This document shows, one piece after another, positions 1-64,000 of a stretch of DNA of 64,000 nt. Each line of letters begins with the position of its first letter. Within the stretch, counting starts at the first letter, position 1. A program made the translations under genes and the position numbers. The notes below the pieces were generated by a model, which did no database searches, was not told the origin of the DNA, and saw only the letters and a program-made list of their open reading frames with translations. The DNA comes from Thermoproteota archaeon (GTDB lineage: Archaea; Korarchaeota; Korarchaeia; Korarchaeales; Korarchaeaceae). Location of the stretch: assembly GCA_026986575.1 (NCBI GenBank), contig JALSOH010000009.1:160001-224000 (forward strand), read 5' to 3'.

Positions 1-440
1 CCATCCTCGTAGGCTCCATCACACATGTGCCAAACGATGTTCCCGAAACCCGCTCTGACCTCTATAACGTAGGTAGAGCCGGGATCCACTTCTATGAGTG
101 AGGAGGAATTTACGAAGAACCAAGCCTTGCTGCCGGGGCCGATGGTCATCGTCTTGCTGAGGAGAGAGGGTCCGTTTATCGAGCCCTCGTGTAGGGTCAC
201 GGTGAATGGAGCGGGGCTCCCCCATCTGCTCTCTAGGTAGACCGCTATGGTGGTTATGGTGCCAACCACGGGTTTGAAGGTCTGCCCGATGGGATTGTTC
301 GTAGAGACGACCTCCGCCCCAACTGAGGGGCATGAAATGCTCACCTGCCTAAACTGATCCTGCTGGGCTCTTAATGTCGTAACAATGTCAGTAGAGGCTA
401 GGAAGAAGGGCAGCAATAGGAGAAAGGTTAGCACATACAT
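1..440 (-). CDS. Secreted/surface protein, N-terminal part (runs off the window's left end)
   Basis: Manual translation from ATG at 440 is open to the window edge: MYVLTFLLLLPFFLASTDIVTTLRAQQDQ...IGQTFKPVVGTITTIAVYL. Signal-peptide-like start, then beta-rich sequence. Not in the ORF track. Confidence 0.75.
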   Translation of the reverse strand, partial: MYVLTFLLLLPFFLASTDIVTTLRAQQDQFRQVSISCPSVGAEVVSTNNPIGQTFKPVVGTITTIAVYLESRWGSPAPFTVTLHEGSINGPSLLSKTMTIGPGSKAWFFVNSSSLIEVDPGSTYVIEVRAGFGNIVWHMCDGAYED

Positions 441-501
441 CGATCTAAAGGTAAACACCTCTTGTTGATATGGGAGGGAAGATTATAAAATGAAATCGGG
501 G

Positions 502-1116
502 TCAGCCCAAGCTGGAGATCCAATCGGCGATGCCTGAGGTGAGCATGTCCGCGGCCGCAGCCGCGACTATTATGGCCATGAACCTGGCCAGTCCCCTCAG
601 CCCGTTGACCCCTAGGAGGCTTCTCAACTTGGACGAATGCATGAGTATCAGATAAGTTGCTGCAGTCACTAGCGTTGCTGAGGCAAAGAGAACGCTGTTA
701 GCAGCTAGGAACCCGTACTTGGTCGTGTACTCCGTGGACAGGACTAGGATCGTTGTCATGGTTCCTGGCCCCATCAGCAAGGGAGTGGCGAGGGGAACGA
801 CCGCCAGCTCCTCTTCCTCTACCTCCTTGGTCCTTGGCATTCCCTGAAGCATGTCTATAGCCAGCACGGTGAGGATTATCCCTCCCCCTATCTTCAGACC
901 GGTGACCGTTACGCCGAGGACCATGAGTATCACCTTCCCCAGCGCAGAAAAGAGCAACATCATCAGGAAGATGGCTATCGAAACCACTTTCACTATCCTG
1001 CGAACTTCATAATCGTCCCTCCCCTCGGTCAGTGATAGGAACGTTGGGACGACGCTTATCGGGTTGAGAATGGCGAATATCTGCATTGTCGAGACGATGA
1101 GGATCTGGGGATCCAT
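502..1116 (-). CDS. MarC family membrane protein
   Basis: IFAILNP.SVVP.F start, GG.IL, and the AVVPLA.PL.MGPG motif; about 6 TM segments. Confidence 0.92.
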   Translation of the reverse strand: MDPQILIVSTMQIFAILNPISVVPTFLSLTEGRDDYEVRRIVKVVSIAIFLMMLLFSALGKVILMVLGVTVTGLKIGGGIILTVLAIDMLQGMPRTKEVEEEELAVVPLATPLLMGPGTMTTILVLSTEYTTKYGFLAANSVLFASATLVTAATYLILMHSSKLRSLLGVNGLRGLARFMAIIVAAAAADMLTSGIADWISSLG

Positions 1117-1239
1117 CCAGCCCTCCTGACCCTACAAGTAAAAAACTGAGTGATTTACCCACCTTCCTAATTCCGCTTACCCTTCAACCCACCCTAGGTA
1201 TGCCCGTTGACTCACGATAGGAGTCCGCCAATCGAAAGA

Positions 1240-1700
1240 GGTGGACCAAGTAGGTCACACCACATCTCCTGCGATTTGACCTCACCACCACCGTTTAAGT
1301 CGCGCCAGCTAACCGGCATCAGATTCGATGAGGGCCAAAGGTAGCTCACGTTGTTCAAGAGCCACATCAAGCCAACCATGTTGGTAATCTACTCATGCCC
1401 GCGATCCCGGTCAGTCCTCTCATATGGTCCCTGTAGATAATCGCTTGTTCCCCCTGCCACGGGTGGGAGGTCAGCACTTTCCCCTAAGTACCTTAGAGCA
1501 TATACTTTCCCTTGCTAGAACCTTATCCAACGATCCCCAGCCGGATGAAATTACGGCCTATCCGACGCGCGACTTATGTTATACGCCTCAAGGGAAGGCC
1601 TTTCAGGCTGGAAAGTCCTCATTGAAGCTATTGCCTGACTGCTCAGCCCTAAGACGCGTGTCTCCCTCTATTGGGATTGAGACCTTGAAACATCACCGTA
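1240..1700 (-). pseudogene. Decayed S-layer-like surface protein gene, paralogue of the 50000-55105 family (may extend to about 2180)
   Basis: Minus strand from 1444 reads AIIYRDHMRGLTGIAGMSR, frameshift, then VGLMWLLNN...VSWRDLNGGGEVKSQEM. This matches AVILIKDDGDIRIAGITRYGTRAGLIWLL...EWIDLNDNGEVEYWEI of 54284-55105. Upstream parts contain stops. Confidence 0.7.
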
Positions 1701-2484
1701 TCTCGCCCGCAGAGGGGTAAGAGGCACTGCTCTTGGACGCGCAGCGAAACTAACTGCTCTCAAATCTCCTAAGAAGTAACATGCGAATCACATGCGGCAC
1801 CTTCTAATTGTCAGCGGAAACGAGACAACGGATAGCGTCGGGAGCAACACTGCTTGGTAGCTTCCACATCTGTTTCGTCTGCCGTCTTTTTTACCAGAAT
1901 GAGGCTGCTTACTGTATATATTGACGATATACTCGAGATCGCGGGAAGACCCCCTTCTCTTCCTGTAAATAAGGGAAACGATCCCTTTCAAGCAACTCCC
2001 CCCACGGCTTTCTCTTAATGACCAGTTGATTAATAAAAATGGTCGATATCCTCAGGTAACCGCTTACAGCGGTCCCTCCATCCCATCACAGCGTTAATTT
2101 AACATTCATGATGGAGCCGCGGAATCCTTGTTCTACATGAACTGCCGCATCCGTTATTTCGAAGCTGAATGATGTGGTCATTAAGTCGCTTATTTTTTAT
2201 AATGCAGCCTGAGCACGATCTAATCATATCATTCGTCAGACCTAAAGCGAGGAGCATGGAATGAATGGACGCGAGGGGATGGACGGTCCTTTCCTGTTGA
2301 CTGCTCTGACGGCATTTCCCTCTACGGCGACTGTCCGAACACGCTCACATCTAGCGAACAGATGCGTCCCTAGCTGCGGCTTTGCCTGATACCCTTTAGG
2401 CTGAAGGGTAAAAGGACACCTCTGCCCTCACAAAATCCCTTTCACCAGCTTGATGAGTGTCATAAAATAGCCGTTAGAGGGAGT

Positions 2485-2727
2485 TTAAAGGAAGTCCTCC
2501 CTCAATTCCCTTTCAACTTTCAACCATGAATCTAGATCTAGGAAGTCTAGGGAAATGAACCTCTCGGTCGTTATTTCTCCCAAGACCCAGTTCAAGGTAT
2601 CCACCACATTGCACAGGAAGGCGAAAGAGTGGGAATCTATGTCTTCCTCAGGCCCATATTCCATCATCACTTCCACGACGCTCTTGAGGATGTCTCTCAT
2701 CCTCTCTATCTCGATTGATGATCGCAT
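2485..2727 (-). CDS. Small hypothetical protein
   Basis: 80-aa ORF with protein-like composition and an AT-rich promoter-like upstream region. Confidence 0.6.
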   Translation of the reverse strand: MRSSIEIERMRDILKSVVEVMMEYGPEEDIDSHSFAFLCNVVDTLNWVLGEITTERFISLDFLDLDSWLKVERELREDFL

Positions 2728-2954
2728 TAAGGGATTTTTATATGTACTTTTATATCTCCTTTACTCTTCGGCTAATGAGGAAATTGCATTCATTCTGTCG
2801 GAACCGCATCCCACAAAAGTCCATGAAAGATATCTCCTGTCAATGTGAACTCAGAGCAAGAGGATCCTTCCGCCATGTAAGAAAATGTTACGGAGTGGAA
2901 GCCACGGCATGTATCGTTTTTAGTCCTTTAACGCAGATGGCTTAAGGTGATGTA

Positions 2955-3365
2955 ATGTCCCTCAAAGCAAGTAGACCTCTGGGGGTAACCATACTCGCTG
3001 TCTTAGCTGGAATCTCCGGCATACTTTCCGTAGTAGGAGGCATAACGCTAGTGGCCTTGGGTCCAATGATGACATCTATGGCTGCCCAACAGGGAGTGCC
3101 TGGCATGATGGGATTTTTTGGAGGCATGATCATCGTCATGGGCGTGATGGTCTTGATAGTGGGGGTACTGGATCTTGTGGTGGCTTGGGGTTACTGGACG
3201 GGCCAGGGATGGGCGTGGGTTCTCGGAGTGATCCTCGGTGTGATAGGAATAATCATGGGAATCATCCAAATAACCAACGGGGGAATAATAGGACTCATCA
3301 TAAACGCGATAATACTTTACTACCTTTTCCAGCCTCATGTTAAGGAGTATTTCGGAAGGATGTAA
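2955..3365 (+). CDS. Hypothetical 4-TM membrane protein
   Basis: GGTGA RBS, RPLGVTILAVL start, hydrophobic helices, YL.QP.VK.YF end, T-rich terminator downstream. Confidence 0.85.
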   Translation: MSLKASRPLGVTILAVLAGISGILSVVGGITLVALGPMMTSMAAQQGVPGMMGFFGGMIIVMGVMVLIVGVLDLVVAWGYWTGQGWAWVLGVILGVIGIIMGIIQITNGGIIGLIINAIILYYLFQPHVKEYFGRM

Positions 3366-3624
3366 GATCAGGAATATAGAAATCCCCTTTTTAACATCTT
3401 TTTGGCATAGAAGTGTAGATTGTGCAATCATCAGCTGGGATTATTAAGTTTCCTTATTAACGGGAAGGATGTCTTGCGCATCCTCTCTCATCTGCGGGGA
3501 TCCGCCTGCACCCAAGGGTTGTCAATAGAAGTTGGAATGTTTGAAGCCTAATATTTGCGGCCCTGCAGGAAACATAATTAAAAAGAGATGACATAGCCAA
3601 GATATATTTTTATTTATCAGCCTA

Positions 3625-4194
3625 ATGAGTTACTTCCAAGGAGACATGGACATCACGGTTGAAAAAATTGTTTGGGTAGTACTGGCCCTCTTAGCTGCTA
3701 GCATGGTAGGAATGATCCTGTTCGATAGACTTCTGCCTGGGACGGAGCAAGTCGGACAGAGGTTCTATGTAAGACTGATTAAGTCATCCTTCGTGGAAAA
3801 CCTACCTATCACAGCGCCAACCAGTTACTGGGGAAATCAAGCCCTCATGTCTATCATCGACGCTGATCGGAGAGGATCGTTGGACGAAACTATCCCCTCG
3901 AGTGGTTACGTAGTATCATTGAGGATCGTGAATGGAGGTGAGGGAGGACCCGACATTGTCGCTCTGAGATTCACGCCAGTGGGCTTTGGGGTACCAGAAA
4001 ATCCATATGTGTTCCTACCAGATGGTACGGACATATCAGATGGCTACTTCCTTCCATATCACATACCTCCTAAGGGTACTTCAGATGTGACCGTTCTAAT
4101 TCCATCTAACTACGTTGATAGGGAAAAAGTCCTGATAGTTACCGCCACCTTCAACGATGGTACCGAATCCTCACAGAGCGTACCTATTCCATGA
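3625..4194 (+). CDS. Membrane-anchored secreted protein with an archaeal pilin-like N-terminus
   Basis: Short leader (FQG/DMDITVEK), one hydrophobic helix, then a beta-rich domain ending in TATFNDGTESSQSV; a decayed paralogue lies nearby. Confidence 0.7.
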   Translation: MSYFQGDMDITVEKIVWVVLALLAASMVGMILFDRLLPGTEQVGQRFYVRLIKSSFVENLPITAPTSYWGNQALMSIIDADRRGSLDETIPSSGYVVSLRIVNGGEGGPDIVALRFTPVGFGVPENPYVFLPDGTDISDGYFLPYHIPPKGTSDVTVLIPSNYVDREKVLIVTATFNDGTESSQSVPIP

Positions 4195-4332
4195 GGTTAC
4201 ACTTCACCCCTTAGGAATTTCACCGTCAGTTTGCGCGTGATATGCCCCCTCATCTATCTATCCCAGATAACGCGCGTAAAATTATTATATGTAAGCTAAC
4301 CCTTCCTAACCAACTGATTGGGAGGTATTGCC

Positions 4333-4710
4333 ATGTCCATGAGCTCTAGCATAGACATTCTCCTGAAAGAAGTTCTAAGGCGGAATTCAACCGACATCAC
4401 TGGTGTAGTTATAGCGTCGAAGGACGGGTTACTCATTGGACACAGACTTTCTGAGGAGGGCCTCGATCCAGGAAGTGTTGCTGCGTATATGGCAGCCCTC
4501 TCTGAAGATCAAAAGAAGATAATAGGTCAACTAGGACTCGATGAGGTTAAAACAACCATTGTAGAGACTTTAAGAGGAAAATTCATCATGAAGGAGGAGG
4601 GAGACCACTTAATCGCCATTATAGCGTATCCAGAGGCTAATCTAGGGCTTATTATGCTGGAGATCAAAAGATTAGCCGAGAATCTCAGAGCAGCCTTGAA
4701 CCCCAAGTAA
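4333..4710 (+). CDS. Roadblock/LC7 (MglB-like) domain protein
   Basis: GVVIASKDGLLI...SVAAYMAAL...ANLGLIMLEIKRLAE; GGAGGT RBS before ATG 4333. Confidence 0.9.
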   Translation: MSMSSSIDILLKEVLRRNSTDITGVVIASKDGLLIGHRLSEEGLDPGSVAAYMAALSEDQKKIIGQLGLDEVKTTIVETLRGKFIMKEEGDHLIAIIAYPEANLGLIMLEIKRLAENLRAALNPK

Positions 4711-4712
4711 AT

Positions 4713-5141
4713 CTACTCAAGAATTAATTTTTCTTTGTTTTCTTCCGCGACTCTGAGTAAAATCCTTTCCAATTCATCAACAAGTCTGAGGGACTTATCC
4801 AAATCCCTCGAAAGTGTACCAAGGGCTAGGACAACATCTTCATCTAATTTTCTTATGATAACGTAACCACGCTCGCCTCTTAGAATTACCTCTCCTAGAG
4901 AACCCATCCCCGAATACTCCAAAAAACTGAGCCCTATCTCTGAGATGGCTGAACTCGAGGATGAGAGAAACTCGTTTACCACATTACCTGAATTTGATGA
5001 GGAGAATATGGTCGTCCCATCTGAGAAGCTGATGATGACTAGAGTTATGACATCGTCAGCAGTGTTTATGAAGTTACCTATCGATTCTCTGATCGCCCTG
5101 AGAAGGTCGGCCTCAGCAGTATGAATATCCCTTGATCCCAT
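4713..5141 (-). CDS. Roadblock/LC7 domain protein (divergent)
   Basis: VIISFSDGTTI...SSAISEIG...GSLGEVILRGERGYVIIRKL Roadblock pattern. Confidence 0.8.
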   Translation of the reverse strand: MGSRDIHTAEADLLRAIRESIGNFINTADDVITLVIISFSDGTTIFSSSNSGNVVNEFLSSSSSAISEIGLSFLEYSGMGSLGEVILRGERGYVIIRKLDEDVVLALGTLSRDLDKSLRLVDELERILLRVAEENKEKLILE

Positions 5142-5439
5142 TCCAGATCCTCCAAGAGCGGGACTGCTTTAAAACAATTAAAAAGGTAACTACAGCTCTA
5201 TTAGGCTTGGATAAGAATAGAACTTCTGATAAATGTCTCTTAGAAAGCTGAGTGTAAGGTAGATTCTATCTCTGTTTCTATTATTTTTATGTTTAACAAG
5301 ATGTTTTTTTGATTATGCTTAAAACATATATTTTTTGAAATAGCCATTCGGACGTAAGACTAGCAGGATTATTATCCAGAGTAGAAGTCAAGTTGCGCTA
5401 TTATTCTCGGAGCTGATCATGTGTATCTTAATATAAGCA

Positions 5440-6024
5440 GAAGACCTTTGAGAGTAACTATACGAGCAGCACTGGCTGGTATCTCTTGTATCCTCTCCCT
5501 CCTAGATAGAGTAACCCCTATGGCCTTGGGCTCATGTTATCGTCGGCTATGACGGGACGGGGAGCACCTAGTCAGGGATTCTAAGTTAGACTTGTCAATT
5601 CGTCCTTTGTAGGGGCTTCCTGCATCTACATTTAATGATGTATATGGAGACTATGTTATCCCGGCAACAATCTCAGCTGATAATCGATTTATCGGCACGA
5701 GAGGGTAAATTCTCCTGAAAGGGAGGATATATATTATCACACACAAGATGGTGCGCGGAGGTGAAAGAGGTCTTGAGATAACGGCTCTCAGGTTCAAGCC
5801 AGTGGATCTCGGTGTGATAAGAGCTCTACACATCTTCCTCTCGAATGGAGAAGATATCGAAAATACCTCGGACAGATACTTCCTCTCCACGCCTACACTA
5901 CCAAAGGAAACCATAGATGCCAGGACACCCGTCCTTTCCCATATGTAGGTAAGGGAAAATCTTGGTCTTTACGGTCGTCTTCAGCGATGAAATGGAGTCT
6001 TCTCAGAGTATAGAGATTCCCTAA
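5440..6024 (+). pseudogene. Pseudogene paralogue of the 3625-4194 pilin-like gene
   Basis: Fragments F*VRLVNSSFV, MVRGGERGLEITALRFKPVDLG...DRYFL and KILVFTVVFSDEMESSQSIEIP* align with FYVRLIKSSFV, IVNGGEGGPDIVALRFTPVGFG...DGYFL and KVLIVTATFNDGTESSQSVPIP*. Contains a premature stop and frameshifts. Confidence 0.85.
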
Positions 6025-6028
6025 TCCT

Positions 6029-6799
6029 CTAAACTTCCCCTCTCAGGAATTTCACCGTTAATTCATGCCTCGGATTGAGGGCTATGGTATCGGTGAGCCC
6101 GAACTCCACCAGCTCGCCCATGTAGATGAATGCTATGTAATCCGAGATCCTCACAGCTTGGTGGGGCGTGTGAGTCACCAACACGATGGTGATCTCCAGA
6201 TCTCTGAGCAGGCTCCTCAGGGCCTCCTCTATCTTGACCGCGTTTACTGGATCTACATTACCGGTTGGCTCATCCAGAAGGAGGAGCTTCGGTTTCAGGG
6301 CGAGAGCTCTAGCCAAGCAGAGCCTCTGCTGCTGACCACCGCTCAACCGGTGCGGTAGGTCGTCCAACCTGCCCTTCACCTCATCCCACAGCATTGCCTT
6401 CTCCAAGGCCCACCTAACCAGCTCATTCAACTCGTCCTTGCTCCTCACCAGACGGTTGAGCTTGGGTCCTATGGCAACGTTCTCGTATATGCTCATATTG
6501 GGGAAGGGATTGGGAGTCTGGAAGACCATTCCCATCAGCCTTCTGACCCTATAAGGGTCCTCGCTATACACGTCGGTCCCGTAAACTAGGACCTTCCCCT
6601 CAACCTTGGACTCGGGTATCAGGTCAATCAACCTGTTTATAGCCCTGAGAAGGGTGGACTTACCTGAGCCGGAGGGACCCATGACTGCCAGTATCCTCCG
6701 CTTCGGGACCTTAAGTCCCACGTTCTTTATGATGTGCTTCCCCCTTATCCAGACATTCAGTCCCTCTATCTGGAGGGCGTAACCCTTCTCCTCTATCAC
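6029..6799 (-). CDS. pstB: Phosphate ABC transporter ATP-binding protein
   Basis: [33 protein letters not shown]; probable GTG start at 6799 overlapping the pstA stop. Confidence 0.95.
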
Positions 6800-7635
6800 A
6801 GGAACACCTCCTCGGTGAACTTCCTCGAGATCAAGAAGATGATGAGGAACATTACGGTGAGAACGAGGGCAGCGCCCCATGCGACCTGATGCATGTTCGC
6901 GTAAGGGGTCTGAGCATAGTCGAATATCAGAAGGGATATCGAGTCCCCGTAGTCCAGCGGACCTAAGGGGATGTTATACCGGTCTCTCCCTAGCGTGAAC
7001 AGGAGAGGCGCGGTCTCGCCCAGCACCTTCGCGAAGCCTATGAGCATGCCCGTCAGTATTCCCCTCCTTGCTATGCCCACCATTATCTCGAAGACCACCT
7101 TGGGCCTGCTCAGCCCCAGCGCGAAACCCGCCTCCCTATAAGTGAAGGGCACCCCCTCTAAGGCCTGTTCGACATAGGTGGTCACGTAGGGTATCATCAT
7201 TATGGCCAGAGCTAGGGAGCCAGCGAGCATGGAGAACCTCCCCATCGGAACCACGAGTATGGCGTAGACGAGCATGCCCACCACGACGGACGGTATCTCC
7301 AGTAGGGCCTTGCTGAGGACCCTGACCATCTTGGCTAGAGGATTGTCGGGGAACTCGACGGCGAATATGGCGGCGAATAAGGAGAGGGGGATCCCCAGAA
7401 GGGAGCTTAGCACTGCTAATAGAAGGGTGCCAGCTAGGGAGGGAGCTATCCCCCCCAGCCCAGCGTTCGGAGCTGGGGGCACATCTAGGAGGAAGTTCGG
7501 CCCGGCCTCCATTATGACTCCGAACCCGTTCCATATGACCGAAAGGAAGACATGGAATACTGGGAGTACTGCAGCTATCGAAAGGATCACCACTAAAACT
7601 AGGAAGACCCTCTCCTTGACCTCCCTAACGTCCAT
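6796..7635 (-). CDS. pstA: Phosphate ABC transporter permease
   Basis: [33 protein letters not shown] motifs. Confidence 0.93.
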
Positions 7636-8554
7636 ATAACTCCCTCACCCTCCTCATCATCACGACACCTATTCCGCTGAACAGCATGCCCAAGGCGAGA
7701 AGAACCAAGCTACCAGCGAACATGACGTTTTCCATCAGGGGGAAGAAGCTGGCCTCGGTGAACTGGTTGGCGATTAGTGAAGATATGGTGTATCCGGGAG
7801 CGAAGAGGCAGGGTGAGATGTTGAAGGCGTTTCCCACCACCAAGGCAACAGCTACTGTCTCACTGGCTGCCCTTCCAAGCCCTAGGAGAACGGCGGCTAT
7901 TATGGCTGGCCTTATGAGTGAGACCATTATCCTGAAGTACTCATATCTAGTGGCCCCGAGAGACAGGGCCGCCTCCCTGTAGGTGCGAGGCACCTGCCTG
8001 TAGGCCTCCTTGATCACCCCGTGCATGAATGGAATTATCATTACCGCCAGTAAAAGCCCGGCTGCCAAGAATGAGGCGCCACTCAGGGGATCGCAAGCGA
8101 ACGGGGGGATGAAGTCGAGGTGCTCGTGTAGCGGCGACATGACCCAACTCCTTAAAATGGGAACCATCACCTCCAACCCCCAGAGCCCGTAGATTATCGT
8201 GGGTAGACCAGCCATGAGGTCTATCACCGAGGAGAAGAACTCTTTGATCCTGTAGGGAGCCATCTCCTCCATGAAGAAGACGGTAGCGACGGAGAGGGGC
8301 AAAGCTACTGCAGCGGCTATCAGCGAGGTGACTAGGGTCCCGTAGAGGGGTGCCAGTAGGCCGTACTTCACGAACTCCACCCCCCTCTCTGACGGCTTCC
8401 ACACATTCTCGGTGAAGAGGGAGATGCCGAACCTCTCAAGAGCCGGCCATGACTCGTAGGCCAGTACGTAAGCCAGAAGTGCGAATAGAGCGAATATTAC
8501 CGCGGCGAAGGGAAGCAGGGTGAGGAAGAATCCCCTGTCCACCTTGGGAATCAT
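7625..8554 (-). CDS. pstC: Phosphate ABC transporter permease
   Basis: GTLVTSLIA, LMAGLPTIIYGLWG, REAALSLGAT, GRAASET.AV, IANQF.EA. Confidence 0.95.
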   Translation of the reverse strand: MIPKVDRGFFLTLLPFAAVIFALFALLAYVLAYESWPALERFGISLFTENVWKPSERGVEFVKYGLLAPLYGTLVTSLIAAAVALPLSVATVFFMEEMAPYRIKEFFSSVIDLMAGLPTIIYGLWGLEVMVPILRSWVMSPLHEHLDFIPPFACDPLSGASFLAAGLLLAVMIIPFMHGVIKEAYRQVPRTYREAALSLGATRYEYFRIMVSLIRPAIIAAVLLGLGRAASETVAVALVVGNAFNISPCLFAPGYTISSLIANQFTEASFFPLMENVMFAGSLVLLALGMLFSGIGVVMMRRVRELYGR

Positions 8555-8570
8555 TCGATCACCCCCGAAT

Positions 8571-9656
8571 TCACGGTTTTATCAGTCCCACGGCCTTCAG
8601 GTTCACCGACCTCAGTTCGGGCGGTATGGGGGCGTACCCCTCAGCTATCAGCTCCTGTCCCTCAGTGTTCACGAACCTCACGAACCCCCTGATGGCTTCC
8701 GCCTTCTCTCCGTAATGAGTCCAGAACATCAGGTGGACGAAGGAAGTCAGGGGGTAGGATTCCTCGCCGGGGGCGTAGACCACGGCATCTAGGTCGAGGC
8801 TGAAATCGTCAAGGGGACTCTTGGGGAGGAGGGGAAATGCTCTCCTCGCGGCCTCAGTGATCGATTGGGGAGAGGGGGTGACGAAGTTCCCCTCGGCGTT
8901 TCTCACCGACGCCATAGGGAGGTCGTTCTCTAGGGCGTAGGAGAGCTCCACGTAGCCCAGCGAGTAGGGGGTATTCATGATAACCTGAGTCACTCCCTGA
9001 TTTCCCTTAGCCCCTACGCCGTTCCCTCTGGAGTCGACAGGCCATTCCACGCTCTTCCCCACAAGATCGAGGGGCCAGTCTCGGGGGGATGCCTTGTGAA
9101 GGAAGAAGGTGAAGATGTTGGTGGTTCCGCTCGAGTCAGACCTGTGGACAGCGATTATCTCCTTATGGGGCAGCTTCATTGCTGGATTGAGCTCCCTCAT
9201 CAAAGGATCGTCCCAGTACCTCACCTCCCCCTTGTAGATCCTTGCCAGCACTTTGCCATCGAGTCTTAGCTGTCCCTCGACGGGCAGGTTGTAGGTGATC
9301 ACCACGGCCCCGAGCACCACCGGCATCTGCAGCACCCGACCCCTGTACCTGAGCCAGAGGTCTCTGGTGAGAGGGGGATCGCTTGCCGCGAAGTCAACCA
9401 GTTTGGAGAGGAACTGCTTCTGGCCCGTACCGCTCCCAGTCGGATTGTAGTTTAGGGTAACCCAGGGATGCTCTTCCGTGAATTTAGGTATCCAGATAGA
9501 CATCTGAGGGTAGATGAAGCTGGAGCCGGAGCCGAGGATCGATACCTCCTCGCTGTTCCCTTGAACGGTCGTGCCCACGAGCCCGAGGACCACCCAAAGG
9601 ACGAATATGAGGGGACCCATGGAGGCCAGCAAGGGTGCTGAGATCCTCAGCTCCAT
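8571..9656 (-). CDS. pstS: Phosphate ABC transporter substrate-binding protein
   Basis: GSGSSF.YP, GSGTG, DFAASD, HRSDSSGTT, GAKGNQGV, GYVELSYA. Confidence 0.95.
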   Translation of the reverse strand: MELRISAPLLASMGPLIFVLWVVLGLVGTTVQGNSEEVSILGSGSSFIYPQMSIWIPKFTEEHPWVTLNYNPTGSGTGQKQFLSKLVDFAASDPPLTRDLWLRYRGRVLQMPVVLGAVVITYNLPVEGQLRLDGKVLARIYKGEVRYWDDPLMRELNPAMKLPHKEIIAVHRSDSSGTTNIFTFFLHKASPRDWPLDLVGKSVEWPVDSRGNGVGAKGNQGVTQVIMNTPYSLGYVELSYALENDLPMASVRNAEGNFVTPSPQSITEAARRAFPLLPKSPLDDFSLDLDAVVYAPGEESYPLTSFVHLMFWTHYGEKAEAIRGFVRFVNTEGQELIAEGYAPIPPELRSVNLKAVGLIKP

Positions 9657-9778
9657 CTAGGGCACCTTCTCGCGCCCGTCCATCCTGTAAAAACTATAAA
9701 CGTATTGCAAATAGAATATAGATACTGGATTGATCTACATACCTTATATAGAAGGTCCGCGCGGATCCCCCGATAGAG

Positions 9779-10789
9779 ATGGCCCAGCCTAGGAGCGTTC
9801 AGGTGACGGGGCGTTCCACCTACATAATCTCCCTCCCTAAGGAGTGGGCGAGGAGTGTCGGGATAGGAAAGGGATCCACCGTTTATTTGGAGGTACTGGC
9901 GGACGGTTCTTTGAGGATCTCGCCCTCACCGAGCGGTAGGAGGGGACAACTGACCAAGGTAATTGACGCCTCCAAGTATGGGGATGTGAGCAGCCTGATG
10001 AGGGAGATAATCTCTCACTACTTGGCCGGATACAACTCCATTAGGATAGAGTACGGGGCAGAGCGGAAGGACTTGGCCGAGAGGGTGAAGGAGATAATTG
10101 AGAGCAGTATCTTGGGATTCAGCGTCCTCGAGGGAACCGCAACTTCGATGACCTTCTACGCGGTCCTCGATCCCTCCTCGATGAGCTTGGACGATGCCGC
10201 ATCGAAGCTCGTGTCCGATGCCCTCCACATGCTGGAGGACACGCTCCGGGGCATGAGGGAAAGGGATAGCAGCCTCCTTGAGGGTGTGATCAGGCAGGAC
10301 CAGCTCGTGGACAAGTTGTACTTGCTCGTCGCCAAGCAGCTGACCATAGCCCTGATGAATCCCGTCAATGTGAGGGACTTCGGTCTCGAAACTCCTGCTG
10401 AGGCACCTCACCTCTTCCTAGCTGCGAAGAGCGTTGAGAGGATCGCGGATCATGCGACGATAGTAGCGAGAAACACGATGGATCTCATCCTCGAAGGCGG
10501 TGAAATACCTCCAAACATCTTGGACTCACTGGAGGAGGCTATCGAGCTCTTCAGGGACGTCTCCTCAGCTCTAACTAGCCCGAACAAGGAGAAGGCTGAG
10601 GAGGTAGCTAAGCTAATTGAGAGGGTGGGTAGGGGCCCGAGCGCCTGGGAGGAGAGGTACGCAGATCCCAGACTTTACGCGATAGTGGAGAGCATTGGAC
10701 GGATATTCGGTTACAGCTTGGACATAGCCGAGGCAATAATAGATGTCTCCACTGTCAGAGAAGCAGCTAGGATGCTAAGGGGCCGTTAA
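9779..10789 (+). CDS. phoU: Phosphate uptake regulator (AbrB-type N-terminus plus PhoU domains)
   Basis: RSVQVTGRSTYIISLPKEW, D..VDKLY, ERIADHA; divergent from pstS. Confidence 0.9.
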   Translation: MAQPRSVQVTGRSTYIISLPKEWARSVGIGKGSTVYLEVLADGSLRISPSPSGRRGQLTKVIDASKYGDVSSLMREIISHYLAGYNSIRIEYGAERKDLAERVKEIIESSILGFSVLEGTATSMTFYAVLDPSSMSLDDAASKLVSDALHMLEDTLRGMRERDSSLLEGVIRQDQLVDKLYLLVAKQLTIALMNPVNVRDFGLETPAEAPHLFLAAKSVERIADHATIVARNTMDLILEGGEIPPNILDSLEEAIELFRDVSSALTSPNKEKAEEVAKLIERVGRGPSAWEERYADPRLYAIVESIGRIFGYSLDIAEAIIDVSTVREAARMLRGR

Positions 10790-11217
10790 AGGAGTCTCCT
10801 TACCCTCTCAGCTATTCTCTCTGAGACCTTCCTGTAAGGCTCTGGATCACCTTCCTCATCCCACTTAACTCCGGGACACGAGAGGGAGACTAGGATGAAG
10901 TCCTCACCCACTATGAAGGGATACCTCCGGCAGGTGTCGGGACGGTGTTCGTAAGCGACGCAGAGATTTCCCTCTAGAAAGATGCAGGAACCGTCCTCCT
11001 TCATCCTCATCTTGTAAGGCGCGCCAGTAAGCTCCCTCTCCAGATCTGTCGTGGGCTCATAGAAGTCTCGGTAACCTGCCTCTTCCAACCTCCTTACATC
11101 CTCCTCGTAAAGGACTATCACCCTGTTCCTGCAGCAGTCCCCGCACAGCGTGCAGACAAAGCCTGGCATTTTATCCACTTTAACGTAGTCGGAGACCACC
11201 ACTTCCACGGGCATCAC
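10786..11217 (-). CDS. YkgJ family cysteine-cluster protein
   Basis: C..CG.CC, C.FL...C..YE.RP.TCR.YPF. Confidence 0.9.
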   Translation of the reverse strand: MMPVEVVVSDYVKVDKMPGFVCTLCGDCCRNRVIVLYEEDVRRLEEAGYRDFYEPTTDLERELTGAPYKMRMKEDGSCIFLEGNLCVAYEHRPDTCRRYPFIVGEDFILVSLSCPGVKWDEEGDPEPYRKVSERIAERVRRLL

Positions 11218-11824
11218 CCAGCAGGCGGGAGATGACGAAACACCCAGTGCTCCTGAGGGTCTTGCTCACGTTCCCCTTGCTTACCCCATACCTCCTGGCT
11301 ATCACCTCTATCTTATCCCCGAACCATATCCTCCTGAAGCAGTAGGCGACCCTCTTCTCCGGCATCTCCGCGAGCACGGCCATGGAGAGGGCCGCCACGT
11401 ATATATTCCTCTCGTCGTTGAGATCGGCACCCTCCCCCACCTCCAGATTCAGCACTGAAACCCTACTCCTCTTCGAGCTCAGCTTCTCCAAGGCGGATCT
11501 AGCGCTCCAGAAGGCGGGACCGTCGCACTCGTCCGCGAACTCCCTGATGAGGTGCACGCTCCCGGCCCCCAGCCCCACCCTGAACCTGAGATTCGAGGCG
11601 AGGGAGTAGTGGAAGAAGAAGGTGAGTGGACGCCAGTCCTTGGTCAGGAATTCGACGCTATCTCCAGCGGTGAGCGCCGGTCTGGCAGCCAGCTCCCGAC
11701 TCCATCTCCCCTCCACTAGGTTCATACCACTCCTTATAATCTCCCTGATCTCCTCAGCCCTATCGGACAGCTCCCTAGATCTGATGAGGTCGAAAATGGC
11801 AGCTAGCAACCCAACCTCCCCCAT
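11180..11824 (-). CDS. SatD family protein with C-terminal HTH
   Basis: AIFDLIRSR...LTAGDS...R.GLG.G...DGPAFWSARSAL, then IARRYGVSKGNVSKTL; probable start ATG 11824. Confidence 0.8.
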   Translation of the reverse strand: MGEVGLLAAIFDLIRSRELSDRAEEIREIIRSGMNLVEGRWSRELAARPALTAGDSVEFLTKDWRPLTFFFHYSLASNLRFRVGLGAGSVHLIREFADECDGPAFWSARSALEKLSSKRSRVSVLNLEVGEGADLNDERNIYVAALSMAVLAEMPEKRVAYCFRRIWFGDKIEVIARRYGVSKGNVSKTLRSTGCFVISRLLGDARGSGGLRLR

Positions 11825-12273
11825 ATCATGTGGAGGGAGAGCCATGAAAGGGCTATCCCGCTCGTGAGACTGAAGAACGTCCCGATTATGTACCATTCAG
11901 CCTCCATTGTCCTCCTGTCGAATCTGAACAGGGCTTTCGCGGCAACTACAATGGCGAGAGAGCTGAGAGCATCTTTCACGGGCAGCAAGCAGTTGGCACT
12001 CATGAGGAAGAGGAGGAATACGAAGGACCTCTCCATCACGCCTATCACAGCACCACCGTGGAAACCCTCCTCGCCGCCTCCCGATCGGATCCTCCTTCCC
12101 AACTCGGATATAAGGCTGTGAGGGAGCAATAAGACGCTGAGATAGGCGAGTAGATGCGAAGCGATCATTCGGGGTTCCACAATGGGAGCTCCTTGGAACA
12201 GGAGTAAGAGAGCTAGTGAGAGGAGACCAGCGAACAGGATCAAGACTTTCCGTACCTGAGCCTCGAGACCCAT
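11803..12273 (-). CDS. SatD-associated membrane protein (DUF3307-like)
   Basis: GAVIGVMER...AAKALFRF...EWYIIGTFFS motif, typical of satD neighbours. Confidence 0.75.
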   Translation of the reverse strand: MGLEAQVRKVLILFAGLLSLALLLLFQGAPIVEPRMIASHLLAYLSVLLLPHSLISELGRRIRSGGGEEGFHGGAVIGVMERSFVFLLFLMSANCLLPVKDALSSLAIVVAAKALFRFDRRTMEAEWYIIGTFFSLTSGIALSWLSLHMIWGRLGC

Positions 12274-12287
12274 GCCGCGTCATCTAC

Positions 12288-12346
12288 CTGAGTTTACTTA
12301 AAAGGTAAACTGAGGACTGAGTTTACTTAAAAGGTAAACTGAGGAC
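12288..12346. repeat. Exact 29-bp tandem duplication containing an inverted repeat (probable operator/promoter)
   Basis: CTGAGTTTACTTAAAAGGTAAACTGAGGA at 12288-12316 and 12317-12345; each unit has AGTTTAC-N7-GTAAACT. Confidence 0.9.
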
Positions 12347-12409
12347 GAGGTTCACCTCGCAGGTGAAATCGCGGGCAGCCTTATTACAAACACCCGGTAC
12401 TCGTCCCCT

Positions 12410-13357
12410 ATGGAGCTTGAGAAGGAGAGATTGACCGTCGGTCACAGGCCCGATGGCTCCGAGGTGAACCTCCCGGTCGTCAGGGTGCAGGGGTCTTCCA
12501 GAGGACCTAGGCTGCTCATCACACTGAGCGTCCACGGGGACGAGATCACGGGTCACAAATCGGTGTGGTACCTCCTAGATCACCTCAGAAAGGTGACCGA
12601 CCTCAAGGGAGAGCTAACCATCATCTCCTTGGTCAACGTTGAGGGCTTCAACTACTCCATCAGGGGCTTCCCCTACTCCACCTTAGACCTGAACAGGATG
12701 TTTCCTGGAGATGAGAGGGGCTCTCTGTCCGAACGAATCACCGCTAGGATCTGGTCCCTAGCCTCTAAGGCCGACTTCGTCCTCGACGTACACACCGCGG
12801 GCCTATGCGTTCCCTTCGTCCTGATACATCCGGCCGAGCCCCTCATAAGGGACTTCATGGAGGATGTGGCCTACGCCAGCGGCCTGACCCCCCTCTACAA
12901 TTACGATCCCGAGCTCTACGACAGGATAGGGTTGGGGAAGTCACTGAGCGGCACCTCGGTCAAGAACGGCACTCCAGCGCTCACTTTAGAGCTGCCGGGG
13001 TTCGTTGGGATAGACCAGCTGGGTGCCAGGGCGGGCTTCATAGCCCTGAAGAACGTGATGGTCAAGCTGGGGATGCTGGATGGGGATTACGAGGAGGTGG
13101 ACTTCCTTCCGGTGATCAGGAGGAGGGGGATGAAGAGGGTGAAGGTGAGCGCGGAGTCGGCTGGTCTCCTCGACTACACCGTCGAGCTAGGGGAGGAGGT
13201 ATTCGAGGGGCAGCTCTTGGCCAGGGTGAGGGATCCATTCGGGGATGCGCTGGAAGAGGTCAGGGCCCCTAGAGACGGCTTCGTAGTTCAGATAAATGGA
13301 TTTTACAGGACCTTCACCGGTGGCAAGGTGGCGACCTTGGCGGTGGAGGCCGGCTGA
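12410..13357 (+). CDS. Succinylglutamate desuccinylase/aspartoacylase family (M14-like) hydrolase
   Basis: HGDE, DLNRMFPG, LDVH, LELP, and a C-terminal barrel-sandwich domain. Confidence 0.9.
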   Translation: MELEKERLTVGHRPDGSEVNLPVVRVQGSSRGPRLLITLSVHGDEITGHKSVWYLLDHLRKVTDLKGELTIISLVNVEGFNYSIRGFPYSTLDLNRMFPGDERGSLSERITARIWSLASKADFVLDVHTAGLCVPFVLIHPAEPLIRDFMEDVAYASGLTPLYNYDPELYDRIGLGKSLSGTSVKNGTPALTLELPGFVGIDQLGARAGFIALKNVMVKLGMLDGDYEEVDFLPVIRRRGMKRVKVSAESAGLLDYTVELGEEVFEGQLLARVRDPFGDALEEVRAPRDGFVVQINGFYRTFTGGKVATLAVEAG

Positions 13358-13430
13358 GTCATAGGATGGGAATAGGTGCGCATTACATTTCGGGGCATGC
13401 CTATTTTTCCCCTCACCTCCCCAAGGGAGG

Positions 13431-16079
13431 ATGCGCAGGGCCTGGCCTCTACTACTGATACTCCTGCTTTCCACCGTGGCATCAGCGGCGATGCCCACTG
13501 ACGAATGGCAGGCACGCACTAACCTCTTCTCAGGCACTGGCGCCCTCAGAGATGGAGGAGCCGTCCTGTTCCTCCGGCAGGGGCTCATAAACGAGCCGGA
13601 GGGGCGTCTCGAGGTGGTGAAGTTCGCTGGCAAGAACGTGGTGCTCACCTCCTCCAAGGGAATCATCTACTACTTGGACACCTTCAAGGCCGTTAAGATG
13701 GTCAACGCTTGCGCCGGGAGGGTGGTCAAGATGGCCCACGCCTCCACACCCCGTGGGGGTGTGACCTACGCCCTCTGCTGGAAGCCCAACGACAACATCG
13801 TCTCGGCAGTGACGATATTCGACGGCGCAACCGGAGTGAAGTGGTTCTCGCTCATAAGGCCATCCAGATACAGCGAGGAGACGGGGTTCAAGTGGGCCGA
13901 CTACAGGACCGATTTCCCGTGTAGCGTGGAACCAGCTTCCCCTCTGGTCGCGGACATGGACGGGGACGGCTACGACGAGGCGGTGTGGTTCCTCGACGGC
14001 AGCCTCTTCTACGTCGACTCCCCCCTTTCGAACCCCAACAGGACCCTCATAAGCCAGACTCCCAGGGGCTTCGCCTACGGTGATGTGACAGGCGATGGGA
14101 GGAAAGAGGTGGTCATCGCAACTCCTACCGAGATAATGACCTGGCAACCCGGCGGAAGGCCAGCGGTTTACTCCAAGTACGGGTGCACCTCCGATCCCGT
14201 GTTGGCTGACCTCGACGGGGACGGTGTCAGGGAAGTGGCCTGTCTGTATGGGAGCTCCCTCGTGGCCGTCGACGGGGACAGGCTGCTTCTCAGGGCCAAC
14301 AACATCGCCACCCTGCCGGCTGCCGGGGATATAGATGGCGACGGACTTTCAGATTTGGTGTATGTTACCAGTGACGGCACGCTGACCGCGAGATCCATAA
14401 AGGGCGTGCTCTGGACCTTCAAGGTGCAGAGGCCCTTCTTCACTCCAGCCATAGGAGATGTGGACGGGGATTACTCGCCGGAGGTGGTGATAGGGGCGGG
14501 CCAGTACCTGCGCGTCCTGTCGTCCAAGGGAGAGGAGGAGTGGAGGGAGAACCTCAGGGAACCCGATGCTTGGGCGTCCGGTGGGGAGATAACCCTCACC
14601 ACGTACGTGAGGTACGAGGCAAAGACCTCCCCGATCCTCTACGATTTCGATGGTGATGGGTTCCTGGAGATCCTGCTGGGCATAGGGGCGTACTTGGAAC
14701 AGGGGAGGATAGTCGTGGTGGACGACACGAGGGGCATGGGTAATCCACCCGTCGTGGAGATCCTGAACCCAGCCAACTACAGCAGGGTGGGCAGTGAGGT
14801 GGACCTCACCTTCACTGTCAGCGATGACCTCTCCCCGGTGCTCCCCACTAAGGTCTATAGACTGGTGGGAGGTGAGTGGATAGAGGAGTGGACCGGTGAG
14901 GTGAGGTCCGGGGAGAGCGTCCAGCTGACGGTGCCCTCAGCTGACGAGCTTAAGGTGGAGGCGACCGACGGCTCCCTCAGGAGCAGTGAGATCCTCAAGC
15001 TGAAGGTCGATGTTCAGGCGCCTCAACTGGTGATAGAGCCTAGGAACATGTCTAAGATAGGGCCCGGCACCAACATCACCGTGAGGATGGTAGCCCCGAT
15101 CAACGAGTACGCCTACCTGACTGTCTACCACGGCACGAGTCCGGGAGGACAGTGGGTGAAGATGATCGACAGGAGGAGGATCTGGAAGACCACCAAGCTG
15201 GAGATAGATGTGACGCCCATAGTGGAGAAGGTTGAGGGTTACCACTGCTTCAAGTTCGTTCTGGAGGACGCGCTGGGAAACCTGCAGGAGGTGGTGATGA
15301 GGTACAGGATAGAGAAGGGAGGGGAGGAGAGGAGGGTAGCGAGGGTCGGGGAGGTGGAGCTTTCGATCTCGGCCCCTGAGGTCCCCGTATCCCACAGCGT
15401 CAACATCAGCTGGACCTTGGTGGGTGCGGAGAAGGCCTCCCTCTACTACGGGAAGGGCTTTGACTGGACCCTCTTGAGGGAGGTGGAGGGGAACGGCACC
15501 CTAGAGTGGGACGTCTCATCGATGGAGGACGGGACCTACTACCTCAAGCTCGAATCAGGAAATGTGTCGGTCACCACCCAAGTGAAAGTGGACAACACGC
15601 CCCCCAACGTCGAGATAACGGCTGACAGAACGTCCCTGACGGTGAATGAGACTGCGGTGCTCACTGTGAGGACCGATGCCGTCAAGCTGTACTGGGATCT
15701 GGACGGCGACGGGAGGTTCGAGACCCTCGGGCCCAAAGTCGCGAGGGTTGTTGCGAGGGAGCCGGGGGAAATGACCATTAACGTGATGGGGGTTGACGAG
15801 GCCAATAACTCTAGGATCGCGAGCATCACGCTGAAGGTGAAGGCCGAGCAGGAGGGTGTAGCGGAAGAAACGACTGCAACTCCAATTCAGGAGGTCAGCA
15901 GGACGGAGAGCTGGACGGAGAGGTTGATGGGCCTGTTCGGAAATGTCCACTTGGGGCCGGAACTGCTGATACCGCCCCTCATCCTCCTGCTCTTTGTATC
16001 GGTCCTGAGGGCGAGGGCAAAAGCTAAGAAGAAGAGGAAGAGGGTCAGGAGGGTGGTCAATCCTTGGAGATCGCTGTGA
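13431..16079 (+). CDS. FG-GAP/VCBS repeat surface protein with C-terminal TM anchor
   Basis: Signal peptide, many D.DGDG..E repeats, Ig-like segments (VDNTPP), TM followed by a basic tail. Confidence 0.88.
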   Translation: MRRAWPLLLILLLSTVASAAMPTDEWQARTNLFSGTGALRDGGAVLFLRQGLINEPEGRLEVVKFAGKNVVLTSSKGIIYYLDTFKAVKMVNACAGRVVKMAHASTPRGGVTYALCWKPNDNIVSAVTIFDGATGVKWFSLIRPSRYSEETGFKWADYRTDFPCSVEPASPLVADMDGDGYDEAVWFLDGSLFYVDSPLSNPNRTLISQTPRGFAYGDVTGDGRKEVVIATPTEIMTWQPGGRPAVYSKYGCTSDPVLADLDGDGVREVACLYGSSLVAVDGDRLLLRANNIATLPAAGDIDGDGLSDLVYVTSDGTLTARSIKGVLWTFKVQRPFFTPAIGDVDGDYSPEVVIGAGQYLRVLSSKGEEEWRENLREPDAWASGGEITLTTYVRYEAKTSPILYDFDGDGFLEILLGIGAYLEQGRIVVVDDTRGMGNPPVVEILNPANYSRVGSEVDLTFTVSDDLSPVLPTKVYRLVGGEWIEEWTGEVRSGESVQLTVPSADELKVEATDGSLRSSEILKLKVDVQAPQLVIEPRNMSKIGPGTNITVRMVAPINEYAYLTVYHGTSPGGQWVKMIDRRRIWKTTKLEIDVTPIVEKVEGYHCFKFVLEDALGNLQEVVMRYRIEKGGEERRVARVGEVELSISAPEVPVSHSVNISWTLVGAEKASLYYGKGFDWTLLREVEGNGTLEWDVSSMEDGTYYLKLESGNVSVTTQVKVDNTPPNVEITADRTSLTVNETAVLTVRTDAVKLYWDLDGDGRFETLGPKVARVVAREPGEMTINVMGVDEANNSRIASITLKVKAEQEGVAEETTATPIQEVSRTESWTERLMGLFGNVHLGPELLIPPLILLLFVSVLRARAKAKKKRKRVRRVVNPWRSL

Positions 16080-16729
16080 GGGACGAGGCCGCTGCCCTGG
16101 GCATCTTCATAGCCTACGCCTCGGTGGAGGGGGTGAAGGTGGGCCCCACCACCGACGACTCATTCATGAGGGAGGCGGCCGAGGAGCTGAGGTCCAAGTA
16201 CACGCTCCAGAGCCTCAAGGAGGATCCCATCGTGAGGGCCTACAGGGATTTCTACTGGAGGATAGGGATTGATCCGACCAAAACCCGGCCTAGCAGCGAA
16301 GCTATGGTGAGGAGGGTCCTCAAGGGGGGCAACTTCCCCAAGATAGATAACGTGGTGGACGCCGGAAACGTAGCGAGCGCCCTCACCCTAGTGCCCATAG
16401 GCCTGTACGACTTGGATAAGGTCAGTGGGAAGCTGGAGGTGAGGCTGGCGAGGGAGGGCGAGATATTCCGCCCCATAGGGGGAGGTGAGGAAGTATTGAG
16501 GGGCGGAGAACCCATCCTCGCTGACGAAGAGGAAGTGCTGTTCCTCTATCCCCACAGGGACAGCAGGAAGACCATGATCACCGGGTCCACCACTAGGGTG
16601 CTCGTGGTCGGGGCCGGCGTCCCCGGTGTGGAGGTTCCCCGGGTGAGGAAAGCGGTGAACCTGTCCTTGGACCTGATAATCGGAAGTGCAGGTGGAAGGA
16701 GGGCTAGCGAGACGAAGCTAGCTCCCTGA
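16064..16729 (+). CDS. B3/4 domain protein (PheRS beta-subunit-related)
   Basis: RAYRDFYWRIGIDPTKTRPSSEA..RR, VD..N..S, PIGLYDLD. Confidence 0.9.
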   Translation: MEIAVRDEAAALGIFIAYASVEGVKVGPTTDDSFMREAAEELRSKYTLQSLKEDPIVRAYRDFYWRIGIDPTKTRPSSEAMVRRVLKGGNFPKIDNVVDAGNVASALTLVPIGLYDLDKVSGKLEVRLAREGEIFRPIGGGEEVLRGGEPILADEEEVLFLYPHRDSRKTMITGSTTRVLVVGAGVPGVEVPRVRKAVNLSLDLIIGSAGGRRASETKLAP

Positions 16730-16973
16730 TAGTCTCGATGATCTCGTCGACCTCCACTCCTATAAGTTCAACGTTCTTCAAGATCTTCTTCACCACTCCC
16801 TCCACTTCCCCGGCCTTCTTTCCCACTAGGGCCCTTTCCAGCTCGTCTATGGCTCGTGAGGGGAAGGCCATGAAGTCGCCCGATATGGTCAGGCGAGAGA
16901 TCTTACCCCCTTCCACCTCCAGAACTACCTCTAGGGTCTTCCCTGTTCTGGATCTCACGACCTTCCTCATCAT
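16704..16973 (-). CDS. lplB: Lipoate-protein ligase C-terminal/accessory subunit
   Basis: GK.LEV...V..G.I....ISGDF.AFP...I..LE..L.G; translationally coupled to lplA. Confidence 0.8.
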   Translation of the reverse strand: MMRKVVRSRTGKTLEVVLEVEGGKISRLTISGDFMAFPSRAIDELERALVGKKAGEVEGVVKKILKNVELIGVEVDEIIETIRELASSR

Positions 16974-17701
16974 CTCCTGAAGTTCCACCTCCTGCTCCTG
17001 TATTTCTCCTCCAATTCCTCCACGTGCTTCCATTCCTCCTCCGTGAGGTCTCCCTCCCCCATCTCCCCTAGGAAGGAAAAGGAGTCGAGGGCCGCCTCCA
17101 AAACCTCCTCATATCCTATTTCCCTGCCCAGCTCCCTACCTATGGTGGTGACCCTCTCTAAAACGCTCCTCACTCCCTTATCCGACAGCTTCTCTCTGGG
17201 CGGGGAGATGAGCCTAGCTAGGGTCACCAGGTCCGTGGCATACATTATGGTGCCGTGTTGTAGCAGAACCCCGCCTTCCCTCGTCTGAGCACTGCCCGAT
17301 ACCTTCCTCCCCCCAATCAGGACGTCGTTGACGCCTGCGAACTGAGGTTCGAGTCCGAACCTCCTCACCACACCCATAACTCCCTCGCACAGGTACCTGA
17401 AGCTCTCCCTCACATCCTTGGGGAACAGATCTAGTGGGCCAGCGACCGAGTATGTTAGTTCACCTCTCTCATCATGGTAGACTGCTCCCCCGCCAGTGAT
17501 CCTCCTCACCACGGGCACACCTAGCCTCTCAGCCTCCTTCAAGTTTACCGAGCTCTCCACCCTCTGGAAGTAGCCTATCGTCACGGCGCTCGGTCTGAAC
17601 CTATAGAACCGTACGGTCGGAACGCGAGACCTAAGCAGGGCCTCGTCGACGGCCATATTGAAGGCCGCATCCCCCTCAAGTCGGAGAAGCCTCCACCTCA
17701 C
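16970..17701 (-). CDS. lplA: Lipoate-protein ligase A catalytic subunit
   Basis: NMAVDEAL, TIGYFQ, RRITGGGAVYHD, NDV..GGRKVSGSAQ, QHGT; probable GTG start at 17701. Confidence 0.92.
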   Translation of the reverse strand: MRWRLLRLEGDAAFNMAVDEALLRSRVPTVRFYRFRPSAVTIGYFQRVESSVNLKEAERLGVPVVRRITGGGAVYHDERGELTYSVAGPLDLFPKDVRESFRYLCEGVMGVVRRFGLEPQFAGVNDVLIGGRKVSGSAQTREGGVLLQHGTIMYATDLVTLARLISPPREKLSDKGVRSVLERVTTIGRELGREIGYEEVLEAALDSFSFLGEMGEGDLTEEEWKHVEELEEKYRSRRWNFRR

Positions 17702-18438
17702 TCCCTGACACCCCTCATTAGGTGCCATCCCATGTACTTTATCCTCTTGATCTCTCCCTCCAAAAAACGCTGGAAGATCTCCGCTTGGCTCAGGCCCTCT
17801 AGAGCTCCAACGTCGCCCTCCGTTATGAGCTCCTCGTAGGTCGGCGATGAAGCGAGCAGACCCAGAAGAAGGATGAGTCCCTCTCCCGGCTCCAACACGA
17901 AGAGTCGACCCCAGGTCCGCCCCCACAGTCCCGATATGCCACCTTTCAGGCCAGCGAGCTCCAGCCATCTCTCAGTAATTAGGTAGCCCTCGTCCGGGAA
18001 CTCGCCCATTCCAGGGTACAGTATGCCCGATCTGAGCACATTCTCCGCCACTATGAGGTAGCCATCCCTCACCCTCTCGAGGGGTGTGATCACATCTCCC
18101 AGATTCAGTAAGGATCTGAGCTCCGAGTTCAACCTTTCCACTAGCTCCAAGCTGGAGGGGCTGTAGGAAGAGTAAGCGTCGCTGCTCATGGTGGCCGTTA
18201 CCAGCACCCTGCCTATTGAGACCAGCTTGGCCATACCTCCCCTAGTCGGCGCCAGCAGGGCCACTATCGACCCCCTAGGGACCTCGAAGACCCCCGCCCT
18301 CTTCAACCTCCTGTCGCTGGCCGTGAGCTCCTCCTCTGTTAGGCCTATCAGGGTTAGGGATCCCAGCACGAGGGGATCCATCCTCTTCCTTCCATCCTCC
18401 TCGAGGGCATCTGGAGGTAAGGAGCTGAGAATTACCAT
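17698..18438 (-). CDS. Hypothetical protein, first gene of the lplA-lplB operon
   Basis: 246-aa ORF whose stop overlaps the lplA start; no recognised motif. Confidence 0.7.
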   Translation of the reverse strand: MVILSSLPPDALEEDGRKRMDPLVLGSLTLIGLTEEELTASDRRLKRAGVFEVPRGSIVALLAPTRGGMAKLVSIGRVLVTATMSSDAYSSYSPSSLELVERLNSELRSLLNLGDVITPLERVRDGYLIVAENVLRSGILYPGMGEFPDEGYLITERWLELAGLKGGISGLWGRTWGRLFVLEPGEGLILLLGLLASSPTYEELITEGDVGALEGLSQAEIFQRFLEGEIKRIKYMGWHLMRGVRE

Positions 18439-18567
18439 GGCTTCATCGGGGCTAATCCTTCCACCTCTCGACTAGTTACAGTAGACCAATATACCCTTTG
18501 CTCCCTCCAATCAGGTTATAATCACAAGAGTTATATTTCAGCATCTCTAATCTAACGTAGTTGTGAG

Positions 18568-19011
18568 GTGACCTATTTGGTTGTCGCTGGCAAGGCAAGT
18601 GATAAGTTGAAGAACCTCCTGAATCAGGCGATTGCTAGGGAGATACAGGTATCGATCCAGTACATGTGGCAGCATGTCCAGACCACGGGCCCCCTCCATC
18701 ACCTGCTGGCCGACGAGCTGAAAAAGGTGGCTATCGAGGAGATGAAGCATGCCGAGCAAATTGCTGAGAGGCTCTGGTACCTCGGAGGCACCCCCACCAC
18801 GGCTCCCAATCCCATCTTCGTGGGTGAGAACCTGAAGGAGATGATGGAGAGGGATGTGAAGGATGAGGAGGAGGCCATAGAGCTTTACAAGGAGATAATA
18901 AGGGTGGCTAATGAGGAGGGCGATATAACGACTGCAAGGCTTTTTAGGAAGATATTGGAGGATGAAGAGGAGCATCACGATTTCTTCACCACCGTGCTGG
19001 AGGGTCTGTGA
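18568..19011 (+). CDS. Ferritin-like (bacterioferritin-type) di-iron protein
   Basis: E......QY, EEMKHAE.IAER..YLGG.P, E..AI..Y, DEEEH. Confidence 0.9.
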   Translation: MTYLVVAGKASDKLKNLLNQAIAREIQVSIQYMWQHVQTTGPLHHLLADELKKVAIEEMKHAEQIAERLWYLGGTPTTAPNPIFVGENLKEMMERDVKDEEEAIELYKEIIRVANEEGDITTARLFRKILEDEEEHHDFFTTVLEGL

Positions 19012-19014
19012 GCG

Positions 19015-19413
19015 GTGGATGAGGAGGTGATGTGTATGGTCGAGAGGTTCGGTGATATGATACAGACCGCCTCCCATGAGGAGGAGGCCACTAGAGAGAA
19101 GCACACCCCCTTCATAGAGGCCCCTGATACCGTGAAGGCTGGAGAGGAATTCGAGGTCACTGTGATAGTGGGCAAGGAGGTGCCCCATCCCAACAAGTGG
19201 GAGCACCACATAAAGTGGGTCCAAGTCTTCGTGGAGGAGGAGGGCAGACCTTACAACCCCGTTCACGTGGCGACCTTCGATATGGGTCCAACTTACGGGG
19301 AACCCAAAGTGAAGTTCAGGATGAAGCTTCAGAAGAACTCCAAGCTCTGGGTGATAAGCTACTGTAACCTCCACGGCCTCTGGGAGGCCTCAAAGGAGAT
19401 CAAGGTCCAGTGA
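19015..19413 (+). CDS. Superoxide reductase (neelaredoxin-like)
   Basis: EKH.P, HPN..EHHI.W, YCNLHGLW iron-ligand motifs. Confidence 0.9.
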   Translation: MDEEVMCMVERFGDMIQTASHEEEATREKHTPFIEAPDTVKAGEEFEVTVIVGKEVPHPNKWEHHIKWVQVFVEEEGRPYNPVHVATFDMGPTYGEPKVKFRMKLQKNSKLWVISYCNLHGLWEASKEIKVQ

Positions 19414-19464
19414 TTCACGAATCCCTCCATCATCTTTTTATTGGATTTACCGCCTCAATAAGGT

Positions 19465-19929
19465 GTGTCCATCATGCTAACCTCTGAGTTAGATGTGCGA
19501 ATTGACTCTAAGGACAGGCAGATCTTGGAGTATCTGCTAGCTAACGGTAGGATGTCCCTGAAGGAGATAGGGAAAAAGCTGGGGATAAGCGACGTCGCGG
19601 TTAGGAAGAGGATCAAGAAGTTGGAGAAGGCTGGGATAATCAGGGGGTACACAGTCAAGGTCAGTCCCTCTGCATTAGGGTATACAGTGGTCTCCCTAAC
19701 TGGCGTGGATGTGGAGCCGGGTGATCTGATAAGGGTAGCTAGGGAACTGACCAGTAGGGAGTACGTCAAGTCAGCCTGGATCACCGCTGGTGATCACTCC
19801 ATCATGCTGGAGATCTGGGCCAGGGACAGCAAGGAGATGGATGAGATATTGGCTGAGATCTCGGAGATGAAAGGGGTTACAAGGGTCTGCCCAGCTGTTA
19901 TAACCCAGAGACTGAAGGCCCGGTGCTGA
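19465..19929 (+). CDS. Lrp/AsnC family transcriptional regulator
   Basis: D..D..IL..L..NGR, AVRKRIKKLE..GII.GY. Confidence 0.92.
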   Translation: MSIMLTSELDVRIDSKDRQILEYLLANGRMSLKEIGKKLGISDVAVRKRIKKLEKAGIIRGYTVKVSPSALGYTVVSLTGVDVEPGDLIRVARELTSREYVKSAWITAGDHSIMLEIWARDSKEMDEILAEISEMKGVTRVCPAVITQRLKARC

Positions 19930-19944
19930 TTCCAGTCGGACAGG

Positions 19945-20214
19945 TCAGAGTACCTTCCCTCCCCTTTTGTGCGTATAGAGCACGACCACCGAGTGGGTTG
20001 CCTCGACCCCCTCTACCTTCAATAACTTGTCTTTCAGGAACTTCCTGAACTCCACGGTGTTCTCAGCCTCTACTACCGCTACTACATCGAATTCGCCGGT
20101 CACTTCGTATAGATCAACGACCTCCGGGTACTTCTTCAGGGCCTCAGTGACTTTGTCTAAGAGCTTGCTCTCCACCCTTATGCTCACAATCACCAGAGTC
20201 AACCCATACCCCAC
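19945..20214 (-). CDS. Stand-alone Lrp/AsnC ligand-binding (RAM) domain protein
   Basis: V.DLYEVTGEFDVVAVV...GV..T.S; no HTH. Confidence 0.85.
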   Translation of the reverse strand: MGYGLTLVIVSIRVESKLLDKVTEALKKYPEVVDLYEVTGEFDVVAVVEAENTVEFRKFLKDKLLKVEGVEATHSVVVLYTHKRGGKVL

Positions 20215-20231
20215 CCCCTCATCGTCCCATC

Positions 20232-22061
20232 TTACCTGACCCTCATGACTACTAACCTTCCCCTCATCCTACTCAAGAGGGTCTCAGGGAGCCTGTAGGC
20301 TTTACCTTTTAACTTACCCCTTCCGAACACAGCGACAAAGTCGTATGGTTCCGCCTCCTCGGCCAGCGAACTCTCGTCTCCCTTTATCACGAAAACCGTC
20401 ACCTCGTAGTCCCTCCTCCTGAGAATAGAAGCTACCTCCTCCAAGTGGGAGAGGGTCAGTTCTTCCAGCTGCCGCATCTCCTCCAAGTCTTCAGCCGAGA
20501 CTAGGTCCGTGAGAAACAGCCTGTGCCTCCTGTCGAAGTATTCCATGAGGACCTTGGCCGCCACCTCCGCCGGTATGCCCGGGGGAACTATCACCAGAAC
20601 CTCCATCTTGTACGCGGCTGGCTTCACCTCATCAGCGTGGAGACGCCCAGTCACCGGTAAGCCCTTCCTCGTCCTGTACGCAGAGTAGAGGAGAAGTCCC
20701 AAGACCAGCCAGAGCGTACCCAAGCTCCTCCCAATGGGGTGGAAGACCACCATGAGCACCAGTATTATCAGCGCGGCGACACTTCCGATGACACCAGTCA
20801 GTGGCTTGCCCTTCAGAGTTGGACTCTTCCAGGGTCTATAAGCTTCTCGATCCAGTTTCCTGAGTCGGAGGATGGATAGATTGACGAACACGTAGGTAAT
20901 TAGGGCGGCGAAGGTGTAAAGGTCAGCGATCTTCTCAAGACCGCCGAGGAAGGTGAGGGCCATCCCTATTCCGCCGAAAAAGAGGATGGAACGGGTGGGG
21001 GTCCTGAATCTCGGGTGGATTTGGTTGAACCAAGAGGGCATCTGGCTGTACTTCGCCATGGAGAAGACTATCCTGGAGACCCCAACCACACCAGTGTTCG
21101 CTGATGCTAGGTTGACCGTGAAGCCGGTGAACGCCACGAGATAGGATAGAGGCTCGCCCACGTAGGCTATTCGCCTTGCCATTGTCACCAGAGGGCTCTC
21201 TAGGTCTCTAGCAAGATGCTCCCAAGGCAGCATCCCCATACTGAGGATCGAGAGGCCCAAGGCGTACACGAGGACCATCAGGACTGAGAGCTTGGTCGCC
21301 AACGGGATCCACCTGTAGGGCCTCTTTGTCTCCTCCGCAGCCTGTGCGATGGAGGCTATGCCCACGTATGAGCTCATAGCCAGCGTTACCCCGTAAATGA
21401 AGTTCTGACTCCTCAGATCCATGAAGGGTATGTAAGAGACGTCGAGAGGGTGGGGAGAACCTATTTGGGTGATCTGAGAGAGGAACAGGGGGAGGGAGAA
21501 ATTGAAGAGGAGACCTAAAAGGAGGATGGCCGACTGGACTAGTAGGCTAGGGACGACCATCATCTCATTTAGGGTAGACGACTCCTTGATCCCTATTATA
21601 TTCACGATGATGAGGAATGAGATCATTATGAGGGTGGTGATGACGAGGTTCCCGACGTGGAAGGGACCCACCTGCGTCACTTCTCCTATCGAGGGAATGA
21701 AGTAGCTGAGATACCCCGCTGAAGCCATGGCGAAAAGGGTTATATCCACGGTGTAGGCTAGGAGCATCATCCACCCGGCCACGAAGCCAGCGAGGTCGTT
21801 GAAGGCTTTCATGGAGTAGACCTGAACTCCTCCAGCGTAAGGGTAAGTGGAGGCTAGCTCTGCATAGCTGAGGCCCGTCGCAACGTAAAGGATCGCCGCC
21901 AATGCGAACGCTAGGGGCGAGCCGCCAGCTGCGTAGAGGGCCACGAGTCCCAGCGCGACATATATATCGGCCCCGACGTCGGCGTAACCCATGGAGAAGG
22001 AGCCGAACCAGCCTATATCCCTCTTTAGTGCTACCCTCTCCTCCCGCCTCTCCCTCCGCAC
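20232..22061 (-). CDS. APC family amino acid permease with C-terminal USP-like domain
   Basis: About 12 TM, YAELAS.YP.AGG, AEE, SR..FSMA, HPRFRTP; soluble C-terminal domain. Confidence 0.9.
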   Translation of the reverse strand: MRRERREERVALKRDIGWFGSFSMGYADVGADIYVALGLVALYAAGGSPLAFALAAILYVATGLSYAELASTYPYAGGVQVYSMKAFNDLAGFVAGWMMLLAYTVDITLFAMASAGYLSYFIPSIGEVTQVGPFHVGNLVITTLIMISFLIIVNIIGIKESSTLNEMMVVPSLLVQSAILLLGLLFNFSLPLFLSQITQIGSPHPLDVSYIPFMDLRSQNFIYGVTLAMSSYVGIASIAQAAEETKRPYRWIPLATKLSVLMVLVYALGLSILSMGMLPWEHLARDLESPLVTMARRIAYVGEPLSYLVAFTGFTVNLASANTGVVGVSRIVFSMAKYSQMPSWFNQIHPRFRTPTRSILFFGGIGMALTFLGGLEKIADLYTFAALITYVFVNLSILRLRKLDREAYRPWKSPTLKGKPLTGVIGSVAALIILVLMVVFHPIGRSLGTLWLVLGLLLYSAYRTRKGLPVTGRLHADEVKPAAYKMEVLVIVPPGIPAEVAAKVLMEYFDRRHRLFLTDLVSAEDLEEMRQLEELTLSHLEEVASILRRRDYEVTVFVIKGDESSLAEEAEPYDFVAVFGRGKLKGKAYRLPETLLSRMRGRLVVMRVR

Positions 22062-22123
22062 GCCCCCACCCGACCGCCCATGCTCGGCACGAACGGAAGC
22101 CCATTATTAAAAGGATTAACTTT

Positions 22124-23299
22124 CTACTCCAGCTCGCTGCCCGTTGCCCACCTGTTCACTAGGAACTTGGCTAGGAAGGGAGATCCGAAGGCAGTGACGA
22201 GCGAGTAAAGTACTAGAGAAGAGTATAGGACATCATCTATCGTTCCCAGCCTCAAACCTGTTTCAGCCGCTGCTATAACGAGGCTCAGTTTGGCCCACAT
22301 TATGGTACCCATCACCACGGATCTCTTGATCCCAAGGACGTTCCTCGCCGATACGGTAACGCCCAGAACCTTTCCCAGCAGGCTCAAGATTATGAGTCCG
22401 GGGAGGAGCCATAGATTCGTCTTCAGGACAGCGTCGACCACATTTACCTTCACCCCCGTAAGGAGGAAGAATGCTGGCAGGAACAGAGCATATCCGAAGG
22501 AAGCCAGGTTTCTGAGTAGGTATTCACTGGAATATATGAGCTCCGATACCAGGACGCCAGCGAAGAAGGCGCCTATCACCCCGTGAACTCCAGAGGCCTC
22601 GGCCATGGCGGCGAATATTATCATGAGGACCATGCTGAGCCTCGTGGAGAAGTGGTACCTCCTCTCCAAGATCTGAACCTTCTCAGTCAGCTTGGAGTAC
22701 GCCTTGATCAGCTTGTAGGAAGGATAAAGGACCAGGAAGAGGAGTAGGAGGACCCAGATGGTGTCCAAGGAGAGATTCGAGCCCTCCACGAAGAAGGCGA
22801 GTAGGAACATGCTGAGCATATCGGAGACAGCGGTAGCCCCGAGCAGTAGATCGGAGAAGGATGGGTTGCTCTTTCCCCCGACTTCTAGCAGATGTCTCAT
22901 CTCGAGCACCGTCGGGAGGACCACGCCCACGGAGGTGGTAGAGGAAACTACGCCTATAAGCCAGGGGTTCACTCCGATCGCCATGCCCAGGGCGTACCCC
23001 ATCAGGAAGGGAACCATGGTGGCAGCAGTACCCACTAGGAGCGCGGTGAAGAAGTTCTCCTTGAGGAACTCAAGCTCTACCTCAAGCCCGGCCAGGAAAA
23101 GCAGGTATATAAGGCCGAAATCGAAGAGGAACGAGAACCAGGGGAGATCCGGCTGCACTAAGTTCAGGAAGGACTGCCCTATCACGATCCCCATCGCTAT
23201 CTCCACAACTACGCAGGGGACGCCCGTTTTTCTAGCTATGAGTGGGCAGATGATGGCGAGGACTCCCAACAAAGCCAGCTGGACTATCTCCGATGCCAA
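22124..23299 (-). CDS. Cation:proton antiporter (CPA2/Kef-type)
   Basis: LLFLAGLEV, STTSVGVV, VIGAF.AG, P.FF. Confidence 0.88.
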   Translation of the reverse strand: MASEIVQLALLGVLAIICPLIARKTGVPCVVVEIAMGIVIGQSFLNLVQPDLPWFSFLFDFGLIYLLFLAGLEVELEFLKENFFTALLVGTAATMVPFLMGYALGMAIGVNPWLIGVVSSTTSVGVVLPTVLEMRHLLEVGGKSNPSFSDLLLGATAVSDMLSMFLLAFFVEGSNLSLDTIWVLLLLFLVLYPSYKLIKAYSKLTEKVQILERRYHFSTRLSMVLMIIFAAMAEASGVHGVIGAFFAGVLVSELIYSSEYLLRNLASFGYALFLPAFFLLTGVKVNVVDAVLKTNLWLLPGLIILSLLGKVLGVTVSARNVLGIKRSVVMGTIMWAKLSLVIAAAETGLRLGTIDDVLYSSLVLYSLVTAFGSPFLAKFLVNRWATGSELE

Positions 23300-23311
23300 G
23301 GACTATCCCCT

Positions 23312-24172
23312 TCAGCGGGAGGTTAAGCGGTCCAGCGCCTCCAGATCAACGTACTTAGAGAGCTCCTCGTCCATGGAAAGCATGTGGGCCTCTACCAGTT
23401 GAGCGACCTTCCTGCCCAGGGGTGTGAGCTTGTAGTAAACCCCCCTCTTCGTGTCAGGCCCCTTCTCCTTCACCAAGAGCTCACCGTCCTCGAAGTAACG
23501 CTTGATGTAGTAATCCAAACTTACGATCTTGGACCTCTCGTCCTCTATTCCCTTATCTCCCCTCTTCCTCATCTTGTTCCTGATCTTCACATACTTTATT
23601 AGGGTTTGGGGGGATGCGAGCACGCCAGCCTGTTCGAGCCTGCCGACAGCGTAAAGTATGGCGAGGGAGACCTCGTTCAGCTTCCAAGTCGGGTAGGCTA
23701 TCAATTCCCTGTACCCGGCTTCGTCCAGTTCTATGGCCCTAGCGTTGAGGTAGAGAGCCAAGTGAAAGAGAGGGATCTTGAGGAATCCAGAGCATACGAC
23801 TAAGATCCTCAGCTTCCTCTGACCTCCTGAGGAGTTGATCTTCCTTATCTTCTTGGCCAGCCCCACCATAGAGGATATCACAGTGAGTTGATCCAGCGAG
23901 GGAAGTTCCTCCTCCACGACGCTTTCGGTGGAGTTTATCAGCTCGAGCTTATTCCGGAACTCCTCGTAACCCTCGCCTATCAACCCATCCTTGATCAGGA
24001 AGGCGAACCTGATCATCCTGAGGTCATCGGATACTAGTCTCTCGAACATCCTGAAATCTGTGGAGGTAGGGGCGACCAGGAGATAAAAGGAATCGGAAAG
24101 ATCGATGGCCTTCTCAGCGCTCCTGCTTAGGACCCTCTCCAGCCTCTCTAGTCCGGAGCCCCCTACCCCCAT
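23312..24172 (-). CDS. Putative transcriptional regulator, CARF-like Rossmann domain plus winged HTH (Csa3/DUF6293-like)
   Basis: Alpha/beta N-terminal domain ending ILVVCSGFLKIPLFHLALY; P...L.E....IL linker; wing GELLVKEKG...YYKLTPLGRK. Confidence 0.6.
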   Translation of the reverse strand: MGVGGSGLERLERVLSRSAEKAIDLSDSFYLLVAPTSTDFRMFERLVSDDLRMIRFAFLIKDGLIGEGYEEFRNKLELINSTESVVEEELPSLDQLTVISSMVGLAKKIRKINSSGGQRKLRILVVCSGFLKIPLFHLALYLNARAIELDEAGYRELIAYPTWKLNEVSLAILYAVGRLEQAGVLASPQTLIKYVKIRNKMRKRGDKGIEDERSKIVSLDYYIKRYFEDGELLVKEKGPDTKRGVYYKLTPLGRKVAQLVEAHMLSMDEELSKYVDLEALDRLTSR

Positions 24173-24181
24173 CAGAATCCA

Positions 24182-24197
24182 TCAAAATCAATTTTGA
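24182..24197. promoter_or_regulatory. Inverted repeat, putative operator
   Basis: TCAAAAT-CA-ATTTTGA between the regulator's start codon and its TATA-like element, in the divergent promoter shared with nurA. Confidence 0.5.
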
Positions 24198-24366
24198 CAA
24201 CTTATAACCTTTATGATTTCAGCAAACGGCTTTTACATGAAAACCCATTTCTTATATGTGTAGAGCGGTTTTGAATACAAAATTTATTCTTACCCAATGC
24301 GAAATTACTGTAATAGTACCACTTAATGGTTATAAAGGAAAACTTATGCATCACATTGATAACGCC

Positions 24367-25425
24367 ATGTCAAACCGATCGGGCAGGAGGTACAGGCTGG
24401 CTGGCGAGGAGCTCGATCCAATGATTGGACCCTATGGGAGGTATCACGAACTTCTGAGAAGTATAGCGTCGGATCTCGCCAAGAACCTCTCCAACATCAT
24501 CAAGAGAGTCGATGAAATCGCCCCAAAGCTTAGAGACGTGCTTCCCATCTTCGAGTTAAGGGGGGAAGATGCCTCTTCGGTGAGGATAGCCGCCGTGGAC
24601 GCCGGGGCTAACGGGAAGGACTTGATCTTGGGTTATCAGCCAGTGAGCGTAGCAGTAGGTGCGGTGTTCATCGGGACAATGAAGGACGGCGATCCGGTTG
24701 TGGCTACGGTGAAGCCCCCTAAATCCTACTTCGATGACGAGGAGGGCTCCAAATTTTCCTCCCTTCTGGGCTACTACCTCATGTATCGGCTGGGCATAAC
24801 CCTCTTGGAGAGATCAGATGTCCTCATCTTGGACGGTCCCCTCTTCCTCCCTAGGAATTACTACGGGCCTAGGGGGAGGGCCCACGCCAGGGCCTATTAC
24901 GAGGTCTACGATGCGACCCTCCGCTCCCTTGGGGAGCTCCTGAGGACAGCTAGGTCCATGGAGAAGATCGTGGTGGGGATAGTCAAGAGGATCAGGAGCT
25001 CGTACATCTCTGGGTGGTTTGGGTTAAGCGGCTACCCTGACTCGATGCTCGCTTCCAGCCTGCTCAGAGAGGGCGAGGCCTTGGGGCCAATTCCCATAAA
25101 CCCTAGGTGGGAGGATGTCATCACCTGGCTGAACGACACGAGGCCCTACAGGCCTTGGTCCGTGTTCTTCAAGAGGAGCTCCAAACCCACGAGGTTGGAC
25201 CTCCCGGAGTACGCACTCGACGACTCTGAATGGTTGGCTAACGTCCTCTATAGTGTTTCCGAGCCTGTTACGGGCCTTCCCATCCCGCTGATAGCTGTGG
25301 ACAGGCTCTCTAAACTGACCGACAGGCAGGCCTCCCTCATCTACAGGATGATGCTGTCTGAGATGGGCTGCAGGGACCCGGACAGGGTGGCGATGTTTTC
25401 CCTTCAGAGGGGTGAGAGCGATTGA
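24367..25425 (+). CDS. nurA: NurA family nuclease
   Basis: IAAVDAG, LILDGPL, GIVKR, GLPIPL.AVD..SK motifs; overlaps the herA start; probable ATG 24367. Confidence 0.85.
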   Translation: MSNRSGRRYRLAGEELDPMIGPYGRYHELLRSIASDLAKNLSNIIKRVDEIAPKLRDVLPIFELRGEDASSVRIAAVDAGANGKDLILGYQPVSVAVGAVFIGTMKDGDPVVATVKPPKSYFDDEEGSKFSSLLGYYLMYRLGITLLERSDVLILDGPLFLPRNYYGPRGRAHARAYYEVYDATLRSLGELLRTARSMEKIVVGIVKRIRSSYISGWFGLSGYPDSMLASSLLREGEALGPIPINPRWEDVITWLNDTRPYRPWSVFFKRSSKPTRLDLPEYALDDSEWLANVLYSVSEPVTGLPIPLIAVDRLSKLTDRQASLIYRMMLSEMGCRDPDRVAMFSLQRGESD

Positions 25426-27977
25426 ATGATGTGGTCGGCCACGTGATCTCCCGCTCCACCCCAAAGAGGATCATGTTCGTGGTTCTAAAGGGGTCTAGGG
25501 TTGGAATGGGGGATTTTTACGTGGTCAACCATCCTTGGAAGGGAGTTCCCGTCTTCCTCAGGGTCAGGGAAATCCAGACCATGAATGAGGAGGTGGACCT
25601 GGGAAGGACAGGTCTCCTAGCCAGCAGCTCGGGACTCATCTCGGACTACAGCAGTGAGCTAGAGTACGTGATAGTGGAGAGTGAGGTCTTGGGGTACAGG
25701 GATCCGGAGAGTGGTAGGATAAGGGGGCTGGAAGCTCCTCCATCCACCCTCTCACCCGTCAGGCGTCCCTCTAAGTCTGATCTGGTCTCCTTCCTTGGCC
25801 AAGGGGATGGCAGGGGCCTCCCCGTGAGGATAGGGAGGGTGAAGGGAACGTCGGTCCCGTTCCATCTGGACCTAGCCTCAGTGGCTAGGGGCCACATGTT
25901 CGTGACTGGGATGACTAGGAGCGGGAAGAGCGTTACCGAGGACACGATCGTCCTCCTCTTCAACAGGGAGAAAGGGAAGTACTTCTTAGGCCCCATAAGG
26001 AAGTTTGTGGATCCCTACCTTCCAAGGAGGGCTAGGAGGGGGATAGTGGACATGAGGGGGTGGGGATGGGAGACCCTCACCTTGGGCCCCGGGATGAGGC
26101 CAGAGTGGAGACCCATAGCGGGCGCCCTGAGGCATGTGAACGATAAGGAGATATACGAGATCGAGACGGCCACTGGGAGGAAGATCAGGGTCACTGAGGA
26201 CCATAGCCTGCTCGTCACCCCTGACGGGACTAGCGTCGTACCGGTCAAGCCCAAGACGCTTATGGCCATGAGGAGCAAGTACCTGATAGTGCCTAGGGGG
26301 GCTCCTTTACCGAAGCCCAAGTCCACCAGCTTGTACATGGACAGGCTCATAGGCATTGCCCTAGCCTCGGGGGTCCCCTACTTCGAGGGAGGGATCCTTA
26401 TAATGGATCCATCGCCTGCAGACGTGAGAGTAGCATGTATGGAGGCAGGAGTGGACTGCGAGAGCATGGGCAGGGCCGCGATACGCGCTAGGTCGGAGCT
26501 TCTCATGGACGCGGTGGCAGAGGGGCTGGCTTCGATCCTCAATCTCCCGATGAGTCACCAGCACTTCACCGGTTCCTTCCTGTATCCCCTGCCCAGCGCT
26601 CTCAAGGAGTACCTCTACAGGAGGCTCCTTCCCTACATGAACGGGAAGTCATTGGTGATGATGGAGAGCGAGGACAGGATCCTCTCGGCCTCCATACTGC
26701 TCTCATTGGTTGGGGTGACGACCCTAGAGATGTGCGAGAGGGGACTGAAGCTGGATCCAGCCACCGCCGCCATGCTCAGGGACAAGCTGGAGATGCCGCA
26801 TATGTTCGTGGAGGAGATGGATGGAGCTCTAACGCTCGGCGATCCGAGGAGGGAGACCAAGGTAGCTGAGGGAGTCATCCAGAAGGGATGGGTGGATTTG
26901 GAGAGGGTGGTCAGGGTCGAGAGGCTCTACTCGAGGCAGGAGTTCGTTTACGATCTGGATGTGCCGGGAGCCCAGAACTTCCTAGCCAACGGGATCTTCG
27001 CCCACAACAGCAGTTTCGTCTCCAGCCTCATCTCGAAGTCATCGCGGCTCCATCCTAGGCCCGGTTTCCTTGTGCTGGACAGGAGGGGGGAGTACGTCGG
27101 ACTTGCGAAGAGAGGAGCCGTGATTTACGACTACACAGCATTCCTCCCCAAGCACGGCCTAGCTAGGCCTGCTGACGTGGCGAGGAGGTTGGGATACAGG
27201 CAGGGGACTCTCTCCCACAGGCTAGTGCTCTCGGCAGCCGAGGAGGTCATGAGTGAGGGCGAGGAGCCGGACCTCCAATCCCTGATCAGGGCGCTCAGGA
27301 GGTTAGCGAGGGAGATGAGGGTCAAATCCTCCCTCGTGGCTGAAGTAGAGGCGAGGTTGAGGAGGGAGTTCCCCAACTTGGTAGCTGGGGGCGGGGGCCT
27401 CGACGTGGTCGAGGAGGTGAGGAAGAACCCCCTCGTCGTAGTGGACTTCTCCTCAGACACGAGGTACGAGGACCAATTCTATGCGGTCAGGGAGATGGTA
27501 AGGAGGCTCACCAATTACGCCGTGTCTAGGAGGAACGAGGGGGATTTCGCCCTCATCGTCGTCGTAGAGGAAGCCCAGTATCTGGTTCCGGAGAGGGGTT
27601 ACACCATAGTCGGGGATCCCTACGAGGCAGGGGCTGCTCAGGCCATAATAGAGGCGATAAGCCAGGCCGGCGGCTACAATTTGGGCTTCGTGGTGGTGAC
27701 CCAGAGGCCGGCATACGTGAGCAAGAGCGTTATAAGCCAGACCAACACGGTGGCGGCCTTCAGGTTGAGGAACGGGAACGATCAGGAGGCCATCATGAAG
27801 TACACTGAGGCGGAGGATCTCTCCAATTACTTGGCGATGCTCTCCGACCACGAAGCCTTGCTATGGGGCATGGCCAGTCCCATACCCTTCCCGGTACAGG
27901 TGGAGGTTGAAGTAGTGAGCCTGCCGGCGAAGGCCTCTAGGCCGCCAGAGGAGGCTTGGGCGCGCATGCGCGGATAA
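25422..27977 (+). CDS. herA: HerA-like ATPase (HAS barrel plus DUF87) interrupted by an intein
   Basis: VG.V HAS barrel, H.FVTGMTRSGK/S Walker A, VVVEEAQ Walker B, TQRP, SQ.NT; extein about 491 aa. Confidence 0.88.
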   Translation: MNDVVGHVISRSTPKRIMFVVLKGSRVGMGDFYVVNHPWKGVPVFLRVREIQTMNEEVDLGRTGLLASSSGLISDYSSELEYVIVESEVLGYRDPESGRIRGLEAPPSTLSPVRRPSKSDLVSFLGQGDGRGLPVRIGRVKGTSVPFHLDLASVARGHMFVTGMTRSGKSVTEDTIVLLFNREKGKYFLGPIRKFVDPYLPRRARRGIVDMRGWGWETLTLGPGMRPEWRPIAGALRHVNDKEIYEIETATGRKIRVTEDHSLLVTPDGTSVVPVKPKTLMAMRSKYLIVPRGAPLPKPKSTSLYMDRLIGIALASGVPYFEGGILIMDPSPADVRVACMEAGVDCESMGRAAIRARSELLMDAVAEGLASILNLPMSHQHFTGSFLYPLPSALKEYLYRRLLPYMNGKSLVMMESEDRILSASILLSLVGVTTLEMCERGLKLDPATAAMLRDKLEMPHMFVEEMDGALTLGDPRRETKVAEGVIQKGWVDLERVVRVERLYSRQEFVYDLDVPGAQNFLANGIFAHNSSFVSSLISKSSRLHPRPGFLVLDRRGEYVGLAKRGAVIYDYTAFLPKHGLARPADVARRLGYRQGTLSHRLVLSAAEEVMSEGEEPDLQSLIRALRRLAREMRVKSSLVAEVEARLRREFPNLVAGGGGLDVVEEVRKNPLVVVDFSSDTRYEDQFYAVREMVRRLTNYAVSRRNEGDFALIVVVEEAQYLVPERGYTIVGDPYEAGAAQAIIEAISQAGGYNLGFVVVTQRPAYVSKSVISQTNTVAAFRLRNGNDQEAIMKYTEAEDLSNYLAMLSDHEALLWGMASPIPFPVQVEVEVVSLPAKASRPPEEAWARMRG
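25929..27008 (+). mobile_element. Intein (360 aa) with a degenerate LAGLIDADG region
   Basis: Block A SVTEDT, block B GRKIRVTEDHSL, block F VYDLDVPGAQNFLANG, block G IFAHN followed by Ser; inserted at Walker A GK/S. Confidence 0.93.
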
Positions 27978-28023
27978 AATTTTAACATGCTCACTTTTTA
28001 TAGAACGGAACGGCCTAAGCCCT

Positions 28024-29544
28024 ATGAGTTCGTTCAACCCCATTCCAGAGGGGTCGAGGCGGGTCAGGATATTCGACTCGACCCTCAGCCAGGGGGAGCT
28101 GGTCCCGGGAATATCCTTCTCAACCCAAGCCAAGATGGAGATAGCCATGAACCTCGACGCCCTCGGCGTTGATGTGATAGAGGCTGGATTCCCCGCTGCC
28201 TCCGAGGGAGAGAGAAAGGCTGTTTCCGAAGTGGTCAAGGCCGTTAAGCGCATATCCAGAGCTGGCTTCTCCGCAGAGATATGCGCCTTGGCTAGGGCCC
28301 TCCCAACAGATGTGGAGCTTGCCTTGGAGACTGAGGCGGACTGCGTTCACATCTTCATGCCAGCAAGCAAGCTCCACTTAGAGAAGAGGCTTAGAATGAG
28401 CTATGAGGAGGCCTTAAATCACGTGATTGACTCGGTGAGCAAGGCAAAGTCGGGAGGAGCCGTGGTGGAGTTCACCGCCGAGGACGCGTCCAGGGCCGAT
28501 CCGGACTTCCTTTGGAGGCTCTGCAAGAGTGCCGAGGAGGCTGGGGCCGACAGGGTAAATCTCACCGACTCTGTTGGCGCGCTTACGCCAGAGGGAGCCG
28601 CTAGCATGGTTAGAGAGGCAAAGAAGCACCTCACCAAGCCCGTAAGCGTGGCCTTCTTCAACGATCTGGGAATGGCCACTGCAAATTCCGTGGCCGCGGT
28701 CCTCGCTGGGGCCGATCAGGTTCACACTTCCGTCAATGGGCTCGGACCCAAGGCGGGATTGGCCCCCTTGGAGCAGGTCGCAGTCGCTCTCAACGTGCTC
28801 GCGAAGGTAGAGACGGGCGTGCAGCTTCAGCTCCTGTCTGAGGTGAGTGAGCTTGTGGAGAGATTGAGCGGAGTGCCTATATACGAGATCGCCCCTATAG
28901 TCGGTCCCCTCACTTACACTTACGAGGCAGGCGTGCATGTCCACGCGATATCGGTTGACCCCTCCACATACGAGCTCGTCCCTCCGGAGAGGGTCGGTAG
29001 GAGGAGGCGTTTCATCGTGGGCAAACTGTCAGGCAGGACTGCCGTGGTGCAGACCCTCAGGGAGATGGGGTATGAGGTGGATGAGGCCAAGGTGGAGGAG
29101 ATACTCGCTAAGGTGAAGGAGCTGGCCGATGAAGGCGTGAGGATAACCGAGGGCGTCTTCAGGTCCATAGTGGAGGAAGTGCTCGGCGAGGGCGGGGGCA
29201 AGTGGTTCGAGGTCCTCGAATGGATGGTCGTCACTGGGAGCGGCGTGACCCCCACGGCCCAAGTGAGGGCGAGGGTAGGAGACAGGGAGCTCAGGTCCGC
29301 GTCCTTCGGCGTCGGTCCCGTGGATGCCCTAGCGAATACCATGAGATCTTTGGAGGGGGTTCCGGACTTCAAGCTCAGGAGGTTCAGGTTGAGGGCCATT
29401 TCATCCGGCACCGACGCGATAGGCGAGGTGCTGATAAGGGTTCTCGGACCTAAAGGTGAGGTGGAAGCGAGCGGGACCAGTCCAGACATACTCGAGGCCT
29501 CACTCAAGGCCTTGGAGGATTCGATAAACAAGATAAAGGGGTGA
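28024..29544 (+). CDS. LeuA/CimA-like (isopropylmalate/citramalate synthase) homologue with degenerate active site
   Basis: Clear family frame (IFD.TL..GE, GVDVIEAGFP, AEDA.R, NDLG.A.ANS, G.GPVDA, GTDA, DI.EAS) but RDGEQ>SQGEL, HCH>AFF, GERAGN>GPKAGL. Confidence 0.85.
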   Translation: MSSFNPIPEGSRRVRIFDSTLSQGELVPGISFSTQAKMEIAMNLDALGVDVIEAGFPAASEGERKAVSEVVKAVKRISRAGFSAEICALARALPTDVELALETEADCVHIFMPASKLHLEKRLRMSYEEALNHVIDSVSKAKSGGAVVEFTAEDASRADPDFLWRLCKSAEEAGADRVNLTDSVGALTPEGAASMVREAKKHLTKPVSVAFFNDLGMATANSVAAVLAGADQVHTSVNGLGPKAGLAPLEQVAVALNVLAKVETGVQLQLLSEVSELVERLSGVPIYEIAPIVGPLTYTYEAGVHVHAISVDPSTYELVPPERVGRRRRFIVGKLSGRTAVVQTLREMGYEVDEAKVEEILAKVKELADEGVRITEGVFRSIVEEVLGEGGGKWFEVLEWMVVTGSGVTPTAQVRARVGDRELRSASFGVGPVDALANTMRSLEGVPDFKLRRFRLRAISSGTDAIGEVLIRVLGPKGEVEASGTSPDILEASLKALEDSINKIKG

Positions 29545-29583
29545 ACCCCTCCTCTCCCCCTCCTCCCTCCTTATCCATCCCCG

Positions 29584-30672
29584 CTACCTCACGAGCCCCC
29601 TCCTCACCGCCTCCACCAGCAAGGGGTCAGCCAGCTCGTACAGCCCATCTCTTTTCTCGACGAATCCGTACTCCACGAGCTCTCTCAGATATGTGGTGAT
29701 CTGTTTATCGCTTATCCTAGTTCCCAACGCTATGGTCAGTCCCCTCTTGACGTCTGACCATCTGGAGGGATTCATCAGGATTCTGAGGACCTCCACATAC
29801 CTCTTCCTCGCGATACCCCTGATGGACAGGAAATTCTCCAGCTCCCGAGCAGCCAGGGAAGCTCCTTCATAGATAGTCCTTTCCAGGGCATCCTCGTGCT
29901 CCATCCTCATCCGGTGATAACCGTAGTAGGTGAGCCAACCCACGATCCCATCAAGCTTGTCTACAGCCTCCTCGAGCTCCCTCAGAGGAGGGCTTATCCC
30001 TACCTGCTCGAAACCCTTTGCGAGGAAGTCCAAGGATCTCTCCCGAGGGAACTTCTTGAGCTGAATCTCCGCATAGGCCCTACCGAACAGTGGGGAGGAT
30101 GGATCCTCCCTGCCCAGCAGGCGATCGAGGAGGCCTACTTCAGATCCGGCCAGCAATAGTTTGACCCTCCCCTCATAGTCGTAGATGTGCGCTAGCAGCT
30201 CCGAGAAACCCCTGATGAGCCTGAGGTCCTGCGCTTCATCGAACGCCATCACCAAGTAACTCCCCTCAGACTCGGCCCACTCATTAAGGGCACCTACCAA
30301 TCTTCCAACAGTTGACAGGGACTTTCTCGATATTTCTATGCGGAACCCGGCGATTTCTACCTCCTTTATCTTAGAAAGGAATTTCTTGATCCCCCTTTCC
30401 TGCTCCAAGAGTCTACTCAATTCATCCGACAGGTAAGAGTAGATGTCCTCAGGTGAGATAGATCCGCCGAGCCGCAGATCGATGAGCACGTAAGGTAGAT
30501 CTAGCTCTGATAGAGTGACTCTCACGAGAGACGATTTTCCAGTCCTCCTGATGCCCTTCACCACGGCCATCCTCGAGATAGGATCAAGGAGCTCGGATAT
30601 GAGCGAATCCAGCTCCGCTTCCATGTCGTAGAAATCATCCCTCTTAGATTTCACTTCGAGCGAGAAGTACAA
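29584..30672 (-). CDS. Archaeal AAA ATPase (ATPase_2 family) with C-terminal wHTH
   Basis: DFYD.E.EL, G.RRTGKSSL, FDEAQ, GSEVGLL, PLFGR, DG..GWL, Y.LADPL. Confidence 0.9.
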   Translation of the reverse strand: MYFSLEVKSKRDDFYDMEAELDSLISELLDPISRMAVVKGIRRTGKSSLVRVTLSELDLPYVLIDLRLGGSISPEDIYSYLSDELSRLLEQERGIKKFLSKIKEVEIAGFRIEISRKSLSTVGRLVGALNEWAESEGSYLVMAFDEAQDLRLIRGFSELLAHIYDYEGRVKLLLAGSEVGLLDRLLGREDPSSPLFGRAYAEIQLKKFPRERSLDFLAKGFEQVGISPPLRELEEAVDKLDGIVGWLTYYGYHRMRMEHEDALERTIYEGASLAARELENFLSIRGIARKRYVEVLRILMNPSRWSDVKRGLTIALGTRISDKQITTYLRELVEYGFVEKRDGLYELADPLLVEAVRRGLVR

Positions 30673-30783
30673 CTTACACCCCCTGTAAGTAACTTGCACC
30701 CCGTGTTATTAAATGATGGTGCGATTGAGGATGAAGGATATAAGAGAAAGAGAAAGTGCCTGAAAAAGGAGGTTGAGGGTGGA

Positions 30784-31842
30784 TCAGAGCTTCCAGGGGA
30801 ACTCGACGCCTACCTGATCGGCTACATCCTTCATGTTGGCCATTACCTTCTTGTAGATGGGTATACCTTCCTTCAGTCTCTTCTGGGTGGTGAGCCAGCT
30901 CTTCTCGCCGTGCACCCATATCTTCTTGAAGTCCGGATGGAGCGGAGCTGACTTCAACTTCTGTATCATGTAGTCCATCCTCTCCTTGAACTCGTCCACG
31001 GGCATGAAGTTCTCTATATTGATGGCCATGAAGAAGTGCCCCACATTGCTCGGCCCGGGGCCCTCGGTCTGGCCCACGTCCTTCAGCAGGGCCGCGCCGC
31101 TCAGCACTCCAGAGAAGAGCTCGACCATAACTGCGAGACCATAACCCTTGTGGCCACCGAAGAGCTCACCAAGGCCTCCCAGCGGTAGCAAAGCTCCTTC
31201 CTTCCTTATGACCATGGGATCGTCGGTGAGCTTGCCTTGAGCATCAATACCCCATCCCAGAGGGGCCTTCTTGCCCATCCTCGTGTACACTTCCATTTTC
31301 CCTATCGGCACAATGGACGTGGCCATATCTAGCACCCACGGAGGCGGAGTCTTCGTCGGAGCAGCGACCGCTATGGGGTTAGTCCCTATCCACTTGCCTA
31401 AGGCACCGGTGTGCGCCACCAAGGGCCTTGCGTTGGTCATCGTGACGCCTATCATGTCGTGGTCTAGGGCCATCATCGCGTAGTAGCCGGCGATGCCGAA
31501 GTGGTTGCTCAGCCTCACGGTCACGAAACCTATACCGGCCTCCTTCGCCTTCTTTATCGCCAGCTCCATGGCCTTCCTACCTACTACCTGACCCAGTCCG
31601 GAGTCGCCGTCGATCAGGGCGTAGGCAGGACCCTCTCTCACGATCTGTATGTTCGGGTTGGTCTTCACGGCTCCATTCACTATTCCATCAACGTACCTCT
31701 TCAGCCTTGCGACCCCGTGGGAGCTTATACCCCTCAGATCGGCGGTAACTAGGTTATCAGCGGTCCAACGGGCATGCTCCTCGGGCACACCAAGTTTAAC
31801 GAAGACGGAGGTGACAAAATCCATCAGATCCTCATACTTCAC
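30784..31842 (-). CDS. Ldh_2 family (type 2 malate/L-lactate/sulfolactate) dehydrogenase
   Basis: ADLRG..SHG..RL, SNHFG.AGYY, GTNPIA, LDMATS, GGHKGYGL; true start may be up to about 50 nt upstream. Confidence 0.92.
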   Translation of the reverse strand: MKYEDLMDFVTSVFVKLGVPEEHARWTADNLVTADLRGISSHGVARLKRYVDGIVNGAVKTNPNIQIVREGPAYALIDGDSGLGQVVGRKAMELAIKKAKEAGIGFVTVRLSNHFGIAGYYAMMALDHDMIGVTMTNARPLVAHTGALGKWIGTNPIAVAAPTKTPPPWVLDMATSIVPIGKMEVYTRMGKKAPLGWGIDAQGKLTDDPMVIRKEGALLPLGGLGELFGGHKGYGLAVMVELFSGVLSGAALLKDVGQTEGPGPSNVGHFFMAINIENFMPVDEFKERMDYMIQKLKSAPLHPDFKKIWVHGEKSWLTTQKRLKEGIPIYKKVMANMKDVADQVGVEFPWKL

Positions 31843-32485
31843 AATATAGTAGTCTTCAGGGGGAACAGGTGGTGACTTATCATAGGACAGGTAGGATCAC
31901 CCGTGTTATATGGCTGCATAATATCCTAAAAAAGTTGGCATCCAATGGCTGATGTAGGGGGCGGGCTTACGATTAAACGGAAAAAGCATAGGCATAGCGT
32001 TCCAGCAGATAAATGGAATTACCTCCCCTCACATTCAATATCATTTCCAGTTAGATCCCGACCTAAATTTATATTATGAGATGCTATGTCAGGGTGTAAT
32101 TTGAATCTTTTTTATCATTTTTAAAAAGACTGCTCGCAATAAAAGCGATGTTGAAAGCAAGCGCGCCTAAAACAGAGCTTCTCCTGACGCTTGCCGCAGT
32201 TTCACCCATGTTTCTGAGCTTGTTGATCAAGCTAAAGCCAAACGGTGTGGAGCTACACCCTGAATGGATTTTGCTGTTCCCGATAACGTTGTACCTGCCC
32301 AACATGAACCTAGAGGGATTACACAGGATATTCGATATCAGATGGTGCTGGAGGTCAAGGTCATCTTGAGCGAGAAGACCGACCTTTTACCATCCTCATG
32401 GCCATCGCGCGCTAATCTACTCCTTGCTGTTGCTTGGTGGCACATAGAACCTGCTAGCGCTCCATAGCAACATGTGAGGAGGTGA

Positions 32486-32600
32486 GTGGGTAAATTAACG
32501 GAGGTGAAGCGCGATTAGATACAATACAGCGAGCTATCGAGGGCATGGAGATCCATACGGGATGATGCTGATCGTTTATCCGTGAGAGGAGCATGGGGGG
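32486..32600 (+). pseudogene. Possible HepT/DUF86 gene remnant
   Basis: GGAGGTGA RBS plus GTG, reading GKLTEVKRD*IQYSELSRAWRSIRDDADRLSVRG; only loosely like DUF86 N-termini. Confidence 0.3.
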
Positions 32601-32983
32601 TAAAGCAAGAGGCTTCCTCTTCCCCCAAACCTTCTACCCCTAGTATCCTCTCCATAGTTGAAGGTAGTTGAAGGTGTGAATCGGTGGAAACTAGTGAAAT
32701 GTCTTACCGTTTGTAGGAGGGAACTGGAGGGTGGGTCGTGAGGGAAATCCTCTCGTAGGATCATGCCGGTGGAGCTAGAGGTCATGCTTTCCTCATTCCA
32801 GCAGAATAATCCCCCCAGAACCCTTGAAAGCATCGCGCGACCATTATATACCCAAGGAACTCGTGTCCGGAAAGTGTTCGTTTCCGGACATAGTGATAGG
32901 CTGGATATCGTGCCTTCCCACCGACTCCGCCTACGCGCGCGCTGCGTGAGGTGACTCCCCTAGGCAGAAAAGGAAAGGAAGTC

Positions 32984-33080
32984 GAAGTTTTGATGATATT
33001 CGGAATGAGTGGTGGAACGGAAGCTGGTGAACTCACAAGAGGTCGAAGAGGTGAGCAAGTGGATGTGCTCCGACACAACG
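32984..33080 (+). pseudogene. Decayed copy of the vapB-vapC junction found intact at about 38049-38152
   Basis: gaggtcgaagaggtgagcaagtggatgtgctccgacacaa versus gaggtcgaagaggtgggcaaatggatgcgctccttgacacaa, with similarity continuing upstream. Confidence 0.75.
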
Positions 33081-33278
33081 CGTGCGGTTGATGGATCGCT
33101 GCAGACAACTAGAGAGGAGCTTACCTCCAAGTTTACTGGGCTTGATGCTTGATGAGCGTCACTAGTTTATGCAAAGTAAAGTGAGGTAGAAGGAGAAGTG
33201 GATTATGAGGGGTTGGGGGACTAGTGTCACCTCAAGTCACGCATCGCTTATATAATAGTAATACTTACTGTGTACGTA

Positions 33279-33515
33279 ATGACAGTAATTACCGTTAGGA
33301 TTGATGATGAGACCAAGAGGATGATGGAGCATATCAGAATAAACTGGAGTGAGTTCATAAGGAGCGCTATAAGGAGTAAGATAATGGAAGAGAGGAGGAG
33401 GAATCTAGCTAAGGCCGTGCTAATAACGGAGAGAGTGAGGAAGAGGAGCAGGGGAGAGGCAAAGGCTGAAGAGATAGTGAGGAGGTTCAGGGATGAGCGA
33501 GGAGGTAGTACTTGA
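33279..33515 (+). CDS. vapB: VapB-type RHH antitoxin
   Basis: VITVRIDDE...INWSEFIR.AI; overlaps the PIN gene. Confidence 0.88.
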   Translation: MTVITVRIDDETKRMMEHIRINWSEFIRSAIRSKIMEERRRNLAKAVLITERVRKRSRGEAKAEEIVRRFRDERGGST

Positions 33516-33945
33516 CGCAAGCGTCGTGGTGAAGTGGTTCGTGGAGGAAGAAGGGTCTAAGGAAGCCTTAGAGATCAGGGATAGGTACGTGGAAGGAGAA
33601 ATACGGATAATCGCTCCTGAGCTCATCACGTACGAGGTGCTGAACGCCCTCTACTACAAGAGGCTCTTCTCGGAAGATGAGCTAAAACTGATTTCCGAGG
33701 CTCTGGAGGCGTACTCCTTCTCCCTTCATCCTTTAAGGGGGGAGTACGCCAAGAAAGTTGTGGAGGTTTCGTACGAGAACGATATAACCCTGTACGATGC
33801 CTCGTACGTGGCCTTAGCGATCGTCAGGGATACTTTCGCCTATACAGCTGATGAGAAGCTCATACGAAAGTTGGGAAGGGAATATAGAAGGTACGTTAGG
33901 AGATTGGGGGGTGATGCTAGCAAACAGAGATGGAGAACTGTTTAA
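33493..33945 (+). CDS. vapC: VapC PIN-domain toxin
   Basis: VVLDASVVVKW, YEVLNAL, YDASYVALA, YTAD. Confidence 0.92.
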   Translation: MSEEVVLDASVVVKWFVEEEGSKEALEIRDRYVEGEIRIIAPELITYEVLNALYYKRLFSEDELKLISEALEAYSFSLHPLRGEYAKKVVEVSYENDITLYDASYVALAIVRDTFAYTADEKLIRKLGREYRRYVRRLGGDASKQRWRTV

Positions 33946-34009
33946 TGGAGGCGTGCGGTACCTGTCAACTTCAGCCATAGTAGGGGATCTCTAAGGTATG
34001 AGTTGAGAG

Positions 34010-34220
34010 ATATTTCTGGCCATCAGAGAGTGAAGCCTGCTTTTTACGACCTATGTTCCCTTAAGCCTTCCGTGCTTGAGCTTAAAAGCAAACCGACGAG
34101 GCTTTGCATACCACTGTAAGAGGAGATAGAGGTCGTGATAAGTGAGTTCCGAGTTTTGTAGGGTGAGTAGATATACATGGTTGGGAGGAGATTGAGGAAC
34201 GTCATTTAAGTCTAGGAGGG
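34010..34220 (+). pseudogene. Possible RelE-like toxin remnant
   Basis: Fragment IEVVISEFRVL* resembles the RelE R.RVGDYRVLY motif; many stops. Confidence 0.25.
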
Positions 34221-34266
34221 CGACTCTATCCCTCGCTGACGTACTTCACGCGCGATCTGAGGGAGC

Positions 34267-34878
34267 CTACCTAATTCGACTTAGCCAGAGGTCTACCTCC
34301 TCCCCTACCTTCTTACGCCCCTTAACGCGCCTCTCCTCCATCTCGCGAAGGTATTCCCTTAATCTACTCACATCAACCATTTCGAGCAGCCGGGGTATGA
34401 TCTCGTCCCTCGCTGGGTACCCGAGATAAATCAGATCGATCAAGGTCTTCTCGGGATCAGAAACCCTTATCCATTCGCCTATCTCGTCCAGATACTTGTA
34501 CTCATACCCGAAGTACATCTTACCCGAGATCCTCCTGAGCACCACCTTGAAACCAGCTACTTGCCTGATGCCCCACCTCACAGTCTTGGACACGTTTGGA
34601 GAGAGCACGGTCACGGCCGTCACCTGGTTCCATGCCCCGTGGAGGAACGCCGCCGAGCCTAATCCAATGTAGGCCCTTGGAATAGCCTTTACAATCATGT
34701 AGGGGGACTTCTTAAAGGTGTAAACTCCCCTCAACAGCTCGACTATCTGCCCTTTCCTTCTCAAATTGTGGATGAGTAGCTTAGCGTAGTCCCTCCCCAC
34801 GACTGCCTCGACAGATCTGAACGTGAAGATTGATGACCTTCTAAGTCTTTCGATGAATTCTGAGTACTTAGTGGGCAA
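34267..34878 (-). CDS. AbiEi-type antitoxin (type IV TA)
   Basis: wHTH-like N-terminus (L.RKG.I..L.RGVY), YIG..SA...HG, VSDPEKTLID. Confidence 0.85.
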   Translation of the reverse strand: MPTKYSEFIERLRRSSIFTFRSVEAVVGRDYAKLLIHNLRRKGQIVELLRGVYTFKKSPYMIVKAIPRAYIGLGSAAFLHGAWNQVTAVTVLSPNVSKTVRWGIRQVAGFKVVLRRISGKMYFGYEYKYLDEIGEWIRVSDPEKTLIDLIYLGYPARDEIIPRLLEMVDVSRLREYLREMEERRVKGRKKVGEEVDLWLSRIR

Positions 34879-35503
34879 ATCTCTCCACCTTCCTGACGAC
34901 TGTCTCGAAACTTGGAGGCCTTCCCATCAGGACGATCTCCCTCAATACGGGATAATCGCGTGGAGGTTCCCTTAATAGGGGAAGGATGTGCCTGAGCAGG
35001 TCCTTCACGCTAGCATCCTCGCATAGATCCAAGAGGTAGTATATGTCATATAGATCTCTGGCTTTCCTCCTATTCGCATAGGCATGCACCTTCTCCTCCA
35101 GAAGCGAGCAGGGCGTGAGGGTCTTGACAACGACGGTGCTACCGTCAATCAACCAAAAGTCCCCTTCGATTACTTCTCTCTCCTCGAACATGGGGGAGGC
35201 CTCAAGTTCAACCTCAGCTTCATTGCTGATCCTCAGGTAAAGGACCCTAGAGGGTGTGAGCTTCATCCGAGTGATGTTCAAAGTTGGAGAGAGTATGCTG
35301 GGGATCCTCTCAACGTCTTGGCAGTATATATCCACATCGTACGAGAACCTCTTTCCGCCGTAGATCCTCCATATGGCCGTACCCCCATGAATCACGAAGT
35401 CAACGCCTCTCAACAGTTCCAGTAACAGGACATCCTGCACCTCTGCTATTCTAAGCATGTTGCCCCTCAACACCTTCATTAGAGGGATTTTCCTATACAT
35501 CAC
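34868..35503 (-). CDS. AbiEii-type nucleotidyltransferase toxin
   Basis: HGGTAI.R.Y...RFS.DVD, EK..A...R.KARDLYD. Confidence 0.9.
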   Translation of the reverse strand: MMYRKIPLMKVLRGNMLRIAEVQDVLLLELLRGVDFVIHGGTAIWRIYGGKRFSYDVDIYCQDVERIPSILSPTLNITRMKLTPSRVLYLRISNEAEVELEASPMFEEREVIEGDFWLIDGSTVVVKTLTPCSLLEEKVHAYANRRKARDLYDIYYLLDLCEDASVKDLLRHILPLLREPPRDYPVLREIVLMGRPPSFETVVRKVERFAH

Positions 35504-35510
35504 AAATTCA

Positions 35511-35546
35511 TTGACCTAGGTTATATTAAATTATAACCCAAATCAA
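35511..35546. promoter_or_regulatory. Inverted repeat operator upstream of the abiE operon
   Basis: TTGAn4GGTTATA-N6-TATAACCn4TCAA. Confidence 0.6.
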
Positions 35547-36436
35547 CGATAGATGATACGCGCGAATACCGATGTAACCGGATCGCCATCCCCGCTACTG
35601 ATGGGGTTCCTAGAGCTACAAATGTTTCACGAATTGAAGTTGAAAAAAGAGAAGAAAATAGGAATATGCTGCATTATTTCAAAATATCCACGTTTCTCGT
35701 ACCTTTTCTTTTTTCTCTTAACAAACACATGCTCCCTATGCCCTGCTAACACTTGTCTTCGATAACCGGGTCTCCTCTCGTAGCTCGCTTTAGTTAGTTA
35801 TCCCGACAGTATCTAGGATCTTCTGGTATATCTTTTTTCTCACTATTCTCCAGCACTCTGGATATATCTTCCCCTTTCCCTCCCCCTCTCTCATAAGGAA
35901 AGTCTTCATAAGGGCCCCTCCTGTCCTAATAGGCTCATATAGAGGGAGAAAGCCCTTGAGCCTCCTATTATTATACCAATAATGTAGCGAATCCATCAGA
36001 GTGTGAAATCGGGAATCCGTTCTACAGCGCGTCACTCAGGCGGTTGCATTGAACTCGCTTACCTCGCGGCGATGTCGTCATCTCTCTGAAGCCTATACTA
36101 TGCTTAAGCGATAGCAGGCATGGTATGAGGAATTCGCCAGCATATACCTGTACTCCTTTACGTGGCCAATGTAACGCCTTTTAGGGTGGCCTATACTCCT
36201 TGCTCTCCTCTAGCTCTAACTTCACAGGTGTCGCCCTTCTATAGCGGAATTGCACGATCTTGGGTATCTACAGCATTATATCATTCATAACGATCCTCCG
36301 AATCACGAGTAGCGCTGGCTTAGTGTGTTCCCCAGTAATTATAGTAGATACTACCCGGCTCGGATGCAGTGCTCGGTACCACCACTAACCACGCGCGTTA
36401 TCGCGTGCTTAATAACTCTCAACCGTCTTACACCGG

Positions 36437-36720
36437 ATGGAATTCCTAAGGAGGGGGCGGAGCAATTAAAGAAGGAAGCCAGAGAGCCTTCGAGAAGGGC
36501 AATTACAACTTCACTCTCCTGTTTGTAGAGCAGGCCATGCAGTTATACCTTAAATACACTCCGGCAAATCGGTGGGTGACTTCCCCAAGGTACAGGGACT
36601 CGTCCGTTTGTTAGAAGCCCTCTCCTCGGCCTTAGGTGAAAGAGTGATAGCATTCCTGCGCTCGCCTTGAAAGATTCGAGAGGGAGATAGAGCCGCTATC
36701 CTCTACTAGTGAGAGGAGGA
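36437..36720 (+). pseudogene. HEPN domain pseudogene
   Basis: AFEKGNYNFTLLFVEQAMQLYLKY, then a frameshift to GDFPKVQGLVRLLEAL. Confidence 0.8.
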
Positions 36721-36775
36721 TAGAGGTCCTTAAAGATCTCCATGAGAGGGGAATTGTTACCCAAAATTACCTTTA

Positions 36776-36789
36776 TATACCATGGTATA
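36776..36789. promoter_or_regulatory. Perfect palindrome overlapping the TATA box of vapBC
   Basis: TATACCATGGTATA, overlapping TTTATA at 36772. Confidence 0.6.
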
Positions 36790-36801
36790 CCTTATGCTAC
36801 T

Positions 36802-37053
36802 GTGAGCGTGACCATATCCGTCAAGGTCAGGAAGGATGTTGTCGATCTGGCCGATAAGATGGTGAGGTATGGCATAGCTAGGAGCAGATCTCACGCCATA
36901 AACATCATGATAGAGAGGGGAATATCCCGAGCCAAGGAGGAAGTGGAACGCTGGGAGAGGATATATAGGGACGTTGAGAGATTGAGGAGGGAGGGATACA
37001 GGATAAGAAGGGGTGACCTCTGGAGGCTCCTCCAGGAGGGCAGATCGAGGTGA
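36802..37053 (+). CDS. vapB: VapB-type RHH antitoxin
   Basis: SVTISVKV...MVRYGIARSRSHAIN; probable GTG 36802; stop overlaps the PIN start. Confidence 0.8.
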   Translation: MSVTISVKVRKDVVDLADKMVRYGIARSRSHAINIMIERGISRAKEEVERWERIYRDVERLRREGYRIRRGDLWRLLQEGRSR

Positions 37054-37457
37054 TGGGGGTGTACGTAGACACCAACGTGATCGTAGCGTTCATGGATGAA
37101 GCAGATCCCAATCACGGGAGAGCAGTAAAGGTGTTGGAGGGTTCCAATAAGGTCTCCTCCTTCCTCACACTCGTTGAACTGGCTTCAGTGTACTCTAGAG
37201 CTGGGTTTAGCGATCCTCAGGCCCTAGCAATATACTCCATGGAGGAGGCTGGGGTGGAGGTCTCAGAGGTAGGGTTTGAGGAGGTCCTCAAGGAGGCATT
37301 CAGGGTGGCTGACAAGATCAGGTTGAAGACCTTAGATTTACTCCATGTAGCCTCCTGCCTCCTGATGGGAGAGAAGGAGTTCCTGACTTTCGATGGTGAC
37401 ATCCTCAAGAAGAGGAAGGAGCTTGAAGGATTGGGGATAGAGGTCATCGGCGCATAG
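37050..37457 (+). CDS. vapC: VapC PIN-domain toxin
   Basis: YVDTNV, TLVEL, LKTLDLLHVA, FLTFD. Confidence 0.92.
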   Translation: MMGVYVDTNVIVAFMDEADPNHGRAVKVLEGSNKVSSFLTLVELASVYSRAGFSDPQALAIYSMEEAGVEVSEVGFEEVLKEAFRVADKIRLKTLDLLHVASCLLMGEKEFLTFDGDILKKRKELEGLGIEVIGA

Positions 37458-37574
37458 GTTGGTAAGAGCTAATGTAGAATGGAATATCGCGCGCGATTCC
37501 TCGATGCTCACTCCACCACCATTTTATGGAGAGCTTCGTCCCTTGGACTCGTAGGTTACATATATACCTCTAAT

Positions 37575-37790
37575 CACTTTATTCTCAGATCCAAGAGCTC
37601 GGTAGCCTTCCCTGAGGATATTATATTGGTCAGTAGGAGCCCCAATACGATGAACATCCTTTCCCTGCAGGGATATGGGACGCGCTCCCAGAATATTCTG
37701 AATTCAAGTTCGCCCATTTGTTCCCTCAGCTGTCGGGATATGGGAGGCTATCCTTCTCCAAGACATCCCTGAGTTTCACCGTCAAGACCT
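37575..37790 (-). pseudogene. UPF0175-like antitoxin remnant
   Basis: Fragment LGLLLTNIISSGKATELLDL resembles the ISSGKAAELLG motif; interrupted by stops. Confidence 0.5.
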
Positions 37791-37921
37791 CCACTTCCAC
37801 CGAGTCGTGCAGCCAGCTTTATATCCCTGACTCCAAGAGGAATCAATCACCCGTACCATCCCGTCCTTACCCGCGCCGGACGACCCATCGGCGTGAACAT
37901 CAAACTTTTATCTCTCGGACT

Positions 37922-37937
37922 CATACATGCATGTATG
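37922..37937. promoter_or_regulatory. Perfect 16-bp palindrome ending on the vapB start codon
   Basis: CATACATGCATGTATG, downstream of TTTTATC. Confidence 0.6.
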
Positions 37938-38156
37938 CCCAAGACGATAACGATATCCGATGATGTTTACGAGGAGTTGAAGAGGATCAAGGGGAGCAGG
38001 AGCTTCTCCGATGTAATAAGGTCTCTCTTGAGGAAGAAAAGCAACGCCGAAATCTTGATGATAGCATTCGGAACGAGGAGCGAAGTGGAAGCCGATGAGC
38101 TCAAGAGAGAGGTCGAAGAGGTGGGCAAATGGATGCGCTCCTTGACACAAGCGTGA
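37935..38156 (+). CDS. vapB: VapB antitoxin (DUF217-type)
   Basis: MPKTITISDDVYEELKRIKG.RSFSDVIR. Confidence 0.9.
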   Translation: MPKTITISDDVYEELKRIKGSRSFSDVIRSLLRKKSNAEILMIAFGTRSEVEADELKREVEEVGKWMRSLTQA

Positions 38157-38503
38157 TAATAGAGGTATTCAGGGGTAATGAAAGGGTGAGAGACCGCCTC
38201 ATTGAGCTTGGCCTGAACTACGGGATCTCTACCGTTACACTATTCGAACTGCACTGTGCCCGTCTGAAGCCTAGGGAGGAGCTCATGCTCGAGAAGCTCC
38301 CCAAGCTTCCGTTTGACGAGGGATCGGCGAAGCTAGCTGGGAACATGTACCGGGACCTGAAGAGCGAGGGACGCATTCCTCCCGCTAAGGACCTCTTCAT
38401 AGCCGCATCCGCGATAGCCCACGATAAGCTGCTCCTGACCCTCGATTCCGACTTCAGGGTATTTGAGAAGTACGGGCTCAGGTCGGAGTTCATTAGGGAA
38501 TGA
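38129..38503 (+). CDS. vapC: VapC PIN-domain toxin
   Basis: LLDTSVII, TLFEL, DLFIAASAI, LLTLD.DF. Confidence 0.92.
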   Translation: MDALLDTSVIIEVFRGNERVRDRLIELGLNYGISTVTLFELHCARLKPREELMLEKLPKLPFDEGSAKLAGNMYRDLKSEGRIPPAKDLFIAASAIAHDKLLLTLDSDFRVFEKYGLRSEFIRE

Positions 38504-38537
38504 GGGTTACATACAAGGGTTTTGCGAGGGCGGAAAC

Positions 38538-38960
38538 CTATTTCTCTGGAGTGACTATGCAGGTCTGCCGTTCCGGACCGTCCATCAGGAGGCGGAGGAA
38601 TCTTAGCACCTCCCTTCCCACTATCATCTTCCCTTTTCCCATCAGCGGCGATTCCACGTAGGTCTCGATCCTCTCGTCACCCAGTAGGACGATAGACTTG
38701 GCTGTCCTCATGGGTATTACGCCGGACAGAGATCTGTAAATCCTCCAGTACTTTCTGGGAATCTCACCCACCTCGAAGAACCTGTAAACGTCCTCGGAAA
38801 CGAGTAGAGACCCCTCAAACCCGGTATCAACCATGAAGTCCAGTTCTTGAGGATATTCCTGCAGAAGGACGTTGAGCAATTTCAACCTCAGTCTGGGATA
38901 GGGGACTATCGATTCTCCGTATTTCATACACTCTCCAGCTCTAAAGATCCTCCCAGCCAC
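38538..38960 (-). CDS. Clan AA (retropepsin-like) aspartic protease
   Basis: MVDTGF catalytic motif and IVGREVL. Confidence 0.85.
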   Translation of the reverse strand: MAGRIFRAGECMKYGESIVPYPRLRLKLLNVLLQEYPQELDFMVDTGFEGSLLVSEDVYRFFEVGEIPRKYWRIYRSLSGVIPMRTAKSIVLLGDERIETYVESPLMGKGKMIVGREVLRFLRLLMDGPERQTCIVTPEK

Positions 38961-39316
38961 TCTAGCTCCCTCCTTGTCCTATCATCCTCCCCGATCTTCA
39001 CGACCAAGGCGTTCCTGATCGGGGGCCTCAGGCCCTTGAGAGCGGATGCAACCTCCTCCAGAGAGTCGAAGAGCCCCACCAGCTTTCCCCTCGCGATCAC
39101 CGCGTACTTGCCCTCTTGCTTCCTCAGCTCTTCCTTGAGGGACTCGTAAGCCAGGTTATTGACATCCTGCTCCGTGATCAGGAGCTTATCCTTCAGGTCG
39201 AGCCACACCCTGACCGCCTCTTCGAACGCCTGGGAAAGGGTCAGCCCTCTCCTGATTGCTTCAGCCTTGAACTCCCTCACCAGCCTTTCGTCCGCGTTCT
39301 TTATCACTAGGGTCAT
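38924..39316 (-). CDS. RHH plus DUF5678-like protein
   Basis: TLVIKN.DE.L.REFKAEA.RRG RHH, then N..AYE.LKEEL...GKYAVIARGKLVG. Confidence 0.75.
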   Translation of the reverse strand: MTLVIKNADERLVREFKAEAIRRGLTLSQAFEEAVRVWLDLKDKLLITEQDVNNLAYESLKEELRKQEGKYAVIARGKLVGLFDSLEEVASALKGLRPPIRNALVVKIGEDDRTRRELEWLGGSLELESV

Positions 39317-39620
39317 CTGATTCACCTAAGTGAATTTGATTACATAGGTAATAAAGGTAATCGCGGTGGTTCGCACGCTCGGTGTAGTTTGAGTGAGCAG
39401 CTTCAGGCTAGGAGGCGACTCTCTTATCCTCACCCACTTTCTCAATGTTTTCTTTCACATTTTTCCTCTTATCCCACGCTCATGGTGTTCGAAAAGGATG
39501 CTAGCTTTGTCAGGATCGGTATAGCGTTCAGAATTAGCCCGAGTCAATGGAGGGTTGCTACACCCACCATGTAAGCTCTCGTGAGGGGAGTGATATCACT
39601 TGTAGCGGCCCGCAATCGCT

Positions 39621-40208
39621 TCATGTCTCCTGCAACCTCTGGGTCCCCTTTCTCTCTCCCCTCACAGGCCTCTTACGAGGCCTCCTCGTGATGACTTTAA
39701 GATTTCTGATTTCTGAGACATCTCTCTTCAAGATCCTCCTCATGATCCCTTTACCTTCCCTCGACAGTTCGTTCCAGCTGATCACCCCGATGAGCCGCTC
39801 TCTTAGGTACTCCCTCTCGATCTCACTGATGGCTTTCCTAACTAGAATAGTGTAACTCCAAGAGAGGACCCTGATTCCCCTCCCTTCCAGCCAGAGGCGG
39901 ATGAGATCTGCCACGAGTTTCGCCTTATCTACCTGCTTAATCACCCTCCTAGGCTTCAGGGTTGTCTTGAACTCGAAAGCGTGGAGCCATGTCATCCCAG
40001 CCTCTTGAAAGAGGACTAGATCTATCTCACCCAGGATCTTCTCATTCTCACCGGATGTGCTGATGGCCGAGATGCTATGCAGGGATCTGTAGCTGGGGAA
40101 GACCATGATGACGGAGTTCCTCATGGGCATCTCATGGAGTACCTCGACCATCCCCTCGACGAGCTTGAGCTCACCATATTGGGTTGAAGCTCTGGTGAGG
40201 ATCTTCAT
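39621..40208 (-). CDS. PD-(D/E)xK nuclease family protein
   Basis: GEIDLVL...AFEFK...Q motif; probable start ATG 40208. Confidence 0.65.
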   Translation of the reverse strand: MKILTRASTQYGELKLVEGMVEVLHEMPMRNSVIMVFPSYRSLHSISAISTSGENEKILGEIDLVLFQEAGMTWLHAFEFKTTLKPRRVIKQVDKAKLVADLIRLWLEGRGIRVLSWSYTILVRKAISEIEREYLRERLIGVISWNELSREGKGIMRRILKRDVSEIRNLKVITRRPRKRPVRGERKGTQRLQET

Positions 40209-40452
40209 CCAACTCGGCCTCAATTGGATGGAATAAAAAGCAAATTGGCCGAAATTATCATGTAGTCGCCTCTCGGTGAAATTACCGGGCAGTCGTTGGA
40301 CTCGCACCCGACATGGACACAGTCCGAGCCCCTGATGCTCGCGCGAATCACGCATTCAGATGAATCCGATCGGTTAGAAGGGGATCCATCCCAGCTTCTC
40401 GGCCATCTCCCGCAAGACAGGATCTACCAGCGAGAGAAACCCGCTGGTTCCC

Positions 40453-41313
40453 TCACCCCCCCCTCTCCCTGCCGCCCAGATCGAGTCTCAAGATCTGAAC
40501 ACTTCTCGTGATGAAATGCTTGAGTATGGTGATCCTGCCCTCAAGCTCCTTCAGCAATGCGGCCAGGGATTCTATCATTTCGTTCCTCCTGAGGGTCTTC
40601 GCCTCACCTTCACTTGGTTTTCCTCTGTACCCCAGATTTCGGAGCAACCTGTACTCCATCTCACTTGGATTCGAAGGCGCCAGGTTTATTATGCCCACGA
40701 ACCTAGAGTAGAATTCCTTGATGCCTCCCATCTCATCCGCGTAGTACTGCTCCAACTTGTCGATCATCCTCAGAGTCCTCTTACAGTCTATGATGGCAGG
40801 TCTAAGCACCACCGCGTAGGAGGTGGAGAGGAAAATACTTAGAACGGTGTAACGCAGATCGAAGAAGGGAGCGCTGTCCAGTATGACGTACTTGAACTTT
40901 GAGTATACCCCGGCTTTCTCAAAGAGCCGCTTAAATATAGATCCAGGTTTCCCAGACTTCCATGCGTCGTCGATGACATCAACGAAATTCTCTCCGGGAG
41001 AGAGGATCCTGAGCGGAATGTCTCCTATCCTAGCAGGGCTCAGGTAGTCGTCCACCAGGATATTCTTCCTATGTTTGATAGAATCCTCGTACATTGCCTC
41101 TAGGGTCATCCTGCCCTCAACTACACGATCGTATGACACATTGTCCATGACAGCTAGGCTAAGACCGGCCGTGGGATCCATGTCCACCAAGAGAATGTCA
41201 TAGGGGTTGACCTTCAGGATCTTGACCAACCAGGCAGCCAGGGCTAGGGAGAGGGTGGTCTTGCCAACGCCGCCTGAGGCGGATATGAAGGATATTATCC
41301 TAGATGATGACAC
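40453..41313 (-). CDS. ParA/MinD family ATPase, C-terminus truncated by a G8 frameshift (stop at 40374-40376 if G7)
   Basis: SGGVGKTT, LLVDMDP...LS, ILDSAP; the alternative frame supplies a typical terminal helix. Confidence 0.88.
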   Translation of the reverse strand: MSSSRIISFISASGGVGKTTLSLALAAWLVKILKVNPYDILLVDMDPTAGLSLAVMDNVSYDRVVEGRMTLEAMYEDSIKHRKNILVDDYLSPARIGDIPLRILSPGENFVDVIDDAWKSGKPGSIFKRLFEKAGVYSKFKYVILDSAPFFDLRYTVLSIFLSTSYAVVLRPAIIDCKRTLRMIDKLEQYYADEMGGIKEFYSRFVGIINLAPSNPSEMEYRLLRNLGYRGKPSEGEAKTLRRNEMIESLAALLKELEGRITILKHFITRSVQILRLDLGGRERGG

Positions 41314-41710
41314 AGTTCTTATCCATGAGAGAGTAAATGATAAGTCTTATACCCAGCCTTCTCCCCATCGCGGTTACCCGTGACAGGTACCCTTCGTCCA
41401 AAGCATCAACTATATGAAGTAAACCAGCTGAGCCGATACCGGCTACCTCCTCAAGAGCCACGGCCTGACAGAATCCATAAAAGAATCTTTCGGGCTTTAT
41501 TTTCACCTCCAGAGCCTCAGTTCCCCTGAGAACATCAGCTTCAACGCCGTTGATCACTGTGTTGGCATCGCCTCCTACCGAACTTGCAAGAAGCCTGTTG
41601 AAGTCTTTCTCATCTCTCGCCATATCGAGGAGCTGGTGAAACCTGCTAGAGCGAATGAGCTGTTCGACGTCGCTCACGAGACTGGATGTCTTCATATAGA
41701 AGGATCTCAT
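41300..41710 (-). CDS. Small PD-(D/E)xK nuclease-like protein
   Basis: EADV.....LEVK......G..QA motif; overlaps the parA start. Confidence 0.6.
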   Translation of the reverse strand: MRSFYMKTSSLVSDVEQLIRSSRFHQLLDMARDEKDFNRLLASSVGGDANTVINGVEADVLRGTEALEVKIKPERFFYGFCQAVALEEVAGIGSAGLLHIVDALDEGYLSRVTAMGRRLGIRLIIYSLMDKNCVII

Positions 41711-42002
41711 GCCCCAGATATAAGTTAATTCTGGTGACGAACTCTTGACGATCTAGCATCGTTCACGACCCCCTGCGCGGTGACACATCGCCACGGCCCA
41801 CAGCTGCATCAGGCTTAAGTCCCAGTGAAGTGGCAGAGCAGCTCGAAATTTGTGGTCGCGCTTCACTATACAATGAGAGGATTTTTCCTCGAGGGTAACA
41901 GAGACGGGCTCTCAGACAATCCCCTCGAGTTGGGGAGGTCCGCAGATCGTCATCTCCTGAGGAAGGTAATAATCGATCCAAGATGAGTGGAGATGGCTGG
42001 AG

Positions 42003-43925
42003 TTAGGTCCAAGGTCTCCTCCACTTCTCCTGCCTTGGCATTAGCGATCTTACCAGCACGTATATTGTGGCCATCAGAGACGCTGCCTGCAAGAGCATGA
42101 GGAGAGGATCCCTGAACACCAGCTCCACCACATGTTTTCCCGGCTCCATGTGGATTAGTATGAGGCCCAGCTCATCCCTCTCGGGAGCCCCCGCATCACG
42201 GCCATCCACTTTGACGGTCCAGTGGGGATACCAAGCCTCCGAGACCCTCACCTCTGCGCTGGAATTGGAGCTGTACCTGAACCTTATGTAGCCATCCCTC
42301 CACTCCTCCATCTTCAGCTCGCACCCCTCGCAGCTCAGCATCGACCCCGAATCCCATCTCAGCACTTCGATGCTACCGTATCTACCCACCTCCACGAATC
42401 CCAAATCCTCAAGTAGATTCAGACCCCTGCTTACGTTCAGGTCCACCAACACGTACTTCACACCAAAAGCCGCTAGCTTCTCACCAACTTCCTTCCTACC
42501 GTTCTCGATCTCCCACTCCATCTGAACATGTTGAGGGTACAGAGGATCCCCTTGTCTGTACCATCCGTTCAAGGAGGGTTTACCAGCCAGTACTGGGGAG
42601 TAAGAGACCATGGAGCCGAGCCTGAATATGATCCCCTGCTGGTGGAACCTAAACGCGCCAGGATCTCGCCCCACCAATCGGAGCGCCCTTCCTAAGTCCG
42701 GATCGAAGTCTGTCCCTGCTAAATAGGTCATTCTTGGTGCTGATTCAACGTAGAGGGGAAATACCAAGAGGATGAGGAGGAGTGGTAGCCACCTCCTCCT
42801 CGAGAGGCCGGCAAGCATCTCAAGCAGGCCTCCCAGCGCCACTGCTGCCGACAGTTGGGTGAGGTCCAGCCACCTGTAGGGCGGGATCATACTCAGGAGT
42901 GGCAGCCTGTTCAGCCAAGGGACGGGGCCCTTAGCCCCCAAACTGAGCAGAAGGGAGACCAGAGCCAGGGACGAGGAGATTAGAGTCGATAATACCCTTA
43001 TATCCGCCTCTTGGGACCTCTTCATCACAAGTATGGAGGCTGGGAGGGAGAGGAAGGCTAGCAGCATCCTAGTGCTTCCCTGATAGAAGCTCCAAGGCCC
43101 CGAGTCGATAAAAGGAGCTACTAAGGGTACGCTCTGCCTCGTGTAGAGGTAATCAATGGAATTCTCATTCAGGAAGTGCGCCAGGTTTCTCTCTAGGATG
43201 AAAGGGAATATCCAGAAGGAAGCGATTATTAGAGCCCACACCACGGTGGAGAGAGTGTTCTTGAGTCTGAGGGCCAAGTCCTCAAGCCTCGGAGTCTCGT
43301 CGACTAGGGCAGCTAACCAGAGGAATCCGGCGAGCGGCGCCACGACTACAGCTAGGGAGTGATGCGTCAGCGGCAGTGCTGCGATCGGAAGGGCGCAGAT
43401 GGGTCTGCTGTCCCTCTCCTTAGCCAATCTTACAAAACATGCTATAGAGAGGGGTGCTAAGGAGGCGGCCACGACCCTCGGGAAGTTCCCCTCAGGTGAT
43501 ATCATTCTGAAGAGCCAGGGGTTGATGGAATAAGAGATGCCCATGATGATGGAGGGTATCTCGGAGAGCTCCAGCTCCCTACCCAGAAGGTAGGCGGATA
43601 GGGAGGCTATCACCAAGCTCAAGGTGATGATCGCCTTGTAGGCTAGAGCTGGGTCTCCCAGAGGCATGGAGGCCGCCCAGGCCATTAGATAGGAGAGGGG
43701 TGGATAGAACCTGAGGAAGGGGTAGCCGGAGTACCAGTCCTTTATCCAAGGGGAGAAGCCCTGAGAGTGCAGCTTCCATATCTTGAAGAGGTGGCCGTAG
43801 GCATCCCCTCCCCAGCCGGGGGGCAGGGGACCGGCGAGGTACATCTCCAACAATCCCGTGGCCGAGAGGAGTAGAGGAAGCGCCACTAGGCTAGCGATCA
43901 CCCCCAGCCTCCTGTCCCAGTGCAT
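42003..43925 (-). CDS. Multi-pass membrane protein, GT-C/YfhO-like (6-pyruvoyl-tetrahydropterin synthase-related annotation family)
   Basis: D..GH..K, W...WY.GYP...FYPPL, C-terminal SE.WYP.W...VDG. Confidence 0.82.
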   Translation of the reverse strand: MHWDRRLGVIASLVALPLLLSATGLLEMYLAGPLPPGWGGDAYGHLFKIWKLHSQGFSPWIKDWYSGYPFLRFYPPLSYLMAWAASMPLGDPALAYKAIITLSLVIASLSAYLLGRELELSEIPSIIMGISYSINPWLFRMISPEGNFPRVVAASLAPLSIACFVRLAKERDSRPICALPIAALPLTHHSLAVVVAPLAGFLWLAALVDETPRLEDLALRLKNTLSTVVWALIIASFWIFPFILERNLAHFLNENSIDYLYTRQSVPLVAPFIDSGPWSFYQGSTRMLLAFLSLPASILVMKRSQEADIRVLSTLISSSLALVSLLLSLGAKGPVPWLNRLPLLSMIPPYRWLDLTQLSAAVALGGLLEMLAGLSRRRWLPLLLILLVFPLYVESAPRMTYLAGTDFDPDLGRALRLVGRDPGAFRFHQQGIIFRLGSMVSYSPVLAGKPSLNGWYRQGDPLYPQHVQMEWEIENGRKEVGEKLAAFGVKYVLVDLNVSRGLNLLEDLGFVEVGRYGSIEVLRWDSGSMLSCEGCELKMEEWRDGYIRFRYSSNSSAEVRVSEAWYPHWTVKVDGRDAGAPERDELGLILIHMEPGKHVVELVFRDPLLMLLQAASLMATIYVLVRSLMPRQEKWRRPWT

Positions 43926-44020
43926 CCCTCTGTCGAGTCCCTGAACTATTTAGTAGTTTTCCCGCTCATCGACTTTGCGCCGTCCGGTGATGAGGGAATG
44001 CCAATCTTTTAGTTGAAGTC

Positions 44021-44287
44021 TTGGATGTAGGGCAGGCGTCAGTGATGCTGAGGGTGGTCCCGGTAGGTCGGGAGCTCTTGGATCTTCCCCTCCTTCTTGG
44101 GAATCCCGTCATAGAGAGGGCCTTGGGCATCCTGAAGAAGGCCCATCCCTCGCTGATATCCAAACTCTTTCTCAGAGAAGCCCCGCTAATCGTGTTCGCC
44201 AAGGAAACTGGGAGGAGGATAGCCGACATGATGGAGGAAAGGGTGATCGAGAGAGGTCATCGGAAAGCGCGAGGATGGACCTGTTGA
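44021..44287 (+). CDS. Hypothetical protein (possible fragment of a split gene)
   Basis: Short ORF overlapping the next one. Confidence 0.4.
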   Translation: MDVGQASVMLRVVPVGRELLDLPLLLGNPVIERALGILKKAHPSLISKLFLREAPLIVFAKETGRRIADMMEERVIERGHRKARGWTC

Positions 44288-44520
44288 GGGGGTTCTCCAC
44301 GCATTCGGACCTCCTGGTGTACCTGATGGATGCCTCGCTCAACACGACCCTCGACGCGGAACTGGAGGAAATTCACTGGTGGCTTCTCTCCAAATATGGC
44401 ATGCTATCGAGCCCTGTGGAGGAGCTGAATGCGAGGCTGATGGGTCGCCTCAACTACCTGAGGAGGCGGGTGCTCTCTTATCAGCTCACCTATCTGATGA
44501 GGGAGGGAGCCTTAAGGTAA
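44275..44520 (+). CDS. Hypothetical protein (possible fragment of a split gene)
   Basis: Short helical ORF with host-like codon use. Confidence 0.45.
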   Translation: MDLLRGFSTHSDLLVYLMDASLNTTLDAELEEIHWWLLSKYGMLSSPVEELNARLMGRLNYLRRRVLSYQLTYLMREGALR

Positions 44521-44582
44521 TCGCTACGTTAGGTGAGCGGTGATGGTCCAAGGGATCCCGTATCCTCCTACCGGAACCAGCC

Positions 44583-45032
44583 TCACCTCCTGAGTACCCA
44601 CTTCTCCCTTACGTGATTCCCCTCCCTATCGAATCCCAGATCTATCAGCTCTGCGGTTATGCCGTGATCCTCGAGGGCCGCGAACATGAGGTTGGTCATG
44701 TAGTGGGAGGGAGCCATCCCCGACTCCACCAGCTCTATGGAGGATTCGAGTACCGACACGCCGTACATGTCTAGAACGAGCTCGTCCTCACTTACCTTAG
44801 TCACCTCGATCCTCTCCATGTACCCCATCCTCTCTAAGAACTTGGCTACTTCCACTAGAGTATCGAGGGGGTCCTCCCTCCACCCTATCAGTCCTCCCTC
44901 CTTGGCCCTCCGGTAGCACACCCTCCCCACTTCCCTGAAGACATCCTCTGTAGCCTCCTTGCCCAACCTCTCGTTCAGGACACGACATATCCCGTAGTTG
45001 ACGAGATCCAAAAAGATGGGATCGACTGGCAT
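44583..45032 (-). CDS. Hypothetical protein, V4R-like fold possible
   Basis: L.E.LG.E....VFREVG pattern; clean 149-aa ORF. Confidence 0.65.
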   Translation of the reverse strand: MPVDPIFLDLVNYGICRVLNERLGKEATEDVFREVGRVCYRRAKEGGLIGWREDPLDTLVEVAKFLERMGYMERIEVTKVSEDELVLDMYGVSVLESSIELVESGMAPSHYMTNLMFAALEDHGITAELIDLGFDREGNHVREKWVLRR

Positions 45033-45113
45033 GCTTCTACTTGAGAGGACTGCATATTAACTTTCCGACCTAGAGAGGTTATAAGGCCCTCTCTCCTTTA
45101 GTTGGGGGATGGG

Positions 45114-45632
45114 ATGAAGTGGGTGACCCGCTCTTTCCCGGGAGTTGACAGGACCGCATCGGCATGGTTGATAAAGAGATTCGTTGATCCTGAAGCTGAG
45201 TTCATCTTAATCGACTGGCCTGAGGAGGAATTGAAGCCCGAATACGGGATACCCTTCGATATCAAGGGAGTCGAGCACGGGCACAGGGATGGCAAGTGCA
45301 CCTTCGAGGTCATAGTTGAGAGGTACTCGATCGAGGATCCGTACGTGAAGCGAATGACTGAGATCGTGCATGCCGCCGACATAAAGGGAGAGGAGAAGCG
45401 AGCTCCGGAGGAGATGGGGATCAAGGCCGTTCTGGACGGTCTCAGGTTCGTCACGAGGAGCGATAGCGAGACGTTGAGGAACGGAATGATGCTATGGGAG
45501 GCCCTATATGTTCACTTAAGATTGGAGGATCTGAAGAAGGAGCTGCAGAAGGAACTGGAATCCCTATCTAGGACGGAGAGGCTCCGCCTTCTCAAGAGGA
45601 AACTTCAGGAGAATAGAGGTATCTTAGAATGA
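45114..45632 (+). CDS. Chromate resistance ChrB-domain protein
   Basis: MKWVTR..P.VDR.A.AWLI.RF.DP.AEF, PFD..G, H..GKCTFE, IVH.AD. Confidence 0.9.
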   Translation: MKWVTRSFPGVDRTASAWLIKRFVDPEAEFILIDWPEEELKPEYGIPFDIKGVEHGHRDGKCTFEVIVERYSIEDPYVKRMTEIVHAADIKGEEKRAPEEMGIKAVLDGLRFVTRSDSETLRNGMMLWEALYVHLRLEDLKKELQKELESLSRTERLRLLKRKLQENRGILE

Positions 45633-45860
45633 TGATAGGATTCTAGGCATATCGCTCGGAGCTACGCCATCATACGCCAGCATTCCCAATAGGAGAGGTC
45701 ATTTTGGTCAAACATAGGAGTGGTATTGGATGTGAATTAGGCGTGGTGGGGTAAGCCTTATCGGCATATCTCTCAAGCACTATCTTGGGAGAAGAGAGCA
45801 CGGTTTTCATGGATATTCGGTTCGGTAAATATATATGAGAACAAGGGACTTTTGGCAGGA

Positions 45861-46397
45861 TTAATGAGGAGAGATTCGCATGTGTGGAACAAAGAGATCT
45901 CCGATAGTCCCCTCCTCGGGATGCTCATGCGCCACCCCTGACTCAGTCCTGTGTGGAGATCGGGCGTTAAGTGACTCTGCGCAATCGGAGTTTCTCTTCT
46001 TCCCGTATTGTATGTAGGCCTTTTTGATTGAGCATAGGGGTTCCAGCAACCTTCCTATCAGGAATTCTCTTATTATCGCGAGGAAGGTGACCCCAACTAG
46101 GAGAAGGGCGAAATGAACGATCCCCAGTACTATAAGGGGGGCGAAAGTCGAAACGAGCCCCAGAGTGTAGGGCACCGTGATGAATGCGGAAAGTATTGCC
46201 AGTAATATGACCAATAGAATTGAAGAGACTACCGAAAGATGGGACAGCTCTAATGCTTCCTCCAAATCTCTCCTAATGATAAGGAGCGGCGAGATGAGGG
46301 ATACAAGCGAGACGTAGGTGAAGAAATCGATCCTCCCTGCATGATGTGCCCAGCGCGCGATCCAACACCCCGACACGAGTGCGATACATGCCTTCAA
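45861..46397 (-). CDS. Hypothetical membrane protein, possibly decayed
   Basis: Hydrophobic core with atypical termini. Confidence 0.35.
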   Translation of the reverse strand: MKACIALVSGCWIARWAHHAGRIDFFTYVSLVSLISPLLIIRRDLEEALELSHLSVVSSILLVILLAILSAFITVPYTLGLVSTFAPLIVLGIVHFALLLVGVTFLAIIREFLIGRLLEPLCSIKKAYIQYGKKRNSDCAESLNARSPHRTESGVAHEHPEEGTIGDLFVPHMRISPH

Positions 46398-46475
46398 GAC
46401 TGGGCTTCAAAGCTTCACATGAATACACGATGGTTAAGCTAAATAAGTTAATCGTTAAGTATTTTTATAAGTATT

Positions 46476-47456
46476 TTATCTGTGAGATGCTGCCCATACC
46501 GTTGTTCCACCCAAGGAAAGCTGTTCCACGAGGCCCTTCTCCTTCAAATTCTTTAGGGCTTTATATATGGTTCTCGGTGGCAATCCAGTCTTTTTCTTTA
46601 TTTCCGAGGAACTCATCGGTCCAAATTGCCTTAAAACGTATAGAACAAATTTTTCAGAGGGAGAACCCCCTGTCAGACTCTCTCTCGACTTTATCAGAAA
46701 AGTATCTCCTCTCACACCCAACCTGAGACTCTCTAGCGAGAGAACATCCTCTATCCTTATATTTCCCAAGTTCACGTTAGGTCCGAGTCTCCTTATCAGC
46801 TCGACATGCTGCTTCACCAGCGGTGCCTCGAATATGATGTCCTCATGATTGAATGTCGATATCAGAGCTGAGAACCAGTCGGACTTGAGGTTCCCCTCCT
46901 CGTCGAAAAGGCAAGACGCCTTACCGAACTCCCTGCCCTCAATAATGACCTTCCACACTCTGCTGAACTCAAGCGCCAATCTTATCTCTTCTATGACGCT
47001 ACGAAGTGGAAGTTTTCTACTGGGATCCTTCTTACCTACCTCAAAAGTCACCCTGAATCCCAAGGAATGAGCATAATCTGCCAGCTCCAGCCTCTCTTGC
47101 ATGGGAATGTCCACTATACCGGAGCTTATCTCCACTATGTTGAAGCCGAGTGACCATGCTTCCTCGAATAGATCCTTGACCCTGCCCTTCACTGTTGCCA
47201 GCTCCATTAGAGTGCCGCTCAGGCCCACATCTACGTCATGCTCGTGATACAACCGGATTCTCTCCTTCAACACATCCTCGTGGATAAGGATGGGGAGTCC
47301 CCAGCCTATCTTAACGTAATCCATGTAGGGAGCCCTATACTCAAGTCCTAGACACGAGGGGGGCTGACTGAGCTTATCGAGTACCATAGTGATGCCCTTC
47401 TCTCTCGGCTTGCTGGATCTCCTCTCTACAACGCTCCTCCTCAGATCGCTTAGCAT
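46476..47456 (-). CDS. comA: Phosphosulfolactate synthase-like protein with C-terminal winged HTH
   Basis: KPR.KG.TMV.DK, VK.GWG, EIS.G, EVGKKD, IEGRE.G, FEAP...Q, GPNVNLGN, LE.LRLG.RGDT; then an HTH. Confidence 0.88.
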   Translation of the reverse strand: MLSDLRRSVVERRSSKPREKGITMVLDKLSQPPSCLGLEYRAPYMDYVKIGWGLPILIHEDVLKERIRLYHEHDVDVGLSGTLMELATVKGRVKDLFEEAWSLGFNIVEISSGIVDIPMQERLELADYAHSLGFRVTFEVGKKDPSRKLPLRSVIEEIRLALEFSRVWKVIIEGREFGKASCLFDEEGNLKSDWFSALISTFNHEDIIFEAPLVKQHVELIRRLGPNVNLGNIRIEDVLSLESLRLGVRGDTFLIKSRESLTGGSPSEKFVLYVLRQFGPMSSSEIKKKTGLPPRTIYKALKNLKEKGLVEQLSLGGTTVWAASHR

Positions 47457-47780
47457 TCACAAAGTCAGAGGTGTCTCCCAAATATAAGTTACGCTTCCTC
47501 CTCAGATTTTTAACAGGATCGTGCCATTTAGAATCACTTATTCCATGATCCCATCTTGGCAAGCAGAGGGGAGTGCATTACCGGGAAGCTCAAGCTCCCA
47601 CTAGATCAAAACGATGAAGCTTGTTCCATTGAAAGCGCATGATCGAATTGGGTATGGTACTAAGCGGTACATCATCGATCCCACTTAACTAAAACCCACA
47701 TCAAATACCCTACTGGTGCCCTCGAGCGGCCGTCTCCACACTACATATGCACATCCGCTGTCAAAAGGGCCAATTAACTC

Positions 47781-48188
47781 CTACTCATCCCCATCGATTC
47801 CCAGTACTATCGTGTCCTCAAAGAATTCAGCTATCTTTTGGTTGGAGGTCACCACGGCAGCGTCTTTGTCCATGGCCGTGGCTATCACAACGGCGTCTTG
47901 AAGAGATACCCCAGACTCCACCGCTATTCTACCGGCAGAGAGGGCTATTCCCTCATCTAACGGTACTAGGGAGATGGGCCATTTCTTCACCGCAGCCACG
48001 GTCTCGTTAGCCTTCTTAGTAGTGTACTCGCTACCTATCACGTGGTAAAGCTCTGAGATGGTTAGACAATTCACATAGATCCTCGCCTTACCTTTAGACG
48101 CCTTTTCAAGGATCTCTTCTAGGAGATCGGCCCCCTTTAAATCGGAGAGGTAAGTTATGATGGCCGTTATGTCGAGGACGAAGCTCAT
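47781..48188 (-). CDS. vapC: VapC PIN-domain toxin
   Basis: VLD.TA, SELY, SLQDAVVIATA, VVTS. Confidence 0.88.
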   Translation of the reverse strand: MSFVLDITAIITYLSDLKGADLLEEILEKASKGKARIYVNCLTISELYHVIGSEYTTKKANETVAAVKKWPISLVPLDEGIALSAGRIAVESGVSLQDAVVIATAMDKDAAVVTSNQKIAEFFEDTIVLGIDGDE

Positions 48189-48397
48189 GATGATCTCTCC
48201 CTGACCCCCCTTACCAGTTCCAGCGGGTTACCCCTGAACTTCAGGATACCCCTGCCCCTACCTGGTGGCGGCGCAACGATCACTATCTCATACCCGAAAT
48301 CCAGCACCTCTACCTCCTTGCCCGGTGAGATACCGTATTTCCTTCTTATCTTCACAGGTAAGACGAGTTGGCCCTTGGTGGAGACCTTCGTCGGCAT
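48185..48397 (-). CDS. AbrB/MazE-type antitoxin
   Basis: KVSTKGQLVLP..IRRKYGI.PG. Confidence 0.92.
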   Translation of the reverse strand: MPTKVSTKGQLVLPVKIRRKYGISPGKEVEVLDFGYEIVIVAPPPGRGRGILKFRGNPLELVRGVRERSS

Positions 48398-48414
48398 AGG
48401 ACTGACCGTTCAAA

Positions 48415-48623
48415 GTAATACGATCAAAATAAAAGTATTACCACAATGATGACGCTTCTCCTGCCACGTCACAGCAGATTATTATCGATTCTGTCATCTA
48501 AATGTTTTTAAATAGACTGATAATAGCAGTAACTTATAAAAAATCTTACATAATAAAAGCCATATTATCATTTTGACCCAGATGCTAATTTAGTAATACT
48601 AAATCTAGAAACGTATTACCACA
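48415..48623. promoter_or_regulatory. Two copies of operator GTAATAC-N13-GTATTAC(CACA)
   Basis: At 48415-48441 and 48593-48619, with identical arms and spacing. Confidence 0.7.
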
Positions 48624-48801
48624 GAGCACTCCCTAGTAAAGCTACCATCAGGGTGTGAAGCGGCGAATCAGCAGGTCACAACAAATCTCGAATGAAGGAG
48701 GTTACCCACTGGCATCAGGGCGGCAATCGAAGGCGAATCGTTCAACGCTTTATCACCAATAGGGTTAAATTAAGTGCGTAGTTGAACTATCTTAAGAGGA
48801 G

Positions 48802-49944
48802 TTGGCAATGGGATGGAGGTCCCTCTTTCTCCTATTGCTGCTCTTCCTCATCCTTCAAGCGTTCTTTCCTGACATATTTACCCCGAGAATCCGATCTCTA
48901 GCCTTTTCAGGGAAGGATGCTGGCTTATCCAACTCCACATTGCAAGTTCAAGGAAAGGTACTGAGGGAGATTCCCGACACCCTGCTTGTGCTCACCAGAG
49001 AAGGATTGTTGAAGATTTCAGGAGGAAGTGCGGAGGTCCTCAACAAGAATGTTACAGGGTATACTCTAACCCTTTACGGCGATAAGCTTTACACGGGATG
49101 CAGGCCTATGTACGAGATCTCTCTAGGTGGGGACATTCTCAAGGAGATAAATGTGAAAGCCCCCTATTGCCTCACCACAGTACCTCTCCCCGGTGGGAGA
49201 TTCGCCGCGCTCGATAACAAGAATGATAGAGTTTACATACTCGACGGTGAGGGCGGAGTAGTGGCGATCGCCAACCTGACCAACCAGCCCAATGAGCATC
49301 TTCAGAACATGTACGGGATAGTCGTTGGGAATAAGCTCATCGTTTCAGAGGACGGAAATGGCAGGATAATGAGTATGGACCTGAGCACATACGAGGTGTC
49401 CGTACTCAAGGACCTGTCTATGGTAGACCATAAATGGGGACCCATCACCTACGACGACGGCACTTACTACGTAGGTAGTCAGTCCATGTTGTACCGCTTC
49501 AAGGCAGACGGACCTGCAGAACCGGTCGTTGACAAGATATTCGACCACATCACCGGCATAGGCCTTGTTCAGAACAGACTCTACGTGGCTAGGTATGTAG
49601 GGGATATATATGTGGTGTATCTCGATAGCGGAGAGGTGGAGAAGGTCGTTGAGGGCTTGAATAGAGTCATGGATATGGTAGTGATCCCGGGAGCTGGATC
49701 CGGGCCGGGATCTGGAAGTGGAGAAGGGACTACAGCCAAACCATCGCCTAAGCCCGCATCAACCACTGAAATCTCCCACCCAGGTTCGGGTTCTCGACAG
49801 CCCGGTCTCACCACCATCGTCACAACGGTCATAGAGAGTGAGGGGGCCTTTGGACCCATAGAAACCGCCTTACTGGTACTGATAATGGTGCTAGCGGCAA
49901 TCATTACAGTCCTCTATCTCAGAAGGGGAAGGTCATCACCTTAA
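48802..49944 (+). CDS. Secreted beta-propeller protein with S/T/G/P linker and C-terminal TM anchor
   Basis: Signal peptide, propeller-like repeats, low-complexity linker, TM followed by LRRGR. Confidence 0.82.
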   Translation: MAMGWRSLFLLLLLFLILQAFFPDIFTPRIRSLAFSGKDAGLSNSTLQVQGKVLREIPDTLLVLTREGLLKISGGSAEVLNKNVTGYTLTLYGDKLYTGCRPMYEISLGGDILKEINVKAPYCLTTVPLPGGRFAALDNKNDRVYILDGEGGVVAIANLTNQPNEHLQNMYGIVVGNKLIVSEDGNGRIMSMDLSTYEVSVLKDLSMVDHKWGPITYDDGTYYVGSQSMLYRFKADGPAEPVVDKIFDHITGIGLVQNRLYVARYVGDIYVVYLDSGEVEKVVEGLNRVMDMVVIPGAGSGPGSGSGEGTTAKPSPKPASTTEISHPGSGSRQPGLTTIVTTVIESEGAFGPIETALLVLIMVLAAIITVLYLRRGRSSP

Positions 49945-49999
49945 CAATACCCTTAACTTTTCTGACGTGGAATCATGGAAAAAACCGGGGGTGAGGTAA

Positions 50000-51196
50000 C
50001 TAAGAGGGCACTGAGTATACCTTTTCCAATTCCTCCGGTTGAATGATACCATCCATGTCCGTATCATTCCATCCGACGACCACGAGGGTCTTGTCCACCA
50101 ACTTCCAACGGTTTTCCAACACCCATATCAGCGCCGCTCTAGTTCCTACCTTGGTCGTTCCAGCCAGCCTCGCGTTGAAACCACCCTCGCAAGTGAGATG
50201 TACTATGCCGAAATCCCTGTGCTCGTCCGAGATGAACATCGAGTTGTTCATGGTGATCCTGCCTTCACCGAGCTGGATGTTATACTTGCTCCAAGGTTGG
50301 GGTCTGACTGCCAGCCAACCGACGAACATCACATTTCCCTCTTCCCCTAGTCCGGCCTTCCCGGAGAGGTTCCCTAGGATATCTGAATTATATTCAAGGT
50401 CCTCGCTGTATCCCCTGTATTTGGCGGATCTGGGCCATCCATCGGGCAATGGACACGTTTTAATGGGCTGTGGCATGGGAATGCTGACCGTAACATGTCT
50501 CTCTTTCTTGTTGAAGTGAGCTACAGCTTTGTGATCGCTGTTCATCTTGATAGAAAGCTTCTTAGTGTACTTGGCGACTCCATCGAGTGTCCAGTGACTG
50601 AATTCCCATCCAGCGTGGGCATTGGGATTGAGGGTCACAACAAAGCCGTGAGAGAGGGTGTGGACTCCCACACCGTAGGGGCTCACTTCACCCGATCCCA
50701 CCGGGTCCACCGCCACCGTCAAGCGGTGTCCGGTCCTCTTCAGGTAGAGGGTAACCTTCGCTGACGACCCCTCGTTGATGTACACGTAAGCCCTGTTACC
50801 AGTTATAACCACGCTGGTGAGTTCCCTTGATGGTTGGGTACCGGAAATCATCGCCTCGACCGTACCTATACCGTCTGTGATGTCTCCACCGTAGGATAGG
50901 GATACCACCCAGTGATCGAAGGAGTACCCAGAACAGGGATGTGGTGTGAGTCGGTACCAGAGAGAAGGCTCCACTAGGGTTGTATCGCCGTGTCCGTAGG
51001 TCCCTGCTGGACTATAGGGTCCTGAAAGCGAGGAGGAGACCTCCATCTCTATGGGATCGCACGCCGTGATCGCGGTCCCGGCGCTCACCTCCTTCACTCC
51101 AAAGCCGATGTCAGAAACATTGATGACTATGGCTAGCCCGGTTAACGGGGTGACCAAGAGGATCGCTACTAAGGTTGCCACCAAAATGCGCTCCAT
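50000..51196 (-). CDS. Surface protein: 2 InlB-B/Flg_new-like repeats plus S-layer-like C-terminal domain
   Basis: Signal peptide; GYSFDHW, GWEFSHW; LAGTTKVGTRAALIWVL...WNDTDMDG. Confidence 0.85.
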   Translation of the reverse strand: MERILVATLVAILLVTPLTGLAIVINVSDIGFGVKEVSAGTAITACDPIEMEVSSSLSGPYSPAGTYGHGDTTLVEPSLWYRLTPHPCSGYSFDHWVVSLSYGGDITDGIGTVEAMISGTQPSRELTSVVITGNRAYVYINEGSSAKVTLYLKRTGHRLTVAVDPVGSGEVSPYGVGVHTLSHGFVVTLNPNAHAGWEFSHWTLDGVAKYTKKLSIKMNSDHKAVAHFNKKERHVTVSIPMPQPIKTCPLPDGWPRSAKYRGYSEDLEYNSDILGNLSGKAGLGEEGNVMFVGWLAVRPQPWSKYNIQLGEGRITMNNSMFISDEHRDFGIVHLTCEGGFNARLAGTTKVGTRAALIWVLENRWKLVDKTLVVVGWNDTDMDGIIQPEELEKVYSVPS

Positions 51197-51474
51197 CGCT
51201 ATCTAAGATTGAATGAGCATTAAAGTAATAAAGTTTTCTGTTGGAAATTTTATATGGAAAATATCATCATCTCTTTTGGGAAATCAATTTAATTTAGTAA
51301 ATGTCTATTTTGATTTACAAATAAGCGTTCGCAAAGACCTATCAAGACACATTCTGGGTCTTCTAATGGGTTGCGAAGTTGAAGATGAGCCGCAAGCAGT
51401 TCCCACAGCGGGAGCATCAGATGATTGCTTGAAGGACATCCGATCTGATTCGTAAAAAAGAGGAGAAGAGGGGA

Positions 51475-54045
51475 TCACGGAACCTCATACACCACTGTGA
51501 TCTCCCCGTCCTGCACCTGATGGTCATAGTTGGCATCGATCCATTCAACCACTATAAGCAGCTTACCGCTTGCCTCGTCCGGATGATTCAGCAGCCACAT
51601 AAGCGCGGCCCTAGTCCCGAACCTGTTTACGCCCGCGACCCTCACCACCATGTTGTCGCAGTCGAAGAGTATCGCGCCATAGTCCTTCTCTCCATATGTC
51701 GCTGTGTACACTTGATCCTTGACCCTCAGAGTGTTGTCCTCGAAGTAGACCTCGTACTGCTCCCATGGATACGGGATCACGTTAGGTCCACCGAGCACGA
51801 TCACCTTCTTCTCCTCACTAGGTCCTGCCTTACCCGCCAGTCTGCTCAGCAGGTCCTGATTGAACTGAATGTCCTCGTACATGCCCCTGTACTTCATCTC
51901 CTTCGGAAATCCGAAGGGCAGGATGCATCCCTCGTAAACCGGTGCTGCGACAGGGATAGTTGGAGAAGGCGGTGGCGTTTCCCTCTCCTTGAAGTGCGCA
52001 ATGACCTCGTGATCCCTGTTCATGGAGAAGGTCAGGGTGAGGCCAGATCCCCTGTTGGAGCCATCGAGCTCCCAGTGATCGAACTCGAAGCCAGCATGCG
52101 CGGTTGGATTGAGGCTGATAACCGTGCCTCTATCTATCTGGTAAGTGCCGACGTGGTAGGTGTGAGTGTCTCCAGCGGTAGAGGGGTTCGCCTTTATGGT
52201 GAGAGTGTACTGCTTCCAGTACACGGCCTTTATGGTACGGTCGTCGTTCATGGAGAAGGTGCTGCCGGACCAATGGGAGCCGTCCAGCTCCCAGTGATCG
52301 AACCTGTAGCCAGGGCACGAGCGATAGCTGGGAGATACATCCGTTCCTCTGTAGAGATCTGTCACGCTATCTCCATCGCCGTAGTCACCGTCGGGATCGG
52401 GTGGATTGTTCTGCGCACCAGCTGGGGGTGAGAAGTCCATGTGCACCGTGCATCCCACAGGGGCACCGAGTTCGTCTCTGACCTGAACATCCAGATCCAC
52501 CAGTTTCCAATAAACCGCCCCCAGGGTCTTATCTCCGTCCATGGTGAAGGAGCATGCCCCCGTTCCGGAGCAAGGCCCACTCCAGTGATCGAAGTTGTAG
52601 CCACTGTAGGAGTTAGGTGAGGCAGTGATCTCCGTGCCGATGTCCATGGTCAGGGAATCCGAGTTGTCGTAATCTCCATCGCTGGGGATGTTGGGGTTGT
52701 GAGCTCCAGCAGGCGCGGTGAATGAGAGGTGTAAACTAGCCCCAACGGAGCCTCCTAAATCGTCCTCTATGTCGAAGTCGAGGGTCACCTGCTTCCAGTA
52801 CACAGCCTTTATGGTGATGTCGCTATCTCCCACAGTGATCCCAGCTCCAGGGTCACCGCTCGCACCGCTCAGCTCCCAATGATCAAAGCGGTAACCTGAG
52901 CATGTGCCTGGGCTTGCAGTTATCACCGTGTACTTGTACACATCCCTCAACGATGCACCATCAGCGTACCAGCCACTGTAATCGGGTGCCTGTTCTGCAT
53001 TATCCGGCAGGGTGAACTGCAGCCTCACCTTGCATGAAGAGGGCATGCTGGCTCCGTCCTGATCCACGACCTCCACATTCACGTCAACCACTTTCCAGAA
53101 GAAAGCTGCCGCGGCCTTATCCTCGGTCATGGTTAAGGTGCAGTCGCCTGTACCGGTGCAGTCGCCGGTGGTATGGCCGTTCCAGGTCCCCCAGTGGTCG
53201 AACACTCTTTGACCGCATGGCGTGTTCGGGCTGAGCGTGATGGTCGTACCGTCATCGTACACCAGAGTATCTCCGTGGTAAGCATCCGACTTCCCGTTGT
53301 TATCGGCAGGTCTCGCGTGAATGGAGCATCCAGAGAGTGGGAAACCGTCCTCATCACCTATTTTCACCTCAAGTCTCCAGGTCTTCACGAAGACCGCCGT
53401 CAGTGTGTGATCTCCATCCATGGTCACGGTGATGCTCGTATCAGTACCTGCATTGCTTCCATCCAGCACCCAGTGATCGAAGCGGTAGCCTGAGTTAGGA
53501 CTGGCTGTTACGGTGACCTCCGTTCCCTCGTCGTACGTGAGAGTGCCGTCCGCCCCGGAAACTAGGTTGCGACCGTTCACATCGCTCGGTTTGGCCTTGA
53601 CCCTTCCGGCATCGTCGGGATCGATATCGATGTAGAGATCCGCCCTCTGCTTCTTCAGATATAGGGTGGCCTCACCCACGCTTCCTTTAAGCTTGTACTC
53701 TAGGACTCCACCGCTGTTCCTTATCACATCAACGTTACCGGATGCCTTCCAGTGATCGAAATCATAACCGGCGCATTCTCCCGGCCTGTAAGTGAACCTG
53801 TAATAGCCCTTGCCCCTGTATGCCGTTTGGCCGTCCATGAAGTTACCGACTAACTGGTACGAATCGCCCTCGTGTTCCTTGAACTCGACCTTCACAGCCT
53901 TGCATCCGGTCACATGCCGGCCCGTCTCGACATCCTTGACGTGCACATTGGAGTGACAAGCGGATGCCTGCTGGAGGATGAGCACGCTGCCCAACAAAAG
54001 GAGGGCTAGTCCCAGCATCACAAGACGACGTAATTCCACTGTCAT
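51475..54045 (-). CDS. Surface protein: 7 InlB-B/Flg_new-like repeats plus S-layer-like C-terminal domain
   Basis: Seven FDHW repeats; GGP, DYGAI, VAGVNRFGTRAALMWL...WIDANYD. Confidence 0.88.
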   Translation of the reverse strand: MTVELRRLVMLGLALLLLGSVLILQQASACHSNVHVKDVETGRHVTGCKAVKVEFKEHEGDSYQLVGNFMDGQTAYRGKGYYRFTYRPGECAGYDFDHWKASGNVDVIRNSGGVLEYKLKGSVGEATLYLKKQRADLYIDIDPDDAGRVKAKPSDVNGRNLVSGADGTLTYDEGTEVTVTASPNSGYRFDHWVLDGSNAGTDTSITVTMDGDHTLTAVFVKTWRLEVKIGDEDGFPLSGCSIHARPADNNGKSDAYHGDTLVYDDGTTITLSPNTPCGQRVFDHWGTWNGHTTGDCTGTGDCTLTMTEDKAAAAFFWKVVDVNVEVVDQDGASMPSSCKVRLQFTLPDNAEQAPDYSGWYADGASLRDVYKYTVITASPGTCSGYRFDHWELSGASGDPGAGITVGDSDITIKAVYWKQVTLDFDIEDDLGGSVGASLHLSFTAPAGAHNPNIPSDGDYDNSDSLTMDIGTEITASPNSYSGYNFDHWSGPCSGTGACSFTMDGDKTLGAVYWKLVDLDVQVRDELGAPVGCTVHMDFSPPAGAQNNPPDPDGDYGDGDSVTDLYRGTDVSPSYRSCPGYRFDHWELDGSHWSGSTFSMNDDRTIKAVYWKQYTLTIKANPSTAGDTHTYHVGTYQIDRGTVISLNPTAHAGFEFDHWELDGSNRGSGLTLTFSMNRDHEVIAHFKERETPPPSPTIPVAAPVYEGCILPFGFPKEMKYRGMYEDIQFNQDLLSRLAGKAGPSEEKKVIVLGGPNVIPYPWEQYEVYFEDNTLRVKDQVYTATYGEKDYGAILFDCDNMVVRVAGVNRFGTRAALMWLLNHPDEASGKLLIVVEWIDANYDHQVQDGEITVVYEVP

Positions 54046-54283
54046 AGAAAGTAACCTAAAAATTCGTAGAAAGTGTTCTTATAAGTCTTTTGGTTAAATT
54101 AACTCCGAAATCTATAGTCCGAATTCAAGTTCGTACGAGCTCTCGTGAGGCCGAGGGGAATAAAGCTTCTCATGGATCGACCAGTTTCAGGAAGATCGTG
54201 GGACCAGATGCGACGAATTCTTGGAGATAGTAAGAAGGAGCGGAGGAATAGAAACTGATAATTCTCACGCATGGATGCATTTA

Positions 54284-55105
54284 CTACCACTCAACAATGG
54301 GAGAGATCTCCCAGTATTCGACCTCACCATTGTCATTTAGGTCAATCCACTCCAGTATAATGAGATCTTTACCGACAAGAAATTCATACTCCTTGAGCAA
54401 CCAGATCAGTCCAGCTCTGGTCCCGTATCTGGTGATTCCAGCTATTCGAATGTCCCCATCATCTTTTATCAGTATGACAGCGTAGTCCCTTTTACCAAAA
54501 ACAGCATTGAATCTATCATCCGCTACCACGAGGGAGCACTCTTGGAAGGACACATTATAGTTCCCCCAAGGGAAAGGGATAGCCATCGGGCCCCCTAGAT
54601 ACAAGACTCTGCTACCATTACCTTTTAAGTCGCCTATAAGATCTCCATTTAGGGATAAATCGATCTCTCCAGCGACCAACCTGTAATCCATCGGAAATCT
54701 CCATTCAGCGCCTCCGGCCATGCTTCCCGCTCCCTTTTCGTCTCCCTCACTCGAACTCACACTCTTCAAAGGAGCGACGAGGGTTTCTTTAACGAATAAA
54801 GCTCTCAAGAGGTGGTCTTCACTCATCTCAATCCTTATGATAGGTGAGTTCCTCCCGACCCTCTTGCCATCGATCTCCCACTGGTAGAAAACGTAGCCCT
54901 CGGCGGGTTCCGCCCTAACGGTGACTACCTGTCCTTCATCATATGAGTGAATGCCGGGTGGGGGAAGTGTGGTGCCCTCACCCACGACGATTATCTCCAA
55001 CGTGTGTGGGCCGGATGCCACAGTCTTAGGTACATATGCGATCAAAGATAGCAGCACCGCGACCACGATGACGACAGGGCCGAGTATACTGATTTTTCTT
55101 AGCAT
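54284..55105 (-). CDS. Surface protein: 1 repeat plus S-layer-like C-terminal domain
   Basis: GYVFYQW; GGP, DYAVI, IAGITRYGTRAGLIWL...WIDLNDNG. Confidence 0.85.
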   Translation of the reverse strand: MLRKISILGPVVIVVAVLLSLIAYVPKTVASGPHTLEIIVVGEGTTLPPPGIHSYDEGQVVTVRAEPAEGYVFYQWEIDGKRVGRNSPIIRIEMSEDHLLRALFVKETLVAPLKSVSSSEGDEKGAGSMAGGAEWRFPMDYRLVAGEIDLSLNGDLIGDLKGNGSRVLYLGGPMAIPFPWGNYNVSFQECSLVVADDRFNAVFGKRDYAVILIKDDGDIRIAGITRYGTRAGLIWLLKEYEFLVGKDLIILEWIDLNDNGEVEYWEISPIVEW

Positions 55106-55583
55106 CGCTATTTCTGAAATTTAGGTGGTAGGGTAGTAGATTTAAAGATATCCCAAGACGCCCATCGAGTGGAAGGGAATAGGACCTTCTCTTTTTTCAT
55201 CATAACGGACGTTTAAAGTAACCAACTTCTCTATTCCATTTGAGGAAAACTACATGTCTCCACGGCTGGTGGTCCATTACGAACACAGATAGTAACCAGC
55301 TTGATGAAAGGACATCTACTCAAAGGACTTGCAGTCATAGGAGCGGAGGGGCCGATCCTGCTCTCGATGATTAGAGCGGACCTGTAAGCGATAAAGCCCC
55401 CGGTCACGTCGGTCCCCATTCTTCATGGAGTGTCTTCGCGTAAAATATTTTATCGGCTCTTCCCGACTCACCGCGATTCTCCTCCCCATGAGACACACAA
55501 CGTTCCACATTTCGTTGAATTACTTCGAAAAAAATGTAGTTTAAGGAAATATTTTTATTACATCACCGGTACAATCTTAAACG

Positions 55584-56738
55584 GTGGTGCGAGTAGGCTC
55601 CCTGCGCGTCTTGGCGATCGTTGCGGTGCTCTTTGCTTCCCTACTTCTTATAGGTCTGTTATCCTCCTTTGGGGCACCAAAAAGTTGTTCTTCAACGACG
55701 ACTGTCACAATACATGATGAGGACGAAGTCTCGAAGCTCAGAGAGGAAAACGAGAAATTGAGGAATGAAATAGCGAGATTGAGGGCCGAGATACAGGACC
55801 TCAAATCGAAGTTATCGGCTCTAAGGGAAGGTAAGATTGGGTGGAATGAGACCAGCACTAGGACTGAATCCATTAACCTAGAGGACCGCGTTCGCGAGCT
55901 CTCCGATAGAATGCAGAAATTGAATGAGAGCTACCGCAGCCTCAGGATGAAGTATGACGAACTGCTGCAGAAATACAACGAGCTCAAGACGGAGCATGAG
56001 CAGCTCAAGAGGAAGTACAACGACTTGCTGTCTAGGTATGAGAACCTGAGCGAGAGCATGAGCGTTCTGAAGAGATACAGATCCTCAGCCGTGGTCGTGA
56101 GGAGTTACGTGAAGGAGGCCAGAGATTTCCTGAACACAAGCACGTACAAGGAAGAGTTCTACGATTGGAGATTATGGATGATAGGCGAGAACTATAACTC
56201 CCAGATGAGGGGCGCCGTGGCCAACAGGAGCATCGCCAAGATATTCGCCCTCATGGTGGAGAGGGATCTCAAATACAACCACGAATTGTACAGGAAGATG
56301 TTGGAGGAATGGCTTCGTTACCATCCCGCCAATGACACCGTGCCCCTCGCTAATGAGGTTGCCAGGCTGTTCTATTCGTTGGATCACCGGTACGCAGTTC
56401 CGGGGAAGGATGAGCCCAACGCTGAACTGCCCCTGTTTCCTATCGAGCTGCTCGCCTACGGTCTGGGCGACTGTGAGGATCACGCCATGTTGATGGCGGC
56501 CCTCTACAAGGTTGCCGGGATAAGGACGGCGATAGTCGTTGTGAAGGATCACACCGATGTCGCGATAGACATCAACGGTTCATGGATTTTCCTGGAGTCG
56601 TCCCTGCATAAATCCGATCAGGAGGACATGCCCAGTGGATTCTACTCGAGCGTAACCATCTGGGAGCTCCAGAAGGAGTTCAGGGAGAGATGGGGGGGAT
56701 ATCCGGCCTACTTCGTGGAGGTAGGATCGGAAAGCTGA
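55584..56738 (+). CDS. Membrane-anchored coiled-coil protein with transglutaminase-like domain
   Basis: N-terminal TM, long heptad region, P.E.L....GDCED.A, H, W.F.E. Confidence 0.85.
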   Translation: MVRVGSLRVLAIVAVLFASLLLIGLLSSFGAPKSCSSTTTVTIHDEDEVSKLREENEKLRNEIARLRAEIQDLKSKLSALREGKIGWNETSTRTESINLEDRVRELSDRMQKLNESYRSLRMKYDELLQKYNELKTEHEQLKRKYNDLLSRYENLSESMSVLKRYRSSAVVVRSYVKEARDFLNTSTYKEEFYDWRLWMIGENYNSQMRGAVANRSIAKIFALMVERDLKYNHELYRKMLEEWLRYHPANDTVPLANEVARLFYSLDHRYAVPGKDEPNAELPLFPIELLAYGLGDCEDHAMLMAALYKVAGIRTAIVVVKDHTDVAIDINGSWIFLESSLHKSDQEDMPSGFYSSVTIWELQKEFRERWGGYPAYFVEVGSES

Positions 56739-56865
56739 ATAATCCGTCTCCCGAACTTATCCCCCGTCGGGGATCAATCGAGCCCCGATCCCGTCTCGAC
56801 CTTCGATGGCCACCAAGCAAAGGCAATACCTTCATTTTTAACTAAACCATCCCGGGAGAAGCTCG

Positions 56866-57996
56866 ATGGAGAATCGGAAGCTGGTGGTGAACCTTGCATC
56901 CGTGGCTCTCTACTTCCTCTCTCTATGGCTCGTAGCTTCCGTACTCGCTCGTTACGCTAGGGACCTAGGAATAGGTCTCACGGAGATAAGCGTGGTTTGG
57001 TCAGCTATCTCGCTGGTCACTCTGGTTATGAGGCCCATAACTGGCTACTTAGCGGACAGGTGGTCGAGCAATGCGACCATGTTCATAGGCTCCGTCTTTT
57101 CACTCCTGTCCTCGATCATCTTCCTACATGCATCCAACTTCACGTCGCTACTTATGGGGAGGGTTGTGCAGGGCTTGGGTAACTCTTTCTTCATCGCTCC
57201 CTCAGCCGTGGCCGTGGCATCCAGCGCATCCAGTGTGGGCCTCGCTCTGGGCCTCAGATCCATGCTCATATCCCTTGGAGGTGTACTGGGACCTCCGGCG
57301 GCTGGACTGCTGGTTGACTCCTTCGGTTACTGGGCGGTCTTCACCCTAGCTGCGATATCCTCACTGATCATAGCCGCGATGAATGTCCGCATGAGAGGTG
57401 AAACCAGCGAGAGGAGGAGGGGAAGGGCCGGATGGGGAGACGCCGTAGGTGGGGTCGTTCTCCTTACCATGTCCCTGGCCGCCTTGGGTGGGGCCGCCCT
57501 GATGGTCATCTTGGAACTGGTTCAAGTCCACTACAGGGATCTCGGCTACGGAGCTTCCATCTTCGGGTACTTCAGCATGTTCTTCGGAGCCGCTGGCCTC
57601 ATATCAAGGTACCTGTCGGGGAGGATGGCAGAGAGCAGACCCATGGCTGCCATATCTCTAGGTTACGGGATCATGCTACTCTCACTCGTGGCCCTCTCTA
57701 TCTGGTACATCCCTCCACTGAGCTACGGTATCGCCGCCCTGTTTGGCTTGGGCCTCGGATTCACGGTTCCGGCCCAACAGTACGTGACCATTGAGTTGGT
57801 CCCTGAGGGTGCGAGAAATAGGGCAATGGCCCTATACTCTATGGGGGCCGACGTGGGTCGCTTCTCAGGTCCCATAGTCATGAGCTTCGTCGCCTCGCTG
57901 TCGGATTACTCCCGAGCATATCTCTTCACGGCCTTGTTTCCCCTAGCATCGGCCCCCATGCTGATCATGCTGTCGAGGAGGATGAGGGATGCGTGA
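56866..57996 (+). CDS. MFS transporter
   Basis: G.LADRW motif A, GR..QG.G, 12 TM. Confidence 0.92.
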   Translation: MENRKLVVNLASVALYFLSLWLVASVLARYARDLGIGLTEISVVWSAISLVTLVMRPITGYLADRWSSNATMFIGSVFSLLSSIIFLHASNFTSLLMGRVVQGLGNSFFIAPSAVAVASSASSVGLALGLRSMLISLGGVLGPPAAGLLVDSFGYWAVFTLAAISSLIIAAMNVRMRGETSERRRGRAGWGDAVGGVVLLTMSLAALGGAALMVILELVQVHYRDLGYGASIFGYFSMFFGAAGLISRYLSGRMAESRPMAAISLGYGIMLLSLVALSIWYIPPLSYGIAALFGLGLGFTVPAQQYVTIELVPEGARNRAMALYSMGADVGRFSGPIVMSFVASLSDYSRAYLFTALFPLASAPMLIMLSRRMRDA

Positions 57997-59845
57997 ACTC
58001 CAAGGTAAAAGGCTCTACCTCCGCATTCTGGGATCCTGCATCAGGATCTTAGAGGAGTACCTCGACCTCAGCGATCTCCAATCTCTGAAAATCCCGCTCT
58101 TGAGCGAACTACCACGAGAGGTTGTGGAGAGGGCCAGGGAGGAGAGACCCCTGTCCCTGCATCGATGCCAGCTCATGGTTCAGAGGACCGTTGGTTCAGA
58201 TAGGAGGAGGGAACTGGCCGTGTACTACTCGAAGGACGAGGCGCTCCGGCTCATGGAGGAGGCGCTGGACTTGGTGGAGGGCGACATAGTGCTGGGCGAT
58301 CCCTTCATGGGTTCCGGGAGAACGCTCTCCCACCTATTGTCTCTGGCTAAGGATAGGGTAATCAAGGTGTGGGGTGTGGAGAGGCTCCATCTACCGGCGT
58401 TGGTAGCGTTCACCTCTCTCCTCCATATCTTGGAGGGTGAAGGGGGAATCTTGGATGTGAGGGTGGGGGATGCCTTCACCATGTATCTCAGGGGGGAGCT
58501 CCCATCTTCCAACCTGATAGCCACTAATCCGCCCTTCACCAGGTGGGACAAGCTTCCTGAGGATTACAGGAGGGCGCTGGTGGAAACATTCAGGAGAACC
58601 CATCCGGAGTTCGTGGGTAGGGGATCCATCAGCCTCCAAGCCCTAGCGATGCTACTGATCGACGGCATTCTCGAGGACGGGGGTGTTGTGGCGACAGTGC
58701 TCCCAGCTTCCACATTTTACACGATATACGGGAGGGGGTACAAGAGGCTCCTCAGGGAGAGCTATCACTTGGCGCTGCTGGCTGAAGGACGGGACTCCTT
58801 CTCTGAGGGAAGTGGATTCAAGGAGCTGGTACTCGTGGCTATAAAAGGAGCGAGAAGAGGCCTTACAAAGGTCCTGAACGCGTCGGGTAAACGCTCTCTC
58901 CTCGACTTGAGGGAAATACCCACATTCTTTGACAGGAATTGGCTGTCCCTCTTCGACCGGGATCTTCGCGATCTCGTGCTCAAGTTCGTTGGTCCGGCAC
59001 TCAGGGCCGGGACCCTCGTGAGGCTCTCGGATTTGGGAGTGCGAGTGGTCAGGGGAGTTGAGATGTATGGCCCCCAGTTCTTCTTCCTCCCCAACGGGTA
59101 CTGGGATCTCAAGCCGGGCGACTCGGACTTCATCCTCTCTGACGGTCGGGAGCTTAGGATAGGCGGGAAATACTTGGTGAAAGCCCTGAGGAGGCCATCC
59201 CTGTACTCAAGCTCAATAGAGGTGGATGTAGGGACCTATTTGCTCGCCGTGCCCCCCGTACCATTGGAGGACCTTCCAAGGGACTTGGTGGAATTCATCA
59301 GGTGGGGCTTGGAGGAAGGCACCGCCGCCCCGGCAGTCAAATCTAAAGGAAGCAGGTGGTACAGCCATGTCTGGAGACAGCTCAGGACTAAGAAGCCCTT
59401 CGGATACCTCTTCCTCCCCGACAAGGTGGGCGATCCCCTTAGGAGATCCTCCTTGGCCAACCTGACGGGAGAGAAAGTGACAGCCTCCAAGAACTTCTAC
59501 ATTGTGATCACGAGTAGGATGAGGTCTTTGATGTTGGCAGCGTGGTACAACAGCACGTTCTTCGCTTCGCTGCTCACGCTCATGGGTAGGAAGATATCGG
59601 GGAGGTGGACCCGCTTCCTCCTCGCTGACTACTTGGAGATGCCTGTGCCGAGGGGGGAGGATGAAGGAGTAATAAGCGCCTTCAGGGAGCTCTCGAAGGA
59701 CCCGAGGCCTATTGAAGAGGAATTATCCGCCGAGGGAAGCAGGTATCGTCTGGATATGGCCCTAGGCAGGGCTCTATCTGTACCAAAGGTGGACCGGCTA
59801 CTGGAATCACTGTATTCGAAACTGGCGGACCTAGCGATGGAGTGA
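57989..59845 (+). CDS. Amino-DNA methyltransferase (gamma-type order), orphan in this window
   Basis: Motif I DPFMGSG, motif IV NPPF, C-terminal TRD-like region. Confidence 0.82.
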   Translation: MRELQGKRLYLRILGSCIRILEEYLDLSDLQSLKIPLLSELPREVVERAREERPLSLHRCQLMVQRTVGSDRRRELAVYYSKDEALRLMEEALDLVEGDIVLGDPFMGSGRTLSHLLSLAKDRVIKVWGVERLHLPALVAFTSLLHILEGEGGILDVRVGDAFTMYLRGELPSSNLIATNPPFTRWDKLPEDYRRALVETFRRTHPEFVGRGSISLQALAMLLIDGILEDGGVVATVLPASTFYTIYGRGYKRLLRESYHLALLAEGRDSFSEGSGFKELVLVAIKGARRGLTKVLNASGKRSLLDLREIPTFFDRNWLSLFDRDLRDLVLKFVGPALRAGTLVRLSDLGVRVVRGVEMYGPQFFFLPNGYWDLKPGDSDFILSDGRELRIGGKYLVKALRRPSLYSSSIEVDVGTYLLAVPPVPLEDLPRDLVEFIRWGLEEGTAAPAVKSKGSRWYSHVWRQLRTKKPFGYLFLPDKVGDPLRRSSLANLTGEKVTASKNFYIVITSRMRSLMLAAWYNSTFFASLLTLMGRKISGRWTRFLLADYLEMPVPRGEDEGVISAFRELSKDPRPIEEELSAEGSRYRLDMALGRALSVPKVDRLLESLYSKLADLAME

Positions 59846-59875
59846 TTTTTAGGGTATTATGGAGGGGGCGGGCAC

Positions 59876-60415
59876 ATGCAACCATGGGCGCTGCTTCTCG
59901 GCTCGGCATTCGGTGCCTTCATAGGGTACGCGGCCAACAGGGTGGCGATATGGATGCTCTTCCATCCTAGGAAGGCCATACGGCTGGGTCCCATTAGGGT
60001 GCAGGGGGTGTTCCCCAAGAGGAGGAGGGAAATTGCCGAGAACATAGCCAATACTGTTGAGAGAAATATCCTCTCCCCGGAAGATGTTAGGGAGATGATC
60101 TCGGAGGCCGTGGAACTAAAACTGAGGGAAGTTAAGTTGCCAATCCCGCTTCCTTCGGAGACGAGGGAGATGTTGGAACTAGCTATAATAAGGGTCGTGG
60201 TAACTGTGACTACGTCTCTTCTCTCTCAGATGAGCGAGAACATGAGCGTGAGCGAGTTCATTTTAAGGAAGTTCGAGGAGGTGAGCGATGAGGAACTTGA
60301 GAGGATGTTTCTAGATGCCGTGGGTAAGGAACTCAGGTACATCGCTCTGAACGACGCCCTCATCGGTGCCCTAGTTGGCGCCCTTGAGATGGCCCTCCTC
60401 TCGTTCCTCCACTGA
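59876..60415 (+). CDS. DUF445/YheB family protein
   Basis: GA.IGY..N.VAI.MLF.P, QG..PKR..EIA, KELRYI. Confidence 0.9.
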   Translation: MQPWALLLGSAFGAFIGYAANRVAIWMLFHPRKAIRLGPIRVQGVFPKRRREIAENIANTVERNILSPEDVREMISEAVELKLREVKLPIPLPSETREMLELAIIRVVVTVTTSLLSQMSENMSVSEFILRKFEEVSDEELERMFLDAVGKELRYIALNDALIGALVGALEMALLSFLH

Positions 60416-60429
60416 TTTCTTTAACATTC

Positions 60430-60780
60430 GATGACGTAGAAGAATTATGGGCTGATGTGGGGCCATCAATGAGCAGTTCAGGATGGAGGGAAGCGTTCGA
60501 TTTCTTGAAGAAGGGACCACCTCAATAAAATCAGGTGCGAACCTGAAAGAGGCAGCTAGACTCAGAAAAGAGCATGACATCGGTTTTACCGATAATTGAA
60601 GAGTCGGGGCCACTTGGTTGGTGTCCTATCTGAGGGGGACACAACTAGGCTCTCATCTAGGGCGAGGTGTACTCCAAGGTATTTGGAAGTCGTGAGGACC
60701 GACATGATCATAGCGAGCGACGATACCGTAGCTATTACTGCCTAACTCCTAGACGAATAGGGATCGGGAACCTAGTAGTG
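60430..60780 (+). pseudogene. Remnants of PIN-toxin and nucleotidyltransferase genes
   Basis: Fragments KEAARLRKEHDIGFTD* (PIN-like) and VFGS...DMIIASD...CLTP (MNT-like). Confidence 0.4.
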
Positions 60781-60875
60781 GTAGGAAGGTGAATTGGAGG
60801 GGGTTTCCCACAAAGGCCTCCATAGGGTCCTGACCTGCGGTGAGGAGCCCTCCTCTCGTTCCTCTTCCAACCCTT

Positions 60876-61301
60876 TTAGGATGAGGGCACCATACGCTGA
60901 AACTCGTAGGGCGTGATTACAAGGGAAGTGGACCATCCTCTATCTTCTAGGAATTTAATGAAGCTCCTGTCAATTGTCAGGAAAAAGAGGTTTGATTCCT
61001 TGGCTGATGCATAGAGGAGGTTATCTATTAAGTCCTTGTGGCCAGAATCGTAAATTCTGAACGCCAGAGAGTAGGCGCTAGGTCCTGGAATCAGCAGGTC
61101 GTAAGTAAGCCTCACAGCCTCTAATCCCAGTTCAAACGGCTCAGAATTGAGTCCCAGTTTAGTATAAATCCAAGAAGCCTCCAACAGGCTCACTTCCATG
61201 TAATGGACCCTCACTTCCCTGAATAGGGGGATCACCTCTTCAGCTTCCCTTTCAACCTCCATGCCAAGGGTGGGTAGGAGGAATGTCGTGTCAATCAGCA
61301 C
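60876..61301 (-). CDS. vapC: PIN-domain toxin
   Basis: LIDTTFLLP, SLLE, HKDLIDNLLYA, FLTID; probable GTG 61301. Confidence 0.88.
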   Translation of the reverse strand: MLIDTTFLLPTLGMEVEREAEEVIPLFREVRVHYMEVSLLEASWIYTKLGLNSEPFELGLEAVRLTYDLLIPGPSAYSLAFRIYDSGHKDLIDNLLYASAKESNLFFLTIDRSFIKFLEDRGWSTSLVITPYEFQRMVPSS

Positions 61302-61539
61302 GTCCAGCTTCTTCCTGTCTCTCAAGACTCTCCTCCTCCAGCTCTTCTAGGGTCACTTTGGCGACCTTCTTCCCATGTAAAGCCAACCAGACCGCGTCCT
61401 TCTTGGGTTCTATGATAATCTTCTCACCCTCGACCTTCATAGCTACTAAGGTTCCCTCCTCAATTCCCACACTCTGGGCGATCTTCTTGGGGATCACTAT
61501 AGTCCGACGCCTCCCGACCCTTACCTCTACTACTGACAT
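61291..61539 (-). CDS. AbrB/MazE-type antitoxin
   Basis: VRVGRRRTIVIPK.IA..VGIEEG; inverted repeat TCAGAAA-N8-TTTCTGA at 61539-61560. Confidence 0.9.
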   Translation of the reverse strand: MSVVEVRVGRRRTIVIPKKIAQSVGIEEGTLVAMKVEGEKIIIEPKKDAVWLALHGKKVAKVTLEELEEESLERQEEAGRAD

Positions 61540-61597
61540 CAGAAAACAACAACTTTCTGAAAATATAATATTTCTGATTCTGATGCGTTCTACCAGC

Positions 61598-62290
61598 TCA
61601 TTCAGTGGCCCTGCCGAGGAACGTCATTCCTGCCATCTTCCTCCTGTAGTCCTCCCTAGTGTATTCTCTGATGACCCCCCATCGCTTTGCGTCCTCTTCC
61701 TTGTCGAAAACTTCGAGTTCGAATAGATCGTAGGTCTTGCAGTTCTTCAGCTCCTCCTCCGACAGTTCCCCGCCCTCGAGTATTATCTTCTGGAGCCTGT
61801 TACCCACTACCCCATTGATCTCTCCCTCAATCCTTATGGCCTCGCCCTTTGCCTTCTTCAGGTCACCTTCCACCACGATCATGCAGTCTATGTCCCTTCC
61901 CATGTAGTAGCGGAACTCGTGGAGTCCCTCACCGCCCATCCTGTCGGCTATGATGAACTTCCTTACCTTCACCTCCCTCAGCTCGAAGAGGCGCCAGATG
62001 ATGAACCAGCACCTTTCCTCCAAGTACTTCTTGAAGAACTTGTAGAACTCCAAGTAAACGAGGTCCAGCTTCTCTAAATCCTCGAACTCGAAGCCAGTGG
62101 TGAAGAGATACATGCACCTCAGGAACGTGCGTGGGACATCTGATCTACTCAATTTCATTCCGTTATGGCTCAGTCGGGAGAGGGCGTAGTCAACAGCCTC
62201 TTCAACCATCCTCTCCAGCTTGTAAAGATAGTAATACTCTTCGCTCTCCTCTCCGATCTTGGTACCCTCTCCCGACATCACACGGCTCAC
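61598..62290 (-). CDS. Hypothetical protein
   Basis: 230-aa ORF with host-like codon use; GRDIDC.IVV weakly resembles a nucleotidyltransferase motif. Confidence 0.7.
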   Translation of the reverse strand: MSRVMSGEGTKIGEESEEYYYLYKLERMVEEAVDYALSRLSHNGMKLSRSDVPRTFLRCMYLFTTGFEFEDLEKLDLVYLEFYKFFKKYLEERCWFIIWRLFELREVKVRKFIIADRMGGEGLHEFRYYMGRDIDCMIVVEGDLKKAKGEAIRIEGEINGVVGNRLQKIILEGGELSEEELKNCKTYDLFELEVFDKEEDAKRWGVIREYTREDYRRKMAGMTFLGRATE

Positions 62291-62394
62291 TACACCCTAC
62301 CAGTAAAGAACATTTCGCTGTGGTAAGTTAACAAGGACCTTGAGGAACCGCTCGTTCGAGGAACACTTATATAAGCTCGAAGGAGGAAGATTCG

Positions 62395-63078
62395 ATGTCT
62401 CTCTCGGCCGAGGAGAAGAAAAAGTTCTTGAAAGCATTGGAGGAGGATGAAGAGTTCAAATTCGCAGTAGCTGGCCTGATCGGTTACAGGGAAATTCTTG
62501 AGCGCATAGTCGAGCTGGAGAGCGGCCAGAAGGAGCTGAAGGAGAGCGTGGAGGGGTTAAAGGAGGGCGTTGAGGGACTGAAGAAGGGGCAGGAGGAGCT
62601 GGAGAGCGGCCAGAAGGAGCTGAAGGAGAGCGTGGAGGGGTTAAAGGAGGGCGTTGAGGGACTGAAGAAGGGGCAGGAGGAGCTCAGGAGGACAGTCAAC
62701 GTCATAGCCCACAGGTTCGGGGTTATATCAGAGATGTCATTCAGGGAGGGGTTGAGGCATGTCTTGGAGGAGGAGTTCGGCGTCGCTGATGTGGGCAGGT
62801 TCGTGATGGAGGACGATGAAGGTCAGGTCTACGGCCATCCGAGTGAGGTGGAGGTCGATGTACTGGTCAAGGACGGCAAGCACATCCTCATAGAGGTGAA
62901 GTCGAGGGTCTCGAAGGGAGACGTGGCCGAGCTCCACAGAGTCGGGAAACTTTACGAAAGGAAAATTGGAATTAAACCTTCTCTGGTGATAATAGGTGGT
63001 TTAATTGATGAAGGGGCCAAGGAACTGGCGGACAGACTAGGCGTGAGGATAATACCCGCTGTCGATTCATCTAGATGA
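62395..63078 (+). CDS. Coiled-coil plus PD-(D/E)xK nuclease protein (DUF3782-like)
   Basis: EK..FLKALEED.EF..AVAG.IG, heptad repeats, G.VYG.PSEVEVDV.....LIEVKS. Confidence 0.88.
   Translation: MSLSAEEKKKFLKALEEDEEFKFAVAGLIGYREILERIVELESGQKELKESVEGLKEGVEGLKKGQEELESGQKELKESVEGLKEGVEGLKKGQEELRRTVNVIAHRFGVISEMSFREGLRHVLEEEFGVADVGRFVMEDDEGQVYGHPSEVEVDVLVKDGKHILIEVKSRVSKGDVAELHRVGKLYERKIGIKPSLVIIGGLIDEGAKELADRLGVRIIPAVDSSR
62512..62684 (+). repeat. Exact in-frame 84-bp tandem duplication (28 aa, four heptads)
   Basis: ELESGQKELKESVEGLKEGVEGLKKGQE x2 with identical DNA (62512-62595, 62596-62679). Confidence 0.93.
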
Positions 63079-63177
63079 CGACACACTTGGGTAATCTCAC
63101 CACCTTCTAAACCCCCTGATAGTCCCTTGGAGGGGGAACTCCATCCCTCTCGACCTGGATTCGCCCAGAAAGAGCTC

Positions 63178-63555
63178 CTAACCCGATAAGCTCAGGAGGC
63201 GAAGATCATCCCTCAATACCACCGCCTCCCTCAGTATCCTCTTCCACCAAGCTTTCTTGAATTGAGAGAGGGCTTCTTGGGGTGTGAGGCACCTTATCTC
63301 GAATCTCGGAGGAAGGAGATCCACTATTAGGTCCACCCTCTCGAGGAACGGTACTCCCCCAAAGGCATCTGATATAACGATCAGGTCCACATCGCTCCAT
63401 AGGTTGAAGTCGCCCCTAGCGTAGCTGCCGTATAGCAGGATCGTAACCTCTCCAAGCCTCTCTTTCAGTTTATTAGATAACCTCACAGCCTCTTCAATAA
63501 CCGCCCTTCTCTCATCCCTCCTCCTCTCCAGCAATTTCCTCAATCCTCGATGCAC
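63178..63555 (-). CDS. Minimal nucleotidyltransferase (MNT)
   Basis: LYGSYARGDF..WSDVDL. Confidence 0.92.
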   Translation of the reverse strand: MHRGLRKLLERRRDERRAVIEEAVRLSNKLKERLGEVTILLYGSYARGDFNLWSDVDLIVISDAFGGVPFLERVDLIVDLLPPRFEIRCLTPQEALSQFKKAWWKRILREAVVLRDDLRLLSLSG

Positions 63556-63934
63556 ACCTCTTCACCCCCTCCAGAACTTTCCTCGCCATGTCACGGGCAG
63601 CTTCGGCATCCTCCAAGCTGAAGAACTCGTAGGGAGATCCTCCGGGGAAGGCGTCAGGATATCTGGCCGGTATGTAGAACTTGCTCAGGTGAAGGACTTC
63701 CCCCTCGAGGTCGGAACCGCATATCTCCTTGAACTCCTCATGTAGCTTCTTGAGATCGTGGCTGAAGGCCTCCCTTCCAGCTCCCCTCAGGAGAGCCTTG
63801 AATGCTAGTTCAGCGGCCTGTTGAGCCTTGAAGCACGCCCAGTCGAAGCTGCCGTTCCTGATATCCGCTTCAATTGACCTGAGCGTATGTTCCGCCTGAG
63901 CGATCCACCTCCTGTACTCCTCCCAGTCAAACAT
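63512..63934 (-). CDS. HEPN domain protein
   Basis: WACF.AQQAAE.A.KA, HDL, Y.PARYPD. Confidence 0.92.
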   Translation of the reverse strand: MFDWEEYRRWIAQAEHTLRSIEADIRNGSFDWACFKAQQAAELAFKALLRGAGREAFSHDLKKLHEEFKEICGSDLEGEVLHLSKFYIPARYPDAFPGGSPYEFFSLEDAEAARDMARKVLEGVKRCASRIEEIAGEEEG

Positions 63935-64000
63935 CCGGTGAAATGGGACTTTCTCTCCAATTAAAAATTCCTGATCGTGTTAACTAGCCTCTCTAGCAAC

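Follow-up and report, generated by a model that had tools for sequence, protein, structure and literature searches.

A LeuA/CimA homologue without the canonical active site is maintained by selection in a Korarchaeum-like genus and is a putative amino-acid sensor

The window, that is, the whole stretch of DNA analysed here (64,000 nt of contig JALSOH010000009.1), contains a complete open reading frame on the + strand at 28024..29544, which starts with ATG and encodes a 506-aa degenerate homologue of LeuA/CimA (P0001). No stops lie within the frame and the opposite strand is stop-rich, in agreement with the intact 506-aa ORF described in the first-pass annotation. Below, P0002 denotes the intact LeuA paralogue of the same genome and P0003 a homocitrate-synthase-like enzyme. 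Three Pfam domains were matched in P0001, namely HMGL-like at residues 13-278 (28060..28857, +; 237.8 bits), HCS_D2 at 292-370 (82.1 bits), and LeuA_dimer at 374-504 (29143..29535, +; 94.4 bits). All three scores exceed the Pfam cut-offs, and the LeuA/CimA-type architecture is thus present. The first domain is the TIM barrel, which has retained its scaffold and lost its metal and substrate ligands; the last is the regulatory domain. The linker (accessory subdomain I, residues 284-319; 28873..28980, +) is the segment that reaches the partner subunit. The AlphaFold2 (AF2) model of P0001 has a mean pLDDT of 90 and a pTM of 0.81, with block pLDDT values of 91-98 across most of the barrel and dips to 73 and 87 near residues 71-90. 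The modelled barrel superposes on 3EWB with an rmsd of 1.4 Å over 282 columns, and in this prediction P0001 keeps the LeuA fold.

A TATA-box-like element, TTTTTATA (27995..28002, +), lies some 25 nt before the ATG, within the 46-nt gap that follows herA. Judged by eye, an A/T-rich box is found 20-35 nt upstream of the start at 15 of 15 orthologue loci, which suggests that the gene has its own promoter and a leaderless or near-leaderless mRNA. Among the sequencing runs listed for 25400..31900 there were four of DNA and none of RNA. At 13 of 14 orthologue loci, herA is the adjacent upstream gene in the same orientation; in the genome G020 it is not. A functional link to nurA-herA was considered and rejected, given that G020 has no adjacent herA, the TATA-like box occurs everywhere, and all loci belong to one genus; the adjacency is treated here as inherited gene order rather than an operon. 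The neighbourhood of the degenerate copy indicates no pathway and contains no ligase gene, and the copy never lies inside a leu operon. The intact paralogue P0002, for which the first-pass annotation had advised searching the genome, was found on a separate contig in a leuA-C-D-B operon.

P0001 was aligned residue by residue to the solved enzymes 6KTQ, 6E1J and 3RMJ and to P0002, with which it shares 50% identity across 493 residues. Every active-site loss proposed from the sequence at first reading was seen against all four references. S22-Q23-G24-E25-L26 (28087..28101, +) replaces R-D-G-E-Q, by which the Arg, the metal-binding Asp and the Gln are gone; A210-F211-F212 (28651..28659, +) replaces the metal-binding H-x-H; and G-P242-K243-A-G-L246 (residues 241-246; 28744..28761, +) replaces G-E-R-A-G-N, residues 239-245 being located at the modelled subunit interface. 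The proposed retentions were likewise all present: EAGVH with H305, TYE with Y316, GVGPVDA (429-435), AISSGTDA, and DILEAS. A second group of changes, absent from that annotation, affects the linker (N>L296, A>T297, H>Y300, and P>L318), which retains H305, Y316 and E317.

These changes are shared by a whole clade. We compared alignment columns between 19 degenerate-clade sequences and 56 canonical sequences (75 in total). Nine columns that are invariant in all 56 canonical sequences are substituted in all 19 clade members, namely R, D, the first His, the E, R and N of GERAGN, and the N, A and first H of ENAFxHESGIH. Three further columns (Q of GEQ, S of EFSAED, and P of YEP) are substituted in 17 of the 19. 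Judged from this alignment, the pattern is far beyond chance. Position 22 is S/T and position 23 is Q/L throughout the clade, compared with R and D in 56/56 canonical sequences; the first His of HxH is lost in 19/19 and the second is kept in only three; and P242 and K243 are invariant in 19/19. The former pocket positions vary (23 Q/L, 26 L/M/Q, 212 F/Y/S/H, 246 L/M/I/V) among mostly hydrophobic residues, as expected if their function was lost. On the other hand, H305, Y316 and E153, equivalents of the general-base His, the stacking Tyr and a Glu, are invariant across the clade (19/19).

Mutational work on related enzymes indicates what such losses would entail. In methylthioalkylmalate (MAM) synthase, the R89A/K/Q and Q93A/N mutants are reported to be inactive and the metal ligands are given as Asp90, His288 and His290 (PMC11532901), and R80A/K are reported to abolish the activity of M. 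tuberculosis isopropylmalate synthase (IPMS; PMC10464499). P0001 also falls below every curated NCBIfam cut-off for IPMS, citramalate synthase and homocitrate synthase, the closest being NF002085 (511.4 vs 517) and the rest falling short by a wide margin, whereas P0002 passes (664.1 vs 517; 556.7 vs 532). By alignment, then, P0001 is without the canonical LeuA/CimA active site. With the Arg, all three metal ligands and the GERAGN loop lost, its own barrel is very probably unable to catalyse a Claisen condensation of a 2-oxoacid with acetyl-CoA.

The identical losses are found in all 19 sequences of one monophyletic clade (SH-aLRT 100), whose members share 59-96% identity. The clade sits on a long stem (0.95 vs 0.36) next to its sister group, the intact leuA of the genus itself, and the two group together against 52 other archaeal sequences (support 99). 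Of 20 other genomes from one Korarchaeum-like genus, 18 carry the degenerate copy and 17 of these the intact copy as well; the degenerate copy was found in none of 19 genomes from six other genera of the class. An apparent loss in G027 was not accepted, as this genome is 83% complete and the syntenic Ldh_2 gene is likewise missing. When a profile of the 19 sequences was searched against 1.84 billion representatives, one clade representative was recovered (940 bits); the next match scored 439.5 bits, and 108 of the 149 other representatives show the full canonical pattern. A single representative in so large a set indicates that the degenerate clade is narrow.

Every recovered orthologue has an uninterrupted reading frame, including those truncated at a contig end. 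For genome pairs in which dS does not exceed about 1.1, Nei-Gojobori dN/dS values of the degenerate copy range from 0.026 to 0.085, and those of the intact paralogue in these pairs from 0.030 to 0.086; purifying selection on the degenerate copy is as strong as that on the catalytic paralogue. The selection that the first-pass annotation suspected from the targeted loss is thus borne out, and the comparison of orthologues it called for showed substitutions conserved across the clade and a low dN/dS (0.03-0.09). The constraint is distributed differently, however. At the deepest split, barrel identity is 0.62 for the degenerate copy vs 0.82 for the intact paralogue, and regulatory-domain identity is 0.61 vs 0.665. 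The barrel of the degenerate copy has lost its extra constraint, and its regulatory domain has not.

Within the regulatory domain, the conservation seen in real enzymes extends to GVGPVDA (429-435), G462, A465 and D488-I489, and G429, G431, P432, D434, G462, D488, A496 and N502 are invariant in 75/75 sequences. Residues 430-434, 460-465 and 487-491 fall inside the modelled P0001-P0002 interface. Further, S461, G475, P476, E479 and E498 are clade-specific, and position 461 is S/T/L in the degenerate clade vs Gly in 93% of real enzymes. The residues S/T/L461, G475, P476 and E479 could alter or abolish leucine binding. When the regulatory domain alone was searched against PDB sequences, only chance-level matches were obtained (E about 0.5).

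The genome G020 is of particular relevance to function. It is 99% complete in 40 contigs and carries an orthologue with all hallmark changes; its lineage holds three intact variants of the degenerate copy (86-95% identity). No intact LeuA was found in G020, nor a third Iso_dh, a LeuC-type operon, or any ILVD_EDD or KARI_C match. The missing genes correspond to four unlinked loci in other genomes, and in G020 at least 4.7 kb of leu-free DNA adjoins, on the operon side, each of the two genes between which the leu operon lies in G011. With the absences resting on one draft assembly, the G020 lineage has lost leuA, leuBCD, ilvC and ilvD, yet it retains the degenerate copy. This makes it unlikely that the degenerate copy is an obligate partner of LeuA in a heterodimer.

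Given persistence in a lineage without the pathway, a constrained regulatory domain and a relaxed barrel, we infer that the main job of P0001 is non-catalytic and LeuA-independent. With moderate confidence, we regard it as a selected pseudoenzyme that most likely acts as a dimeric amino-acid sensor. Under this proposal, leuA would have been duplicated in the ancestor of the Korarchaeum-like genus to give P0001, which would have retained the domain-swapped LeuA fold with its TIM barrel, accessory linker and C-terminal amino-acid-binding regulatory domain. The putative dimer may bind leucine or a related branched-chain metabolite through the regulatory domain and relay the signal to some partner protein, and mixed P0001-LeuA dimers may form where both proteins exist. 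The first-pass annotation had offered two functions, a non-catalytic subunit of a heterodimeric synthase or a branched-chain amino acid sensor. Its premise of a non-canonical site kept by selection stands, but the heterodimer is unnecessary in view of G020, the altered linker, and the position of the gene outside every leu operon; a putative branched-chain amino acid sensor fits better. More tentatively, P0001 may be a stand-alone LeuA-derived receptor dimer, in which the leucine feedback domain has been turned into a sensor whose ligand would be leucine, a branched-chain 2-oxoacid or an acyl-CoA. Such a receptor could have been kept by a peptide-fermenting archaeon after it ceased branched-chain synthesis, and would control, for example, amino-acid catabolism or uptake via a partner.

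The strongest competitor, which we consider rather unlikely, is that P0001 is a non-catalytic subunit of isopropylmalate synthase that pairs with P0002 and lends it His305 and Tyr316, altering activity or feedback or acting as a poison subunit. A heterodimer would be the simpler explanation for the conservation of E153, H305 and Y316 in 19/19 clade members, since these residues serve the partner's site in real dimers. Their equivalents in MAM synthase (Glu227, His388 and Tyr399) are reported to be required for catalysis (PMC11532901), the accessory domain rests on the barrel of the opposite chain (PMC9860122), and His379/Tyr410 lie within subdomain I (for the role of which see PMC9860122). The presence of both copies in 17 of the genus's 20 other genomes is also in line with pairing. 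So is the case of yeast Leu4-Leu9, in which paralogous IPMS chains are reported to form mixed dimers with altered leucine sensitivity (Lopez et al. 2015 via PMC7418496). Unlike P0001, both yeast chains are described there as catalytic, whereas P0001 is a chain without an active site that is kept in G020 without a live one.

A P0001-P0002 heterodimer was modelled with a score of 0.85 vs 0.00 for the best of 3 controls, although homologous homodimers have been solved and the score may reflect likeness; the score passes the mark set for it, which 116 of the 157 solved complexes attained, as did 2 of the 215 mismatched pairs. Model runs share at least 88% of contacts, and the partner pLDDT is at least 84. 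In the model, residues 284-305 and 314-319 of P0001 lie on the active-site loops 41-45, 198-201, 228-232 and 254-260 of P0002. Because LeuA homodimers are among the solved structures (1SR9, 3RMJ and others), homo- and heterodimers are inseparable by such a score, and the model indicates that a P0001-P0002 heterodimer is geometrically possible, not that it is necessary. Against the pairing, the partner is not present wherever the subunit is, since G020 holds the degenerate copy without LeuA or the remaining pathway, and the genes for P0001 and P0002 lie on separate contigs and never in one operon. The N, A and first H of ENAFxHESGIH, present in 56/56 real enzymes, are replaced in 19/19 clade members, so the donated segment is not normal. 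Furthermore, P0002 has kept a His, a Tyr and a regulatory domain of its own and does not require a helper.

It is improbable, in our view, that P0001 is a neo-functionalised enzyme that carries out a new, metal-independent reaction via the newly fixed K243, E288, Y300 and W164. F211, P242, K243, P248, E288, Y300, V304 and W164 are each present in 19/19 clade members and rare or absent in the 56 canonical sequences; E288, L296, T297, Y300, V304 and L318 are the clade-specific residues of the linker. The invariant polar residues K243, E288 and Y300 are close to the old site and could support new chemistry, E25, E153, D154, R157, D182, N213 and D214 are retained, and purifying selection matches that on an enzyme. 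Nevertheless, the old-pocket positions 23, 26, 212 and 246 vary within the clade, and the barrel is under less constraint than that of the paralogue (0.62 vs 0.82 identity). Most of the newly invariant residues map to the modelled dimer interface rather than the pocket, and gene context gives no hint of a pathway.

Still less probable is an arrangement like that of HisZ and HisG, with P0001 as regulatory partner of P0003. A P0003-type gene occurs together with aconitase-like and Iso_dh genes in 5/5 genomes checked, including G020, and P0003 (434 aa) is without a LeuA_dimer domain, as judged by how long it is and how far its NCBIfam matches extend. However, identity between P0001 and P0003 is only 25% over 292 residues, which makes a shared dimer interface doubtful; P0003 carries its own His and Tyr, and the two genes are unlinked. 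Finally, a decaying copy under relaxed selection, which the missing active-site residues and the long stem branch might suggest, is hardly credible and was rejected, as frames are intact in 18 of 20 other genomes of the genus, dN/dS is 0.03-0.09, the replacement residues are themselves conserved, and the predicted fold is confident.

As a putative sensor, P0001 can be set beside two known kinds of protein. Like archaeal short-form LeuA/CimA (P0002; 6KTQ, 6E1J, 3RMJ, 1SR9), it has the three-domain architecture, the general-base His, the stacking Tyr, the Glu and the regulatory-domain motifs; unlike them, it is without the Arg, the metal Asp, both His of HxH, the E, R and N of GERAGN and three linker invariants, scores below all NCBIfam cut-offs, and is encoded outside the leu operon. 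HisZ is described as an inactive HisRS paralogue that regulates the ATP phosphoribosyltransferase HisG (PMC9734150, PMC10795190). In those accounts it resembles P0001 in being a paralogue of a biosynthetic enzyme minus catalysis, and it acts as an allosteric, end-product-sensing subunit; its partner, however, is given as an unrelated short HisG without a regulatory domain, whereas the obvious partner of P0001, LeuA, has its own. Our literature search, with subscription journals outside its coverage, found no isopropylmalate synthase pseudoenzyme, no catalytically inactive LeuA paralogue and no paper on a Korarchaeum isopropylmalate synthase, and, with the same coverage, no inactive LeuA by title or abstract in the DRE-TIM metallolyase literature.

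Databases label proteins of the degenerate clade 2-isopropylmalate synthase or give them no name, so that pathway reconstructions for Korarchaeum would count a non-enzyme, and in lineages of the G020 type a leucine pathway would be wrongly inferred from the degenerate copy. The live and degenerate pair within one genome provides a clean system for studying allosteric signalling in the domain-swapped IPMS dimer. If P0001 is a sensor, it would offer a heat-stable amino-acid-binding module of natural origin that goes back to an allosteric enzyme, and Archaea would have an example, comparable to HisZ, of an enzyme that became a regulator. If the stand-alone receptor reading is true, then, taken together with the independent degenerate LeuA copies seen in other lineages, isopropylmalate synthase would have been recruited repeatedly as an amino-acid receptor.

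The gene under study occupies positions 28024–29544 on the forward strand as a single open frame of 506 codons with an ATG start, and many stops lie on the opposite strand. Its product, P0001, has the complete Pfam set of LeuA (isopropylmalate synthase, IPMS), namely an HMGL-like barrel (residues 13–278), an HCS_D2 linker (residues 292–370) and a LeuA_dimer domain (residues 374–504). The first-pass annotation had described an intact, full-length LeuA/CimA homologue with a selectively erased active site, and alignment to 6KTQ, 6E1J, 3RMJ and the intact LeuA paralogue of the same genome (P0002) bore out each named feature. RDGEQ has become SQGEL, HxH has become AFF and GERAGN has become GPKAGL; H305 (EAGVH), Y316 (TYE) and the motifs GVGPVDA, AISSGTDA and DILEAS are retained. 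The positions of Arg89, Asp90, Gln93, His288 and His290 in 6E1J are occupied by Ser, Gln, Leu, Ala and Phe, and the equivalents of Glu227, His388 and Tyr399 are present as E153, H305 and Y316. According to the report on 6E1J, a MAM synthase structure, the essential metal is held by Asp90, His288 and His290 and the 2-oxoacid by Arg89 and Thr257, the R89A/K/Q and Q93A/N mutants are inactive, and the active-site Arg is invariant and essential superfamily-wide (PMC11532901). R80A and R80K destroy the activity of M. tuberculosis IPMS, as tabulated in a review (PMC10464499). An AlphaFold2 model of P0001 was confident (mean pLDDT 90, pTM 0.81, barrel block means mostly 91–98) and superposed on LeuA and homocitrate synthase (HCS) structures, and the scaffold is therefore predicted to be intact. 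P0001 fell under the curated cut-off of every NCBIfam isopropylmalate, citramalate and homocitrate synthase model (best 511.4 against 517). Descent and architecture make it a LeuA/CimA family member, but it lacks the catalytic hallmarks (Arg, Asp and HxH) and misses the curated cut-offs; it should therefore be catalogued as neither an isopropylmalate nor a citramalate synthase.

The substitutions are shared by a clade of 19 sequences and hence are not private to one genome. Beyond P0001 itself, a search of 5.8 billion proteins yielded 18 clusters with 60–96% identity to it, after which identity fell sharply to 50%. A profile of the 19 sequences run against 1.84 billion representatives recovered a single clade member (940 bits), with the next match at 439.5 bits, which marks the clade as narrow. 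Its members carry the source name 'Candidatus Korarchaeum sp.' and are called 'alpha-isopropylmalate synthase regulatory domain-containing protein' or '2-isopropylmalate synthase'. Nine columns that are invariant in all 56 canonical sequences compared are replaced in 19/19 members. Two of them are the Arg and Asp, one is the first His, three are the E, R and N of the GERAGN motif, and the other three come from ENAFxHESGIH (N, A and its first H). A further three such columns, holding the Gln, a Ser and a Pro, have changed in 17 of the 19, and the second His of HxH is kept in three. Several replacement residues are themselves invariant in the clade (F211, P242, K243, P248, E288, Y300 and V304), and the old pocket positions vary and are mostly hydrophobic (23 Q/L, 26 L/M/Q, 212 F/Y/S/H and 246 L/M/I/V).

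The 1.91-Mb genome encodes three HMGL-type proteins, P0001, P0002 and a homocitrate-synthase-like protein (P0003). The intact leuA that was to be sought is the P0002 gene, whose product (527 aa, 50% identical to P0001) has RDGEQ, HCH and GERAGN intact, scores above the NCBIfam IPMS cut-offs and heads a leuA-leuC-leuD-leuB operon on a contig other than that of P0001. A quick maximum-likelihood search over 75 sequences gave a tree in which the degenerate clade was monophyletic (SH-aLRT 100), grouped with four korarchaeal intact LeuA against 52 others (SH-aLRT 99) and had a long stem (0.95 against 0.36). This topology fits a leuA duplication within this lineage, after which the copy changed rapidly. 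P0011 and P0012, which are of the G020 type and form the earliest branch, retain the Gln and the second His, suggesting that the active site was eroded stepwise. Among 40 genomes of the class, the degenerate gene was present in 18/20 other genomes of the genus and was found in none of 19 genomes from six other genera. Within the genus, the two genomes lacking it have a completeness of 70% and 83%, and the syntenic Ldh_2 is also missing from the latter, so absence there is no proof of loss. The intact paralogue occurred in 18/20 other genus genomes, and both copies together in 17/20. One genome, G022, has two degenerate copies (L010 and L025, with 82% and 78% identity to P0001). The copies sit on separate contigs, contamination of the bin is 7%, and a mixed bin is more probable than duplication.

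Directly upstream of the degenerate gene lies a herA-like gene (DUF87/HerA central domain, 25422–27977, forward strand), overlapped by 4 nt by a NurA-domain gene (24256–25425). The herA-like product carries an intein (Intein_splicing, residues 236–529 of 851), and the intein-bearing form is conserved genus-wide. Divergent from nurA-herA is a 286-aa gene (23312–24172, reverse strand) that matched no Pfam family at E ≤0.001 and is conserved in all four longer loci of relatives. Between the degenerate gene and Ldh_2 lies a gene (29584–30699, reverse strand) for an archaeal ATPase_2/AAA protein that has an MCM_C-type winged helix; this insertion belongs to the window's subgroup, being intact in L005, present only as remnants in L009 and absent from that place in more distant genomes. 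A few kilobases downstream are a PIN-domain gene (33493–33945, forward strand) and an AbiEi/AbiEii toxin-antitoxin-type pair (34267–34878 and 34868–35503, both reverse strand).

The relative G020 (99% complete, 40 contigs) encodes an orthologue 67% identical to P0001 with TLGEQ, TFH and GPKAGI, and its protein type is known in three intact variants (86–95% identity). In G020, neither a protein nor a Pfam search found an intact LeuA, and there was no leu-type Iso_dh or LeuC operon and no IlvD or IlvC family match. The leuA, leuBCD-type, IlvD and IlvC genes are all present in the other four genomes tested, at four unlinked loci. Furthermore, G020 has both of the genes that border the leu operon in genome G011, each with at least 4.7 kb of leu-free DNA on the operon side. 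G020 thus appears to have lost leuA, leuBCD, ilvC and ilvD and retained the degenerate copy, which there adjoins an aldehyde:ferredoxin oxidoreductase gene in tail-to-tail orientation and has no herA neighbour.

The first-pass annotation had offered two roles, a non-catalytic subunit of a heterodimeric synthase or a branched-chain amino acid sensor. IPMS is a domain-swapped dimer, and the retention of H305 and Y316 fits a chain serving its partner's active site. Yeast Leu4 and Leu9, IPMS paralogues able to mix (PMC7418496), provide a precedent and are the nearest case to P0001 inside the LeuA family. A complex model of P0002 (27–521) and P0001 (11–505) scored 0.85 against 0.00 for the best of three controls, passing a mark that solved complexes attained in 116 of 157 cases and mismatched pairs in 2 of 215; runs shared at least 88% of contacts, with partner pLDDT of at least 84. 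Because LeuA homodimers are already solved, this pass may stem from likeness, and it indicates an interface that has stayed LeuA-like, not binding between these two chains. In the model, residues 284–305 and 314–319 of P0001 lie on the partner's active-site loops and P0001's own 239–245 loop takes part, which would place most clade-specific invariant residues (P242, K243, E288, L296, Y300 and V304) at the subunit interface. Nevertheless, an obligate subunit of a heteromeric IPMS is unlikely: G020 keeps the gene without a leucine pathway, the gene is never within a leu operon, three residues of the donated linker segment that do not vary among real enzymes are changed, and P0002 is itself equipped with the His, the Tyr and a regulatory domain. 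A TATA-like box, judged by eye, precedes the ATG of the degenerate gene by about 25 nt at 15/15 loci. P0001 may form a heterodimer but need not, and we favour a sensor as its putative role.

That P0001 has become a new, metal-independent enzyme we consider improbable. Even less probable is a role as regulatory partner of a P0003-type synthase. P0003 (434 aa) is divergent, with an intact active site and no regulatory domain (best NCBIfam score 180.6 bits against a cut-off of 462.9); it forms a second synthase-hydrolyase-dehydrogenase module with an aconitase-like protein and Iso_dh (contig C4, 781445–785386; L003/L054) that is present in 5/5 genomes checked, including G020.

A decaying copy is scarcely credible given the selection acting on the gene. 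The 19 degenerate genes and 15 intact ones were aligned by codon and compared by pairwise Nei-Gojobori estimates over 36 matched genome pairs with dS <2 in both genes. For pairs with dS up to about 1.1, dN/dS was 0.026–0.085 in the degenerate gene and 0.030–0.086 in the intact one, so the suspected selection is purifying and as strong as that on the enzyme, refuting a relaxed pseudogene. In the deepest pairs, dN was about 0.32 and 0.18, respectively. Across the deepest split (36 genome pairs), identity in the degenerate and intact proteins was 0.62 and 0.82 for the barrel, 0.64 and 0.76 for the linker, and 0.61 and 0.665 for the regulatory domain. Judged from these identities, the degenerate barrel has been freed of the extra constraint imposed by catalysis, and its regulatory domain is held about as tightly as in the real enzyme.

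P0001 is very probably a selected pseudoenzyme, a reading for which sequence, phylogeny and published mutagenesis give good support. We rank first a LeuA-independent dimer that would sense a ligand through the retained regulatory domain, and mixed dimers with LeuA might form where a genome has both. Taken as a whole, this statement is tentative, with chances slightly below or about even; the ligand, partner and output of such a sensor are inferred. In its mode of working, P0001 would be most like paralogue-derived regulators such as HisZ. A search covering journals outside subscription found no published description of a non-catalytic LeuA. Of the 149 other representatives nearest the clade profile, the canonical ten-residue pattern is complete in 108, and five have lost the Arg (P0177, P0195, P0202, P0209 and P0263); four of these also lack the metal-binding Asp, and most lack further ligands. 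P0202 (485 aa) has no regulatory domain in the alignment, and the other four are full-length. P0195 represents a 21-member cluster named 2-isopropylmalate synthase from Alphaproteobacteria/Rhodospirillaceae, and P0209 a 12-member cluster. These five come from other lineages and have lost the residues independently, and the LeuA active site appears to have been erased, with the rest retained, on several occasions. P0001 adds to the pseudoenzymes derived from allosteric biosynthetic enzymes.
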